Shown here: piece after piece, positions 1-64,000 of the stretch
How the letters are laid out: each line of letters starts with the position of its first letter
Position numbering within the stretch: position 1 is the first letter of the stretch
Source: Ignavibacteriota bacterium
Lineage (GTDB): Bacteria > Bacteroidota > Ignavibacteria > Palsa-1295
Reading direction: 5' to 3'
Length of the DNA stretch: 64,000 bases
Assembly (NCBI GenBank): GCA_963787835.1
Contig: CAWBEI010000006.1
Location: forward strand, 128,001-192,000
Made by a program: the position numbers and the translations under genes
The notes under the pieces: model-generated
Seen by the model: the letters and a program-made list of their open reading frames with translations, nothing else
Told to the model about the DNA's origin: nothing
Databases searched by the model: none

Positions 1-1343
1 ACCGATCCTTTATTCTTGAAATGCAAACCGAGCTGCATATCTGTGAAAGAATGCGACGGCGTCCATCCGTGATCGCGGTTCCAGTATGCGTCGTAAAAGG
101 ATGAGATTTCGGTTCCGTCGTTGGTGGACTCTTTGGACGAATTGGAATTATTAAGGATGGCAGTATAAGTTTTCTCTATCGTATCGCCATAAACATCCCA
201 GCCAAAAGTTTTTGATTTTTCTGACGCCGCTTTACCTAAAGATTTTGCGTGAGCTGGATCATCAAGCAAATCGGCAACTGCGGAAGCAAGTTTATCTGCG
301 TCACCCACGGGGATAATGGCGCCATTCTCTCCATCGTCGATAAACTCGCTTGCTCCGGTGTTTTCGGATGCAATGACGGGAACTCCGGATGCCATCGCCT
401 CGGCGATCACGAGGGCCAGACCCTCCTGCATCGAAGGTTGTACGAACATATCAGCGCGATGGAAATGGCTGACTAATTCGTGATTTGGAACGAATGGAAT
501 ATGCTCATCAATTTCAGAACGCAACGGACTTGACTTCAGCCACGATTCAAAATCCTTTTCGAGGCGGCCGATCAGTTTAAGTCGAAACTTCTTTCCCTTA
601 GTCCGCATCGCATGAGCAGCTTCGAGCAAATATGGTATCCCCTTTTGGAAGCCGATGGCACCCACGTATAAAATGGTTGGAGTTTCAGAATCCGGCTTAT
701 TGGCATTAGGGTAGAATTGATCGAGATCGACTCCATATCTAACCTTCAACACCTTTTTCGGGTCGAATCCACGAGCAAGAAAACTTTGACGCGCGAATTC
801 GCTGGGCGTCATGATAATATCTGCTTCGTGATACTCTTTGAGTTGCTTCTCTTCAAGCAATCGATCCCATTTGGAGCGCTGCATCGGTGCAACACCGAAT
901 CGGTTGCGTTCCGTATCGATCAGGCGATATTGCTCTGTGATGTATGTTGAACCCCGCTCGATGATCGCGATCGCGCCGCGCGCTTTTGCTTCCCGCATTT
1001 GAAATAACGATTGGCTCGCCCAGCCCACGAACAGATCGCTGTTCGGGATATATTTGATCGCGGAACGGTCGTAAAGATTATCCTTAGCAAAGTAGGAAAG
1101 CGATTGGGAATCGCTGGCGGGAAGCTGACGCAGGGCAAAGCCGAGATATTCCGGCATAGGAACCTGACGGACGCGCTTCAAAAATTCCGGATCGCTGCGA
1201 AGTGAGTCCGGTAGCCGCCGGTTTGGCAGACGCTTCTCATTCAGCGTGCTCGTGATAAAGCGCTGAAGATGCCCGCGTTTCGCAAGCTGCTCGACTAAAT
1301 GGAACGCATGAAAACGTCCGGCTACGCTAACGGTTACTCGCAT
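1..1343 (-). CDS. GT4-family glycosyltransferase, partial (runs off the left edge), with an extra C-terminal region
   Basis: Not in the ORF track; translated by hand from ATG at 1343: MRVTVSVAGRFHAFHL...ILYVGAIGFQKGIPYLLEA...DMFVQPSMQEGLALVIAEAMASGVPVIAS (GT-B E-x7-E motif). No stop before base 1. Confidence 0.85.
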   Translation of the reverse strand, partial: MRVTVSVAGRFHAFHLVEQLAKRGHLQRFITSTLNEKRLPNRRLPDSLRSDPEFLKRVRQVPMPEYLGFALRQLPASDSQSLSYFAKDNLYDRSAIKYIPNSDLFVGWASQSLFQMREAKARGAIAIIERGSTYITEQYRLIDTERNRFGVAPMQRSKWDRLLEEKQLKEYHEADIIMTPSEFARQSFLARGFDPKKVLKVRYGVDLDQFYPNANKPDSETPTILYVGAIGFQKGIPYLLEAAHAMRTKGKKFRLKLIGRLEKDFESWLKSSPLRSEIDEHIPFVPNHELVSHFHRADMFVQPSMQEGLALVIAEAMASGVPVIASENTGASEFIDDGENGAIIPVGDADKLASAVADLLDDPAHAKSLGKAASEKSKTFGWDVYGDTIEKTYTAILNNSNSSKESTNDGTEISSFYDAYWNRDHGWTPSHSFTDMQLGLHFKNKGS

Positions 1344-1435
1344 GGATCATCGCTGCTGTTTGCGGGGCATGAGCAAACGAGCAGTGTTACAACAATTAAT
1401 TATAAACTAACCTTTTATCAGGTTGTAACCTAACA

Positions 1436-1921
1436 TCAGGCTAATTCAATTTCAAGCAAGGGGGCATTTTTTTCCACTGAACTTCCTTCGGCTACTATGA
1501 TCCGAGTGACGTGGCCGGTGACAGAAGCAAGAATATTGTTTTCCATTTTCATCGCTTCCAAAACCACCACGATCGTTGTTCGTTCTACGTTATCTCCAAG
1601 AGCGACTTTCATCGAACGAAGCAGCCCGGGCATTGGCGCTCTTATGACATGAGTTCCGGTACGAACAGTTCCAGCCGATCCCGCCAAATTAAAGCGTTCT
1701 CGAATGATACGCTCCCGCTCTGACTCGATCTTTAGCTCCGTGCCATCGAGCGCCAGCCCATCGCTAAGGCGGCCATCGGGCAGAGCAAAAACTTCGAAGT
1801 GCCTGCCATCAATAGAGATGGAGAAATGACCCGGAGTGATCTCTATCATCTCGCAATCGGCAAGCGGAACAGTGCGCCATTCGCCGTTCCACTCGATGCG
1901 TATCGTGTTTTCTGTGCTCAT
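1436..1921 (-). CDS. Biotin/lipoyl carrier protein (biotin carboxyl carrier subunit)
   Basis: IRAPMPG...LEAMKMEN biotinylation motif. Likely start is MSTENT (ATG 1921), overlapping the ribF stop as ATGA. Confidence 0.85.
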   Translation of the reverse strand: MSTENTIRIEWNGEWRTVPLADCEMIEITPGHFSISIDGRHFEVFALPDGRLSDGLALDGTELKIESERERIIRERFNLAGSAGTVRTGTHVIRAPMPGLLRSMKVALGDNVERTTIVVVLEAMKMENNILASVTGHVTRIIVAEGSSVEKNAPLLEIELA

Positions 1922-2856
1922 TTTCCTGCTAAGACTCGAATAACAGAAACGTCCGTTTCGATGGCTAATCGTAACTCTTCCAACGAAGAATATTTCTTCT
2001 GTGGGCGCAAGTATTTGAGGCAATCGACCTTGAGCTTCTGCCCGTAAAGATCACCCTGGAATCCGATGAGCAGCACTTCGATCACTCGATCGCCATCCTC
2101 GTGAACGGTTGGCTTTTTGCCGATACTGAGCGCCGCCTGATACTTCTTGTTGTTGTGGATAACATGCGCCGCATAGACCCCATCCATTGGAATCAGTTTA
2201 GAGGGATCTATTTCCAAATTCGCTGTGGGAAATCCGAGGTCGCGACCGATGGCATCGCCATGCACGACGAGGCCTTCCATGCCATAAGGACGGCCCAGCC
2301 ATTCGTTCGCGTTTGCCATATCCCCTGCTTTTATTGCGAGCCGTATCTTACTTGAACTGATAGAGATACCGTTCTTTTCTACGGGAGGTACTTCTTCTAT
2401 TATAATTCCTAATTCAGGAGCTATTTTCTTGAGATGTTCGGCATCGCCTTCCCTGTTTTTCCCGAACGCATGATTGAATCCCACGACCATCGCGCGGGTG
2501 CCAAGCTGTTTGGAAATAGTATCTTGAAAGAACTCGATGTAGGATGTTTGCGAAAATTCCGGCGTGAATTTTATCACCAGCGCTTCGTCGATGCCTTCCT
2601 GTTCGATCAATTGCAGACGCTCCTCGATGGTGGTCAGAAGTTCGACCGAGGTATCGTTCTTCCGCAGGACTTGCTGGGGGTGCGGATGGAACGTGATGAG
2701 CAGCGAACGGTCCATGCCGAGCTCATGCTTTCGCTGACGGAGTCGCGCAAGGATCTGTTTATGGCCGAGATGAACGCCATCGTAACTACCGAGCGTGGTG
2801 ATCGTCTTCGGTGAAAAGGTCGCGTTTTCTAATCCCCAGGTAACTTTCAAGTACAA
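1918..2856 (-). CDS. ribF: Bifunctional riboflavin kinase/FAD synthetase
   Basis: GSYDGVHLGH, ISSSKIR and GRDLGFPTANL motifs; lies downstream of truB. Confidence 0.95.
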   Translation of the reverse strand: MYLKVTWGLENATFSPKTITTLGSYDGVHLGHKQILARLRQRKHELGMDRSLLITFHPHPQQVLRKNDTSVELLTTIEERLQLIEQEGIDEALVIKFTPEFSQTSYIEFFQDTISKQLGTRAMVVGFNHAFGKNREGDAEHLKKIAPELGIIIEEVPPVEKNGISISSSKIRLAIKAGDMANANEWLGRPYGMEGLVVHGDAIGRDLGFPTANLEIDPSKLIPMDGVYAAHVIHNNKKYQAALSIGKKPTVHEDGDRVIEVLLIGFQGDLYGQKLKVDCLKYLRPQKKYSSLEELRLAIETDVSVIRVLAGK

Positions 2857-2881
2857 AAAATGATTAAAAACCTAAAAACAA

Positions 2882-3035
2882 TGTCATTCTGAGCGTAGCA
2901 AAACGGAGTCCGCCCCTCGGACTCCGTTTTGCGAAGTCGAAGAATCTTTTGCACTTTCAGAGATCCTTCGACTCCATTCGTCCCTCCACGCATCGTGGGC
3001 GATGCGTGGAGGGACGAACTCCGCTCAGGATGACA
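2882..3035. repeat. Branched palindromic REP/MITE-like element
   Basis: Ends TGTCATTCTGAGCG...CGCTCAGGATGACA. Internal hairpins GCAAAACGGAGTCCG/CGGACTCCGTTTTGC and TTCGTCCCTCCACGCATCG/CGATGCGTGGAGGGACGAA. Confidence 0.8.
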
Positions 3036-3789
3036 GGCTAACATCATTAGAAGTTTGTTGAATTGCGGTCGTTACTTCGTTCAACGGTATCGCATCGCTT
3101 ACGCGCCATTCGCCGATGGCTTCGCGATCGAGATCGATAAGGATGCCGCCGGTTCCGAGCGTAACGGCAATATCTCGAACGAGGCTGCGAATATATGTCC
3201 CTTTCGAAACACGCACCCGGAAAGTGATATACGGTAATTCGACAGAGATAATTTCAACTTCATGCACAAAAATACTTCGGGCGGTCATTACCGGCGTTCT
3301 TCCCGCGCGGGCAGCGTGATAAACCGGCTGCCCGCCTTGCTTGATGGCGCTATAGATCGGCGGCATTTGCTCATGATCGCCTGGAAGCCCATTGATGGCG
3401 GATTCCACTGCTTCACACGTGATGTGTTGCTCATCGCCAATGATCTCAATAGGCCGTTCGAGATCGAAACTGGGGCTGGTTACTCCGAAGCGCATTCGGA
3501 CGCGATATGTTTTATCAAGACCAATAAGATTCGCTAGCTCTTTTGTTTTATGCCGCGTGGCAATGATGAGCAAACCGGTTGCAAGCGGATCGAGTGTGCC
3601 GGCATGACCGCACTTTACGCGCCGGATACCGGTAACGCGGCTCATTGCTTTACGGATCTGGTTCACGGCGTAGAAGGAAGTCTCGCCGTACGGTTTTTGG
3701 ATCAATAATAATGCGCCTTCAGAACTAAGAATCTGCTCTCGCGCAGTCGTTGGATCAGCAAGGAGGGATGAGCGGTCAATAAGTTCCAA
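3025..3789 (-). CDS. truB: tRNA pseudouridine(55) synthase
   Basis: KCGHAGTLDPLATG, QMPPIYSAIK and VSKGTYIRSL motifs. Confidence 0.95.
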   Translation of the reverse strand: MELIDRSSLLADPTTAREQILSSEGALLLIQKPYGETSFYAVNQIRKAMSRVTGIRRVKCGHAGTLDPLATGLLIIATRHKTKELANLIGLDKTYRVRMRFGVTSPSFDLERPIEIIGDEQHITCEAVESAINGLPGDHEQMPPIYSAIKQGGQPVYHAARAGRTPVMTARSIFVHEVEIISVELPYITFRVRVSKGTYIRSLVRDIAVTLGTGGILIDLDREAIGEWRVSDAIPLNEVTTAIQQTSNDVSLSS

Positions 3790-3827
3790 AAGTATAGTAA
3801 ATGTATCTCTAGTGAATGTTTTTATAC

Positions 3828-3953
3828 GTCATTGCGAGGAGAAGAGAACGACCGGAGGGAGTTCGATTCGACGAAGCAATCTCTTCACTGCAAGATTGAG
3901 ATTGCTTCGTCGGAATCACTCCGCTTCGCTCCGTGATTCCAACTCGCAATGAC
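3828..3953. repeat. Palindromic REP/MITE-like element (second type)
   Basis: GTCATTGCGAG...CTCGCAATGAC ends with an inner GACGAAGCAATCT/AGATTGCTTCGTC stem. Confidence 0.8.
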
Positions 3954-3965
3954 ATCGTTATACAT

Positions 3966-4334
3966 TTATGATTCTTTTTCCTGAGACGGTGGCCGCGACT
4001 CCCCTATTTTCTTGAAGATCTCTTCGATATGGGCTACTTCCTCCTGGGTCTGATCTAAATAAAAGAAAAGCTCCGGAGCATAACGCAAACGGATGGCTTT
4101 GGCGACGGCGGCGCGAAGGTGAGGCGCTTCGCTCTTGATCTTCTCGAGTACGCTTGCGCCCGGAGCACTCCCGCCGAGCAGACTCACATAGACCCGCGCA
4201 CTGCGCAGATCCGGAGACATGCGGACTTTGGTGACCGTAATAAGGCCATCCGTAAGGCTGGAAAAATCGGTTTGAAGGGCATGGGCAAGCGCCTGCTGCA
4301 CTTCCCCGCCCACGCGCTCGGTTCGTATTGACAT
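3966..4334 (-). CDS. rbfA: 30S ribosome-binding factor A
   Basis: RTERVG, ITVTKVRMSPDLRSARVYVS and RLRYAPELFF motifs. Confidence 0.95.
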   Translation of the reverse strand: MSIRTERVGGEVQQALAHALQTDFSSLTDGLITVTKVRMSPDLRSARVYVSLLGGSAPGASVLEKIKSEAPHLRAAVAKAIRLRYAPELFFYLDQTQEEVAHIEEIFKKIGESRPPSQEKES

Positions 4335-4402
4335 AATGAAGAAAACAGGAGGATCGGGAGGGCGTTCCTTAGGAATTGCAGAACAGCATATTACCGGAAT
4401 AA

Positions 4403-4410
4403 TATCTTTG
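4403..4410 (+). promoter_or_regulatory. Bacteroidota-type -7 promoter element (TAnnTTTG)
   Basis: TATCTTTG about 80 nt upstream of ATG 4491. The same motif occurs on the minus strand at 44575-44582, 45264-45271 and 46431-46438, each upstream of a gene. Confidence 0.5.
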
Positions 4411-4490
4411 CATATTCATGAAACGAAATGAATGTTCGGGTGTTTTTAAGTCGAGTATTGGTTCGTTTTTAGGATTTGAGGGCAAATGTT

Positions 4491-5258
4491 ATGAAAAAAG
4501 CTTTATTCGCGGTTCTGATGCTTCTCGCTATGACGAGCTGCCTACACGCACAAGCAGTTGACCCAACCTGCCTTGTTCTTTGGCAAAAGGTGTATTACCC
4601 AAACGTGCCCGACAGCCTCATTGATAATTACGATAGTGCGATGGTGGATACATGCAATGATTCGATAGCCATTCACGAGGGTTTACCAGAGATTTATCTT
4701 CAACATTATTGGGAGTTCGTTTTTCAGTACGATATTTTACCACTTGATTCCGTCAATGCAGACAGCACCTTGATTGTCGGTTGGGATGCTATAGATACAA
4801 ACTATCGTGCTACAAGGGATTCTTTCCAAAGAATGGCAGCCAAATATGGTTCGGTTCGACTTCGAAAAGCATTCCCCAATGTCATCGATAGCACGATCCA
4901 ATCATCGAACGCTTTTGCCTTGATATTAGGCTCGTATTACCCAGCGGATTCCGTTCTAAACGATCTATTAAACGTTCCATTAGTTTCCTATGCATGGTAC
5001 GATCACCCTGCACCAGTGGAGATGGTCAACCAAACACAGACTCTCGACGCAATCAAAATTATTTACATTGATCCTTTACATATTCGACTCTCGGGTATCG
5101 AAGAGAGTTGTCCCTATGTTATTTTCGATATTATTGGACGAGAAATAAGTGAAGGTAAAATTGAAGGGTTAGGTATCATAGACTTGACCATTCTTAAGGC
5201 AGGATGTTATTTTGTTTTCCTTAACAATCATATATTACATTTTTTCCGTGAGCCATAA
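4491..5258 (+). CDS. Secreted protein: stand-alone subtilase pro-domain paralog plus T9SS-type CTD
   Basis: Signal peptide MKKALF...LHA-Q. C-terminus IFDIIGREI...IDLTILKAGCYFV is CTD-like. The middle aligns without gaps to the N-terminal region of the downstream S8 protease. Confidence 0.8.
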   Translation: MKKALFAVLMLLAMTSCLHAQAVDPTCLVLWQKVYYPNVPDSLIDNYDSAMVDTCNDSIAIHEGLPEIYLQHYWEFVFQYDILPLDSVNADSTLIVGWDAIDTNYRATRDSFQRMAAKYGSVRLRKAFPNVIDSTIQSSNAFALILGSYYPADSVLNDLLNVPLVSYAWYDHPAPVEMVNQTQTLDAIKIIYIDPLHIRLSGIEESCPYVIFDIIGREISEGKIEGLGIIDLTILKAGCYFVFLNNHILHFFREP

Positions 5259-5288
5259 CCTACCAAATTCTTATTTTAGAACAATCTT

Positions 5289-8200
5289 ATGAAACGTGTG
5301 TCACTGTTTTTCTTACTAATCCTTGGTTTTGCAAGTGGTTTATATGCACAACCATCAACATACCCCCTATACCAGAACATCTTCGGCGCGACCTATCTTA
5401 ATGCTGACTCAGTCAGAGTCGATACGACCACTGGCTCACCTACATTCCATCATCTTTTTGCGAAACGCTATTTTGCAATCTCATTTACTTATGATATCAT
5501 GCCTCTCGACTCAGTATCCTCCGACAGCGTCTTGATTGTTGGTATCAGCGCTATTAACGGTTCATACTCCGTGATCCGAACTCAATTCGATTCACTGCAA
5601 GTAAAGCTCGGAACTATCTCATTTCAGAAGGCATATCCAGCAATCGCCGATAGTACTATTGCTTGTTCAAATGCGTTTGGACTTTTCTTTGCGAATTATG
5701 TCGATGTTGACACTGCTACTTTTTATCTTCAGCAAATTCCACTTACCCATGTTCGATTCGCAAGCATGCCATACGTCAACTGTGTGATCCCAACGGATGC
5801 CGGAATGATACCTGGAACACCTGCTTCTGCACTTCCTCCTGATGGCTCTAACCCACCTTCTGGTTATGCGACAAACTTTCATCCACTTGGGTGGGAATGG
5901 AGTCTCTACAAAATGAAATGCCCAATGGCGTGGGAAATTACGATGGGAAGGCCGGATGTATACATACTTGATGCAGATGATTGGGACTATACAACCCCGA
6001 GCGTCAATGCTGACTTAGTACCTAACTTTAAAACAATCAGCGCAAACACAGATTTGGGTTGGCCTTCTTTACCACTTTACGAAGGACATGGTCATAAGTG
6101 CATTGGTCAGGCTATTGCTGCGGCAGGCAATGGCTATTCTATGGTAGGCGTTGCCCCGAAGTGCAAGGCGCTGGGCATAGGGCACGGCTTCGGTGATCCA
6201 GATTATGAACATATCGACTGCGATGGTCTTAAGAACGGTATTAAAACATACGCAGATGTTATTTATGCTGCTAGCGGTAACCCTGGTGACTTTCTAAATA
6301 TGTTTAATCTCGGCACTGTAGCAACGTTCGCTGCTGGAAATGGGCTTGGACGATTTAATGACGGTTCGGGTGGATCATACCAGGAATACCCGACCGAGTT
6401 TGGACCTTTTGGATGGGGTATTTTCTACATCGACAATAACCCGGCTCACGATATTCCGTTCATTGGTGTTACAATTACTATGGATGGCTTCGATACGTAT
6501 TGCCCGAATGCGTGGTCTTGGTCCAAAGAGGGTGCGGAAACGATTGCAGATTACTACAGTTGGTCTTCAGGGTTGGAGAAATTTGATCAAACCTCTGATC
6601 CAACAATACGTGGACCTTTGAAAGGTCACGCATTCGTTGATCTTGTGGCCCCGGGCCTTGAGGTGCTTTGTGCGTATGGCTCGCCGACTTCCTCTACTTA
6701 CGCAGTCGAAAGCGGCACATCTTTTGCAGCGCCCGAAGTAGCAGGTGTGGCCGCATTGATGAAATCTATCGGCATCAATGGCAATACGCAAGCAAATCAC
6801 TATCTTGGAGTCAACCTTGCAGGGGGAATACCGACGAATGGGGCAGACGTTGAGATGATGGCTCATTTGATTTTAACGTTTACTGCCTATAAGATTGCGG
6901 ACATCTCACGGGACGCAATTGATCCTGGAACTGGAATAGCAATCGCACAGGGGTTCCCTGCAAGTTCAAGCGATGTAGTTTACACTTCGGGTGATCTCGA
7001 TTCTCGTTATGCTAGTGGAACAACACTTACTCCCTGGCAGTATGATTACAATAACAATTCCACGTTTCTGAGTAAAGACGTAGTTGAGCTACCGGGAGAT
7101 GGAATATCTCGAACTCTCAATCGTTCTTGGGCGCAGCGAGTTGGCTTTGGACGGGTAAATGCTTATCGCGCTGTTGCAAACTCGATACCTGTAATCGGAA
7201 ATTACGAATATTCTTCATCCACTCTTCACTTAGGTTTTACTACTGCTGCCGAGAATGAGAACAGCGCGTTCCTAATGCACTTCGGCGCATGGAAAGATGC
7301 AACCCATAAAACTCTTGTAGCTGGCGGAAATATCATTCCTAATCAGAATCTCGTTCCACCTTACGTCGCGTGGCCCCATTTAAATCAAGGGCAGACAGTG
7401 ATTAATAGTGCTAGTGGGACTCCGACAGTTCTCACAGTCGGGGATGACCCTTCCCCGGGCAACTTCGATATTCTCGCAATTGATGGGAACCTGATCGGAG
7501 ACGGTCTTGCAAATAACAAAATCACGACGACGAGCAATGGAAAAATCCTCATAACTGGTTATCTACAAGATGTCGAAGTTACCGGTGCGACGACGAAAGT
7601 CGATGACCTCATAATTTATTCAAGTGGCAGTAATGGCTATAGTAATGTGACTGTTGGAAGTGGCCAGACATCAGAGATCTACGGTGTCGTTCAACTACAA
7701 GATAATGGTAACTTTATTGTCAACGGTGGCACCCTTACCATTCAGCCTGGGGGTGAGATCGAAATGGAGGGAAATAACGGTTTCGACATTCTGAGTGGTA
7801 GCCATGTCATCATGGAGGCAAGCTCAACCATCGCGAATGAATGGGTAAAAGTAGAGAGCGGAGCAACTCTGGAAATAAAGGGTTTACTCCCAGCAAGTAT
7901 TTTCTCGGATTTACTCGTTGAATCTGGTGGACAAGTGATAATTGATGCTGGCGCAACACTGCAACTTGACGAATTTACGGTATATTCAGGTGGGTCGATT
8001 ACTGTCCTGGGTGGTACGGGCACTGGTGGTACTCCAGCACTTCCAGGGGGAAGACTGACATTAAATAAGAGCACAACAAACACATGCCTGGGCACTTTGT
8101 CATTTGAAGGGGTAACAGGCGTGGGCAATCGTTGTACCTTAACAGGTGGCATCTCGGCCTGCGGCCAAGTTGATCAAAATGCTATTATACTTGTAAGGGG

Positions 8201-10085
8201 TTCAACAACCCTTCCTACTCCTTCAACGGATGCAACGATCAACATGGTTTATACCGATGATAGCGATGTGGAGATTAAGGTTCAGGATGCCTTAAAATAT
8301 CCTTTCATTCACGACTGCTTCTCAGCTAACTCATCGTTCAAAGGTACCTCACCGAATTTACCAATCTCGACGATGCTTTACGTGGCAAATTCAGAAGTCT
8401 ATCCTCGCTTATCGGGGGCAAACCCCGAGCTCACCAATATTCAGGTTACGAATTGCCGTTTTTTCGATGAATTAACAGGCACTTATATCATTCCAGCATA
8501 TCACACCATCGATTGTTTTTATGCCTCTAATCTTTATGGGGCCAGCGCTGCTCCCATGCTCATCGCGTACGATACTTTCTATAATGCGCGAATCGGATGC
8601 CAATCCTATCATTGCTCAAATTTGAGGTACAGTTATGATTTAGTCGGGTTGTCTCCTGGTAGCGCCGCCTCCCCGATGCAGCATGGCATTACCGATTATT
8701 CCTCATACGGTGACATCTGCAATTCCTCCATAGAATATTGCGTGGATGGAGGTATCGGTGAATTCAATCATGCCTTTGTTTTCCTCTATGACAATCTACT
8801 CTATGGAAATAGTTATTGGGAACTTACAGCTCAAAATGGCAACAATTGTTGGGTGCGAGGGAATTCATTCTCCACATTTCAGCAATGGGGTGGATGGTCA
8901 TTAGGTGCAGGAAGTTGGATTTACCTATCCGACTTGGTAACAACCGAATATGGAAAAAGTCAATTCCAAACTATAGATGCTGGCAACAGCGCGGATCTTG
9001 TTAGGGGGGGAAATAAAGCCTCTTCCCTTCACGGGGGCGGTTTGTCCATTCAATGTGGGCGTAATTCCTTTGGCTCGACCGAGAGTTGGCACCTCGTTAA
9101 TAACGATCCAGGGTTAGGTACTTACACTATGCCTGTTCAATACAATAATTTTCAGTCTGGCGGCACCGTGCGTCAAATTCGAGTAACGGCGACTGGCACT
9201 CCATTGAATGTCTCTACAACTGACCCTCAGACTAATTGTACAGATGTAATCGATTTAAGTCCGGAATGTACAATTCCGATTGGTAATCCCTACCCTCCAA
9301 CTTCCGAATGGTTTCCAACGGATTCCTCAAGTTCAACCCTAAAAACCGCATTCTGGAACGCGAGAGGAATGCTACTTTCCGATACCAATACCGACGATAT
9401 ACGTATGGCAAGTGCGTCAGACGAAATAGGGCTTGCTGGGTTAATCGATTCATCAGCTACGTATTTGAATCAAGCCCTTGCGGACTTCAACTACGTTCTC
9501 GGGTTGGGGACAACCTTACCTGACCTTAAGAGCAGTTTGTGGATGATGAAAGGCCAAATCTATGAGGAGCAAGGGCTAACAACCTCGGCAATACATTGCT
9601 ATGATACGATCACCTCAAATTATCATCAATACACTGATTCTATTTATGCTGTTTGGTCATTACAGCATCTCGCGCTTCCAAATGATTCAACAAGCAGCTT
9701 CGATTCCTTGCAAAACATCTATGTAACTCGTGTTATCAACGATCTCATCTCGATACAGGATACAATCTCTGGCGGTGGCGGCGAAAAGATGGCGGATGGG
9801 CATCCTATGGCAGATACTACAACGCTACAAGTCACTGTCCATCCGAATCCGGCTTCGGGCATTGTAAAAGTCTGCGTGGCAGATTTACCCGGCGGCATTC
9901 CTGTTGTGGTGAATGTCGTGAACCAAATGGGTGCTTCGGTTGCAACGCTTTATAATGCAACTCCGGAGGCCGAGCTTGGCCTATGCCTATCGCTCGATTG
10001 CTCCATGCTTCCCAGCGGTATCTACTATGCGGATCTCCAAACGGAAGGCACGCACAATGCTGTGAAGTTTACAGTATCACATTAA
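5289..10085 (+). CDS. Large secreted S8 (subtilisin-like) serine protease with beta-rich region, TPR-like segment and T9SS CTD
   Basis: Signal peptide; AWEITMG; ILD (Asp), GHG (His), FAAGNG (oxyanion Asn), SGTSFAAPEVAG (Ser); CTD VHPNPASG...LPSGIYY...KFTV. Confidence 0.9.
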   Translation: MKRVSLFFLLILGFASGLYAQPSTYPLYQNIFGATYLNADSVRVDTTTGSPTFHHLFAKRYFAISFTYDIMPLDSVSSDSVLIVGISAINGSYSVIRTQFDSLQVKLGTISFQKAYPAIADSTIACSNAFGLFFANYVDVDTATFYLQQIPLTHVRFASMPYVNCVIPTDAGMIPGTPASALPPDGSNPPSGYATNFHPLGWEWSLYKMKCPMAWEITMGRPDVYILDADDWDYTTPSVNADLVPNFKTISANTDLGWPSLPLYEGHGHKCIGQAIAAAGNGYSMVGVAPKCKALGIGHGFGDPDYEHIDCDGLKNGIKTYADVIYAASGNPGDFLNMFNLGTVATFAAGNGLGRFNDGSGGSYQEYPTEFGPFGWGIFYIDNNPAHDIPFIGVTITMDGFDTYCPNAWSWSKEGAETIADYYSWSSGLEKFDQTSDPTIRGPLKGHAFVDLVAPGLEVLCAYGSPTSSTYAVESGTSFAAPEVAGVAALMKSIGINGNTQANHYLGVNLAGGIPTNGADVEMMAHLILTFTAYKIADISRDAIDPGTGIAIAQGFPASSSDVVYTSGDLDSRYASGTTLTPWQYDYNNNSTFLSKDVVELPGDGISRTLNRSWAQRVGFGRVNAYRAVANSIPVIGNYEYSSSTLHLGFTTAAENENSAFLMHFGAWKDATHKTLVAGGNIIPNQNLVPPYVAWPHLNQGQTVINSASGTPTVLTVGDDPSPGNFDILAIDGNLIGDGLANNKITTTSNGKILITGYLQDVEVTGATTKVDDLIIYSSGSNGYSNVTVGSGQTSEIYGVVQLQDNGNFIVNGGTLTIQPGGEIEMEGNNGFDILSGSHVIMEASSTIANEWVKVESGATLEIKGLLPASIFSDLLVESGGQVIIDAGATLQLDEFTVYSGGSITVLGGTGTGGTPALPGGRLTLNKSTTNTCLGTLSFEGVTGVGNRCTLTGGISACGQVDQNAIILVRGSTTLPTPSTDATINMVYTDDSDVEIKVQDALKYPFIHDCFSANSSFKGTSPNLPISTMLYVANSEVYPRLSGANPELTNIQVTNCRFFDELTGTYIIPAYHTIDCFYASNLYGASAAPMLIAYDTFYNARIGCQSYHCSNLRYSYDLVGLSPGSAASPMQHGITDYSSYGDICNSSIEYCVDGGIGEFNHAFVFLYDNLLYGNSYWELTAQNGNNCWVRGNSFSTFQQWGGWSLGAGSWIYLSDLVTTEYGKSQFQTIDAGNSADLVRGGNKASSLHGGGLSIQCGRNSFGSTESWHLVNNDPGLGTYTMPVQYNNFQSGGTVRQIRVTATGTPLNVSTTDPQTNCTDVIDLSPECTIPIGNPYPPTSEWFPTDSSSSTLKTAFWNARGMLLSDTNTDDIRMASASDEIGLAGLIDSSATYLNQALADFNYVLGLGTTLPDLKSSLWMMKGQIYEEQGLTTSAIHCYDTITSNYHQYTDSIYAVWSLQHLALPNDSTSSFDSLQNIYVTRVINDLISIQDTISGGGGEKMADGHPMADTTTLQVTVHPNPASGIVKVCVADLPGGIPVVVNVVNQMGASVATLYNATPEAELGLCLSLDCSMLPSGIYYADLQTEGTHNAVKFTVSH

Positions 10086-10104
10086 GCGCTTCTAAAATCA
10101 ACTC

Positions 10105-10144
10105 TAACCCGCGCAAGCCGAATTTCTTGCGCGGGTTATTTTTT
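10105..10144 (+). terminator. Rho-independent terminator
   Basis: TAACCCGCGCAAG/CTTGCGCGGGTTA stem followed by a T-run, after the protease stop. Confidence 0.8.
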
Positions 10145-10188
10145 GTCGTATATTGGTGGTGAGTTGATGGGCACCTATATGAATTTTC

Positions 10189-10210
10189 AATTAAGAATTG
10201 AGAATTAAGA
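10189..10210. repeat. Heptamer tandem repeat (AATTAAG-AATTGAG-AATTAAG)
   Basis: An identical 22-mer occurs at 31336-31357. Confidence 0.6.
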
Positions 10211-10575
10211 ATGGGGGCTCGGTGGTTCATTGACAATCGTTGGCGGTAGGTTTCGTTATGAACGAGTCCTTTGAGAAAGCTGATTTTGCATTTCTTCCAG
10301 AACGAACGGCAAAAACAGCTTGGAAACGAGGGTGTGTCGGGAACTCGCAAGAAAAAGAAATGGCACCTATTTCTGGAAGCAAAGCTCCGGCTGTATTTCT
10401 AACAGATAATGGCAGTGTCGTGTTTGAGTGCCCGCCTTATTAGAGCAATATTGCATTTCCTAAGCAAGGTCACACATAATTGCCCAGTTTGTGGGGGTCC
10501 ATTTCGGAACTGAACGGGAAGCGAATCACCTTTATGTGCCAGTCACCGTCGTTGCCGTGACATCCTCCATTATCC

Positions 10576-12276
10576 TTGGAAATACTACACTTGCATCCCC
10601 AAAGACGAACAATTCGCATCCATTTGGCACATAAGATAACGCTGGCGTTTGCACTCGTTGCTGTTCTGATAGCTGGATTAATCGCCCTCCCCGCCTCTTC
10701 ACAGGCGCAAATGACCTCGGAGGAGCTTTATAACTCCTTTAAGAACAGCATGGGCGTCGCTGACACGGCTACGGAGAAGATCTTAGCTCGCCGCCAAACG
10801 CAAACCGAGCAGACTGCGCAAGCGCTCGAAGCACCGGTCGATCCAAATACGTACCAGCTTGGCCCTGGGGATGGGGTTTATCTTGTGGTGTATTCCATCC
10901 ATGGAATCGATCAGGATCTGATGGTTACTCCCGAAGGGCAGCTATTGATACCGAATGTTGGCGCCGTTCAGGTCTCGGGCATAACCGTAACCGAGGCGCA
11001 GAAGAGGGTGAAAGCTGCATTAGCTAAGGATTTCAAAGCGCCGGATGTCTCGCTTTCGCTTCGGAAATTGCGTCCCATCAAGGTGAATGTTATCGGCAAC
11101 GTGCTTTCACCGGGGATGCAATCGGCTACAGCGATGCAACGAGTCAGCGAGGTGATCGACCATGCCGGTGGATTTAAGACGAATTCATCGCTGAGGAATA
11201 TCGAGATCCGAACGCTTACCGGAAATATTCGGGCACATGCAGATCTTGTTCGGTACTATGCTATTGGGGATCTCAATGCAAACCCTGCGCTGGAGGCTGG
11301 CGACGTCATCGATGTGCCGACTGCCAAGAAGTACACACTCGTTGCGGGCAGCGTTGCTACACCGCAACGGATCGAATTTGTAGATGGCGACTCGCTTTCG
11401 ACGGCGTTAGCTCTATGCGGTGGGTTACTGCCAGGCTCTAATCAGGATTCTATCGAAATAGCCCGCTTCCCTGATAATGATCCAGTCCATGCGCAATGGA
11501 TATGGGTAAATTACGCTCGCGGAGAGAATCCCCTGCTTCATGAGGGAGACCAAATTTTTGTGAGAGCATACTCGCAGTTTCATGTTCCGAGAATTGTCAG
11601 CATTGGAGGCCAAGTGCCATTCCCCGGTGATTATCCGATCCAGCCGGGAACTACGCGCTTAAAGGATATTCTGGAGGGTGCCGGTGGAATCCTTCCGAAT
11701 GCATCGCTGGATCAGGCACGGCTCATTCGGCGAGCAGGCGTTAATAATTTCAGCAACGATCTCGAACTTCAACGCATTCAAACGCTCTCAGCCCTTCGAA
11801 AGGAAGGCCTTACCGATGAGCAGTATAACTATTATGCATCCCATTTCCTCATGTTTTCGATGGTCGTCGATTTCAAAGCGCTGCTTAATGGTGATCAGTC
11901 CCAAAACATATTAATGCGGGAACAGGATTCCATTTACATTCCGCGAGCCATGGGTTTTGTCACGGTATCGGGAAGCGTCATCCGGCAAGGAAATGTAGAG
12001 TTCATCCAGGGAGGCACCTGGCAAGATTATATCAACAAAGCTGGAGGGTTCGCATCGGACGCCGATCGCTCGGCGATCCGGGTGGTCAATCCCCAGACAG
12101 GCTCTTATACCGATCCCCGTTCCGAGTCTAATTATGGAATTGAATCCGGTGATATGATCATCGTGCCACGCGAAGAGCCACATTTTTGGAAAGATGTGGC
12201 TGCTGGCGCACTTATTACAGCTCAGATCATCACCATCCTCGCAGGTGTTATTTTCTTGGTTAAGAACGGTCTATAA
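10576..12276 (+). CDS. Polysaccharide export protein with SLBB repeats (Wza/KpsD-like)
   Basis: YQLGPGD, G..IPNVG and repeated V.V.G.V..PG / AGG SLBB units. Confidence 0.85.
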   Translation: MEILHLHPQRRTIRIHLAHKITLAFALVAVLIAGLIALPASSQAQMTSEELYNSFKNSMGVADTATEKILARRQTQTEQTAQALEAPVDPNTYQLGPGDGVYLVVYSIHGIDQDLMVTPEGQLLIPNVGAVQVSGITVTEAQKRVKAALAKDFKAPDVSLSLRKLRPIKVNVIGNVLSPGMQSATAMQRVSEVIDHAGGFKTNSSLRNIEIRTLTGNIRAHADLVRYYAIGDLNANPALEAGDVIDVPTAKKYTLVAGSVATPQRIEFVDGDSLSTALALCGGLLPGSNQDSIEIARFPDNDPVHAQWIWVNYARGENPLLHEGDQIFVRAYSQFHVPRIVSIGGQVPFPGDYPIQPGTTRLKDILEGAGGILPNASLDQARLIRRAGVNNFSNDLELQRIQTLSALRKEGLTDEQYNYYASHFLMFSMVVDFKALLNGDQSQNILMREQDSIYIPRAMGFVTVSGSVIRQGNVEFIQGGTWQDYINKAGGFASDADRSAIRVVNPQTGSYTDPRSESNYGIESGDMIIVPREEPHFWKDVAAGALITAQIITILAGVIFLVKNGL

Positions 12277-13535
12277 TGAGCCAGACAGAAAACATTCCCA
12301 TGGATCAATCGAATTCCGGAACTGCGGGCTCGTATAGCGTTCTCAGCAATCTCGCCCGGCATTGGCGCCGCGTAGGGATGATCGCTCTGCTCGGCGCCGT
12401 TCTTTTACTCCTTTTTTCTTTCACACGCCCTGCCACGTATGTCGCAACGGTAACGGTGCTGCCTCCGGAACACGAAGGATCGGGTGGCATGCTTGCGTTC
12501 CTCAGCAGTTCGGCTTCAAGCGCCCTGGATCTGCTCAAAGGCGGAATTGCAGAGAACCCTACGCTCGATCTTTTTAAGACGATCATTGAATCACGTTCCA
12601 TTTCTGAGGACGTTGCTGCCGATCCCACAGTTCGGAATTATTTCCTCCATCGGGATACGAGTTATAAAGCCATGGTCGATGTGCTACAAAATAGTATTAA
12701 AAGCGATGCACTTCGAACCGGGATGATGACCGTGACGGTCGATCTAAATGCTCCAGCGTTTTCTTCTCGTGTTTCACAGGATTCTGCCCGGCGCATGAGC
12801 GCCTACGTCGCGAATAAGTTTGTTGAGGCCCTGGATCGTTTTAATCGTGACCGCCTCATGACAAGCGCCAAGAACACCAGAATATTCATGGAGGCTGAGT
12901 ATAAATCTAAGAAAGTGGAGCTCGATAGCGCCTATGGACGCCTCGAACAGTTCCAAGAGACCCACGAAGCGATCTCACTTCCGGAACAGCTTGCCGCTAC
13001 CGTTACTGCTGCAGCCAAATTGACAAGCCAGAAACAACAGCTCGAAATGGAGCGGAACGTCGAGTCTCACGAACTTGGTCCGAACTCCCCACGGATTCAG
13101 GCGCTTGGTGCCGAGGTGGAGGCCGCACAGCAGGAACTGAATAAATACGATAGCGGTGGCGCCGGGGAATATATTCTGGCCTTGAAGAGCGCTCCGGCAC
13201 TTACTCGGGAACTCGCAGGATATCTGCGTGAGGTTAAAGTTCTCGAACAAGTCTCAGCGTACCTCCGTGAAGAGTTGGAGCAGGAAAGAATATCGGAGCA
13301 GCGCGACCTTCCCTCCCTTCAAGTTCTAGATGCCGCACAAGTTCCAACTGAGCGCTCGTCCCCCAGCCGAACCATTTACGCCGGGATCGGGCTGATCCTG
13401 GGTCTGATTTTTGGTATAGCATTCGTCACTTTCCAGGGTTTTAAAAGCGATGTAGCTGCACATCCAGAGGCTCACTCTCGACTGCTCCAGGTTCTCCACG
13501 CCATGCGTCTGGGGAAAAAGCGATCCAACAATTAA
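12276..13535 (+). CDS. Polysaccharide co-polymerase / chain-length determinant (Wzz/GumC-like)
   Basis: N-terminal TM plus YVATVTVLPP, coiled-coil middle, VLDAAQVP..RSSPSR plus C-terminal TM. Confidence 0.85.
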   Translation: MSQTENIPMDQSNSGTAGSYSVLSNLARHWRRVGMIALLGAVLLLLFSFTRPATYVATVTVLPPEHEGSGGMLAFLSSSASSALDLLKGGIAENPTLDLFKTIIESRSISEDVAADPTVRNYFLHRDTSYKAMVDVLQNSIKSDALRTGMMTVTVDLNAPAFSSRVSQDSARRMSAYVANKFVEALDRFNRDRLMTSAKNTRIFMEAEYKSKKVELDSAYGRLEQFQETHEAISLPEQLAATVTAAAKLTSQKQQLEMERNVESHELGPNSPRIQALGAEVEAAQQELNKYDSGGAGEYILALKSAPALTRELAGYLREVKVLEQVSAYLREELEQERISEQRDLPSLQVLDAAQVPTERSSPSRTIYAGIGLILGLIFGIAFVTFQGFKSDVAAHPEAHSRLLQVLHAMRLGKKRSNN

Positions 13536-13559
13536 GTAATAGCCTGGAAGGGAAAGCAC

Positions 13560-14753
13560 ATGCGGACTTTGATCGTGAATTCTATGTTCGCAAGCTCGGT
13601 CTATCGCCGATGCGCTGACGAGTTGGGCACTATTCCAGGCATGGAACTTACGGTTCTTACGGTCGATGCCTGGCGAATGAATGGGCGCCCTATGCCGTTC
13701 GATGCGATCGCTTCATCGGCGCCATACGCAACCGTGATCGGCGAAGCGGGTTGGCGAGGCTATGAGAATCGCGGCTTTTATCGTTCCGGATTGCGTAGAG
13801 CGTTCGAATTGTCACGACTGGATGTGCTCTTTCTGATGGAGGAGCCGTTTTCCGTTTTCGCCGCCGAGATCCTTCTTGCAAAAGCAATTTATGCACCACG
13901 AACTCCTGCTGTATTCTTTACCTGGAACAATCTCTCACTTACGGAATTCGATTACAGCCCATCTTTTTTTTATCGCACCGTTGCTCGACAAACACTTTCG
14001 AGAATGCACTATGGCCTGACGGCAAATTTTGATGGGATTGATGTATTACGCCGCGTCGGATATAAAAATCCCATTCGAAACATTGGATATGGAGTTGATA
14101 CATCCTCGTATAGCACCCCGCGTCCAGATCGCGTTTGTGAGATCCGCACTTCTCTAAATATTTCACCAGAGGAGATAGTCATTGGCTACGTCGGTCGCAT
14201 GATGGAGATGAAAGGCGTTGATCTGCTGATCGAGGCATACGCTCGATTGAAAAGGGATCATCCAGAGCTGCGGACACGACTGCTTCTCATCGGAAGCGGC
14301 GAAGCTGAAAAAACATTCTTACAAATGGCGGAAACTCTCGGCATTTCCTCTGACATTCGCCATGTTCCATCCCTTCCTCATAAGGAAGTACCTGACTACA
14401 TGCATGCGCTCGATATTCTTGTACTTCCAAGCCGGCGTAAAGCGATGTGGGCGGAACAATTCGGACGTGTGCTTGTCGAGGCAATGGCCGCTGGGAAGAT
14501 CGTGATCGGATCATCTTCTGGTGCTATCCCGGAGGTGATAGGTAATGCCGGTTTTATTTTCACGGAAAATGATTCCGTTGCATTAACATCTACACTGCTT
14601 CAGGCATTGATATTAGATACTGCCGCCCGTATAACCCTGCTTGAACACGCTCATGAACGCGCAAATTACTTTAGCTGGAAACGTTTTGCGAACGATGCAT
14701 TCGAGGCAATCGCTTATTGTCACGATATCAGAACAAATCCGTCTAAAGCTTAG
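13560..14753 (+). CDS. GT4-family glycosyltransferase
   Basis: IGYVGR..EMKGV, LVLPS...EQFGRVLVEAMAAG. Confidence 0.9.
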   Translation: MRTLIVNSMFASSVYRRCADELGTIPGMELTVLTVDAWRMNGRPMPFDAIASSAPYATVIGEAGWRGYENRGFYRSGLRRAFELSRLDVLFLMEEPFSVFAAEILLAKAIYAPRTPAVFFTWNNLSLTEFDYSPSFFYRTVARQTLSRMHYGLTANFDGIDVLRRVGYKNPIRNIGYGVDTSSYSTPRPDRVCEIRTSLNISPEEIVIGYVGRMMEMKGVDLLIEAYARLKRDHPELRTRLLLIGSGEAEKTFLQMAETLGISSDIRHVPSLPHKEVPDYMHALDILVLPSRRKAMWAEQFGRVLVEAMAAGKIVIGSSSGAIPEVIGNAGFIFTENDSVALTSTLLQALILDTAARITLLEHAHERANYFSWKRFANDAFEAIAYCHDIRTNPSKA

Positions 14754-14755
14754 AG

Positions 14756-16402
14756 ATGCCAGCACATCGTATTACAAAAGGCTTTGCCTGGAATCATCTC
14801 TATAAGTTAATAGAGTATGGCGGATTAAGCCTGTATGCTATTCTCGTCGGGCGAAAATTCGGGCCGGAAATAAGTGGAAATTACGCAGTGTTCCTCTCGA
14901 TAAGCGGGACATTAGCGATCATCGGAGCATTCGCAGTAGATGGCGTTCTTCTCCGCTATCTACCGAGAATTCTCCGTGGCGAACGAAAATTCGGCGAAGC
15001 AAAAGTGGAAGGGATTCGCCCTTTCCTGATAGAGTTGTTAGCGTTTCGGTTGTTCGTGAATCTTATTTTAGCGGCATTAGTCATTCTGGTGCTTGTAATA
15101 CTTCCCGGTTACTCCACCGCGCTATCGGCATCTCTTGGCAATATTCAGCACCTTTGGCCATATTTTATTATATTCCTTTTTGGGCAGGCCGCTGTTGCAT
15201 TCTCTACATTTACATTGATTGGCTTATTACAAGTTCAATGGGTATTCTATGCCAGCCTGATCTCTCGAATGGCGTTGCTCGCAGCCGGGCTGATCTTCAT
15301 CTTTACCGGAACTCTCTCGATCGATGGCGCGATCGCGCTTCATGCCTTTTCCGCGATATTGAATGGAGCTATCCTTGTTTATCTGGTGAACCGTCACGTC
15401 GAACCCGGATCAAGCAGAGGTTTACGAGAGGAGTTCAGCCATTTTCGAAAACATCTCGGGGAGTTTATTAGCAAGCCTAACAGGGTACGAGTTTTTATCC
15501 TATTGCCATTCATGATCTATGGAGTCACCACATGGGGCAATGACATTCTTAGCACGGTGCTTGGCCGGCAACCGGACATCCTGATGATGCGAGCCTTGCT
15601 TGGCGAGAACGCACGCGATATTGGCCTTTATGATGCTGCTGCCAGACTTGCTCAAATGGCAGAGTACATTTTCCTGTTCGGTCTTGGAGGTGCACTCGTA
15701 AGTGTATTTAGTGAAATATCCCACGATGATGAGCACAATGCACCAGCGGCACAAAACGCAAAACTCCACCAATTTAACTACCCGAGGCTTGCGAACGCCC
15801 GCCGGGAAATTTCCGGATATCAGACATTAAGCACGACACCTCTTTTTGCCTTCATGATGGTGTTTTCTCCACTTGTGATCAACGTGGTGTATGGTTCAAA
15901 ATTTGAGGGTGCTCAACATTTGCTGTTGGCAAGTCTTATTCTCCAAACCATAACCGTTGTGGTTTTTGGAGGTGGAATGCATGTGACCACCCTCGTCGCG
16001 ATCGGAAAGGAGCGTGTTGTTTTTGTCAACCGGCTTTGCTGGGGACTTCTTAATCTTGTTGCAAACTATTTCCTCATTAAATCCTACGGCGGACTCGGCG
16101 CAATCATAGGAACGCAATGCGCCAATGCGGGCGCGTGCGCAACAGAAAGCTTTTTTTCGGCGCGATGGATCGGTCAAAGTTTGCGCCCATTTCGATCTCT
16201 TGCTATTCTCAGTATCGTGACGGTAAGCGTACTCCTCACCTATATAACAGGAGAGGTATTACCACTGCACCTTGCTCCAGTATTTCGCCTTGTGGCGTTG
16301 GCGCTCGAAATGGCCGTTCTTACCATCGGAGGTTATCTGAGCTTCCGAATTCCCGAAGCAAGTAAAGTATTAGGAAAGATCCGTTCGTTATTTGGTAAAT
16401 AG
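14756..16402 (+). CDS. Polysaccharide flippase (Wzx/MATE-like)
   Basis: Many TM helices, IGLYDAA motif, located in a polysaccharide cluster. Confidence 0.8.
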   Translation: MPAHRITKGFAWNHLYKLIEYGGLSLYAILVGRKFGPEISGNYAVFLSISGTLAIIGAFAVDGVLLRYLPRILRGERKFGEAKVEGIRPFLIELLAFRLFVNLILAALVILVLVILPGYSTALSASLGNIQHLWPYFIIFLFGQAAVAFSTFTLIGLLQVQWVFYASLISRMALLAAGLIFIFTGTLSIDGAIALHAFSAILNGAILVYLVNRHVEPGSSRGLREEFSHFRKHLGEFISKPNRVRVFILLPFMIYGVTTWGNDILSTVLGRQPDILMMRALLGENARDIGLYDAAARLAQMAEYIFLFGLGGALVSVFSEISHDDEHNAPAAQNAKLHQFNYPRLANARREISGYQTLSTTPLFAFMMVFSPLVINVVYGSKFEGAQHLLLASLILQTITVVVFGGGMHVTTLVAIGKERVVFVNRLCWGLLNLVANYFLIKSYGGLGAIIGTQCANAGACATESFFSARWIGQSLRPFRSLAILSIVTVSVLLTYITGEVLPLHLAPVFRLVALALEMAVLTIGGYLSFRIPEASKVLGKIRSLFGK

Positions 16403-16503
16403 AAGCTAAGCCACTCGATATATAACATACATGGAGAAACAATATACCTGGAGGGCTCGTTGTGTAGCAAGTTAGTACACGTGCTTTCTACAACTTAATC
16501 ACT

Positions 16504-17940
16504 GTGATGTCTATCTATAAAACATCTCTCCTGATTGCTATTCTCACCCACTTGCTTTTACTTCCTATTAGAGCGAGTTCCATGGCTGCCAGAGTGACTA
16601 ATTCGCTTTTCTCCGATCACTCTGCAAAACAATTACCTTATCTTGTTCCCGCAATAGATACTCCGGTAACCGATACCACTCTAAATAGCGATACGTTACA
16701 ATTTAACTTGAACGACGGAATCGTTCGTAAACATAATCCCACCCATGTTTATAATGTTTCGGAGATCGAGAACGGACGGCAGGTGCCCTACCTTGAGAAC
16801 TTTTCCATGATGGATTTTAACCGGGTTACTGGATACTATCTTGGTTTAGGGACACCGGGCTCGGTAGATATTGGTCGTCATGATGAGCTTGGGCTGGATG
16901 GAAGCTTCGGATATGGTTTTGCGTCGCGCAGATGGGAATACCGGCTTGGTGGGGAATTCCGATTGCCACTCGCAGATACAAAGTCAATCGAACAAGACAC
17001 CACTTTCAAGCACCACCTGTATTCCCCTCCCACATTAGCGGTGGGCGCTGCATTCCATAATATTACATCAACGGACGATGCCTGGCGAGAAAGCCGTCTT
17101 GAAAACGCCCTTGATGCCTTCTTCGCGCGAGAGGATTTCCGTAACTACTACAAACTTGCAGGCTGGGATGCTTATCTCGCTTTCCGTCCGAGACAAAATA
17201 CGGAATTACGGATCGATTGGCGAAGTGATGATTATCAATCACTCGCTCAAGAAGTTTTCTATGGAAGATTTGGTGGTAATAAGGTACTTCCGCCTAACCC
17301 AACTATTGCAGAGGGGAATATGAATTCCCTTGTTGTCACTGCACAAGATGAACATGTGCGTACTCGTTATAAAAGTACCACCAACATCTTCGGTGATAGT
17401 GTTGAGATCGAGCAATTGAAAGGATGCAGCAGTCTACTACAGGTCGAACTTGGGCACATGCCAGCCTCCGATTTCGGATTTAACCGCTATCTGCTCGATA
17501 CCCGTTCATTCAATCCAATCCTTCATGGTCTGAGCTTCGATGCACGCTTCCGTTTCGAAGCAACTACTGGCGACATGTTACCGCAAAAGATGGAGTATCT
17601 CGGGGGTCCTGGTTCCCTCCCCGCCTTCTATCAATTTGATTTTGCCGGGAACAGGATGCTCCTTCTCAACACAGAAGTCAGGCTCAGTCTCAACATGCTC
17701 TCTTCATTTTTTCATTCGCCGGATTTCAATTTTGTGATCTACAATGACTTTGCAAAAATGGGTTTGGCCAGCGATGGCGAATCGATACTCCAGGGATTTC
17801 AATTCAGTGGTGCTTCCTCCATTCTTTACAATGTAGGTGTAGGGCTTGGGTGGACCAGCGGCATTCAGGTCGGTGCAACCTGGCGCACTGACATTAAAGC
17901 AGATCCACGAGTGATCTTCAGGCTTGAGCGCCCGTTTTAA
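16504..17940 (+). CDS. Outer-membrane beta-barrel protein (Omp85/BamA-TamA-like barrel, no clear POTRA)
   Basis: Signal peptide; FNRVTG, YLGGPGSLPAF...FAGNRMLLLNTEVR loop; C-terminal F. Confidence 0.6.
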   Translation: MMSIYKTSLLIAILTHLLLLPIRASSMAARVTNSLFSDHSAKQLPYLVPAIDTPVTDTTLNSDTLQFNLNDGIVRKHNPTHVYNVSEIENGRQVPYLENFSMMDFNRVTGYYLGLGTPGSVDIGRHDELGLDGSFGYGFASRRWEYRLGGEFRLPLADTKSIEQDTTFKHHLYSPPTLAVGAAFHNITSTDDAWRESRLENALDAFFAREDFRNYYKLAGWDAYLAFRPRQNTELRIDWRSDDYQSLAQEVFYGRFGGNKVLPPNPTIAEGNMNSLVVTAQDEHVRTRYKSTTNIFGDSVEIEQLKGCSSLLQVELGHMPASDFGFNRYLLDTRSFNPILHGLSFDARFRFEATTGDMLPQKMEYLGGPGSLPAFYQFDFAGNRMLLLNTEVRLSLNMLSSFFHSPDFNFVIYNDFAKMGLASDGESILQGFQFSGASSILYNVGVGLGWTSGIQVGATWRTDIKADPRVIFRLERPF

Positions 17941-18388
17941 TTCGTTTTTTTTGAAAATATCCCTGCATTAACGATGCACACTCTTCATCCAGCACACCGG
18001 GAACGATGCGAACTCGGTGGTTTAGCCGGGGATCTTCCGGGATATTAAATAACGTTCCGCAAGCTCCAGCCTTAATATCATAGGCTCCGAACACGAGTTG
18101 TGCAATACGTGCGAGCACCATGGCTCCTGCACACATTGCGCACGGCTCGATCGTGACGTAGAGTGTCGTTTCAGTCAGGTACCGTGATTCCAAGGCCGCA
18201 CTTGCAGAAGTAATGGCCATCATCTCGGCATGTGCGGTGGCATCTTTTAATTGCTCGGTTAAATTATGTCCCTTTGCAACGATCTTATCGTCACGAACAA
18301 TAACACACCCAACGGGAACCTCATCAAGCTCGAAGGCTTTATGAGCCTCGGTCAAGGCCTGCCTCATCCAATACTCGTGTGAGAACAA
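17918..18388 (-). CDS. tadA: tRNA adenosine(34) deaminase
   Basis: EVPVG, AHAE and EPCAMCAGA motifs. Confidence 0.9.
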   Translation of the reverse strand: MFSHEYWMRQALTEAHKAFELDEVPVGCVIVRDDKIVAKGHNLTEQLKDATAHAEMMAITSASAALESRYLTETTLYVTIEPCAMCAGAMVLARIAQLVFGAYDIKAGACGTLFNIPEDPRLNHRVRIVPGVLDEECASLMQGYFQKKRIKTGAQA

Positions 18389-18416
18389 TAGCGAATATTT
18401 AAGTTAACTAAAGTAA

Positions 18417-19805
18417 CTATGGCTGGGTCTGCAACCTGGGATTTCCAAGCTTGTCGGCATTCGGCGGGTTTGCCATGAAAGCGGCCTTGCTCATCGCAAC
18501 ACCAAGCACATAGTGTTTATTTTGTATGTAGCGACGAACATAGTCAGCAATATCCTTCTTTGTAACTTTACTCAGATCATCGAGATAGTGTTGATAGTAA
18601 TCCAAACCCGCAGCCGCCCACCAAAAAGCAAGGTCATGGGAAAAGGAGCTTAATTTCTCGCTCTTAAGCAGAGTCTGAGAACGCAGTAAATTTTTGGCTG
18701 TTTCAAGTTCTTCGTCACTGAAATAATCTGTGTCATCGAACTTTGCAACTTGCTGCCAAAATACTTTCATTGTCTGATCGAGGTTTTGCGGAGTGGTAAC
18801 AATATCCGTCTTAATATCTCCTACATAACGCTGCGTATAATACCAGAACGTTAAGCTCTGTGCAAGCCCGCTTTCTGTTAACGATTTGCTAAATTGATGC
18901 TCCGGCTGCGTAATAATATTACTGAACACATCGGCAACATAGGTTCCCTTGTCATTAAGCCCGATGGATGGCCCATGCCAATAGACTTTCACAAATGCAT
19001 GAGGATCGTCGATCGTATCTTGCACATAGAGCGAATGATCGAGCGGCGGAACTCGCTGCGGAGGGTTGGAGGCAAAAGGATCCGGCCCGCGCTGCCATCG
19101 CATAAAATACTTTGGCGCAAGCTTCCGGACATCCTCTGCTTTTACATCACCGGAAACGATGAGGAGGGAATTGTTGGGAAGATAATATTTACCCTTGATA
19201 AAAAGCATCTTCTCACGAGTCGCTGCCAAAATAGCCGGACGTTCACCGAGGGGCTCCTTACGGGACATCCAGGCGCCCCATAATGCGCTATCTTCTTTCC
19301 GAGTGAATTTAAAGTAGGGGCTGGCCTCATCGCGATCGAACTCACCCAGCACGACCTCCTTTTGTTTGTGAAGTTCATCAGGCTTGAACAACGGTGAGGT
19401 GATTGCCGTAGCCATGAAATCAAGGCCTGGTTCAAGATTCTCTTTCGGAAGTGTAAAATAATACTCTACTTGTTCTTCGTGAGTTTCGCCATTATAAACA
19501 ATCCCCAGATCATCAACACGGTTCAGAAAATCATCCTCAGTGGTGTCGCGCGCATTCGAGGTAAAGAACATGTGCTCGTAGAGATGCGAAAGGCCATTGT
19601 ATTCTGGCGGCTCTGTAAATGAACCGTTCTTGACTGCAATCTCGATCGTAACGATAGGGGTAAGATGGTTCTCAACGACGAGAACTTCCAGACCATTATC
19701 CAGTTTGAATCTTGTCCAGGGAGGTAACTGAGCAAAAATTGAAACAGGATGTAATATCAGCAGGAATAGCGCAAACGATCCAATGTGGCGAAATGAGGAT
19801 TTCAT
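18417..19805 (-). CDS. M16 (pitrilysin-like) zinc peptidase
   Basis: LDNGL, GLSHLYEHM (HxxEH); signal peptide from MKSSF. Confidence 0.9.
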   Translation of the reverse strand: MKSSFRHIGSFALFLLILHPVSIFAQLPPWTRFKLDNGLEVLVVENHLTPIVTIEIAVKNGSFTEPPEYNGLSHLYEHMFFTSNARDTTEDDFLNRVDDLGIVYNGETHEEQVEYYFTLPKENLEPGLDFMATAITSPLFKPDELHKQKEVVLGEFDRDEASPYFKFTRKEDSALWGAWMSRKEPLGERPAILAATREKMLFIKGKYYLPNNSLLIVSGDVKAEDVRKLAPKYFMRWQRGPDPFASNPPQRVPPLDHSLYVQDTIDDPHAFVKVYWHGPSIGLNDKGTYVADVFSNIITQPEHQFSKSLTESGLAQSLTFWYYTQRYVGDIKTDIVTTPQNLDQTMKVFWQQVAKFDDTDYFSDEELETAKNLLRSQTLLKSEKLSSFSHDLAFWWAAAGLDYYQHYLDDLSKVTKKDIADYVRRYIQNKHYVLGVAMSKAAFMANPPNADKLGNPRLQTQP

Positions 19806-19883
19806 ATAGGAATGTTGGTTACGATGAGGCTCGAAAAATGTAACACCCGGCAAATATGAGTGATTCAGTCCGTTTTAATAACT

Positions 19884-21467
19884 CTATTTACGCGAAAAGT
19901 TCACGAGACGAAGCAAAGCAAGATCCTGAAGGTTGCTCGCTTCCCGCACAGGCACTGTGAAATTGTTTCCGATCATTGAAAAAGCAAGTAATTCACCGTC
20001 TCGTGTCTTCAGATACCCCGAAACAGATCGGTCACCAGTAAGAAAGCCCGTTTTTGCATGAACATTTCCTACAGCCGCTGTCCCTTTCATCCGAGAAGCG
20101 AGCGTACCATCGATGCCCATGATGGGCAGCGATGAATAAAAGGCATCGAAAAGCTCTGGCTTCCTATACATCGCGTCAAGTAGGGTTACAATGTTATCAC
20201 TGCTGACAAGATCCATTCGTGATAATCCAGAACCATCGGCGATAAGAACGAACGATGTGTCGATCCCAATAGATGATAAATATCGTTTCATTACCTGAGT
20301 TCCAACAGTCCAACTGCCCTGCCCTCCAATTTCCTTCGCGACGGTTCGGAACAGTTGTTCGGCAATGAGATTATCGGACTGCTTATCCATTATTTTCACG
20401 ATGTCCGATAATGGCGGACTGGTGTAACTTATCAGAACTCGGGCTTTCAAAAATGGATATGGTTTTGTTGATTCTCGCGAAGTCCGGGTTTCGCCCGAAA
20501 CCTGAATTCCATGTTCTTCCAGCGTTTCGCGAAAAAGGGTAGCGGCATATAGTGTCGGATCCTCAACCGATAACTGTTGATTCGTCGCGGTGCAGTGTAA
20601 AGGCATGTCTCCTTTTATTAAGATGGCATTACCACCCATTTCTCTGGTAATATCAATGCCCGAGGTACCGGTTGCAACCACGGAATCCCGAGAATTCGAT
20701 CGTTTAAGCGTAATAGAATCCGCTTTTGTATGGCCATAATTATCCACCGATACGTAATCCGTATTCGGATTGATCTCATAACGAGCTGCTGAACCAACAG
20801 CAGAGCCAGGAGTCACAGTAACAGAAACCTGATCCTCATTGAAGACAAGGGCTGAACTCTGCATCGCAAAATAATATGGAAGATCCTCCACGTTCCACCC
20901 AGCCGGATAATAGTCCGGCGTAAAATAAGAATCATCTCCGATTATTGCCCCTGAGATTCTCCGAATGCCGAGTTGAGCTAGCGAATCAGCCCAGGTATCG
21001 AACAAGGATGGCTGTGTGGAGTCAAGAGCGAAAAGCTCCGAACCGAAGGTGGGATCTCCAGCCCCCCGGATAACAAGGTCGCCTCGGAGTGTGCCGTCCG
21101 AAAGGATGCGTCCTGTGGTCAGCAAATCGGTGGTATAACGAAAAGAAGGGCCGAGTAAGGAAAGTGCTTCGGCGGCAGTAAAAAGTTTGAAGTTCGAAGC
21201 CGGCAAAAGGCTTTTAGAGCCGTTGAATCTATAAAGAATTTTTCCGGTCTCCATCGACTGCACCGTGACTCCCCATAGAGCATTGGAAAAATGAGGATCG
21301 TTGAAAATGCCGGTGAGGTCGTGTACAAGTTCTGCTTCAGCTCCATGATCCGGCGTAAAAGCGGGAGTGGAGATCCCCTGATTACCCTGTGCATATAGAC
21401 AGGCTGCCGTTGAAATCAATATTTCGAATGCCAGAATAATTGTTCGATGAAATGGAATCCCGCGCAC
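19884..21467 (-). CDS. dacB: D-Ala-D-Ala carboxypeptidase/endopeptidase (S13, PBP4)
   Basis: PASNFK (SxxK), SDN, DGSGLSR and AKTG motifs. Confidence 0.9.
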   Translation of the reverse strand: MRGIPFHRTIILAFEILISTAACLYAQGNQGISTPAFTPDHGAEAELVHDLTGIFNDPHFSNALWGVTVQSMETGKILYRFNGSKSLLPASNFKLFTAAEALSLLGPSFRYTTDLLTTGRILSDGTLRGDLVIRGAGDPTFGSELFALDSTQPSLFDTWADSLAQLGIRRISGAIIGDDSYFTPDYYPAGWNVEDLPYYFAMQSSALVFNEDQVSVTVTPGSAVGSAARYEINPNTDYVSVDNYGHTKADSITLKRSNSRDSVVATGTSGIDITREMGGNAILIKGDMPLHCTATNQQLSVEDPTLYAATLFRETLEEHGIQVSGETRTSRESTKPYPFLKARVLISYTSPPLSDIVKIMDKQSDNLIAEQLFRTVAKEIGGQGSWTVGTQVMKRYLSSIGIDTSFVLIADGSGLSRMDLVSSDNIVTLLDAMYRKPELFDAFYSSLPIMGIDGTLASRMKGTAAVGNVHAKTGFLTGDRSVSGYLKTRDGELLAFSMIGNNFTVPVREASNLQDLALLRLVNFSRK

Positions 21468-21514
21468 GATTGTTTGAACGTCTGTTTAGCACCCAAACAA
21501 GCAGAACCACACTT

Positions 21515-22654
21515 ATGGCACACGATATTTTAACCGCTCCCGAAAAAATCTCGAAATCTGAAAAGACAGACTTCTTCCCTATACGCGCCATCGACCATCT
21601 CGAATTCATTGTCGGCAATGCCAAGCAATCGGCATATTATTACCGGTCGGCAATGGGTTTTAAGATTACCGGCTATGCCGGACTCGAAACCGGTGTGCGA
21701 GATCGCGCAAGCTATGTGCTGGAACAAGGCAAGATCCGTTTTATTCTCACAACTCCACTTGTGCCGGACCATCCCTACCAGGATCACCTACGGCAGCATG
21801 GGGACGGCGTGATCGACATCTCGCTGGAAGTTGATGATGTGGAACGCGCCTACTCAGAAACCACAAAACGTGGCGCATCTGGCGTGCGTGAACCTCGGGA
21901 GATCACCGATGAAAATGGAACCTATCGCACTGCTGCCATTCGAACGTATGGCGATACTCTCCACAGCTTTGTCGAGCGGAGAAATTATCGTGCGTTTGCT
22001 CCCCGATTCCGTCCCGTATCATCCGAGGACACGATTGCCCGTCCGGTAGGATTAGCTGCTGTCGATCACATCGTCGGAAATGTGGGATGGAACCAGATGA
22101 ACGAATGGGTGCGGTGGTATGAGGAAGTAATGGGGTTCCACTTATTTGTATCGTTCGATGATAAAGATATTTCTACCGAGTATTCTGCGTTAATGTCCAA
22201 GGTCGTGGCTTCAGGTTCGGAGAAGATAAAATTCCCTATTAATGAACCGGCTACGGGACGCAAGAAATCTCAGATCGAAGAATATATCGAGTGGTACAAT
22301 GGCCCCGGTGTTCAGCATATCGCAATGGCAACGGGTAATATTATCGAGTCTGTCACGAAATTACAGCAGCAGGGAGTCGAGTTCCTTCGCGTACCAAGTT
22401 CCTACTATCGCGAATTACAAGATCGTGTTGGAGCCATCAATGAACCGATCGACGAATTAGAACGCCTTGGGATCTTAGTCGATCGGGATGACGATGGCTA
22501 TATGCTTCAGATCTTCACCAAACCTGCCGAAGATCGCCCTACCCTGTTCTTCGAGATCATCCAGCGCCGAGGGGCTCGATCGTTCGGTAAAGGCAATTTC
22601 AAGGCTCTTTTTGAATCGATCGAACGCGAACAGGATCTGCGCGGGAATTTGTAG
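21515..22654 (+). CDS. hppD: 4-hydroxyphenylpyruvate dioxygenase
   Basis: VDHIVGN, KSQIEEY, GVQHIA, LQIFT and FFEIIQR...FGKGNF motifs; start MAHDIL. Confidence 0.95.
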   Translation: MAHDILTAPEKISKSEKTDFFPIRAIDHLEFIVGNAKQSAYYYRSAMGFKITGYAGLETGVRDRASYVLEQGKIRFILTTPLVPDHPYQDHLRQHGDGVIDISLEVDDVERAYSETTKRGASGVREPREITDENGTYRTAAIRTYGDTLHSFVERRNYRAFAPRFRPVSSEDTIARPVGLAAVDHIVGNVGWNQMNEWVRWYEEVMGFHLFVSFDDKDISTEYSALMSKVVASGSEKIKFPINEPATGRKKSQIEEYIEWYNGPGVQHIAMATGNIIESVTKLQQQGVEFLRVPSSYYRELQDRVGAINEPIDELERLGILVDRDDDGYMLQIFTKPAEDRPTLFFEIIQRRGARSFGKGNFKALFESIEREQDLRGNL

Positions 22655-22656
22655 TA

Positions 22657-23379
22657 TTAATATACGGTACATCCTGCAAGGAGCTTACTGGTCCAATCCG
22701 TACCATCGCACGAAGAATCTTTTACGATCCACCCGATAGCCGGTGCGATCCAGTAATCAGTATTCAAGATCGTGGTATGAGATGTGGAAGGATGTGAGAG
22801 AATGGTTTCAGTTTCCGTTATCACTTCGTGGATCTTGAATGTTCCATAGGTGATGCTATCGGCGTCCGTTATATTTTCTACACCGATATACGAGCGCGTT
22901 GCGTATTTTTGAACCTGAGTTGTATCAAAATAAAGAATCCCGTCAGGCGAGTATGTGGTGTCAGCAATTTGAACGATCGGTGAACCACCTGCTGTCGGAA
23001 ATCTCTGCCAATCGGATGATGAAAATCCCCAGGAGCTGTCAAGAACGGAATAATCTCCATTAGTCTCGAACGAGATGTACTCTCCAGAACTATCAAGTTT
23101 GATTGTATTGGATTTCCCCGCAAAGTATCCGTTGGCACCTACCCAGTAATGGGCATCCTCACTACCCTGGAGATTAAATTCCAAGCTTCCGTGATAGTGC
23201 GTCTCGACGAATAAGCTCCCTACACCCGGCACCTTCCAGGTAAGGCCCTGCGCAGGCTGATGAGGAGGAGTTGCCGGGGGCGGTGAAGAGCTGTTTTGGC
23301 ATCCTCCAAACCCGATCATTTCAAATAAGACTAAGATGGCGAGAACAGCCGCTTTTGAATATGAAGCTTTCATTTTCAT
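22657..23379 (-). CDS. Hypothetical lipoprotein (paralog of 42508-43198)
   Basis: Lipobox FGGC followed by an S/P linker; shares NGD.SV, W.RFP and Y.AP.I with the 42.5-43.2 kb gene. Confidence 0.7.
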   Translation of the reverse strand: MKMKASYSKAAVLAILVLFEMIGFGGCQNSSSPPPATPPHQPAQGLTWKVPGVGSLFVETHYHGSLEFNLQGSEDAHYWVGANGYFAGKSNTIKLDSSGEYISFETNGDYSVLDSSWGFSSSDWQRFPTAGGSPIVQIADTTYSPDGILYFDTTQVQKYATRSYIGVENITDADSITYGTFKIHEVITETETILSHPSTSHTTILNTDYWIAPAIGWIVKDSSCDGTDWTSKLLAGCTVY

Positions 23380-23758
23380 ACGATTTTGTGGACACGAGAA
23401 GAATACTAAAGGGATAAGACCGATTTTTTCCATGCTGATTAACATGAATAGAACCAATATGTAAAAACTCTAATAGTAACTACCTTCGGATTCAGATTCT
23501 GTTACAGGAATTCATGAAAAATCTGTTATTATTATGATCTTAGTCGAAAATCTCGGTCTAAAACAAGGTGGAATCCGAGGTCGAACTCTTTCAGACCCAA
23601 CATTTGTATTCTATATGACAATTTTACTACGAGGTCTGCCTGGGTGGGTCCCAGGTCCGTCGCGATGCGGTGAAAAAATACCATCGCGCTATGAGCTACC
23701 TACCTCTATGCTCATTGCGATTCGTGATTAAAATACTTAATCAAAACCCTTAAAGCCT

Positions 23759-23795
23759 AAAGGCACCCTGGATAACATCAGGGTGCCTTTCTTTT
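23759..23795. terminator. Rho-independent terminator, possibly bidirectional
   Basis: AAAGGCACCCTG/CAGGGTGCCTTT stem followed by CTTTT. Confidence 0.75.
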
Positions 23796-23815
23796 GCATG
23801 TGCGAATAGTTCTCC

Positions 23816-24409
23816 TCAACCGACGAGCAACGCATCGTCAATGATCGAAGGTTCTATCGGTTGGGATGTAAACCGTTCTATGTGGGTACGAATCGTAGCA
23901 AGATCGAAGAAATGTTTCCCAACCGCATTCCTAAGTTCCCTTGCAACGGTATCTTGCGTAGATGCCACGATCACCCGCTTGCCGTAACTGCGAAGTAACT
24001 CGACAGCCCGTTCGAAATCTCCATCGCCCGTTACCAGCACAGCAGTATCATATTGCGCGATCGTGGTGAAGAGGTCGATCGCAAGTTCAAGATCGAGATT
24101 TGCCTTGCGGGTAAGTTCACCGGAAGCTTCATCTCGAAAGGCTTTGATCGTCTTTACACGAACGGTATATCCGGCATGGTTTAAGTAGCCATAAAAACTT
24201 GTCTCTCGTGGATCGGGCGGCATTTTTTGTGACGCATACCAAAAGGCATCACCAATAGCACATCCTTGTGTAAAAAAATCAAGGAGTTTACGAGGATCGA
24301 AGAACCAACCAAGCGAACGTTGCGCATAATAAGCGTTCTCGCCATCGACAAAAATAGAAATGCGATTTGCTTCTTTTGAATTATCGAGTAATGGATTTTG
24401 TATTTGCAT
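23816..24409 (-). CDS. NYN-domain (LabA/DUF88) protein
   Basis: IFVDGEN, KANLD, LVTGDGDF and ARELRNA motifs. Confidence 0.9.
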   Translation of the reverse strand: MQIQNPLLDNSKEANRISIFVDGENAYYAQRSLGWFFDPRKLLDFFTQGCAIGDAFWYASQKMPPDPRETSFYGYLNHAGYTVRVKTIKAFRDEASGELTRKANLDLELAIDLFTTIAQYDTAVLVTGDGDFERAVELLRSYGKRVIVASTQDTVARELRNAVGKHFFDLATIRTHIERFTSQPIEPSIIDDALLVG

Positions 24410-24503
24410 TTTGGAGTAAATAATATAAATGATTGAATTTGAGTGATTGATAAAACTTCTAAAAACTACACGTTGGACAACCATTTAAGAAATTGTAACT
24501 TAG

Positions 24504-25607
24504 TCAAAAATTTTTTCCAGTCTCCCGATCGAAAAGATAAATAGCTCGGTCTGGGATGTATAATGTAATAGAATCTCCAAGTTGAACTCCTTCAGGAGAA
24601 GTTCCTGCATGCGGAACACTCGCAACAAACGTCCCGCCAAACGCGTCCTCCCTTTCGATATAATAGTGGGTCACACTCCCGACTGGCTCAATAAGGATCA
24701 ATTTCCCTGTTATAGAGTCAGAGGAATCCGGTACAATTTTCGTAGAAGTAGATTCCGGACGAATTCCGAGATACACGTTCCGCTCTTCCTGTTTCTTTGG
24801 CAATTTGATCTTCAAAACCCCACTGCTTTCCGAAGCAATAAAGAATGAAGAATCCCCTTCATTTACAATCCCCCCCGGAAGAATATTCATCGCCGGCGAA
24901 CCGAGGAACCTCGCCACGAAAACGCTCGCAGGATGTTCATAGATCTCCGAAGGCGTACCAAATTGCTCCAATTCACCCTTGTTCATGACAGCGATCTTAT
25001 CCCCCATAGTCATGGCCTCGACCTGGTCGTGCGTTACATAGAGCATGGTTGCGCCAAGCCGACGCTGAATACGTTTAAGCTCGGCGCGCATCTGGGTTCG
25101 GAGTGCAGCATCGAGATTTGAAAGGGGCTCATCGAAAAGAAATACTTTGGGTCTTCGTACGATCGCCCGGCCAACTGCCACCCGCTGGCGCTCACCGCCT
25201 GAAAGCTCTTTCGGCTTTTTCTTCAGATGTTGATCTATGCCCAATAGCTTCGCCGCATCCTCTACCTGAGTCTTGATCTGTAGTTTTGGCACTTTTCGCA
25301 TTTTGAGCGGGAAGGCCATGTTCTCGAATACCGTCATGTGCGGATAGAGCGCATAGTTTTGAAATACCATTGCCACATCGCGATCTTTCGGCTCTCTGTC
25401 GTTCATGCGCTCTCCATCTATCAAGAGATCACCGGACGTTATTTCCTCGAGACCTGCCACCATACGGAGAGTAGTCGTCTTTCCACATCCCGACGGACCA
25501 ACAAGCACCACAAACTCGCCGTCGCGAGCAGTGAGCGTCACGCCTTTTACAGCGTGCGCTTCATTATCATAGCGTTTTTCGAGATTTAAGAGTTGGACTT
25601 CGGCCAT
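24504..25607 (-). CDS. Sugar/glycerol-3-phosphate ABC transporter ATPase (MalK/UgpC family)
   Basis: [29 protein letters not shown] and DEPLSNLD motifs. Confidence 0.9.
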
Positions 25608-25695
25608 AGGGATATAATACTAAAGTGGAACGGTGAGATTTCCTGACAGGTTCATAATATGTTGTTTTAATATAGACTCAAAATCGATTTTTCCA

Positions 25696-26094
25696 ATGCC
25701 ACAAAAAATTCTCCGACAAACGCGTACGTTCAATGCCTCTGCAAAAGATCTGTATGAAACGATCATGGACTCACGCAAACATTCTAAATTAACCGGTGGT
25801 GCTCCCGCACAGATCAGCAATAAAGTCGGGGGAAAATTTTCCGCTTACGGCGGAGAGCTTGAAGGAGAAATTCTGGAGCTAAAGCCAAACAAGAAGATCG
25901 TACAAACATGGCGAGCGAGTGATTGGCCGGAGGGGCACTATTCGCGAGCCACTTTTTCATTTGCTTCTGCCGGTATAGGAAAGACCAAATTGACCTTTAC
26001 TCAATCCGGCATTCCGCAAGACCAATTTGAAAGCATCAAGAAGGGCTGGATAGATTTTTATTGGGAACCGATGGCTAAGATGCTGGAGAAGTGA
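25696..26094 (+). CDS. SRPBCC/AHSA1-like domain protein
   Basis: KVGGKFS.YGG, KKIVQTWR..DW and GW..FYW motifs. Confidence 0.8.
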   Translation: MPQKILRQTRTFNASAKDLYETIMDSRKHSKLTGGAPAQISNKVGGKFSAYGGELEGEILELKPNKKIVQTWRASDWPEGHYSRATFSFASAGIGKTKLTFTQSGIPQDQFESIKKGWIDFYWEPMAKMLEK

Positions 26095-26863
26095 CCATCC
26101 CTTTTCCTTTTTCGTGAACATTTGGTTTTCGTAACCAGAGCAGTGCATAATTCGAGAAGAATGGATGTGGGTGCCGTTCAAGAAGATCCGATTTCCATTT
26201 GTGAAGCTGCCGCAATCCGGGAAACCGTTTGTAATAGGCGTGGCCGAAATATCCCCGGTATTCGATGATCTCCCATCCCAAACTCTGGAATCGGCGAATC
26301 GCGGGTCTTCGAGGACCGAAGCACCACCGGTAATAGGCTGGGAATTTTGCTCGGGATCGTCGCCCTTTCGGAGAAAAGAGATAATTGAGTGTCCAGGAAA
26401 TCCTCTCCGGCAAGAACTTATTGATTACGAATGGTATGCTGAACATGGTTGGAAAAAGATGAACTGCATCTCCTCCCGGGGCGAGCAACTTCCAAATATT
26501 GCGATGCATGGCCGCGGGATCTGCAATATGCTCTGCCACCATAACGCTAAAAACAAGATCGAATTGTCCGGCAAGCGTCGGGGTTCCATCACTGCCCAGT
26601 TCGCGAGCTTTGCTTAGATCGCCCGAAATATCGCACTCGATCTTTCGCACATACTGAGGAGCTTGCAAAAGCTCCTCATAGGAAAGTTCAAGGATAGCAT
26701 ACTGGTGTCCATGTTCTTTGATCGCTGATTCAGGGAGGAATGGATGTCTTCCACCACCAACGTCCAGAATGGATAGCTTCCGTGGCTGTTTCAGCAGAGT
26801 TTCTAAACGGTCTCGCAGGTCATCAAAACAGTTGCTGGTCGGCGTCGAATAAGAGATGCGCAT
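26075..26863 (-). CDS. Class I SAM-dependent methyltransferase
   Basis: ILDVGGG, FDLVFS...EHI.DP and LLAPGG motifs. Confidence 0.85.
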   Translation of the reverse strand: MRISYSTPTSNCFDDLRDRLETLLKQPRKLSILDVGGGRHPFLPESAIKEHGHQYAILELSYEELLQAPQYVRKIECDISGDLSKARELGSDGTPTLAGQFDLVFSVMVAEHIADPAAMHRNIWKLLAPGGDAVHLFPTMFSIPFVINKFLPERISWTLNYLFSPKGRRSRAKFPAYYRWCFGPRRPAIRRFQSLGWEIIEYRGYFGHAYYKRFPGLRQLHKWKSDLLERHPHPFFSNYALLWLRKPNVHEKGKGMVTSPAS

Positions 26864-26884
26864 GATGACTTCTCGACAGTCGTG

Positions 26885-29668
26885 TTATCTCGCACCTGCC
26901 ATCGCCGCACCCAGTTTGCGTTTCACTTCGACGATCTTGTATGCCTCGATGATATCTCCCACTTTTACATCGTTGAAGTTTTCAAGTCCAATGCCGCACT
27001 CGTAGCCCGTTTCTACTTCGCGGACATCATCCTTGAAGCGCCGAAGCGATGAGATGCCTCCGGAAAATACTTCCATCCCATCGCGCAACAGCCGAACCCT
27101 GTTATTACGCATGATCTTTCCATCTACTACGTAACAACCTGCGATAGTACCGGCTTTAGGAACCTTGAAAATGTCGCGAACTTCCACGGTCGCAGTGACT
27201 TCTTCTTTCTCTTCCGGAGAAAGCAAGCCTTCAAGAGCGTCCCGCACTTCGTTGATACAGTCGTAGATAACACTGTAGAGCCGAACCTCGACATGCTCGA
27301 CGGCCGCCAATTTACGCGCAGCTAAGTTCGGATGCACATGGAATCCAAGGATGATTGCTCCCGATGCAGCAGCAAGCTGAACATCGTTCTCTGTTATGGC
27401 GCCGACTGCACGGTGAACCATTTCTACTTTAACTTCTGGCGTCGAAAGCCGCAACAGTGAATCCGCAAGTGCTTCGACAGAACCATCGACATCGCCTTTT
27501 AGTATAAGGCGAAGATGTTGCACGCCGCCTTGCTTGATCTGCGCGCTAATATCATCAAGCGTAATAAAGCGGACTTGTTTGAAATCCTGCTCGCGTTTCA
27601 ATTGCTGGCGGCGAGAAGAAATTTCCTTCGCCTCAGAGTCGGAAGCAAGCACGATAAATTGATCCCCTGCTGCGGGAATACCATCGAAGCCAAGAATCTG
27701 AACCGGGGCAGATGGGCCGGCTACTTCTACCTTTTGCCCCCGTTCATCGAACATGGCTCGAACTCGACCGGAATACACGCCAGCAAGGAACGGTTCCCCC
27801 AAGCGGAGCGTCCCTTTCTGGACGAGCACGGTTGCCTGAATTCCACGTCCACGATCGACTTCCGCTTCGATGATAACCCCGCGAGCGCCTCGATCCGGAT
27901 TGGCTTTCAGATCCAAGATCTCTGCTTCCAGTGCAATGCGATCGAGTAATCCATCGACATTCTTACCAGTTCGCGCCGAAACTTCGACGGAACCATATTT
28001 TCCACCCCATTCTTCCACGAGAATGTTCCTATCGGCAAGCTGCTGACGGATGCGATCGGCATTTGACTCGGGGCGATCGATCTTATTCAATGCGAAGATG
28101 ATCGGCACGCTGGCCGCCTGGGCATGTGCAATAGCTTCCCAGGTCTGAGGCATTACGCTGTCGTCGGCCGCAATGACGACAACCGCAATATCGGTTACCT
28201 GCGCACCACGGGCACGCATGGCAGTGAATGCCTCGTGACCGGGTGTATCAAGGAACGTGATCGGCCTCCGGCCTGGAGCAGTGACCTCATACGCACCGAT
28301 GTGCTGAGTGATCCCTCCGGATTCTCCCGCCACGACGTTCGCTTTTCGAATATAATCAAGTAGCGAAGTCTTGCCATGATCGACGTGTCCCATGATGGTT
28401 ACCACCGGCGCTCTCGATTTCAAGCTATCAGGTTCATCTGGAATATCCTGAAGTGCATCGGTCGTGAATTCTTCCTGGAACTCAACAGCATATCCAAATT
28501 CATCGGCAACAAGCTGTATGGTATCCTTTTCCAAACGCTGGTTGATCGAAACCATGAGGCCAAGCGCGATACATTTTGAAATGATCTCACCTACAGACAC
28601 ATTCATCAGATTCGCTAGTTCATTCGCCGTGAGGAACTCCGTCGCACGAATGATCGCTCGCTCGCGCTCTGTCGTTTCCGCTGTTATGCGTTCTGCCTCT
28701 TCGGCGCGTTCACTTCGGCGCATTCGCCGCGACTTAGCACGGCGCGCTGTTGTGCTCGTTTCTTCGATCCCGGCAAGCGTGCGTCGAACAGCATCCTTTA
28801 CGTCACGGACATCGACGTTCTTATCTTTCCCACGCCGTGGTTTGATCTCAAGCTCCGCTTCTCCCGGTTTCTTGACGTGTTCGTGTTTTGCAACAAGCCC
28901 TTGAATCCGAGTCCGTAGCTTACTCTCGCCCTGTTGAGGTCGCCCCTCGGTCTGGGGAGCAGATTTGGGTGCAAGATCGATCTTGCCTTTGATCTTGAGA
29001 CCCGGTAATGCTACACGAAGATCCACCGGTTCGCCCGTGGCAATGACGGTCTTTCGCTTATATTTTCTCCGAAGTCCATGTTTCTGCTCAATCTCTGCTT
29101 CGACCGGTGGTACCTCGGGCACTATTTCCGGTGTCGGTTCGACGACGGCTTCGGGTTCAATAACTTCTGGAACGGGTTCTGGCGCTACCTCCACTTCTGA
29201 AAGGGTGGGCGCGGCTTCCATTTCGTCAGGCGGAGCGGGCGGGAGTTCAACAGGCTCAGCCTCGCTAACGACCGGCGTCGGCTCAATAACAATGGGAGCA
29301 ACGACTGGTGCGACTGGAGCTGGTATTTCGACCGGACGCTCCTCCACGACACGTTGATCTGAATGGGGGCGCTGCTCGGGATGGTCTTCTAAATAGTCCT
29401 CGTGGGTTTTGGCTCGTTTTTCCTTGAAGGCAGCAACTTTCTTCTGGCGTTTTTGTGCAACGTCCTTTTCTTTGCCGAATTGCTTCATGACGGCATCGAG
29501 CGCATCCGGCTCGATCTTCGACATGATCGACTTGACCCCTGTGAATCCCTTTTTTTGCAGGAATTCGATCAGCGTATCATGCGATACATTTATCTCCGTC
29601 GCAAGCGTTCGAACCGTTATTTTTTTCGCTGCTTCCGAGGCAGCCGTCGTTGTTGCTGTATCTGTCAT
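26885..29668 (-). CDS. infB: Translation initiation factor IF-2
   Basis: GHVDHGKT, DTPGH and NKID motifs; start MTDTATT. Confidence 0.97.
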   Translation of the reverse strand: MTDTATTTAASEAAKKITVRTLATEINVSHDTLIEFLQKKGFTGVKSIMSKIEPDALDAVMKQFGKEKDVAQKRQKKVAAFKEKRAKTHEDYLEDHPEQRPHSDQRVVEERPVEIPAPVAPVVAPIVIEPTPVVSEAEPVELPPAPPDEMEAAPTLSEVEVAPEPVPEVIEPEAVVEPTPEIVPEVPPVEAEIEQKHGLRRKYKRKTVIATGEPVDLRVALPGLKIKGKIDLAPKSAPQTEGRPQQGESKLRTRIQGLVAKHEHVKKPGEAELEIKPRRGKDKNVDVRDVKDAVRRTLAGIEETSTTARRAKSRRMRRSERAEEAERITAETTERERAIIRATEFLTANELANLMNVSVGEIISKCIALGLMVSINQRLEKDTIQLVADEFGYAVEFQEEFTTDALQDIPDEPDSLKSRAPVVTIMGHVDHGKTSLLDYIRKANVVAGESGGITQHIGAYEVTAPGRRPITFLDTPGHEAFTAMRARGAQVTDIAVVVIAADDSVMPQTWEAIAHAQAASVPIIFALNKIDRPESNADRIRQQLADRNILVEEWGGKYGSVEVSARTGKNVDGLLDRIALEAEILDLKANPDRGARGVIIEAEVDRGRGIQATVLVQKGTLRLGEPFLAGVYSGRVRAMFDERGQKVEVAGPSAPVQILGFDGIPAAGDQFIVLASDSEAKEISSRRQQLKREQDFKQVRFITLDDISAQIKQGGVQHLRLILKGDVDGSVEALADSLLRLSTPEVKVEMVHRAVGAITENDVQLAAASGAIILGFHVHPNLAARKLAAVEHVEVRLYSVIYDCINEVRDALEGLLSPEEKEEVTATVEVRDIFKVPKAGTIAGCYVVDGKIMRNNRVRLLRDGMEVFSGGISSLRRFKDDVREVETGYECGIGLENFNDVKVGDIIEAYKIVEVKRKLGAAMAGAR

Positions 29669-29903
29669 TACTCTCCTATGGGCAAAACACGAAGGTGCGC
29701 AATGCACTCGCCGTATTCTGCGATGAATGGTCGAACTCGTTAACCCATTCATCGCGGGGAACTGCCCCAGGAATGAGCTAACTCATATCGACCGATGCGA
29801 ATAAGCCACGCAGACTGGCACAGCCATTCTGTAATGGCAAACCATCCGCGCATGGCCCCGCGACTGACCGGCTGTTTCGATGCCGGATCATCAACGTACC
29901 GTC

Positions 29904-31325
29904 TTATTCATTGTTCACACTTTCTTCAGCGGCAGGTTCCGCAACCGCACTGGCTGCATGCCCATCCGTGCTTGGTTCCAATTCATGTGCTGTTCCTGTT
30001 TCGTCTTCACTGCGGTCTGCCGTTTGGCCCGGACGCAATGTTGTCAGAGAAACACCCGCTTTCTCAGCAGAGCTGGAAAGCAGTTCGTCAGCTTGTGCAA
30101 ATTCTTGTTCAAGAATTCTGCGAATATCTTCTAAACGCTGAGGAGTCATTCCAGTCACACGCAACAACGTTTCGCGTGGAGTGGAAAGGAATTCCTTCGC
30201 GGTGTCGATCCGTGCACGGATGAGTTCGCCATAAAGCTCAGCGCCGATCTCATCGCGGAAGTCGATAAGTTCAATGTCCTCCTCATCACGGGCTTCCTTG
30301 ACAAGATTGATCTGATAACCCGTCAACTTTGATGCAAGGCGAACGTTCTGCCCTTGTTTGCCAATAGCAAGCGAAACCTGATCGTCGCTGACGAGCACCG
30401 TAGCAGTCTTCGACTCTTCGTTTAACTCTACTTCAATAAGCTTCGCCGGAGAAAGCGCGCGTCCTAAGAATTGTACAGGATCCGACGTCCACGGAATAAT
30501 ATCTATATTCTCATTAGCCAACTCACGAACGATCGAATGAATGCGTACGCCTTTCATTCCCACACATGCGCCAACCGGATCGACGCGGTCATCGGTAGTT
30601 TCGACTGCTACTTTAGCGCGCTCTCCTGGCTCACGGGCTACACCCTTGATGAGGATAATTCCATCGAAAATTTCTGGAATTTCGATTTCCATTAAGCGCT
30701 CGAGGAAGCGCGGATCGGTGCGTGACAGGATAACAACTGGTGTTGCAGTTGGTCCGCCACGGCGCACATCTTTTACGATAGCGCGAATGGTATCGCCTTT
30801 GCGCCAGCGCTCGCGCTGGATCTGCTCCATTTTGGGAAGCAAAAGCTCGCGGCGATTGTGAATGATGAAAAGATCACCCTGACGTATCTGATACACCTCT
30901 CCAACAATGATCTCGCCAATAAGCTGAGAATACTCGTTGAAAAGATTATCCTTTTCGATGTCACGGATGCGTTGATTGAGATTTTGCTTTGCAGTGACGA
31001 TCAGCCTGCGGCCAAAATCCTTCCCCATATTGATGATCTCAACATACTCATCACCGGGTTCAAGTTCTTCGCCGGATTTTGCGTAGGCATCCGCAGGCGT
31101 AATCTCCAGCGCAGGGTTTTCCACTTTCTCGGCGACCGTTTTTTCAAGATAGATCTCGATGTCGCCTTTGTCCATATTCATGACAAGGTCAAACTTTGCG
31201 TCCATGCCGTATTTCTTACGGATCATCATGGCAAAGGTCTCCTCGATCACGGACATAAGAATATCCCGATCAATGCCTTTTTCACGGACCATATCCGCGA
31301 AAGATTCTACAATAAGTGGATTCAA
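29904..31325 (-). CDS. nusA: Transcription factor NusA
   Basis: AREPGERAKVAV, DPVGACVG and AIGKQGQNVRLA motifs. Confidence 0.97.
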   Translation of the reverse strand: MNPLIVESFADMVREKGIDRDILMSVIEETFAMMIRKKYGMDAKFDLVMNMDKGDIEIYLEKTVAEKVENPALEITPADAYAKSGEELEPGDEYVEIINMGKDFGRRLIVTAKQNLNQRIRDIEKDNLFNEYSQLIGEIIVGEVYQIRQGDLFIIHNRRELLLPKMEQIQRERWRKGDTIRAIVKDVRRGGPTATPVVILSRTDPRFLERLMEIEIPEIFDGIILIKGVAREPGERAKVAVETTDDRVDPVGACVGMKGVRIHSIVRELANENIDIIPWTSDPVQFLGRALSPAKLIEVELNEESKTATVLVSDDQVSLAIGKQGQNVRLASKLTGYQINLVKEARDEEDIELIDFRDEIGAELYGELIRARIDTAKEFLSTPRETLLRVTGMTPQRLEDIRRILEQEFAQADELLSSSAEKAGVSLTTLRPGQTADRSEDETGTAHELEPSTDGHAASAVAEPAAEESVNNE

Positions 31326-31521
31326 ATCAAGTAAAAATTAAGAATTGAGAATTAAGAGCATATCGTGCTTCTCTAACAATGAAACCAATAAGGGTTCCAT
31401 TTTGACAGATTCTACCCGAAATTCCTAATTAAAAAGCCCGTCTCCCGGTTGTCCAGAAGCGGGCAGTTTCAGTGTGATAAGGAACACCGATGCCTTTAAG
31501 AAGATTCAAAATGCTGAAATT

Positions 31522-31944
31522 CTACCGCAGACTCACATTTCCCTTCTCATCTAATTTCCAGAATGGATTAAACGCAACTTCCCATAAATAACCGTCGGGG
31601 TCTGCAAAATAGCCGGAATAACCGCCCCAAAATACTTTCTCTGCCGGCTTTACGATCCTCGCACCGACTCTCTCGACCTTAGCTATGACTTCATCGACCT
31701 CTTGCTCCGTTCGAGCACAATATGCAACGGTAAAGCCTGGAAATCCGCTTCCAGCGGGCTCGACGGTGGCATCCTTCGCAAGCTCGTCTTTTGGAAAGAG
31801 CGCGAAGATCATCCCGCTTAGTTGGAAAAAAACAATTCCCTCATTTTCAGTGCGGGCTTCCCATCCTAATCCATCGCGGTAAAATTTCAGGGATTCTTCA
31901 AGGTTTTTGACGCCGAGGGTAATAACGCTAAGTCTTTGCTCCAC
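31522..31944 (-). CDS. VOC (glyoxalase/bleomycin resistance) family protein
   Basis: ITLGV.....S..FY, FWGGYSGYFADPDG.LWE. Confidence 0.9.
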   Translation of the reverse strand: MEQRLSVITLGVKNLEESLKFYRDGLGWEARTENEGIVFFQLSGMIFALFPKDELAKDATVEPAGSGFPGFTVAYCARTEQEVDEVIAKVERVGARIVKPAEKVFWGGYSGYFADPDGYLWEVAFNPFWKLDEKGNVSLR

Positions 31945-31975
31945 AATAGATTCCTTCTAATAATTAATATCGTTT

Positions 31976-32338
31976 TTAGTGCAATTCCGGCTTTTCGCTT
32001 GCTAATGGGTGTCTCGGCTGATACATGCCAAGCTTGCCACCACTGGGAAGCGTGATCGAGGTCAGAAGTCCCCAGCCAGCGTTGCGAATATCACTACACT
32101 CCACGCCTTTTGATCTTAATTCCGCTATTGTTTTCTCGACATTATCGCACATGAGATAGATCTCATGCGACCCATCACCTTCGGTGGGATGAACACCAAG
32201 CTCTGCCGGTGGCAGCGCGAAGATAAGCCATCCCTCTCCTGCATCAACGCCTGTGAAGCCGAGTACATCGCGGAAGAAAGCGCGGTCTTTCTCCGCGTCT
32301 TTAGAATAGATCAGGGTATGGATTCCTGTGATCATCAA
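31976..32338 (-). CDS. VOC / extradiol-dioxygenase-like protein
   Basis: RAFFRDVLG, GWLIFALPPAE and GWG...LPSGG motifs. Confidence 0.85.
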   Translation of the reverse strand: MMITGIHTLIYSKDAEKDRAFFRDVLGFTGVDAGEGWLIFALPPAELGVHPTEGDGSHEIYLMCDNVEKTIAELRSKGVECSDIRNAGWGLLTSITLPSGGKLGMYQPRHPLASEKPELH

Positions 32339-32368
32339 TTTTTATTAAGTTTTTGTGCCCAATGAAAT

Positions 32369-34804
32369 TCAATCACCATCATTCTCTTTAGTAACAGCAA
32401 CAAATGCGGCATGAACAGGAGCAGGGCAATTTTTATTGCCTTTCATTGCATACCAGAGCACTTCATTGAATTCATCATCGGGAACGCGATCTTCCGCGCC
32501 GAAATCAAATCCTTCGCTTTGCTTTTGCCATGAGTTCATCGCTATATTCTTTTCGTTCAAATCAATGTTTTCGGGAACAGAATGAAAAGGTGTACTATCC
32601 GCTGTTTCAGAAAAGCTCCGCCACAGAGGGATCGATGCAGCATCGTATTGACTCATGGGAGGTAAACCGAGGATCAATTCTATGGTGCGAAGCACGGATG
32701 AGGTCGAGTACATGGTGTGATCCACGAAATGCCGTTTCACAAAACCGCCGGCTACATAGAGTGTGCTCCGATGGGCGTCCACATGATCGGGACCGTTTTG
32801 AGCGTCGTCTTCCAAAATAAACACAGTAGATTGATTCCAGATCTTGCTCTGACTCAAGTGCTCGATAAATAGACCTACTGCCCAATCATTATCTGCAACG
32901 TGCGCTGACGGAGTAAACCTACCAAGCTGTAGCCCTTCCGTATGGTCATTGGGCAACCTCACCGTGTTAAACTGCGGAACTTTGCCAATGGCAATCAAGG
33001 AATCGAAATCCCGTCGCCATTGATCATACCGCGTGGTATCCCTGACGGATAAGTCCCAGCCGATGTAATGTGGACATAAATGATCTTTCAACACAGGTAT
33101 GTTCGGTTTGTCATCGTCGGCAAACTCGCCATACGACCGGTACGTTACTCCATATTTATTGCATAAGTCCCAGATGAAACCATTTTTATTATTTGCGATA
33201 GCCCTTGTACCTTCCCCATTGTAAAAACCTCCTCTGCCACCATAACTCGTCGACCAGTTCTTCTCGAGGAAGTCAGTTGCATAAGCGCCAGTGCTCCAGT
33301 TATGGCCGTCGGCGCTTACCTCACCATCGCAATAAAAATTATCGAGCAGCACAAACTGTTTCGTCAACGCATGCTCATTGGGAGTAACGTTTTCCCCGAA
33401 TAATACCAAGGACGTATCGCCATTACCATTTAGCATATCGCCCAACACCTGATCGTAGGTACGATTTTCTTTAATGATATAAAATACATATTTGATCGGC
33501 GACACATCTCCAACTTTGTGTGGGATAGGATTTCCGGCAATCCCTTCAGTAGAATCCTCGATGTCTTTGCTATAGGGAGTATTACGGTACACCACCTGAG
33601 AATAGATGCTCATCAGTTTTGTATCGGGAACCGGTATAATGCTGAGGGTTCCTCTAAATAGTCCACCAATGTACTGCACCTTATCACTTTTGTTATGCCC
33701 GGCTTTCTGATAGGCCACTTCCTGGTCTTTATTGCGAGGATTCGGTCCGTTTGGATTTGCAATCGAGGAAAACCCCTTACCATTTGCCACATAAATATTT
33801 TTGCCGATCACCCGCACGCAGGTAGGGTACCAGCCCGTAGGAATAAATCCCTTGCTTTCACTTCTTCCAGGGGAACTCACATCGAAAAACGCTAAGCAAT
33901 TATTGTCGGCATTCGCAACATAGAGCGTTTTATCGTCTTCGCTTAGCGCAACGCTGTTTGTGGTCGAACCATTGGGAGCATTTGGGTATAAGGCCGCATT
34001 GAGCGTTTCAATAACCTTCCTTTTTGTCACATCAATAACGGAGACGCTATTATCATTCGCATTTGCAACAAAAAGAAATTTACCGTTTTGTGTCAGGCAC
34101 ATATCGTTCGGATGGTCACCAACGGCAATGGAGCCAGTAAACGATTTTTCCTTTGTATCGAATAGTTCAACTTTAGAACAACCCCAGCAGCTTACGAATA
34201 GCGTATTCTTGTCGGCAGAAAGCATGCATGTGTATCCCTCTGCTCCCAGATCGTAACGCTCGTAGCGATCTTTTGCGGTGAGGTCGATGATGTAGAGCGA
34301 ATTGTTTTCCTCTGTAACAGCATACAGAATTTTGTTCTCGTCATCCAAAGCGATTCCCGCCGGACAAATGACCTCCGGCCAGGGTTTGCCAATTCGGAAC
34401 GTATCCTTTGCAACGAGCTTCCTGCTCATAATATCATATCGAATGATCCAATTATCATTCCCACCCGATGCATACAGCGATTTTTCATCGCTGCTAAACG
34501 TCAATCCCAGCCAGCTTTTCCCAATCGGCATCGAATCGAGGACTATCTGCTTTGCTACATCAATGAGCTGAATGGACTGGTCGCTCTGACCGTTGTTGGT
34601 GACAGCCATGAGTTTCTTCGATCTGCTCACCGCGATATTGAGCGGCAGATCGCCAAGTGGAATGCTTTTGCCGATAGGCGTTATGCCCCAGCGGTTGGGC
34701 AGCATAATTCTTTTGTTCTCGATCGTTTTGAGTGATTGAGAGTGTGCTGCAATGCAATATAGGCATAAACACAAAACAAGAACTCCGCAACGCGATCGTA
34801 TCAT
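32369..34804 (-). CDS. YncE-like beta-propeller fused to an alkaline-phosphatase-like/phosphoesterase domain
   Basis: YVAN/FVAN repeats; IIKENRTYD, SADGH, LPNDHT, EDDAQNGPDHVD motifs. Confidence 0.85.
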   Translation of the reverse strand: MIRSRCGVLVLCLCLYCIAAHSQSLKTIENKRIMLPNRWGITPIGKSIPLGDLPLNIAVSRSKKLMAVTNNGQSDQSIQLIDVAKQIVLDSMPIGKSWLGLTFSSDEKSLYASGGNDNWIIRYDIMSRKLVAKDTFRIGKPWPEVICPAGIALDDENKILYAVTEENNSLYIIDLTAKDRYERYDLGAEGYTCMLSADKNTLFVSCWGCSKVELFDTKEKSFTGSIAVGDHPNDMCLTQNGKFLFVANANDNSVSVIDVTKRKVIETLNAALYPNAPNGSTTNSVALSEDDKTLYVANADNNCLAFFDVSSPGRSESKGFIPTGWYPTCVRVIGKNIYVANGKGFSSIANPNGPNPRNKDQEVAYQKAGHNKSDKVQYIGGLFRGTLSIIPVPDTKLMSIYSQVVYRNTPYSKDIEDSTEGIAGNPIPHKVGDVSPIKYVFYIIKENRTYDQVLGDMLNGNGDTSLVLFGENVTPNEHALTKQFVLLDNFYCDGEVSADGHNWSTGAYATDFLEKNWSTSYGGRGGFYNGEGTRAIANNKNGFIWDLCNKYGVTYRSYGEFADDDKPNIPVLKDHLCPHYIGWDLSVRDTTRYDQWRRDFDSLIAIGKVPQFNTVRLPNDHTEGLQLGRFTPSAHVADNDWAVGLFIEHLSQSKIWNQSTVFILEDDAQNGPDHVDAHRSTLYVAGGFVKRHFVDHTMYSTSSVLRTIELILGLPPMSQYDAASIPLWRSFSETADSTPFHSVPENIDLNEKNIAMNSWQKQSEGFDFGAEDRVPDDEFNEVLWYAMKGNKNCPAPVHAAFVAVTKENDGD

Positions 34805-34951
34805 AATGTTTTTTTCTCCATGAGATGCCTTCGGACGCCTACTAACGACAAGTCTAATATGCTCGGTTCTTGATGGGCAACCTAAGATTCTAAAGGTAAC
34901 ATTAAATAATGGTTATGCAAGATTTGCTTAAAACTCGCGGTGCCCCAACCA

Positions 34952-35041
34952 TAGCTTGGGCCTGATGCAAGCGGAAGCCACCGCGGCGGGCCACACCACT
35001 TCCCCGCGCGGGAAGCCCGCCAACCTGCTGGGGCGGATAGC
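34952..35041. repeat. GC-rich structured direct repeat, copy 1
   Basis: About 90 nt, nearly identical to 35560-35650; identical core CCGCGGCGGGCCACACCACTTCCCCGCGCGG. Confidence 0.85.
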
Positions 35042-35060
35042 GGCACTGCCCTGTAAGATG

Positions 35061-35321
35061 TTATGGAAAATAACGATACATGTCCTTGCGATCGAGAAAC
35101 CGATGAAGAGTTATGGTATCGCCGTTTAGGAAAAATCCAAGCCTGTGGTCGTGAACATGGAGCCGGAAGGCATTTGCCGCTAACTTTGTAACCTGCCCGG
35201 CATCGCTCAACCGCTTTGCAGATTTCAATCGCTGGATTTGTTTTTCGAGTTGCTCAAGAAGTAAAGGATTACGAATCCCTTCAATATCACGCAGGAACAG
35301 TTTCGAATACTCGACCTTCAC
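35061..35321 (-). CDS. RelE/ParE-family toxin
   Basis: MKVEYSKLFLRDI...FRLHVHDHRLGF...RFLDRKDMYRYFP; start overlaps the upstream stop (GTGA). Confidence 0.8.
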   Translation of the reverse strand: MKVEYSKLFLRDIEGIRNPLLLEQLEKQIQRLKSAKRLSDAGQVTKLAANAFRLHVHDHRLGFFLNGDTITLHRFLDRKDMYRYFP

Positions 35322-35518
35322 GAGTGGCGAAGAATTTTCATCACTTCTTCCTCTGAAACCGTATCGTTCGGCTCTCCTTCTGCCATAAAGTGGAGCATTG
35401 CAATATCCTCCTTCTTTTCATCCGTGAGCACTCGTGCCGGTAAATGCGACTGAGTCAGAAACTGTGCAAGTTGCTGCTGCTCCATCGGATTCTTTGGTGT
35501 GATAACGTAACTATTCAT
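35318..35518 (-). CDS. Putative antitoxin
   Basis: 66 aa from MNSYVIT; acidic C-terminus DTVSEEEVMKIL; coupled to the toxin gene. Confidence 0.65.
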   Translation of the reverse strand: MNSYVITPKNPMEQQQLAQFLTQSHLPARVLTDEKKEDIAMLHFMAEGEPNDTVSEEEVMKILRHS

Positions 35519-35559
35519 ACACTTTGGAACGCAATACCGACCTGCTTCGTGCCATGCTT

Positions 35560-35650
35560 TAGCTTGGGCCTGACGCAAGCTGAAGCCCGCCGCGGCGGGC
35601 CACACCACTTCCCCGCGCGGTAGGCCCGCAAACACGCTGCGGCGGTTAGC
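35560..35650. repeat. GC-rich structured direct repeat, copy 2
   Basis: See copy 1. Minus strand folds as CCGCCGC/GCGGCGG, GCGGGCC/GGCCCGC and AGCTTG/CAAGCT. Confidence 0.85.
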
Positions 35651-35726
35651 TGCACGAAGAGGACAACATCTCGTTTTTTCCACAAATATTTAGAGACTGA
35701 ACCGACTCGCCCCATGTTTAGAATTT

Positions 35727-36446
35727 ATGCCTTTTCCACAAGATGTTAAAACAGAAGCGCTTCTTGCAGCCGGGCGTTGTTGCTGCATTTGCCACAAATT
35801 TTGTGGAGGTAAAATGGAATGTGCACACATTATTGCGGAAGCTTCTGGAGGAGAACCCTCACTCGACAATTGCATTCCTGTTTGTTTCGATTGTCACGCT
35901 GATATCGGACATTATAATACTTCACATCCTCGAGGAAATAAATTCACCACCGAGGAATTAAAAGAACATCGAGATCGCTGGTTTGCCAAAGTTGCAGGAA
36001 CCGCTCACGCGGTATTGCCGGACACTATTGATGTTGATAGAAAAGTATTTGCTTCAATTAGGGCAGCATTGCCAAGTCAAGCTGGGATCAAGTTTCTAAG
36101 GCAGAATAACTTCGCAGGATTCAGCTTTCAAAGCTCCGAATATCACGACATAAAAAACTTTTGGAGGGAACGTGAGGCTCCAGAGAATGAATTTTTGGAT
36201 AGTGACTTAGAGAGCTTACGAGCAAGCTTCATAGACGCTATTGGGATTTTTATCAATGTCATTGGGACAAATATGTTCCCCGTGAATGGGAACGAAGGCT
36301 GGTTTAGTGTGCCACCCGAATGGGAAGACGAACAGCCGGAAAGATTTTTCCGAGTGGTCGAAGAGATTCACAAGACAGCAGCCGAGGTTTGCATTCGATA
36401 TGATGAATTAATCAGAACTGCTCGAAGAAGGCTTAATGTTGCATGA
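35727..36446 (+). CDS. HNH endonuclease domain protein with an unknown C-terminal domain
   Basis: CCICH...AHII...GG...DNCIPVCFDCH. Confidence 0.85.
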   Translation: MPFPQDVKTEALLAAGRCCCICHKFCGGKMECAHIIAEASGGEPSLDNCIPVCFDCHADIGHYNTSHPRGNKFTTEELKEHRDRWFAKVAGTAHAVLPDTIDVDRKVFASIRAALPSQAGIKFLRQNNFAGFSFQSSEYHDIKNFWREREAPENEFLDSDLESLRASFIDAIGIFINVIGTNMFPVNGNEGWFSVPPEWEDEQPERFFRVVEEIHKTAAEVCIRYDELIRTARRRLNVA

Positions 36447-36509
36447 CCTTCCACGAGCTTTAGTCATACAGGATCAACGGCACTTCACGGCTTAACATCT
36501 CTGATACTT

Positions 36510-36543
36510 GAAAGCCCCCACCTTTTTACCGGCGGGGGCTTTC
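36510..36543. terminator. Putative bidirectional terminator
   Basis: GAAAGCCCC/GGGGCTTTC stem between the convergent HNH and AIPR genes. Confidence 0.6.
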
Positions 36544-36548
36544 AGAAG

Positions 36549-37769
36549 TCATTTATTAGCGTCCACAATTAATCGGAGTGTGTTCCAAATGAGGCGTTGC
36601 TTGCCCGTGGTTTGAGCATTCGAGCCTTGCGACTTAGAGAAGTCTACAAGTGCCTCAACCAAGCGGTCCCCGAATTCGTCAAAGAAGCGTTTCGGCTCAC
36701 GAATCCAGCCTGGTTTTTTTCCGCCGATTCCGTAAACATCGAGCAATCCTCGGAACGAAGCCAACATTGGATATACCCATCCATCAGGCAGACCGTATTT
36801 CACTTTATGACCAAGGAGTGGGTGGGATGTGACATCTGCTCCACCCTTGTATACAACTTCCCTAAGGGCCCCGAGCCGACCGCCATTGAAAGCCTTCCTA
36901 TACTGCACCTCGAAATTTTCGTGCAGATAATTATGCAATTCGAGAATGTCTACTGCAAATGGAAAGAGAGCTTCGTAACCATCTTTCCAATCTGGGTCCT
37001 GAAAATTTTCCAAAACTCCGCCTTTCGATCGATACGCTACAAGAGGCTCTCGTTTTTCCGCGTCCCACTTGGGATGGAAAAGAGTTAGTAAACCAAGTAC
37101 TGTCCGTATGTCAACAGTTTGCGGGTCGTTTTCTCGATAGCGGATCCGATCCCCAAATTCTGACGCATCAAGAACCTTTCTTAGTTTGTCGTATCCGCCT
37201 CGTAGCTGTTCTAGCGCGAATTCCTGAACCTGCTTGGAAGTATTCCGCGCCGCTGTGAGTGGCACAATCATATCAGGGGGAATCCCAGAAACAACTTCGA
37301 CATGCACATAAGCATCTTTGTAGAAGTGGGGGGAATCCGTCTCAAGAATTCGCTTTTTATCCTCTTCGCTCAATTTCCCAAGCATGCCCGCTATGACACG
37401 ATCGGTAGTTGCTCCGTCTGCCAGTCCACCTTCATCTCGTGAAGGGATCTCGAATGTAAGGATTCGCTTGTTATTATCGTATGATGCTCTTTTCGCTACA
37501 ACAAGAACACCTCGGTTGAAGATATGGAATAGCTCAGGGCTGTCTTCTAAGCTTTCGGCTATTCTTTTTGGTATACCAGAATTCAGTCTCAATTCATCAT
37601 GACTCCTAGGGTTTATATCGTCTGGGAGTTTCCCATGGGGAAATTCTGCTATTTTTACATAGCAGTGAATGAATCTAATATCCGAGTTATGGGGATTCGA
37701 AAATGACCGAATGAATTCGGCCGGGACGGAAATGCGAGTAATACCCGCATCGGTAGTTGCTTGTGTCAT
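36549..37769 (-). CDS. AIPR-family protein
   Basis: INPR, FHIFNRGV.V.A, ADGATT and ARNTS motifs typical of the AIPR ParB-like core. Confidence 0.75.
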   Translation of the reverse strand: MTQATTDAGITRISVPAEFIRSFSNPHNSDIRFIHCYVKIAEFPHGKLPDDINPRSHDELRLNSGIPKRIAESLEDSPELFHIFNRGVLVVAKRASYDNNKRILTFEIPSRDEGGLADGATTDRVIAGMLGKLSEEDKKRILETDSPHFYKDAYVHVEVVSGIPPDMIVPLTAARNTSKQVQEFALEQLRGGYDKLRKVLDASEFGDRIRYRENDPQTVDIRTVLGLLTLFHPKWDAEKREPLVAYRSKGGVLENFQDPDWKDGYEALFPFAVDILELHNYLHENFEVQYRKAFNGGRLGALREVVYKGGADVTSHPLLGHKVKYGLPDGWVYPMLASFRGLLDVYGIGGKKPGWIREPKRFFDEFGDRLVEALVDFSKSQGSNAQTTGKQRLIWNTLRLIVDANK

Positions 37770-37947
37770 TATATTTTCTCCTTGAGCGGGCGCTAGCTCC
37801 TAATTTAGTATTTCGATTCTCAGTAGCCTTGAGGGATTATCCTGCAAGTTGCCCTAGCTGAGATCGTGACGCATCAAACGATGAATCGAAAATGAAAACG
37901 GATATCCTTCGGATAAGTTTCAGCTAATGAAAAGATTTATGCAAAAT

Positions 37948-37979
37948 AAAAAACCCGCTATTGCAAAGCAATAGCGGGT
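37948..37979 (-). terminator. rRNA unit terminator
   Basis: ACCCGCTATTGC/GCAATAGCGGGT stem with a T-run on the minus strand just after 5S. Confidence 0.8.
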
Positions 37980-37992
37980 CAATATAAAAAAC

Positions 37993-38108
<116 letters not shown>

Positions 38109-38419
38109 AGGTACACTCTGTGTTCAGTAACGAGTACCGGGTAACGAGTACCGAGTAATGCGTTTAGAAGAATGCTGCCTTTTAGAGCGGAGCTCTATTA
38201 GCAATGAACAAATCATGACAATGTGAGCGGTGACGGGCATTACCGCAGTAAGAAAGAACAATAGTTCAAGTATCACCAAACACTATAGTGTGCACTCAGT
38301 AACAAGCTCCATCATTGCTGATGGATCATACTGCGCACTCTATCATAGAGTCGAGTTCATTCGGGAACGCAAACTAAACGCATGATCGCTCATGCTGTTT
38401 GCGTTACAAAATAAATTTA

Positions 38420-41373
<2,954 letters not shown>

Positions 41374-41799
41374 ATTAAACCTATGATACAGTTAGCAGGT
41401 TGCTCTGATTCACATCAGAACTTGTTACTATTGGTGCATCACTACAGTGTTTGATGATCGAGAACGATTCACATCGTTCATCGACATGTACGGATGGCTC
41501 CGTACATCCTGACAACGTCTTGCGACGCTATCAGCCAACTGCATTATTTCAGACGTTTCCGCATGATCGCTCATGCTTCAACGTCTAAACCTTAGCTCGA
41601 TACTTGTGTGTATTCGTGTAAAATAATTACACGATTACCCATTTTTTCGCATTTTGATCTTTCTATGTGCACTCTTTGAACGTCGTTGGCGCGTGGCACG
41701 AGGCGTCTCCGCCCGTGACCCGTTTTGATCGCTTACTAAGCCATTCATCGAATGTCACCGCTCAGTTGTCATTGAACTTTTGGCCCGCCTAAGCAAGCC

Positions 41800-41881
41800 T
41801 GTGAACAGTATCGGACTCGAACCGAAAACCTTGTTTTTCTCACATTGAGAAAAATCAATGTCACACCTGTGCTATCCTATC
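41800..41881 (-). other. Degenerate tRNA-like element in the 23S leader
   Basis: Minus strand: GATAGGA-TAGCACAG...TCGG-TTCGAGT-CCGA-TACTGTT-C-ACA. The T-loop is intact; D and anticodon arms are non-canonical; no CCA. Confidence 0.55.
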
Positions 41882-42254
41882 GTTAAATTATCGTGAAATC
41901 CGCCGTTCATGGGCGGGAGGCACATAACGCGCCTTTTATCGCTCGAAGTTCCGCTCTGAGCGACAAATTGAATGATTTTCTTGGAATTCTTACTCCGTTT
42001 AGGGAGTAAGCCTTGGATCATGGCATGGAGCGGAATGAAAGGCGAATTTCATAATTCATACCTCATCATTCATCCTTACCCTATGTGAGAGCCCCTCGGC
42101 AAAAACCTTCTCGGTACCTATTGGTACGCTCGGGGATGACGTTCAAATTGTGTGGCGTTTAACCTAAGAGCTTCTTGGTGCGTTCCAAAATTACTGAAAT
42201 TTTGTAATTATTTCTTTTGTAGCACCGTTCGATTATGTAGAAAGGAACGCGATC

Positions 42255-42494
42255 ATGGAAACATTAAGCCTCATTCCGTTTAGTCTTGATAACCTTGGAG
42301 ATGAAATAAAGCCGATGGCTTGGCGTGAACGTCTGCTCGAAATCGTTCGTCGAATAATCGAATTTTTTCAGAATGTTGCCAATACGCCGATCGAGGGAAC
42401 CCTAAGGCCGATCGCTATATCCATCCTGACTTTAGCCGTACTCATCTTGGGACTTATTCTGTTTGGGAAGACCCACGCCGCTTGCGGGCCGTAA
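42255..42494 (+). CDS. Small hypothetical membrane protein
   Basis: 79 aa ORF with an AAAGGA upstream and one C-terminal hydrophobic helix. Confidence 0.45.
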   Translation: METLSLIPFSLDNLGDEIKPMAWRERLLEIVRRIIEFFQNVANTPIEGTLRPIAISILTLAVLILGLILFGKTHAACGP

Positions 42495-42507
42495 TGAATA
42501 GAAGTGT

Positions 42508-43198
42508 TTATTTTATTGTAAACCCGATCAGCGTCCATGTTTTTTTGCCCGTCTCCGCACCCGTAACCATATTAGTGTACCACCCGACATCTATCTCCGT
42601 CATTAATTTGATCTGCGGCGCATAATAATAATCGGTATATTGTGTGAACGATGACGACCCACCGTTAGATCCTTTGACGGTAGTGGTGTCAATGGCTTGT
42701 GCCCATTCGGTAGATAAATTTACGCTGCCCGCATTCAGCGTTGGACCAGGACCGACAAAGTGGGTTTGCATTACATCGCTTGAGGATGCGCCAGAATAAA
42801 AAGATACATGCGCACCCGCATCACCGCTGAATGGGAATCGCACCCACTCTGGGCCGCCGCCATAGGGCTGTGTTCTCATTGAGATAAACGCTCACATCCC
42901 CGTTCGATGAATACACATAATTATCGCCATTAGAAAATTGCACCACGTTTTGTTGGCCTTCAAACGAGGATTGCGTTCCCGTAACCGTCGCCGTTACGGT
43001 GTCGCTAGATGTCACGTCAAAGCCGCTGATATCGTATTGCCGAACTACGTATGTAAACGAACTTCCGGTCGTCGGCCCAGAACCTGATGAAGTCGAAGTA
43101 GAAGAAGGACTCGTTGATGATGATTTGCAGCCATTCAAACCAAGTGTGATCAAAGCTGCAATCAATAAGTGGAAACGAAGATTGTTTTTCATAGACAT
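42508..43198 (-). pseudogene. Lipoprotein split by a +1 frameshift (possible sequence error)
   Basis: Lipobox LNGC. Removing one base of the run at 42865-42867 gives ...YLNENTAYGGGPEWVRFP..., matching paralog 22657-23379. Confidence 0.7.
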
Positions 43199-43256
43199 AG
43201 AAAAAATGACGAATCATAAACGTCCGTGAACTTCTATTTTGTTCGAATGGATGTAT

Positions 43257-43662
43257 TCATTTTTCATCGACTCCAAATTCCAACTTAATTCGGTCCGGAT
43301 CTTCAAAATAGATTACAAAATACTTCGGCCCATAATAATCAGCTTCGTAAAGAATCGTAATTCCTTCACGAATTAAGAAATCCCGAAGTGCAAGCACGTC
43401 CTCTTTACTCGAAAGAGCAATTGCAATGTGATCGAGTCCTACCTGCTTTCGATGATACGAAGCTTCTATGAACCGAGGGTTAACCTCGGTTGAAATAAAT
43501 ATAGAATCCCCCTAATCGCCAGCAAAAACTCTTTTCTTCGCGCTTAATCGTGCTTGCTTCGAAAAAAGAAGAAAGAAGAGAATAAAAATGATAAGATGTA
43601 TCGAGATCGCTTACGTTAAGCTCGATATGATGAACGCCGATGACCTTGTTCGATGGTGTCAT
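43257..43662 (-). pseudogene. VOC-family gene split by a +1 frameshift (possible sequence error)
   Basis: HHIELNVSDL..S..FY in one frame; VGLDHIA...YFEDPDRIKLEF in the +1 frame after about 43490. Confidence 0.75.
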
Positions 43663-43739
43663 TATTAAAACCACACAACAGCACCTCCACAGCTTTTACT
43701 CGTATTAAAGCTGAATCAATAAAATCGAATGTAAATAAG

Positions 43740-43780
43740 AAGCCGTCTTCCATCGCAGTTCTCAGGATGGAAGACGGCTT
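43740..43780 (-). terminator. Hairpin terminator after the small-protein pair
   Basis: AAGCCGTCTTCCATC/GATGGAAGACGGCTT 15-bp stem. Confidence 0.7.
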
Positions 43781-43794
43781 AACTTAATAGGTGC

Positions 43795-44178
43795 TCACTT
43801 CCCTGTTTCATGCACCGGTGTTCCAATAGCCGACATCAGCGAATTGCAGATGGGCAGGAATGTTCCAAATGTGAGCGGTCCATCGGGGGTGGCGCTTAGG
43901 TTTTTGATCACTTTCGAAAGCGCTTCTAAATGCGCTTTCGTGACCTTCGGATGGCTCTTGATAATGTTCCCAAGCAGCGCCACCAATCCGTAGAGCGTGG
44001 CCGGAGTTCCGTTCGGTACCACCGAGAGCGTGATCTGCATTGCAGTCAGCATCTCCGGCGTCGCGACGATACCGAGGATTTCGAGGATGTTAATCTCTGC
44101 AGTGACCGTCAGCGGCGTGCTCGTTGGTACGACGACTTCAAGCATTGCGAGGAATTTTTTATTTTCTTGCATAAGCAT
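43795..44178 (-). CDS. Hypothetical protein (127 aa)
   Basis: ORF directly downstream of 44205-44507 and followed by a terminator. Confidence 0.65.
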   Translation of the reverse strand: MLMQENKKFLAMLEVVVPTSTPLTVTAEINILEILGIVATPEMLTAMQITLSVVPNGTPATLYGLVALLGNIIKSHPKVTKAHLEALSKVIKNLSATPDGPLTFGTFLPICNSLMSAIGTPVHETGK

Positions 44179-44204
44179 GTCCGAGTTTATGGTGAATACT
44201 TATT

Positions 44205-44507
44205 TCAAAACAGTGAGCCCAGAATGCTGCCGAGCGGTCCTGCAACATCGTTGATGATCGAGCTGAGTGGATTGCTCGAAGACTGGCTTGGCTGCTGTGG
44301 CTGCGATTGTGCGGGCGTGCCCGTGGAAGTTGGGGTGCTGGGAACCGAAGGCGTTCCCGTTGCGGTACGCATAGGCGTCCCGCCGCCGGAAGGTCCTTGA
44401 TATCCATACGGTGGAATAAATCCCATTGTAACCCACCAGGGCGGCGTTGAATACTGACATCCGCAGCAGCATCCGCTATTGCTTTCGTTCATTGTTGAGA
44501 TCTCCAT
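44205..44507 (-). CDS. Hypothetical small protein: CCCGC motif, P/S/T/Q linker, amphipathic C-terminal helix
   Basis: Protein-like modular composition; follows a candidate promoter. Confidence 0.6.
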   Translation of the reverse strand: MEISTMNESNSGCCCGCQYSTPPWWVTMGFIPPYGYQGPSGGGTPMRTATGTPSVPSTPTSTGTPAQSQPQQPSQSSSNPLSSIINDVAGPLGSILGSLF

Positions 44508-44574
44508 ATTATCAGATTATACAAACTAAACTTACGCCCACGCGAGCTATGCTCAAACGTCAAGACGATTGTTG

Positions 44575-44620
44575 CAAATTTACAATGAGACCTTCGAAAA
44601 CCACCCCACAAAAACCCCAC
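44575..44620 (-). promoter_or_regulatory. Candidate promoter with direct-repeat operator
   Basis: TAAATTTG (-7 type) at 44575-44582; GTGGGGT repeated at 44603-44609 and 44614-44620 (11-bp period). Confidence 0.5.
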
Positions 44621-44643
44621 GATTTTTGACCGTAACAATTTCA

Positions 44644-45030
44644 TTACAGCCGTGAAAGATGATGGAGAAGTGTTTCCCCATGCACACACATTTTCCGGCG
44701 AGCATTTTCTCGGTGATTTTCTACGGTATCCTCACAAATTCCAAGTAGTTCGGCGATCTTCCAGCTTGGCAACATTGACTTAACTAAGGCGCACACGCGA
44801 AGCTCCATTGGAGTAAGCGTGGGATAGCGATGTGCGATCTCATCCAAATTGTGGGCATAGAACCCGCCGCTTGCAAGCTCGGCCTGTTCCCATGCAAGAT
44901 GGCGTTTCCTGCGGCTTCTATGCTTTTTTAGCGATGATGAAGGATGAATAGAGCTTGTAATAGCTATTGACGAGACGAGGGTTGAAATAGCACCCTCACC
45001 CGATGGCTGATCTATATGTTCGATTTTCAC
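44644..45030 (-). CDS. LuxR-type HTH transcriptional regulator with no sensor domain
   Basis: YPTLTPMELRVCALV...IAELLGICEDTVENHRENARRKM. Confidence 0.85.
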   Translation of the reverse strand: MKIEHIDQPSGEGAISTLVSSIAITSSIHPSSSLKKHRSRRKRHLAWEQAELASGGFYAHNLDEIAHRYPTLTPMELRVCALVKSMLPSWKIAELLGICEDTVENHRENARRKMCVHGETLLHHLSRL

Positions 45031-45465
45031 ATTTCATTCCCGATTTTCATTAGTGGCAAATGATCCACGTGGGAGAAGATATCTTATGATGATCACGATC
45101 TCCTACATGGCAATAATGTAGTGGGACAGTTGCTTGAAGATCGCCTTGCACTCGAACCGGTGCAACCACTTTCCTTCCTCAGAGAGAAACCGCTGGATGC
45201 GGCCGGAAGGAGCAAACAAAACGATGACTCACAGAAAAGGAGCACCGCTTGTGATCGGATATGCAAATATACGATTTAAAAATCGCGAGTTTGAAAAAAG
45301 TCAGGCGTTCGGTGGAATGGTGATTTTACGATCAATCACGAGCCGTGTTTACCGACGTTTTTAGTACTCTTCATCCACTAGATCATGGCGCGATTGACAA
45401 CCTCTCTCTTACATGCGTTCGATACGACAAGCATAATAGCGTGGGTAAAGAAATGATTAAATCCA

Positions 45466-46380
45466 TTAAAACTTGAATTGATAATTCGTAAGCAGCCCGG
45501 TGCTGTTACGATCTTCCAGCGTGGTTGAGGTGGGTATGTTCCAATTGTATTTCAGTCCCAGCGAAAAACTGCCGGTCGTGGAGCTGTTGGGATATGCGGA
45601 TAAACTATAACCCGCAGAAACAGTGAACGGAGTAGTTTGCGATAATTGATACTCGCCACGGAAGGAATAGACCTTCGATGCATCATAATCGGTATAGTCG
45701 AAACCGCCGCAGAGATCGAATTCGGGACAAAAGTAATACCCGATGTCGAACCCGGCATAAAATCCATTTTCAGAATAGTCATCATTTTCGGTGAACGCAT
45801 AGCCGAGCTTTCCAGACCCTGTGAAGTTATTCTGTGGAAGCAATTGCCCATATCCTCCAAAATTGAACGCATGGGAATTATAGCCTGTCGCCGTATAGTC
45901 GGAATAGCTCCAGGTGTCCGTATGGTAGCCTGCTGTAGGCCCAAAACGCCAATTGCATTGGTTCCAAAAATAAATGGCGTTGAGATCCAGAATGCTTCCA
46001 TTCAAGGAATAACTGGAAGTCTGACCGGCGTACGAGTAGCTATAGCTATGAGAGTAAGGATGAAAGCCAGCGTCAAACTCGAACTGCGATCCTCCGGGGC
46101 AAGGACTGCTCAGGATGCCGCCGTTAAAACCATATTGGCTATAGTTCGAACCGAACGAATAATTGGCTCCAACAGCCGCCGCATTAAAACCGAAATTACC
46201 GATACTAAACGCGGGTGTTGCCGCAGGAGCCGGGGCAGCAGCAGGTGCTGGGTATGGCATTCCTGCGCTCGATTGGGGCGAAATCACATATTGTGCGCAA
46301 GCCGGTTGGTTGAGAAGAGCGTTCAAGATCATCATCCAGAAACTCATACTCGCTACTTTCAGTCTTAAATTCTGAACCAT
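45466..46380 (-). CDS. Predicted outer-membrane beta-barrel protein
   Basis: Signal peptide, PA linker, alternating aromatic/Gly strands, C-terminal F. Confidence 0.6.
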   Translation of the reverse strand: MVQNLRLKVASMSFWMMILNALLNQPACAQYVISPQSSAGMPYPAPAAAPAPAATPAFSIGNFGFNAAAVGANYSFGSNYSQYGFNGGILSSPCPGGSQFEFDAGFHPYSHSYSYSYAGQTSSYSLNGSILDLNAIYFWNQCNWRFGPTAGYHTDTWSYSDYTATGYNSHAFNFGGYGQLLPQNNFTGSGKLGYAFTENDDYSENGFYAGFDIGYYFCPEFDLCGGFDYTDYDASKVYSFRGEYQLSQTTPFTVSAGYSLSAYPNSSTTGSFSLGLKYNWNIPTSTTLEDRNSTGLLTNYQFKF

Positions 46381-46452
46381 TTATTCCTCCTAATTACAAA
46401 CTCAAGAAAATTACAGTGAATCAACAACCACAAATATACGAAAAAGCTGTCC

Positions 46453-46965
46453 TTAGTGGACAATTTCTACCGGGGTGCCTATGGGAAGCTCGTCGAAAAG
46501 AGCCTTTATATCAGAATTATCGAGCGCAATGCAGCCCCAGGTCCAAGCTCTTCCGGTGCCTCCGCCATGAATCATAATTTCACCGCCGAGAGGGGTATTC
46601 CATGGCGGCTTTTGGTGGCGTTGCGTAGCATTCAATATCTGGTCGTGTTGGAATTTCGAAATAAGATGCTCGCGCAACCCGCGCTCGGCATCGTCGGCAT
46701 TTGGATAACTCAGTCCTAACGAGAGATAGAAATGGCTGTGGTCGTTCTTCTCGCAGACATAATACTTACCTTCTGGCGTGCAGCGATCTCCCGCTTTTTG
46801 TTTTGTATCTATTGCATTCGTTCCGAGCGCAATACGATAGGCGTGGATATGGGTGTCGTTCGAAAACAGTTCGAGGATCCGATCGTGTTTATGGATGATT
46901 AATTTCGGATCCTTTAAGAATCCACTACTAAAGTATAGCAAAAGAATTAGAAGGACGCTCGGCAT
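46453..46965 (-). CDS. L,D-transpeptidase (YkuD) family protein
   Basis: GDRCTPEG.Y and IMIHGG....WTWGCI motifs. Confidence 0.9.
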   Translation of the reverse strand: MPSVLLILLLYFSSGFLKDPKLIIHKHDRILELFSNDTHIHAYRIALGTNAIDTKQKAGDRCTPEGKYYVCEKNDHSHFYLSLGLSYPNADDAERGLREHLISKFQHDQILNATQRHQKPPWNTPLGGEIMIHGGGTGRAWTWGCIALDNSDIKALFDELPIGTPVEIVH

Positions 46966-46978
46966 CAGTTCAACTCAA

Positions 46979-47758
46979 TTATCGATCTCCTATTTTCCAC
47001 AAATCAAATCGCTCCGGATATTCAATTCCTTCCAACACTAACCCATGTGCTGGTGCAATATATTTCGCGCGCCAGAGTTCTTGTGGCGAATGTAAGAGTT
47101 TCTCGAATTCTTCAAGCGTGAGAGCCGATTGCCCCACTTGCACCATTGCACCAACCAGCGCGCGCACCATGCCCCGCACAAAACGGTTGGCTCGAATGGT
47201 GAAATATAGATACTTCCCATCCGATTCCCATTTCGCTTCTTCAACAATACAACGGTAATGCTTCACATCGGACGTTCGCTTACTGAAGCTGGTAAAATCA
47301 TGTTCGCCGATGAGCAGCGCGGCACATTGTTCGAGTTTTGCAATATCTACATCGCGGCGAATAGCCCAGACGAAATTGCGGTCCATCGCTGTTCGTTCGC
47401 GCTTAATTGAGTATTGATATTGCCTTGCGACTGCTGAGTGTCGTGCATGGAAATCCTCAGCAACGGGACGAATATCGAGAATGGCAATATCTTTTGGTGT
47501 GGTCGCATTCAATGCCATGATGAGTTTTGGAACGCCCATAGCAATATCGTCGGGAAATTCCAAATGTGCCACCATCCCCCGCGCGTGAACTCCGGCATCA
47601 GTACGTCCAGCACCATGCACCGTAATTGTTCTTGCAAATACTTGAAGAAACGCTTTCTCGATCTCACCCTGAACAGATCGCCCTAAAGGGTGGTCACCTT
47701 GCGTTTGCCATCCAGCAAATGCGGTTCCATCATACTCAATAAGCAGAGCGAGTTTCAA
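46979..47758 (-). CDS. truA: tRNA pseudouridine(38-40) synthase
   Basis: EYDGT.FAGWQ, GAGRTDAGVHA and F..GMVR motifs. Confidence 0.95.
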   Translation of the reverse strand: MKLALLIEYDGTAFAGWQTQGDHPLGRSVQGEIEKAFLQVFARTITVHGAGRTDAGVHARGMVAHLEFPDDIAMGVPKLIMALNATTPKDIAILDIRPVAEDFHARHSAVARQYQYSIKRERTAMDRNFVWAIRRDVDIAKLEQCAALLIGEHDFTSFSKRTSDVKHYRCIVEEAKWESDGKYLYFTIRANRFVRGMVRALVGAMVQVGQSALTLEEFEKLLHSPQELWRAKYIAPAHGLVLEGIEYPERFDLWKIGDR

Positions 47759-47769
47759 CTCACGATAAT

Positions 47770-47988
47770 CTATGCAGCCACTGCCATCTTCGATAATGGT
47801 AGGGCCGAGGATTCCAATCGAGAAAGATCGACGATCTTACTCGCATCTTCAATATCGATCCCAACCACGTGACCCTGATCGTCAAAATCAAGAACGATTC
47901 CCGGAGCGACCTCTTCGGATTCCGTACTGGGACGATTCGAAAGATCGATATAGAGTGAATCTGTATCAGCGTAGTAGTCAAACTTCAT
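47770..47988 (-). CDS. DUF2283-like putative antitoxin
   Basis: Y..DTDSLYI.L...ESEEVAPGIVLDFD..G.VVGIDI. Confidence 0.8.
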   Translation of the reverse strand: MKFDYYADTDSLYIDLSNRPSTESEEVAPGIVLDFDDQGHVVGIDIEDASKIVDLSRLESSALPLSKMAVAA

Positions 47989-48224
47989 TTTATTCTCCTT
48001 GCGTACCCTCTGTCGAAGAACGCATTGTGAACCGTCTCACCATCTTCGAGTGTAACGACTCTCAGATATTTGCGCCACTCTTCCACGTAAACCCATCTTC
48101 GGATACGACCGTTCGGCTGGCTTTCTATTTGTGTCGGCTGAGATAGTGCTAGTTCAACCCATTCCATTTTCAGATAAGGTCTCTCTTTCAAAACCTTGTC
48201 CCGAAAATATGGAGTTGTTTTCAA
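47985..48224 (-). CDS. DUF4258-like putative toxin
   Basis: 79 aa; GRIRRW...KYLRVV.LEDGETVHNAFFDR; overlaps the DUF2283-like gene. Confidence 0.65.
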   Translation of the reverse strand: MKTTPYFRDKVLKERPYLKMEWVELALSQPTQIESQPNGRIRRWVYVEEWRKYLRVVTLEDGETVHNAFFDRGYARRIK

Positions 48225-49564
48225 TGGGATTCCGTGAGCACTAAATTGCTAACGCCCGCTACATCTTCAACACGCTCCCGCTCACGGATAAGTCGATACT
48301 CCGCTCCATCGACCAGAACTTCAGCAGCGCGTGGGCGAAGATTGTAATTCGATGCAAGGGTGTAACCGTATGCCCCTGCGCATAGCACAGCAATCGAATC
48401 GCCTCGTTTAAGCGCAGGCATTTCACGCGATTGTGCAAGAAAATCGCTTGTCTCACAGATCGGGCCAACCACATCAACCTTTTGCGTCGCACCAGCTACA
48501 AGTTCCAGCGGTGCAACTTGATGGTACGCTTCATACAGGCATGGGCGAATAAGCTCCGTCATGCCAGTATCTGTTATTACGAATTTCTTCTTACTATTTG
48601 CTTTCGTATAAAGCACAGTGGCAAGCAGTGCGCACGCATTAGCAACAATGGCCCGACCTGGTTCAAAAATGATTTTAAGGCCGGTCTGATCGAGGATGGG
48701 CAGCACAGCGCCAACGAATTCACTAAGCGATGGCACATACTCCCCTTCTTCCCCCAATTCATCCTTTGGTAACAGCGGATGACGTACTACATTTCGGTAA
48801 TGTATCCCCTGACCACCCCCAAAATTTAGATGTTCAAGAACTATTCCGGATTTTACACGAAGCGAGTTTACAAATTTCACCGTCGAGCGTGCCGCTTTGA
48901 TGAACGGATCCAAAGAAGTAATCTGTGAACCAATATGAACGTGAATACCTACGACTTCAAGTGCGGGTTGCTTTGAGGCATAGATAAATGCCTCGCGGGC
49001 GTTCTCCATGTCGATCCCGAATTTGTTCTCCTTCAATCCTGTAGAGATATAAGGATGACTTTTTGCATCGACATCGGGATTGACTCGAATGGATACTTTC
49101 GCTCTGATCCTGAACTTTTCTGCAATAGTATTGATCACTGAAAGCTCTTCCATGCTCTCAACATTAAAGGCGTGAATGTTAGCCTTCAGTGCAAGCTCGA
49201 TCTCTGCATCGGTCTTCCCTGTCCCATCGAAGGTAATCTTCTCGGGAGTGAATCCTGCAGCGAGCGATACAAGGAGTTCACCGGCACTTACCACATCGGC
49301 GCCTGAACCTTCAGCCGCTAATATTTTCAAAAGCTCGATATTCGAGTTCGCCTTTAGTGCATAGCTGACATAATGTTCCTTGCCAGACGACTTGAGTGTT
49401 TCATCGAACGCATGAAAGTTTTCAATGATCTGACGCTTGGAATACACATAAAGCGGAGTGCCAAATTCCTTGGCAAGGTCCGACAATGTGACTTCTTCAC
49501 AAAGAAGTGACGCTTCCGCGTCGTTTGAATATCTAAATGCTTGTTGATCTAATACGTCGTTCAT
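48221..49564 (-). CDS. lysA: Diaminopimelate decarboxylase
   Basis: YALKAN, HVHIGSQ, FEPGR and GPICETSD motifs. Confidence 0.95.
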   Translation of the reverse strand: MNDVLDQQAFRYSNDAEASLLCEEVTLSDLAKEFGTPLYVYSKRQIIENFHAFDETLKSSGKEHYVSYALKANSNIELLKILAAEGSGADVVSAGELLVSLAAGFTPEKITFDGTGKTDAEIELALKANIHAFNVESMEELSVINTIAEKFRIRAKVSIRVNPDVDAKSHPYISTGLKENKFGIDMENAREAFIYASKQPALEVVGIHVHIGSQITSLDPFIKAARSTVKFVNSLRVKSGIVLEHLNFGGGQGIHYRNVVRHPLLPKDELGEEGEYVPSLSEFVGAVLPILDQTGLKIIFEPGRAIVANACALLATVLYTKANSKKKFVITDTGMTELIRPCLYEAYHQVAPLELVAGATQKVDVVGPICETSDFLAQSREMPALKRGDSIAVLCAGAYGYTLASNYNLRPRAAEVLVDGAEYRLIRERERVEDVAGVSNLVLTESH

Positions 49565-50841
49565 GATATTTCTGTAAAAGGCAGATAAGGATGCAAAACA
49601 TCTGGGATGCGTATTGTTCCATCTTTATCCTGAAACGTTTCTAAGAATGCAACAATCAGGCGGGACGTTGCAAGTCCGGAACCATTAATGGTGTGCACGA
49701 ACTCGGGCTTCGATTTTGCATCCCTGCGGAACCGGATGTTCGCCCGCCGTGCCTGGAAATCCTCGAAGTTCGAACAGCTCGATGCTTCGAGCCACTTCCC
49801 TTCCACGGGAGCCCACACTTCGAGATCGTAGGTTTTGGCACTCGAAAAACTGGTGTCACCACTACAAAGAAGTAATCGGCGGTATGGAATACCGAGCAAT
49901 TCAAGAATACGTTCAGCGTCAGCCGTCAGCTTTTCGTGCTCATCATAAGAGGATTCTGGCGTTGTAAACTTTACCAGTTCAACCTTATTGAACTCATGCA
50001 CACGCAAAAAGCCGCGGGTATCCTTCCCATACGAACCGGCTTCACGCCGGAAGCATGCACTAAAAGCGCAATGAAGAAGCGGCAGGTTCTCTGGCAATAA
50101 TACTTCGTCGGCATACAAATTGGTCACCGGAACCTCAGCTGTGGGAATAGCGTAGAGCGCATCCTCCGGCATGTGATAGACCTGATCGGCAAATTTCGGG
50201 AATTGTCCGGTTCCTCGAAGCGATTGCGCATTCACAAAGAATGGCGGGAGCACTTCCGTGTATCCATGAGAACGCGTGTGAAGATCCAGCATGAAGTTGA
50301 CGAACGCCCGTTCGAGCTGGGCGCCCTTGCCCATATAGACAGGAAATCCGGCTGCGGTAATTTTTGCGCCACGTTTGAAATCGAAGAGTTGATGTTTCTC
50401 AGCAAGCGCAAGATGATCCAACCCATCCCGTTTCTCGTATGGTCGATCGGCATTGGCAGGAGCCCAGCGCTTCACTTCTACATTAGCAGTCGCGTCATGT
50501 CCTGAAGGAACAGTGTTGTGCGTAATATTTGGGATGGAATCCATCATCAGCCCAAGCGTAAGGTCTTTCTCCCGCTGCAATGTATCCAGGGAAGCAATTT
50601 CATCGCTGACAGATTTCATTTCTGCGATGAGGTTATCCGCAGGTTCCTTAGCGCGCTTTAGTTTTGCGATCTCTTCAGAAACAGTATTACGCTTGCTTTT
50701 GAGTAATTCCACCTCTCCGATGATCGCACGGCGTTCCCGATCGAGTTCGAGTACGTGATCGACCACATCTTCCGAATGCTTCGCACGGGTCGCAGCACGA
50801 ACAAGATCCGGATTATCGCGTATGAGTTTTATATCTAACAT
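49561..50841 (-). CDS. serS: Serine--tRNA ligase
   Basis: MLDIKLIR, PTAEVP, FRREAG and HTINGSG motifs. Confidence 0.97.
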   Translation of the reverse strand: MLDIKLIRDNPDLVRAATRAKHSEDVVDHVLELDRERRAIIGEVELLKSKRNTVSEEIAKLKRAKEPADNLIAEMKSVSDEIASLDTLQREKDLTLGLMMDSIPNITHNTVPSGHDATANVEVKRWAPANADRPYEKRDGLDHLALAEKHQLFDFKRGAKITAAGFPVYMGKGAQLERAFVNFMLDLHTRSHGYTEVLPPFFVNAQSLRGTGQFPKFADQVYHMPEDALYAIPTAEVPVTNLYADEVLLPENLPLLHCAFSACFRREAGSYGKDTRGFLRVHEFNKVELVKFTTPESSYDEHEKLTADAERILELLGIPYRRLLLCSGDTSFSSAKTYDLEVWAPVEGKWLEASSCSNFEDFQARRANIRFRRDAKSKPEFVHTINGSGLATSRLIVAFLETFQDKDGTIRIPDVLHPYLPFTEIS

Positions 50842-50885
50842 TATTTTTTGCACCGCGACGAATGCGGCAAAATTTTGGTGAGATT

Positions 50886-51867
50886 TTATTCGTACAAATA
50901 TAGATCGCTTTTGCCGAGCAATTCTTCCATGCCACGTTCCATAACGCGAAGCCCGTCATCGACATTCGAAAGCCGAAGTCCCAGATCGGTTTGCGCCTTG
51001 AGCGAAACAAGCCCCGTTCGAGAGGGTCGCTCTGCCCGCCAAATTCCGCTTGATTTGAGTTCTGCCATTGTGGTTGGCAGGATAAGACCGGCATCCAGCC
51101 CAAAGACTTCCGCAACACGATTCGCAAATTCAAACCGTGTGATCATCTCTGGCCCTCCGACATGGTATAAACCGAGGCGTTTTCGTTCCGTTGCTCGAAC
51201 GATCGCAAGTGCGAGATCATCAACCAATGTTGGAGCGGAGAGCAGATCGGTCGCAGCATGAACCGGTTGCCCATCTTCAAGTGCTGTAAGGACGGAAAGA
51301 GCATAGTTCGCCTTGGCATGTTCCGCCGCGCCATAGACTACGCACGTTCGAAAAATGGTATGTTCGATGCCCGAAGTCCTTAAAACGTTCTCGCTTGCTA
51401 ACTTGGTACGTCCATAATAATTGATCGGATGTGGTGTATCCGTCTCGGTGTAAGGGGCGCGCACGCCATCGAATACAAGATCGGAGGAGATATGTACGAT
51501 GCGGGCATTCGACTTTTCGAGCCATCTCCGACAAATGTTCCACAGCCGAAACGTTCGTATGCCAGGCCGTTTCTCGCTGTGTTTCGGCTTCATCCACTCT
51601 GACAAACACCGCACAATTAACGATCACGTCCGGCTTTTCTGCCATAATGACCTCTTTTACAGAAACGCGCTGTGTGACATCCATTGGACGGTAACCCCGA
51701 ATGCGTTTTTCTTTCGAGAGATCGGCAAACAAAGAATTCGGTTCCCTTGCGGTCAGCACGAGTTCGTAATTCGATTCCTCAACGAACATACGCACCACAT
51801 GCTGCCCCACGAATCCATGGCAGCCTGTTATGAGTACCGTTGCTTTAGATTTACCCTGAGGAATCAC
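50886..51867 (-). pseudogene. RmlD-like (dTDP-4-dehydrorhamnose reductase family) SDR split by a +1 frameshift
   Basis: LITGCHGFVG in frame 1; HISSDLVFDG...YYGRTK in frame 2. One extra A in the run at 51514-51517 explains the split. Confidence 0.8.
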
Positions 51868-51932
51868 TCGTAATGAATAATATGCGTCTTCGATGGTGAA
51901 GCTTTAAGAAAGCATGTACTACTATAAACATG

Positions 51933-51998
51933 AAACAAGCGAGGCACGCATTTACGCATCACAGGTGACGCGGATCATGCGTAATGCCTCGCTTGTTT
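51933..51998. terminator. Long hairpin downstream of the 1296-aa gene
   Basis: AAACAAGCGAGGCA/TGCCTCGCTTGTTT outer stem and TTACGCAT/ATGCGTAA inner stem. Confidence 0.5.
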
Positions 51999-52051
51999 GT
52001 AACTCTTAGGAGTATCGCGCTAGTTTCAATATGCGCAATTATTTTCGAACA

Positions 52052-55000
52052 TTACCGTTCGATGGCGAGCCGTGCTGCGGCTACTGCTCCGGCCGAACTC
52101 ATGACGCGCAGGAAGTAAACTCCGTTTGGAAGCCCCGTTGTCGTCAGTTGCGTTTCATGCTCACCGTTGGAAATCATTCCTAGCGGTACATTCCTAACTT
52201 CACGGCCGGTCACATCGAATATATGGATCTCCGCAACATCGGCAGAAGCAGCATCGAGTGTTACATCCACAAAATCACGAGCAGGATTCGGTGAAAGCTC
52301 TATGCCCCAGGTATTTGTAGTCAGGCTCGTACTAACACCCGCACCGTTCACAGTCGCAAATCCAGAGATCGGGAATTCAGCTTGTTGATTATCCGAGCCG
52401 TAGGTCACCGATAGAGAAGCATCCTGTGCATCCATCGAGTGCGGAGCAAACGTCACAGTTACTGGCAAAGAGTCACCAGGCTTAAGGGTGACAGGAAGCG
52501 ATATGTTACCCAAGGTAAATGCTGTTCCAGCGGGAATGATGTTAATGGCCGTAATGCTGGCTGGCGCCGCTCCTGTATTGTGAATTTCCACCTGGATCGT
52601 CTTCGTCTTTCCAGTATCAACATTTCCGAATGCAATAACAGAAGGCTGAAGCGTCATTGTTGCAGAGGGAGCTGCAGCAGGTCCATCGGTTAGCGCAATT
52701 TTGATGATCTGGGCCGAGCCGCCAGTATTCAATACGGTCATCCATGCCGTATTTCCTGCACCACGAGGATCATACTCCATGCCACGAACATTGGTTAATT
52801 CCCCACCAACCGCGATGGTGAATGAATTTAGTTCCGCACCGCTCTCCGGATCGAGAAAGAGCAGATAGCTCCCATTCAGGCTCGTGCCCTGAAAATCAGT
52901 GTAAGCCAGCAAATATTCACCAAGTTTCGGATCGTATGTTAAGCCACGCGGGCCATAAGTCGCGTTCCGAGTGAGTTGAAGATCGCTGAGAGGGTTAAGT
53001 ACGGTGAAGTCCCAGGTTTCATTTAATGCTCTGCTGATAACTTCCTGCTGGCGATCCACGACAAGCAATGTATCGCCCTGAAGAAATATACCAGTTCCGT
53101 ACGTTGCCGGTGAAGGAGCACTCCTTACGATCTGACCGGTGGTATCAACCTCGTAAAGATTAGACGTCCATGACTGTCCTGCTACATACACCTCCTGCAA
53201 AAATAAATGTTGCGACACTGGATCATACTTGATTCCCGTAAATCCCTGGCGATTCGATGGATTCGAAACAGGGATCTTCACCGAATCGAGGATGGTGCCG
53301 GCATCCGGATCGAGCTTGAAAATATAATCTTCTGAGGGATCAAAGTCGGTAGCCCAAAGAACATTGTCATCTTTGTCATAGGCAATATCGTAAGCATAGA
53401 ACCGCAGATCGGCAACGGTCCCGATCTGATTTCCGGCCTTTTGCTGCGCGATCGAGAACAATGGGGAGATGACGGTATCTGCACCGTCGTTCACACGAAC
53501 GAGCGAATTCTCGCTTGCAGGATAGTTAACGTCTGAAATTGGATAGATCGTATCCGAAACGCCTGTTGCAATATTCTGCCAGGAAGTGCCACCATCAAGA
53601 CTGAGATCAAGCGAAACCGTTGGAGCAAAGCCGTGCCATTGGATGCTTGCGGTATCCCCAAGCGTCCAAACAGATCGTTGTGCGGGTAACACAATCCCAG
53701 TAGCATCATCCTGAAGTGGAACTTGCCAGATCGATCGCCCATGTGTACCGGCACGAATGACTCGATTATTGACATGCACTTCCATGAAGTCAATACCGGT
53801 ATTGGGCAATCCGGTGCCGTATGGCATCCATTCTGCACCATCATTTGGCGAGAAAAATACCCCGACATCCGTGCCAACATAAAGCACCGAAGTATTCTGT
53901 GGATCCATCACAATGGTATTAACAGATATGTCTGGCAACCTCGAACTGATGTCTGTCCAATTTGAACCATTATTAGTGGTCTTAAATATATGACCGGCCC
54001 CAAAACCAGAGAGCGTTACATAGAATGTAGTTTTGGATGATGGGCTAAACTTGACCCATGTAACCGCACGAGCCGGTAAGCCAGCAGATACATCTGTAAA
54101 GGTAACGCCATTATTGGCTGTGATATAAACATTCCCACCACCGGTACCAACAAGAACAGTCTTGCCATCTCCAAACGCATCGATCGCTGAAATGGTGGTT
54201 CCGGCAGAAGCAGAGCCAAACACTTTTGTGCAGTTGGTCCATGACTGACCTTGATTCTTTGAATAGGCCAGCCGCTGACACCCCCAATAGATAATATCAT
54301 TCGTAGCATCGGCTGCAAACGGATCGATCCAAACGGTCGAATCAATATTTGCATTTAGTCCGGTATTATTTGAACCGTTGGGATACACCGTAGGGAAGCT
54401 TTGAGGGGTTTCACAATACACGATTGACGTAGTCTTCGGATCGACTTGCGTCATAGTCCCATCGCCACCTAAGATATTACCCCAATCGGTGTTGGCAGAA
54501 GAACCGGAGAGCGTGCCGTTATCCTGGGTTCCACCGTACGTTACATTACCTTGCGTTTGGTCGATACCTATGCCATAGAATTGGGTGATCGGTAAAAGAA
54601 ATGTTTGCTGTGTGATGGTCGAACCTCCATCTTTCGAAGAAAAGACACCACCATCGTTGCCTAAAAAGACGAAATTTGGATCAGACGGCGCGAACGCGGC
54701 CGCATGCTGATCGGGATGAATGCCGCCTTTATACGATTGTGCAACATCCGTCCAGGTTTGCCCACCATCGAGCGTCTGCCATACGGAAAGGCCGCCCACA
54801 AGCATGTGATTGAAGTTGGTCGGATCGACCTTTATATAAACATCATACCAACCCTGTGGTGGTGTTCCGACCGAGAAGAGCGGATTGCCTTGCCATTCCT
54901 GATCTATTTCAGTCCAAGTATTGCCGCCATCGGTAGATGACTCGATACCGCCCAGATCATCCGATGTCCCGGAATTCACATCCAGAACAACAACATTTTG

Positions 55001-55942
55001 CCAGTTGGCTGGATCGACATCCAGCGCGATTCGAACCATACTCGTGCCTTCTGGGAATGGGAGTGTCGGCGTCAGCGCCCAGGTATCACCACCATCGGTT
55101 GATAGATAAACGCCATTTCCAGCAACACCGGCGTAGAGAACGGCAGTATCGCCATTCATAGAAAGTGCAAGATCTGAGACGGATTGGTTTTGAGGAAGGC
55201 CACCTGCAAGCCACGTCCATGAATTTCCGCCATCGCTTGATCGAAGCACTCCTCCCCCCGATCGGCCAGCAGCAGCATAGACAATATTGGAATGATTTGG
55301 ATTGACGATCACCCGCGTGTAAGCACCGACGCTGCTCGGACCAACATCGGACCAGGTCGCACCGCCATTGGTTGAGCGCAAAAGGCCATATCCGCCGTAA
55401 GCATCAACTGCTGGGGAAAGCTCACCGGTCCCTGCAAAAACGATATTCGTATCATTTGGATCGATCCCGAGCGCACCCATAGAAAGTGATTGCAATTGGT
55501 CGGTCAGTGGCGTCCAGTGTGCACCTCCATTCGTTGTTTTCCATACACCACCATTGGCAGCACCGACATAAACCGAATTCGGATTGTAAGGATTGATCGC
55601 AATCGTGTTTACACGGCCTCCAATGTTGTTCGGGCCAATGAGCGTCCATTGAGGTTGTGTGGATTGAATGGTCATGCCCTCGCGCATAGCATCCCGTTGT
55701 TGTTCTGCCTTTTGGAGCGCACCCTGCGGTATGTATCCTAACCCGAAGGTTCTCTGGTGCCAATACCACTTGAACGCATCGCCGACACCAGCATCACGGT
55801 CACCGGGTGCGAGCTGAGGATCAGAATGGTTTTCAGATTTGTATGATGAACTTTCATCCGCCTTTGTAAGCCACTGGGCGTGGACGGTTGCGGATGCAAA
55901 AAGGACGGCAAAAATAATGACGGAACGGCGCGTAGTGGTCAT
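52052..55942 (-). CDS. Secreted multi-propeller BNR/Asp-box (VPS10/GH74-like) protein with Ig-like domain and T9SS CTD
   Basis: Many S/T-x-D/N-G-G-x-T-W repeats; IAFGNV Ig start; SPNPA...FDVTGR...LPNGVYF. Confidence 0.85.
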   Translation of the reverse strand: MTTTRRSVIIFAVLFASATVHAQWLTKADESSSYKSENHSDPQLAPGDRDAGVGDAFKWYWHQRTFGLGYIPQGALQKAEQQRDAMREGMTIQSTQPQWTLIGPNNIGGRVNTIAINPYNPNSVYVGAANGGVWKTTNGGAHWTPLTDQLQSLSMGALGIDPNDTNIVFAGTGELSPAVDAYGGYGLLRSTNGGATWSDVGPSSVGAYTRVIVNPNHSNIVYAAAGRSGGGVLRSSDGGNSWTWLAGGLPQNQSVSDLALSMNGDTAVLYAGVAGNGVYLSTDGGDTWALTPTLPFPEGTSMVRIALDVDPANWQNVVVLDVNSGTSDDLGGIESSTDGGNTWTEIDQEWQGNPLFSVGTPPQGWYDVYIKVDPTNFNHMLVGGLSVWQTLDGGQTWTDVAQSYKGGIHPDQHAAAFAPSDPNFVFLGNDGGVFSSKDGGSTITQQTFLLPITQFYGIGIDQTQGNVTYGGTQDNGTLSGSSANTDWGNILGGDGTMTQVDPKTTSIVYCETPQSFPTVYPNGSNNTGLNANIDSTVWIDPFAADATNDIIYWGCQRLAYSKNQGQSWTNCTKVFGSASAGTTISAIDAFGDGKTVLVGTGGGNVYITANNGVTFTDVSAGLPARAVTWVKFSPSSKTTFYVTLSGFGAGHIFKTTNNGSNWTDISSRLPDISVNTIVMDPQNTSVLYVGTDVGVFFSPNDGAEWMPYGTGLPNTGIDFMEVHVNNRVIRAGTHGRSIWQVPLQDDATGIVLPAQRSVWTLGDTASIQWHGFAPTVSLDLSLDGGTSWQNIATGVSDTIYPISDVNYPASENSLVRVNDGADTVISPLFSIAQQKAGNQIGTVADLRFYAYDIAYDKDDNVLWATDFDPSEDYIFKLDPDAGTILDSVKIPVSNPSNRQGFTGIKYDPVSQHLFLQEVYVAGQSWTSNLYEVDTTGQIVRSAPSPATYGTGIFLQGDTLLVVDRQQEVISRALNETWDFTVLNPLSDLQLTRNATYGPRGLTYDPKLGEYLLAYTDFQGTSLNGSYLLFLDPESGAELNSFTIAVGGELTNVRGMEYDPRGAGNTAWMTVLNTGGSAQIIKIALTDGPAAAPSATMTLQPSVIAFGNVDTGKTKTIQVEIHNTGAAPASITAINIIPAGTAFTLGNISLPVTLKPGDSLPVTVTFAPHSMDAQDASLSVTYGSDNQQAEFPISGFATVNGAGVSTSLTTNTWGIELSPNPARDFVDVTLDAASADVAEIHIFDVTGREVRNVPLGMISNGEHETQLTTTGLPNGVYFLRVMSSAGAVAAARLAIER

Positions 55943-56088
55943 GTCTTTTGAATGAAATTAATGGCGATCCATACCAATTCTGACATGTTTCGTCGCGTAA
56001 ACTCTTTGGAATTTATGAATTAAATACAAACCAAAAAGAGAGGCAAAAGTGCCCAGAGTTAATAAATGTGTAGCCAAGTCCAAACCGA

Positions 56089-58128
56089 TCAATTATGACG
56101 AATAACTCGCAGTGAACCCATTCCTTGAGCAGTTCTGAGAATGACCTGATATACCCCATCGGCATCCGGAAGTGTGAGTTCCATAGGAATATCCTTTTGC
56201 AAACCGGCAACGACCTCGCTCCGCTTCGCACCGAGCATATCGTAGATCTCTAAGGTCCCGTTGCTAATATCGGTTGAAGAAGAGACCCAAACATTTCCCG
56301 ACGCCGGATTGGGCCATATCCGAAATAGCGGCGCTTGCCCTAAATGCAATAGATCTGAAAGAATTGTTATCCCACACCCGGATAGCGTCGTGATGGTACT
56401 TGTGACGGGGGTGGGTGCGGAATACTCGCATACGGGAGCATTCAGAACCACTAAAGAATCAAACGTGGCGTGAGCGGCGGCAGCTGAATCGTTAAACACA
56501 TTGAACATCGCGTAGCCCAGCAGTGAATCAGGCGCAGCTTTCAAAACCTGAAGCATGGAGCGACCGGGCCATTGCTCACCCGGAATATCCAACTTCACTC
56601 CCGAAGGGGAGAACGAGCCAAGATAATCTAGCGTAGCATCGTAATTCATGACAAAGTTGACGCTCTCCGGACTGATGAGCCCATCCAGTGTGATCGGAAC
56701 GGCAACCGTCCCACCGAGGGTATCCGTGTGTACGTCCTGCGTTAATAGCGTGAGTGTTCTGGATGTAGTGTTGACAAATCCTGTGAGTGCTACCGTATCG
56801 CTCGATCCATTACTAAGCTGGAGCACTAACTCCGCTTGTTGGCTCCCAAGCGTCAGCCCCTGCATGGTAACTAAAACAGAATCTTTCGTAAGGCTAACAA
56901 CACGATAATTCGCAGCATCCGTACCCGTGATGTTAGCCGCCGTCACAGACAAGGGCGAACATCCTCTCGTTGTGAAAACGACGGAGCGTGTCAGGCTATC
57001 GCAAGACACTGTATCACCGGCGAACAATGCTGCCGGTGAGGCAGAAAACCCAGATGGGAACTGGAGAGGAAATCCTCCGCTGTTCAGGGTTCGCCATACA
57101 CTTCCATTTTCATCGAGCACAAGCACGATATTATCATTGATCGCCGCAATGCTTCGTGTGTCGTACACTTCATTTGGCCCGCCAATGTTCTTCCATGTCA
57201 GGCCAGAATCCGTGGAACGATCTACTCCTGCCCCACTACCGTTAACGGTTCCAGCATATAGCACGTTAGGGGTACTTGCCAAAGAGCCGTTGTAATAGTC
57301 AAGCGGCTGAGAACTAACAGTCTGCCACATCGAACCAGCATTGGTAGTCAAGTCAATTCGTCCTTCATTTCCACCCGATTGTGCACCTACATTTTCATTG
57401 ATCAGATAGAGCCGTTGATCGTTGCAAGAATCCACAGTGAGGTTATAGGAATCGCCGTGATCATTGAGAACGGTTCGGTCGCCATTGAGAGCGTTCCAGG
57501 TTTGGCCAAGATCAGTAGAAGCATCGATCCAACCTTGAATTCCACCACCGAATCTTGATGATTCATTGATAGAAAAGACATAGATCGTTCTGTCAGAGGC
57601 TATCGCAAAGCACAGCGCACCGATCGATGCGGTGTTTGTAGTGTAAACACCATTCCACGTCGCACCTCCGTCATAGCTCGTGTAAAGAATGCTCGCGTCA
57701 GATTCTAAAGCATGAAGCACAGAGGAAGACCCATTAAAGGCTACCTGATCGTAGGTTGGCTGATTAAAACCGTTACCACCTGGTTGAAAATTTTGCCAAG
57801 TCTGACCGGCATTTACCGTTAAGAATAGCCCATCATCAATCGTACCAACAAGTACATGCAGCGAATCATAGATGGCAATGTCCGTAATGCCTGAGTTAGC
57901 AGTAAACGAAACTGATTGCTTCCAGGTGATGCCAGAGTCATTCGACGAATAAAGCGAATACGTACCGGCCCATGCCACTCCACCGTGAAAACGGATGGCG
58001 CCGATGTGTTGTTGCTCGGGAAGAACTAAATTCCGGGAAACCTCCCTCCACTGCGCGCGAACAGAGTGCGTAGTGATTACAAGCGCGCATATAGCGATAG
58101 CAGATCTGCTTAAACTGAATATCCTCAT
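56089..58128 (-). CDS. Secreted Asp-box propeller + one Ig-like repeat + cohesin-like domain + T9SS CTD (array member)
   Basis: AQWR signal cleavage, Asp boxes, DTLGGTVAVPITL, WPNPA...YDMLG...GVY. Confidence 0.85.
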   Translation of the reverse strand: MRIFSLSRSAIAICALVITTHSVRAQWREVSRNLVLPEQQHIGAIRFHGGVAWAGTYSLYSSNDSGITWKQSVSFTANSGITDIAIYDSLHVLVGTIDDGLFLTVNAGQTWQNFQPGGNGFNQPTYDQVAFNGSSSVLHALESDASILYTSYDGGATWNGVYTTNTASIGALCFAIASDRTIYVFSINESSRFGGGIQGWIDASTDLGQTWNALNGDRTVLNDHGDSYNLTVDSCNDQRLYLINENVGAQSGGNEGRIDLTTNAGSMWQTVSSQPLDYYNGSLASTPNVLYAGTVNGSGAGVDRSTDSGLTWKNIGGPNEVYDTRSIAAINDNIVLVLDENGSVWRTLNSGGFPLQFPSGFSASPAALFAGDTVSCDSLTRSVVFTTRGCSPLSVTAANITGTDAANYRVVSLTKDSVLVTMQGLTLGSQQAELVLQLSNGSSDTVALTGFVNTTSRTLTLLTQDVHTDTLGGTVAVPITLDGLISPESVNFVMNYDATLDYLGSFSPSGVKLDIPGEQWPGRSMLQVLKAAPDSLLGYAMFNVFNDSAAAAHATFDSLVVLNAPVCEYSAPTPVTSTITTLSGCGITILSDLLHLGQAPLFRIWPNPASGNVWVSSSTDISNGTLEIYDMLGAKRSEVVAGLQKDIPMELTLPDADGVYQVILRTAQGMGSLRVIRHN

Positions 58129-58141
58129 GCCGTTTAGCACG

Positions 58142-60427
58142 TTAGTGGTCCAGCACGACGCGAAGCGAACGTGTTCCGTTGATAGAGGTTACCATGACGG
58201 TATAAACCCCACTTCTCGCAGGAAGTAACAACTCTTTCGGATTTTTTTTATCGATCTGGGTAGAAATAGCGCTTTGCCGAACACCAAGCATGTCGTAGAT
58301 CTCGATCGTAGCATCACCAACATCCTGTGAGGAAGATAGCCAAACATTCCCATTTGTCGGATTTGGCGTAATACTGAACTCCGGGAGATCTCCTAAATGA
58401 ATAGCGTTGGAGATGATGGGGACCGAACACCCGGAAAGCGTGGTCATTGAACTTGTGACTGGCAGCGGCGAGGAATACTCGCACGCAGAAGTAGAAGTCA
58501 AAACTATAACGGAATCGAAGGTGGCGTGGGAAGCAGCGTTGGAATCGTTAAACACATCGAAGTAGGCATACCCTGTCACCGTGTTTGGTAATGCGCCGAT
58601 TATGGAAAGCACCGACCGTCCCGTAGATTGTTCGCCCGGAACATCCAATTTCGTGCCCGAAGGCGAAAATGATCCAACATAGTTCACGGAACCATCATAA
58701 CTGAGCAACATCTGAACATTTTCCTGCCGATCGAGACCATGAATGGTCAGTGGGATTGCGACCGTTCCCCCAAGCGTATCGGTTTGGGCATCTTGCGTCG
58801 AGAGGCTAAGCTGGAACAACGATGAGTTCACAAATCCCGCAAGATAAACGGTGTCAATGGCATCGTTATCCAAATAGAGAAGGAGTTGCGCGATTTGATT
58901 CCCTTGCTGAACACCATAGAGTGTTATTTCTATCGAATCCTTCGTGAGCTGACTTGCACGGAAGTTTAATGCATCCGGCCCCACGATTGCATAGGAAGAA
59001 ACGGAGGGTGGCGTACACCCCGATCTTTTAAACACAACCGTGCGTGCAAGGCTATCGCATGCAATGGTGTCAGTCCGGAATGCAGTGTCAGGAATGACGC
59101 TGAGAACACTGGGCAAAAGGTTAACATATCCGGCAAGCGATACGGTGTCACTCGTTCCATTGTCCAGAGAGAACACCAACTGGGCGCGTTGCTGACCCTG
59201 CCGAGAGGAAAGAAGCGTCACTGAGATGGAATCCTTCCTGAGATCGCTGACAGCATAGCTGGAGGCATCCGCGCCAATAACAGACCATCCAGAGACAGAA
59301 GGTGGATCACAATTGCCTTTTTGGAATTGCACCGATCGAGTGATGCTATTGCAGGAGGCTGTATCGGAAGTGAATAGTGCAGCGGGCGAAACCGAAAACG
59401 AAGAAGGCAATGGAGGAATATTAAGAGAATCTCCTCCGCTATTGAATGTGGACCAAATGTTGCCCGCGGAGTCTAAGGCAAAAATGATATTATCGTTGAT
59501 CGCAGCGAACTGCCGGCAATCGGCAGAACAACCAGAGCCGCCAATATTTATCCACGAGTTACCTTTATCGACCGAGCGGAGGATACCGTCGTTTAACGTT
59601 CCGACATAAAGCGCTTGGCCAGAATTCGAAATAGAGCCAACTAAATACGGGATCTGATGAGCAAAGGTAATCGTCCAGGTTTGCCCAGCGTCCGGCGTCA
59701 TGTAAATCTTGGAATATCCATCCCCAGACCAGTGAAAATCCTCGTTGGAAACGTAGGCGCGGGATGCATCGCAGGAATCGACATCGATGGAGTAAGAATC
59801 GGCATCGAAGGCCGGTGGTTGCGAGAACCATGTTGCGCCGGTATCATGGCTTACATCGAGATACGCACTGCCGACACCTGGTGCGTTGCCGGGAGATGCA
59901 TTGACGTAAATAGTTCCGTCTATCGCCTCCGCAAAGGTGATCGCGGCGGAGGCAGTCCCAAAATTCGACTGTTTCCAGGTTGCACCCTCGTCGGAAGAGA
60001 TCAGAAAGGCCCCGCCATCGTCAACGGCATACAACACATTTGAATGACGCGCGAACGAGATGCGATAGAACCCTCTGCCGGAAATGCTACTCCATGTTTG
60101 CCCACGATCGTGCGTAATGAAGGTTCCATTCCACGTTGTTGACACTACCCCGGTATTTCGATCAAGGAAGGAGATATCAAGGATCCCTCCGTAAGGAATA
60201 TTCCCTGCGGTAAAGTTGGTGGTGTACCAATTTTTTCCGGTGTCCGGGCTGTAGATCAGGTCAGAGCCACCGGCCCAAATTATTCCATCTTTATACTCCA
60301 TAGCTCCCCAGGAGTACCGAGGTACGACGACCGGAGCCAAAATGCGCCATTGCCCCCACGCACCCTCGGTTGCAACCAAGAGCGCCAGAAGCGCAAACCA
60401 CATCCGTTTACGAGAGCAAATGAGCAT
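58142..60427 (-). CDS. Array paralog with two Ig-like repeats
   Basis: Same architecture; GQWR, DTLGGTVAIPL, TPNPT. Confidence 0.85.
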   Translation of the reverse strand: MLICSRKRMWFALLALLVATEGAWGQWRILAPVVVPRYSWGAMEYKDGIIWAGGSDLIYSPDTGKNWYTTNFTAGNIPYGGILDISFLDRNTGVVSTTWNGTFITHDRGQTWSSISGRGFYRISFARHSNVLYAVDDGGAFLISSDEGATWKQSNFGTASAAITFAEAIDGTIYVNASPGNAPGVGSAYLDVSHDTGATWFSQPPAFDADSYSIDVDSCDASRAYVSNEDFHWSGDGYSKIYMTPDAGQTWTITFAHQIPYLVGSISNSGQALYVGTLNDGILRSVDKGNSWINIGGSGCSADCRQFAAINDNIIFALDSAGNIWSTFNSGGDSLNIPPLPSSFSVSPAALFTSDTASCNSITRSVQFQKGNCDPPSVSGWSVIGADASSYAVSDLRKDSISVTLLSSRQGQQRAQLVFSLDNGTSDTVSLAGYVNLLPSVLSVIPDTAFRTDTIACDSLARTVVFKRSGCTPPSVSSYAIVGPDALNFRASQLTKDSIEITLYGVQQGNQIAQLLLYLDNDAIDTVYLAGFVNSSLFQLSLSTQDAQTDTLGGTVAIPLTIHGLDRQENVQMLLSYDGSVNYVGSFSPSGTKLDVPGEQSTGRSVLSIIGALPNTVTGYAYFDVFNDSNAASHATFDSVIVLTSTSACEYSSPLPVTSSMTTLSGCSVPIISNAIHLGDLPEFSITPNPTNGNVWLSSSQDVGDATIEIYDMLGVRQSAISTQIDKKNPKELLLPARSGVYTVMVTSINGTRSLRVVLDH

Positions 60428-60499
60428 AACTTCCAACGAGCAGAGCGAATGCCGAGTGGATCAAACACACATTTTGGGGGTCTTTTTTGCACAAGCACC

Positions 60500-62764
60500 T
60501 TAATGCCGCCGCACCACCCTCAACGAACAAATCCCAGAGGTAGTTTTCACCAAAATGGCATAGACACCATCCGCATCCGGAAGCGTTTGCTCAACAGGTG
60601 TGTCTTTTTGAAAAGCGGCTGAACCCTCACTTCGTTTTACCCCGAGCATATCATATACTTCGATAGTGGCTGCACCAATGTCTTCGGATGAGGAAACCCA
60701 GACATTCCCATTCGCGGGATTAGGCATTACGCTGAATACAGGATCAACGCCGAAATGAATTAGCTGAGAGAGTATCGGAACAGCACAACCCGAAAGCGTG
60801 GTGATGGTACTTGTTGCTGGCTCAGGCATGGAATACTGGCACGATGAAACTTGTGTCAGCACGGTTACGGAATCGAACGTAGCGTGAGCTGCTTCACTGG
60901 AATCGTTAAACACATTAAACTTAGCGTAGCCTAATGCTGCGCCGGATGTAGCACCCGTGATGGAAAGCTCCGACCGTCCCGGCCATTGCTGGCCGGGAAC
61001 ATCCAACAGCACACCCGATGGCGAGAACGAGCCGAGATAATCCACCGTACCATCGTAGTGCAAAATGAGATCGACATTTTCCGCACGTTCGAGTCCGTTC
61101 AGCGTGATGGGAATCGAGACGGTTGCGCCGAGGGTGTCGGTTTGGACATTGGGGATAGAAAAAGCAAGTGGGCTATGAAATAAGTTGACGTATCCGGTGA
61201 GTTGAATGGTATCGTTCGAGCCGTTATCAAGAGCGATAATCAAGTCAGCTTGCTCTTTGCCAATCTTATCGCCAGAAAATGTTAGCGTTATAGAATCGGG
61301 AAATAGATTGATCACTCTGAATGCTAATGAATCTTGGCCCACAATCACGTAGCTCCTAACTGACGGCGGAGAACATCCACTTCTGATAAATGAAGCAGTC
61401 TGCATAAGACTATCGCATGAAATTGTATCGGAAGAAAACAGCGAGGCGGCCGAAAGGGTGAGATTATTAGGTTCATTAATGACGTTGCCGGAAAGAGCTA
61501 TCGTATCTATATAGCCATTGTCAATATACAAGAGTAATTGACCTTGTTTATTTCCATTGGTCTTCGAATAAAGAGTAACAGAAATTGAATCGTTTGAAAG
61601 ATTACTTGCATTAAAGCTCGACGAGTCGGCACCAGTTATAGCCCAACCAGTAACATGTGGCAATGGGCAAGCAGTCGTATTAAATTGAACCGGTGCAGTT
61701 GCGCTATCGCATTGAATTGTTCCAAAGTTAAGCAGTGATACTGGATTCGAAGTAACTAACGAAATCGGGAAACCACCGCTATTGAAGGTTGCCCATACGT
61801 TCCCATTAGAGTCGAGAGCGAAGATCACATTGTCATTGATAGCACATATCGATCTACTGTCAGCAACGTTCCCTGGGCCACCAATATTCTCCCATGTGAG
61901 TCCTCTATCGATCGAACGGATGATGCCGTCAGATCTCGTTGCTGCATATAGAGCGTGTGCTGCAGTCGAAAACGAGCTCGAAAGATAATCTAGTGGATGA
62001 GAAAATGTAGATTGCCATGACTCCCCTTGATTGGTGCTTCTGAATATTTTCGCGTAAGGGGTATTGACGTCACCATAAACATTTTCCGATACAACATATA
62101 GCGTCGAGTCATTACACGAATCGATTCCAATTGAATAGCTATCATAATCAACAAATCCTGGCATTGTTTTGAACTTCACGCCAGAGTTATCTCCAATGAT
62201 AGCACAAGAAGCATCCAAGTATGCAACAACACTTGATAATATTACGGCATGCCCGTCATCTGCGACTCCGAGGTCAGTGCCTGGAATTGAATCCATAACC
62301 TCCCATGAGATCCCTTTATCTCCCGACTCATAACAGTTTCGGAAGTTCACACCGTAAACCTTTGAAGGTGCTGCATAGACAAGTTGATTAAAGCCCTGAT
62401 TTATGGGAGTGCTCCAAGTTTTTCCACCGTCCGTTGTAGTACTAGTAAAAAGGTGTTGTGGAATGTTTGAGGAGACTACTCCATCATTCTCATTTAGAAA
62501 TGAAAGGGCTGTTATCTGTGTGTTTGGTAGATTAGTTGAGGTCCACGTTTTTCCTGAATCAGCACTGAATGAAAGATTAGTGAAGCCTGCCCATAAAATT
62601 CCGTTCTTAAAAGTAAGAACCCCACCCGGACCTTGACCGACCTTAGCAGTATGTGGTGCAACCACATTCGGTGCCACAATCCTCCATTGCCCCCGCACGC
62701 CGTCCGCTGCAACCGAGAGGAGCAACAAGGCGAACAACAACAGTTTTGGGGAGCAAAAACGCAT
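60500..62764 (-). CDS. Array paralog with two Ig-like repeats
   Basis: Same architecture; GQWR, DTLGATVSIPI, MPNPA. Confidence 0.85.
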   Translation of the reverse strand: MRFCSPKLLLFALLLLSVAADGVRGQWRIVAPNVVAPHTAKVGQGPGGVLTFKNGILWAGFTNLSFSADSGKTWTSTNLPNTQITALSFLNENDGVVSSNIPQHLFTSTTTDGGKTWSTPINQGFNQLVYAAPSKVYGVNFRNCYESGDKGISWEVMDSIPGTDLGVADDGHAVILSSVVAYLDASCAIIGDNSGVKFKTMPGFVDYDSYSIGIDSCNDSTLYVVSENVYGDVNTPYAKIFRSTNQGESWQSTFSHPLDYLSSSFSTAAHALYAATRSDGIIRSIDRGLTWENIGGPGNVADSRSICAINDNVIFALDSNGNVWATFNSGGFPISLVTSNPVSLLNFGTIQCDSATAPVQFNTTACPLPHVTGWAITGADSSSFNASNLSNDSISVTLYSKTNGNKQGQLLLYIDNGYIDTIALSGNVINEPNNLTLSAASLFSSDTISCDSLMQTASFIRSGCSPPSVRSYVIVGQDSLAFRVINLFPDSITLTFSGDKIGKEQADLIIALDNGSNDTIQLTGYVNLFHSPLAFSIPNVQTDTLGATVSIPITLNGLERAENVDLILHYDGTVDYLGSFSPSGVLLDVPGQQWPGRSELSITGATSGAALGYAKFNVFNDSSEAAHATFDSVTVLTQVSSCQYSMPEPATSTITTLSGCAVPILSQLIHFGVDPVFSVMPNPANGNVWVSSSEDIGAATIEVYDMLGVKRSEGSAAFQKDTPVEQTLPDADGVYAILVKTTSGICSLRVVRRH

Positions 62765-62855
62765 GTAGTTGCAACCCAAATCTTCCCACAAATATTCATT
62801 CAATTTTCATCGTGACCATCAGGCGCTTGCAGCGTATCTTTGCATGAGAGGTTGC

Positions 62856-64000
62856 TCAGTGTTTTTCCACCACGCGGAGAGAACTCATGCCAGCCGAAGT
62901 CTTCACCAAAATAGTATAGACTCCATCGGCATCCGGAAGCGTTTGCAGAAGTGGCTGATCTTTTTGTACGGTGGCCGACCGCTCGCTGCGCACTTCCCCA
63001 AGCATATCAAACACCTGGATCGTTGCGGCACCCAGATCGGAGCCAGAGGTGATCCAGATCGTGCCATTCGATGGATTTGGCACAACTCTGAATAGTGGAT
63101 CAACCCCGAAATGAATAAGTTGTGAAAGCATCGGAATTGCACAACCTGCAACGGTTGTGATCGTGCTGGTTACCGGTGCGGGCATAGAATACTCGCATGG
63201 CGCAATTTGTGTCAGGACATTGACCGAATCGAATGAGGCATGTGCGGCTTCATCTGAATCGTTAAAGACCGTGAATTTTGCGTATCCCAATACCGAGTCC
63301 GGCATGGCACCATTTATCGCAAGCTCCGACCGTCCCGCCCACTGCTCGCCTTCCATATCCAACTGCACCCCGGATGGCGAGAACGATCCGAGATAAACCA
63401 CCGTCCCGTCGTAATGCAGCACAAGATCGATATTCTCCGTACGTTCGAGTCCGTTGATCCTAATGGGAACTTCAACCGTAGCGCCGAGCGTGTCGGTATG
63501 AACATTCGGGATAGAAAAAGCAAGCGGACTATGAAACAGGCTTACATATCCTGAAAGACTTACGGTATCGACGGAACCATCACTAAGCGCAAGCAATAAA
63601 TTCGCATGCTGATCTCCAAGGCGTGCTCCAAAGAAATTTACGCCCATCGAATTGTACGTAGAATAACTCACTCCGTAGGAGGCGGAGTCCTGCCCGACAA
63701 AGGAATGGCTTGATATTAATGGCGAGTTACAACCTGTTCGAGTAAATACGATGGTTCGAGTAATAGTACCGCACGAGATCGTGTCCGTCGAAAATAATGA
63801 GGCAGATGAAAGGCTTAGAGTATTCTGTTCAATGATAACTTGCCCGGAAAGCGTTACGGTATCGACCTCCCCATTATCGACATACACTAATAGCTGCGCG
63901 TGCTTACCGCCCGCGGAGTTAGCATACAGTGTTACAGAGATCGAATTCTTAGAAAAATTGCTTCCCTTGAAGCTTGATGAATCTTCACCTACGATCGACC
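62856..64000 (-). CDS. Array paralog, partial (5' part outside the window)
   Basis: Frame stays open to the right edge (SIVGEDSSSF...HAQLLVYVDNG); same C-terminal modules. Confidence 0.85.
   Translation of the reverse strand, partial: SIVGEDSSSFKGSNFSKNSISVTLYANSAGGKHAQLLVYVDNGEVDTVTLSGQVIIEQNTLSLSSASLFSTDTISCGTITRTIVFTRTGCNSPLISSHSFVGQDSASYGVSYSTYNSMGVNFFGARLGDQHANLLLALSDGSVDTVSLSGYVSLFHSPLAFSIPNVHTDTLGATVEVPIRINGLERTENIDLVLHYDGTVVYLGSFSPSGVQLDMEGEQWAGRSELAINGAMPDSVLGYAKFTVFNDSDEAAHASFDSVNVLTQIAPCEYSMPAPVTSTITTVAGCAIPMLSQLIHFGVDPLFRVVPNPSNGTIWITSGSDLGAATIQVFDMLGEVRSERSATVQKDQPLLQTLPDADGVYTILVKTSAGMSSLRVVEKH

Follow-up and report, generated by a model that had tools for sequence, protein, structure and literature searches.

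Free propeptide inhibitors of subtilases have been characterised in fungi, plants and apicomplexans. The propeptides act both as chaperones and as tight inhibitors according to PMC6993865, where stand-alone versions, which include the I9 inhibitors POIA1, yeast proteinase B inhibitor, Arabidopsis SPI-1 and TgMIC5, are likewise said to inhibit. For bacteria, the Spi protein of Streptococcus pyogenes, the partner of SpeB, is termed a propeptide analogue (PMC2873492), and the propeptide-less subtilase ASP of Aeromonas sobria is reported to be folded and transiently inhibited by ORF2, the product of the adjoining gene (PMC5638518, PMC9549277). Very few examples of propeptide-less subtilases are known according to PMC9549277, where ASP is called the exception to the propeptide rule and elsewhere "one of two".

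In the window, by which we mean the whole 64,000-nucleotide stretch of DNA analysed, two genes lie 30 nt apart on the forward strand, which also carries every feature given below; this spacing agrees with the initial annotation. The first gene (4491..5258; ORF listing, BLASTP and Pfam) encodes a small protein of 255 aa and is a separate ORF with its own start, signal peptide and stop. The signal peptide (predicted Sec, aa 1-20, 4491..4550) was judged by eye, with cleavage between A and Q, and the prediction is supported by the conservation of A20 and Q21 in 76% and 80%, respectively, of 42 small homologues. A lipoprotein reading was rejected, as the signal-peptide Cys is not conserved among the homologues. 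The signal peptide is followed by a pro-domain copy (aa 21-178, 4551..5024), which has a predicted ferredoxin-like alpha/beta fold and an N-terminal extension with two conserved cysteines, C27 and C55, and by a tail (aa 179-255, 5025..5255) resembling a type IX secretion system (T9SS) C-terminal sorting domain (CTD). In the alignment with the protease, V179 falls opposite the second residue of the enzyme in its predicted mature form. The Pfam scan gave no S8 match for the small protein, confirming that it has no catalytic domain. The CTD-like tail that had been annotated is present, but its match in the window is weak and below cut-off (Pfam E 0.12, TIGR04183 E 0.049); among nine other small homologues scanned, five exceeded a cut-off (L026, L109, L121, L028 and L079), two stayed below and two had no match.

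The second gene (5289..10085) encodes a giant S8 protease of 1598 aa composed of a signal peptide, pro-domain, catalytic domain, long passenger region and T9SS CTD. Its own predicted pro-region (aa 21-165, 5349..5783) ends at the predicted mature start V166, placed there by a conserved xxPND-like motif and by two proteases that join the signal peptide directly to this motif. The catalytic domain (aa 166-635, 5784..7193; PF00082, E 5e-16) has the predicted triad D230/H267/S478, with D, H and S invariant in 13 relatives, and the oxyanion residue N351; its best solved match is mirolase (8ehe, E 1e-18). The sorting domain (aa 1517-1595, 9837..10073) matches PF18962 at E 1.2e-4, below the curated cut-off.

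The terminator claimed after the protease gene was recovered as a terminator-like hairpin of the intrinsic type (10105..10138), with 13 pairs and a T run. Of the promoter claimed before the pair less remains: the intergenic region 4335-4490 has one match (4403..4410) to TAnnTTTG, a candidate Bacteroidota-type -7 element, and no sigma-70-type site was found upstream of the small gene. Since the motif occurs in 9.9% of 1274 upstream regions versus 5.6% of shuffled ones, it is a weak promoter candidate only. The genome (G000) encodes T9SS machinery, for which SprA, PorU-like C25 and PorV were scanned; SprA_N, three C25 peptidases (PorU-like) and PorV scored above cut-off, and PorV adjoins one of the C25 genes. 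Four DNA runs of one study contained short pieces only and no joint inside either gene.

Residues 75-165 of the small protein and 63-153 of the protease are identical at 39 of 91 positions without gaps, exactly the count given before, against a mean of 14.7 and a maximum of 19 in 200 shuffles. BLASTP extends the match, with gaps, to residues 1-165 versus 1-153 (36%, E 2e-27), and the small-protein domain is 38% identical to the pro-domain of the protease. At the DNA level the longest exact run common to the two copies is 10 nt. The duplication behind the pair is thus old within the genome, and a recent one was rejected because the copies show no DNA similarity.

In an S8 protease with intact triad, the segment common to both proteins takes up the whole stretch from the signal peptide to the predicted mature start, and every large carrier seen is an S8 protease with the domain directly before an xxPND-like start. 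This position, together with a profile link to ordinary S8 pro-regions, upholds the earlier view that the segment is most probably the pro-region of the protease. The family profile matched the pro-regions of ordinary S8 enzymes with an hhalign probability of 93.9 (E 1.6e-7), and one ordinary S8 pro-region linked in this way matched PF22148 (E 0.002) and PF16361 (E 0.003), both below cut-off. The Pfam models of S8 pro-domains matched none of 40 family members at E<=1, and the Inhibitor_I9 model matched neither the small protein (P0001) nor any of the 40 aligned members.

The predicted structure of the small-protein domain (pLDDT 90.5) was matched by ferredoxin-like domains with Z 4-6; the PC1/3 prodomain 9fid_D (Z 4.8, rmsd 2.9, 68/71 aligned) did not stand above unrelated rows. 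A Foldseek search with the domain model was without a match at E<=0.001, VIA-align found nothing at Z>=8, and the ESM Atlas had no usable match for the domain. Oskar, the sole PDB sequence match of the domain (E~0.02), was taken as chance. Complex prediction for the catalytic and small domains scored 0.01, which carries no weight either way as the controls were not folded either, and the AlphaFold model of the pro and catalytic domains without alignment (pLDDT 28.5) was left unused.

The domain family, unnamed so far, sits in Kapabacteria-like Bacteroidota to judge by the sequences collected. A phylum-wide search found it in 6 of 401 genomes, all inside one class. A homologue search with a single sequence recovered 2 of 326 candidates. 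The weak match L044 was judged false and removed before the trees were built, and two fragments of <100 aa were excluded from one tree. The literature covered, mostly outside subscription journals and supplements, gave no description of this family.

The small genes are often matched to the protease beside them. Among 34 protease pro-regions the neighbour ranked first in 9 of 14 pairs, the window pair included; in L098 it was second by one point to the orthologue of a sister genome, and in the remaining four pairs it ranked 3, 4, 5 or 16. In a 72-row tree a small domain and that of the neighbouring protease grouped together nine times, the group of the window having an SH-aLRT of 95. Exact DNA tracts common to both genes of a pair measured 408 nt in L028, 332 in L121, 245 in L109 and 87 in L039. 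Near-identical tracts may in part represent assembly collapse; yet the L109 case is seen again in another assembly (L133), and there are imperfect tracts as well (94%, 79%, 74% and 67%). Homology stops at the predicted mature start in all eight pairs inspected, in 7/7 pairs the tail gives a poor alignment with the protease of the same pair, and the signal peptides mostly differ, the matched copy of L121 having that of the adjoining small gene and not that of the protease. Over its last 4-6 residues, the part expected to reach into the active site, the domain is in most cases unlike the pro-region of the neighbour. Column conservation was correlated between 42 small and 30 protease domains (rho 0.67). 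Purifying selection acts on the small gene: of 11 small-gene pairs compared, 8 had an unsaturated dS, and in these dN/dS was 0.10-0.45.

We suggest, with a probability of about 0.6, that the small protein is an in-trans inhibitor of the adjoining protease that is also able to chaperone it, going by its homology and position, the class of its predicted fold, the selection on its gene and its divergence in step with the neighbour. The matched copies, the orphan arrays and the loss of built-in pieces in relatives make it likely that the protein blocks the enzyme from outside, and it may fold it too. Export of both proteins would use Sec at the inner membrane and the T9SS at the outer. Removal of the ~77-aa tail would leave the small protein ending near the cut of the protease pro-piece, and so mimicking the released propeptide. 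It could then re-plug an enzyme that had destroyed its built-in pro-piece, shielding the envelope of the producer. Copying from the protease gene, by gene conversion or repeated duplication, would keep inhibitor and enzyme matched. Because the propeptide also folds its enzyme, the built-in piece could have been lost in some lineages, where the free copy would serve as chaperone from outside.

Two proteases without a built-in pro-domain (L079 and L138), known from one assembly each, have intact D/H/S motifs and a signal peptide joined straight to the mature start. Each follows a small gene, at a distance of 4 and 2 nt respectively, the small gene of L138 having an in-frame stop, and both proteases argue for action in trans. 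A small gene accompanies 2/2 pro-less versus 8/23 pro-bearing proteases, too few for significance. A search with residues 1-200 of L079 found no further pro-less protease among 590 candidates, and of 22 full-length proteins checked for the pro-domain 19 had it and 3 were truncated N-terminally. The presence of a small gene just ahead of both pro-less enzymes, the common export route, the matching to the neighbour and the ORF2 precedent (PMC5638518) would also suit a protein that is mainly an external folding chaperone, boosting the maturation of a very large, insertion-rich protease and inhibiting it only transiently. We consider this unlikely, since propeptide-less partners were found at L079 and L138 only, the pro-region being kept by the protease of the window and by 8/10 paired unbroken proteases, and since orphan small genes persist without a client.

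A strict two-gene system, as first annotated, was not borne out. At least three families (f1, f4 and f7) contain the gene pair, but by hand count a small gene stands beside only 10 of the 25 unbroken proteases with visible upstream DNA, and its lack in the other 15 indicates that it is dispensable. Homologues mostly without S8 neighbours, which the annotation had named as evidence against itself, were found in part, as many small genes, the second copy in the genome of the window included, have no S8 neighbour. In family f1 small genes occur in 17 of 35 genomes and an unbroken protease in 6; nine f1 genomes with small genes yielded no catalytic domain of this S8 subfamily, so that in some genomes the target must be something other than the cell's own protease. 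Arrays in which 2-3 divergent small genes stand together (G011, G018, G020, G023, G032 and L121), broken proteases adjoining an intact small gene (G001, G002, G025 and G136) and synteny of the G000 orphan with the site of a small gene and truncated protease in G002 would fit an immunity collection, the giant S8 protease being an antagonistic surface enzyme and the orphans and arrays protecting against the versions of neighbours. Orphan immunity genes protect likewise in polymorphic toxin systems, to which the likeness lies in genomic pattern only (orphans, arrays, decay). This explanation seems to us distinctly improbable: there was no sign of the protease harming bacteria, a variable toxic tip was not seen, a 4.8-kb gene is lost more easily than a 0.8-kb gene by target size alone, and small genes decay as well (L034, L036, L043 and L138).

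It is also very doubtful that the domain has a role independent of this protease, either as a surface binding protein or as an inhibitor of other subtilases of the genome, which in G000 has 8 further S8 genes. Stand-alone members, made of the domain and a tail sized like a type IX export signal, do account for 110 of the 152 proteins collected, and the family includes a tandem-domain form of 419 aa (L022) and a member fused to another region (L084); against this, repeated re-matching to the adjoining pro-domain is not expected under an unrelated role and the conservation pattern is that of true pro-domains. That the small genes are neutral leftovers of tandem protease duplicates deprived of their middle is hardly credible and was rejected, for although deletions joining the protease start to its tail are found (L021, L083 and L089), the idea is largely refuted by the selection on the small gene, by open frames retained at saturated synonymous divergence and by the uniform architecture of 245-280 aa with its junction at the pro/mature boundary and tails unlike those of the neighbours.

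The natural cognate pairs, ~33% to 94% identical, are a ready matrix for propeptide specificity, and with the two pro-less proteases it becomes possible to test if, and in what way, a folding chaperone that is built in can move to a separate gene. If the orphan arrays guard against foreign proteases, they would be a new form of Bacteroidota surface defence. A wider proposal, which we offer tentatively and think rather unlikely as a whole, is a propeptide-based protease/immunity system on the surface of Kapabacteria-like cells, with an anchored propeptide trimmed in the type IX sortase step, specificity maintained by gene conversion from the protease gene, orphan arrays directed against the proteases of neighbours and a built-in pro-domain replaced at least twice by the free copy, which would illustrate the passage from intramolecular to external chaperone.

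The general design is already known from SUB1-ProM, Spi and Aeromonas ORF2. As described in PMC6993865, Plasmodium SUB1-ProM is a propeptide-like protein with its own gene, adjoining subtilase genes, and inhibits one of them selectively; this protein and the stand-alone I9 inhibitors are all eukaryotic and are presented there as lacking significant sequence similarity to propeptides. The present family, in contrast, is bacterial, 33-94% identical to the pro-region of the neighbour, re-matched at the DNA level and provided with a T9SS-type tail. SpeB-Spi has in common with it a bacterial propeptide-like inhibitor gene adjoining the protease gene, but SpeB is a C10 cysteine protease and not an S8 enzyme, there is no T9SS tail, and the description in PMC2873492 mentions neither arrays, conversion nor pro-less partners. 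In Tannerella, the KLIKK/potempin systems (mirolase-PotC) likewise place the gene of an inhibitor just ahead of that of a T9SS protease and serve envelope protection, although potempins are reported as beta-barrel lipoproteins of 98-132 aa unrelated to pro-domains (PMC9890683), whereas the small protein has 255 aa, a predicted alpha/beta fold, homology to a pro-region and a CTD-like tail. The relation of ASP to ORF2, a propeptide-less subtilase folded and transiently inhibited by a neighbouring gene product, is the one that we propose for L079 and L138. However, ASP is described as kexin-like (S8B) with ORF2 downstream of it, while the small gene here lies upstream, and its product can be recognised as a copy of the pro-domain that the family itself has, most members keeping both.

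The initial annotation described a free copy of a subtilase pro-domain encoded beside its S8 protease, and this observation stands as real. A 255-aa ORF (4491-5258, the small gene) and a 1598-aa ORF (5289-10085, the protease) lie on the + strand 30 nt apart, and the ungapped identity of 39/91 between residues 75-165 of the small protein and 63-153 of the protease was reproduced, the best of 200 shuffles reaching 19. BLASTP gave 36% over 165 columns (E 2e-27). The protease carries an S8 domain (E 5e-16) and a type IX secretion system (T9SS)-type tail, has mirolase as its best solved match (E 1e-18) and keeps D230, H267 and S478 in invariant columns of an alignment with 13 relatives. SprA, C25 peptidases and PorV are encoded in the same genome (G000). 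A terminator-like hairpin was found 3' of the pair; the candidate promoter ahead of it came down to one TAnnTTTG motif at 4403, a weak candidate for a promoter element.

Directly after the terminator, 10140-10380 is a multi-copy intergenic element with dozens of 70-87% copies in G000, also present on contigs from other organisms, and 3816-3960 is a palindromic repeat of REP-like type that recurs dozens of times across G000. The pair starts a segment of about 22 kb that parts an rbfA-like gene from infB (window 3966-4334; G000:C6:154900-157626), names that we presume from the sequences. These genes adjoin in G011 (L022), and the same rbfA site in G009 (L035) holds a small gene and pro-domain. 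The last 102 residues of the protease (window 9780-10082) are 90% identical to those of a secreted 780-aa protein that bears an HExxH-like motif (G000:C5:58790-61132), which suggests tail exchange among T9SS cargo; in G009 (L034) the gene cluster of the latter lies amid small genes and a protease remnant.

That the shared segment is the pro-region of an S8 protease is borne out mainly by position. In all large carriers examined the domain is placed between the signal peptide and a conserved xxPND-like catalytic start, which is strong evidence, and similarity ends at, or a few residues ahead of, the predicted mature start in 8/8 pairs. No Pfam pro-domain model matched any of the 40 family members scanned, but the domain profile links to pro-regions of ordinary 670-700-aa S8 enzymes (hhalign 93.9%, E 1.6e-7); one of these gives weak matches to Fervidolysin_NPro-like and Peptidase_S8_N. 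The fold is compatible: the small domain gave a confident ferredoxin-like model (pLDDT 90.5), but its alignment with the PC1/3 prodomain (68/71 residues, rmsd 2.9, Z 4.8) scored no higher than unrelated domains. At L099:6755-13325 the protease pro-domain is in two pieces about 1.1 kb apart with an ORF between them. The L038 protease has GAS in place of the GTS motif and Asp for the oxyanion Asn, and its activity may differ from that of its relatives.

The neighbour's own pro-region ranked first of 34 in nine of 14 pairs; its ranks in the other five were 2, 3, 4, 5 and 16. For the window pair it stands at 38%, the next best at 36%. Nine small-gene and protease groupings appear in a 72-row tree (a quick search on a short domain, with many open forks), where the window small-gene clade is sister to the window protease clade (SH-aLRT 95), and three of the nine recur in another tree with bootstrap. 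Small gene and protease share exact DNA tracts of up to 408, 332, 245 and 87 nt, other pairs grading through 79%, 74% and 67% to none. Kinship alone cannot yield 400 identical bases. In 7/7 pairs the tail of the small protein aligns poorly with that of its neighbour, and at L121 the matched copy has its signal peptide in common with the adjoining small gene; all this points to probable overwriting of the domain alone.

The domain was found in 39/301 genomes of the class, including a few weak matches to ordinary S8 pro-regions, and its profile matched 516 cluster representatives at E<=0.001. Among 152 classed proteins (150 among the matches listed and two earlier), 110 have the domain and a CTD-sized tail, 22 are short or truncated, 11 are full proteases and nine are short protease pieces. 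Phylum-wide, the catalytic profile matched 6/401 genomes, all inside the same class. Relatives in named records are filed under Ca. Kapaibacterium (L129, L132, L134, L137), Ignavibacteria (L133) and Ignavibacteriota (L138).

Conservation of the pair holds in part. Upstream DNA is visible for 25 distinct unbroken proteases (contig-edge loci and broken genes excluded); by hand count, 10 of them have the small gene directly upstream and 15 lack it. A broken protease follows the small gene at L021, L025, L028, L089, L100 and L105; the breaks in the last two are frameshifts and could be sequencing errors. Within family f1, 17/35 genomes have small genes and six an unbroken protease; in nine with small genes, no catalytic domain of the subfamily was found among the five candidates scored per genome, and seven of these nine are at least 93% complete. 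The second small gene of G000 (C2:400326-401129) has no S8 neighbour and is syntenic with a small gene and truncated protease in G002. Two tandem pro-domains occur at L022:11731-12990 and in P0005, P0006, P0063 and P0117, while L084:7305-8597 (430 aa) fuses the pro-domain to a different region of about 170 aa and a CTD, with no S8 domain. Orphan small genes at L031 and L042 adjoin a pair of about 1390-aa and 370-aa genes whose sizes and order are like those of porU-porV.

We infer, with a probability of roughly 0.6, that the small protein binds and inhibits the matured cognate enzyme; it could also act as a chaperone for enzymes that have lost the built-in piece. According to PMC4804311 and PMC9890683, the CTD of T9SS cargo is removed at the cell surface, where anchoring is possible. 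V179 of the small protein falls opposite residue 2 of the mature enzyme as predicted; a T9SS cut near residue 178/179, removing the CTD, would leave a propeptide-sized protein. Against inhibition stand the 15/25 loci without a small gene and the common orphans, the old, diverged window pair, and differences in the residues expected to enter the active site.

At L079 (G172) the signal peptide of a 1295+-aa protease runs straight into the mature start; an intact small gene ends 4 nt upstream of this protease gene. The 1483-aa protease of L138 is built likewise, 2 nt behind a small gene with one in-frame stop ahead of its tail. Each pro-less form is known from one assembly. In the 72-row tree the small domains of the two loci do not group as sisters, which suggests that the built-in pro-domain was lost separately. 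Because subtilases generally require the propeptide for folding (PMC6993865, PMC9549277), the two loci give the best indication that the small protein may act in trans. A mainly chaperone role would suit them, and most carriers of a small gene upstream, the window protease among them, have their own pro-region; we consider this role unlikely. Slightly less probable is that small genes are a collection of immunity factors against foreign proteases, although G011, G018, G020, G023, G032 and L121 do hold two or three of them in an array. An unrelated role is improbable, as repeated matching to the adjacent pro-domain would not be expected of it. A neutral remnant is very improbable with dN/dS at 0.10-0.45 in 8/11 small-gene comparisons (the other three saturated).

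Literature searches, which took in few subscription journals and none of the supplements, turned up no account of such proteins. The small protein is not a potempin. It gives no match to the I9 sequence model. In its proposed mode of action it resembles Aeromonas ORF2 (at two loci only), Spi, and SUB1-ProM with the stand-alone I9 inhibitors.
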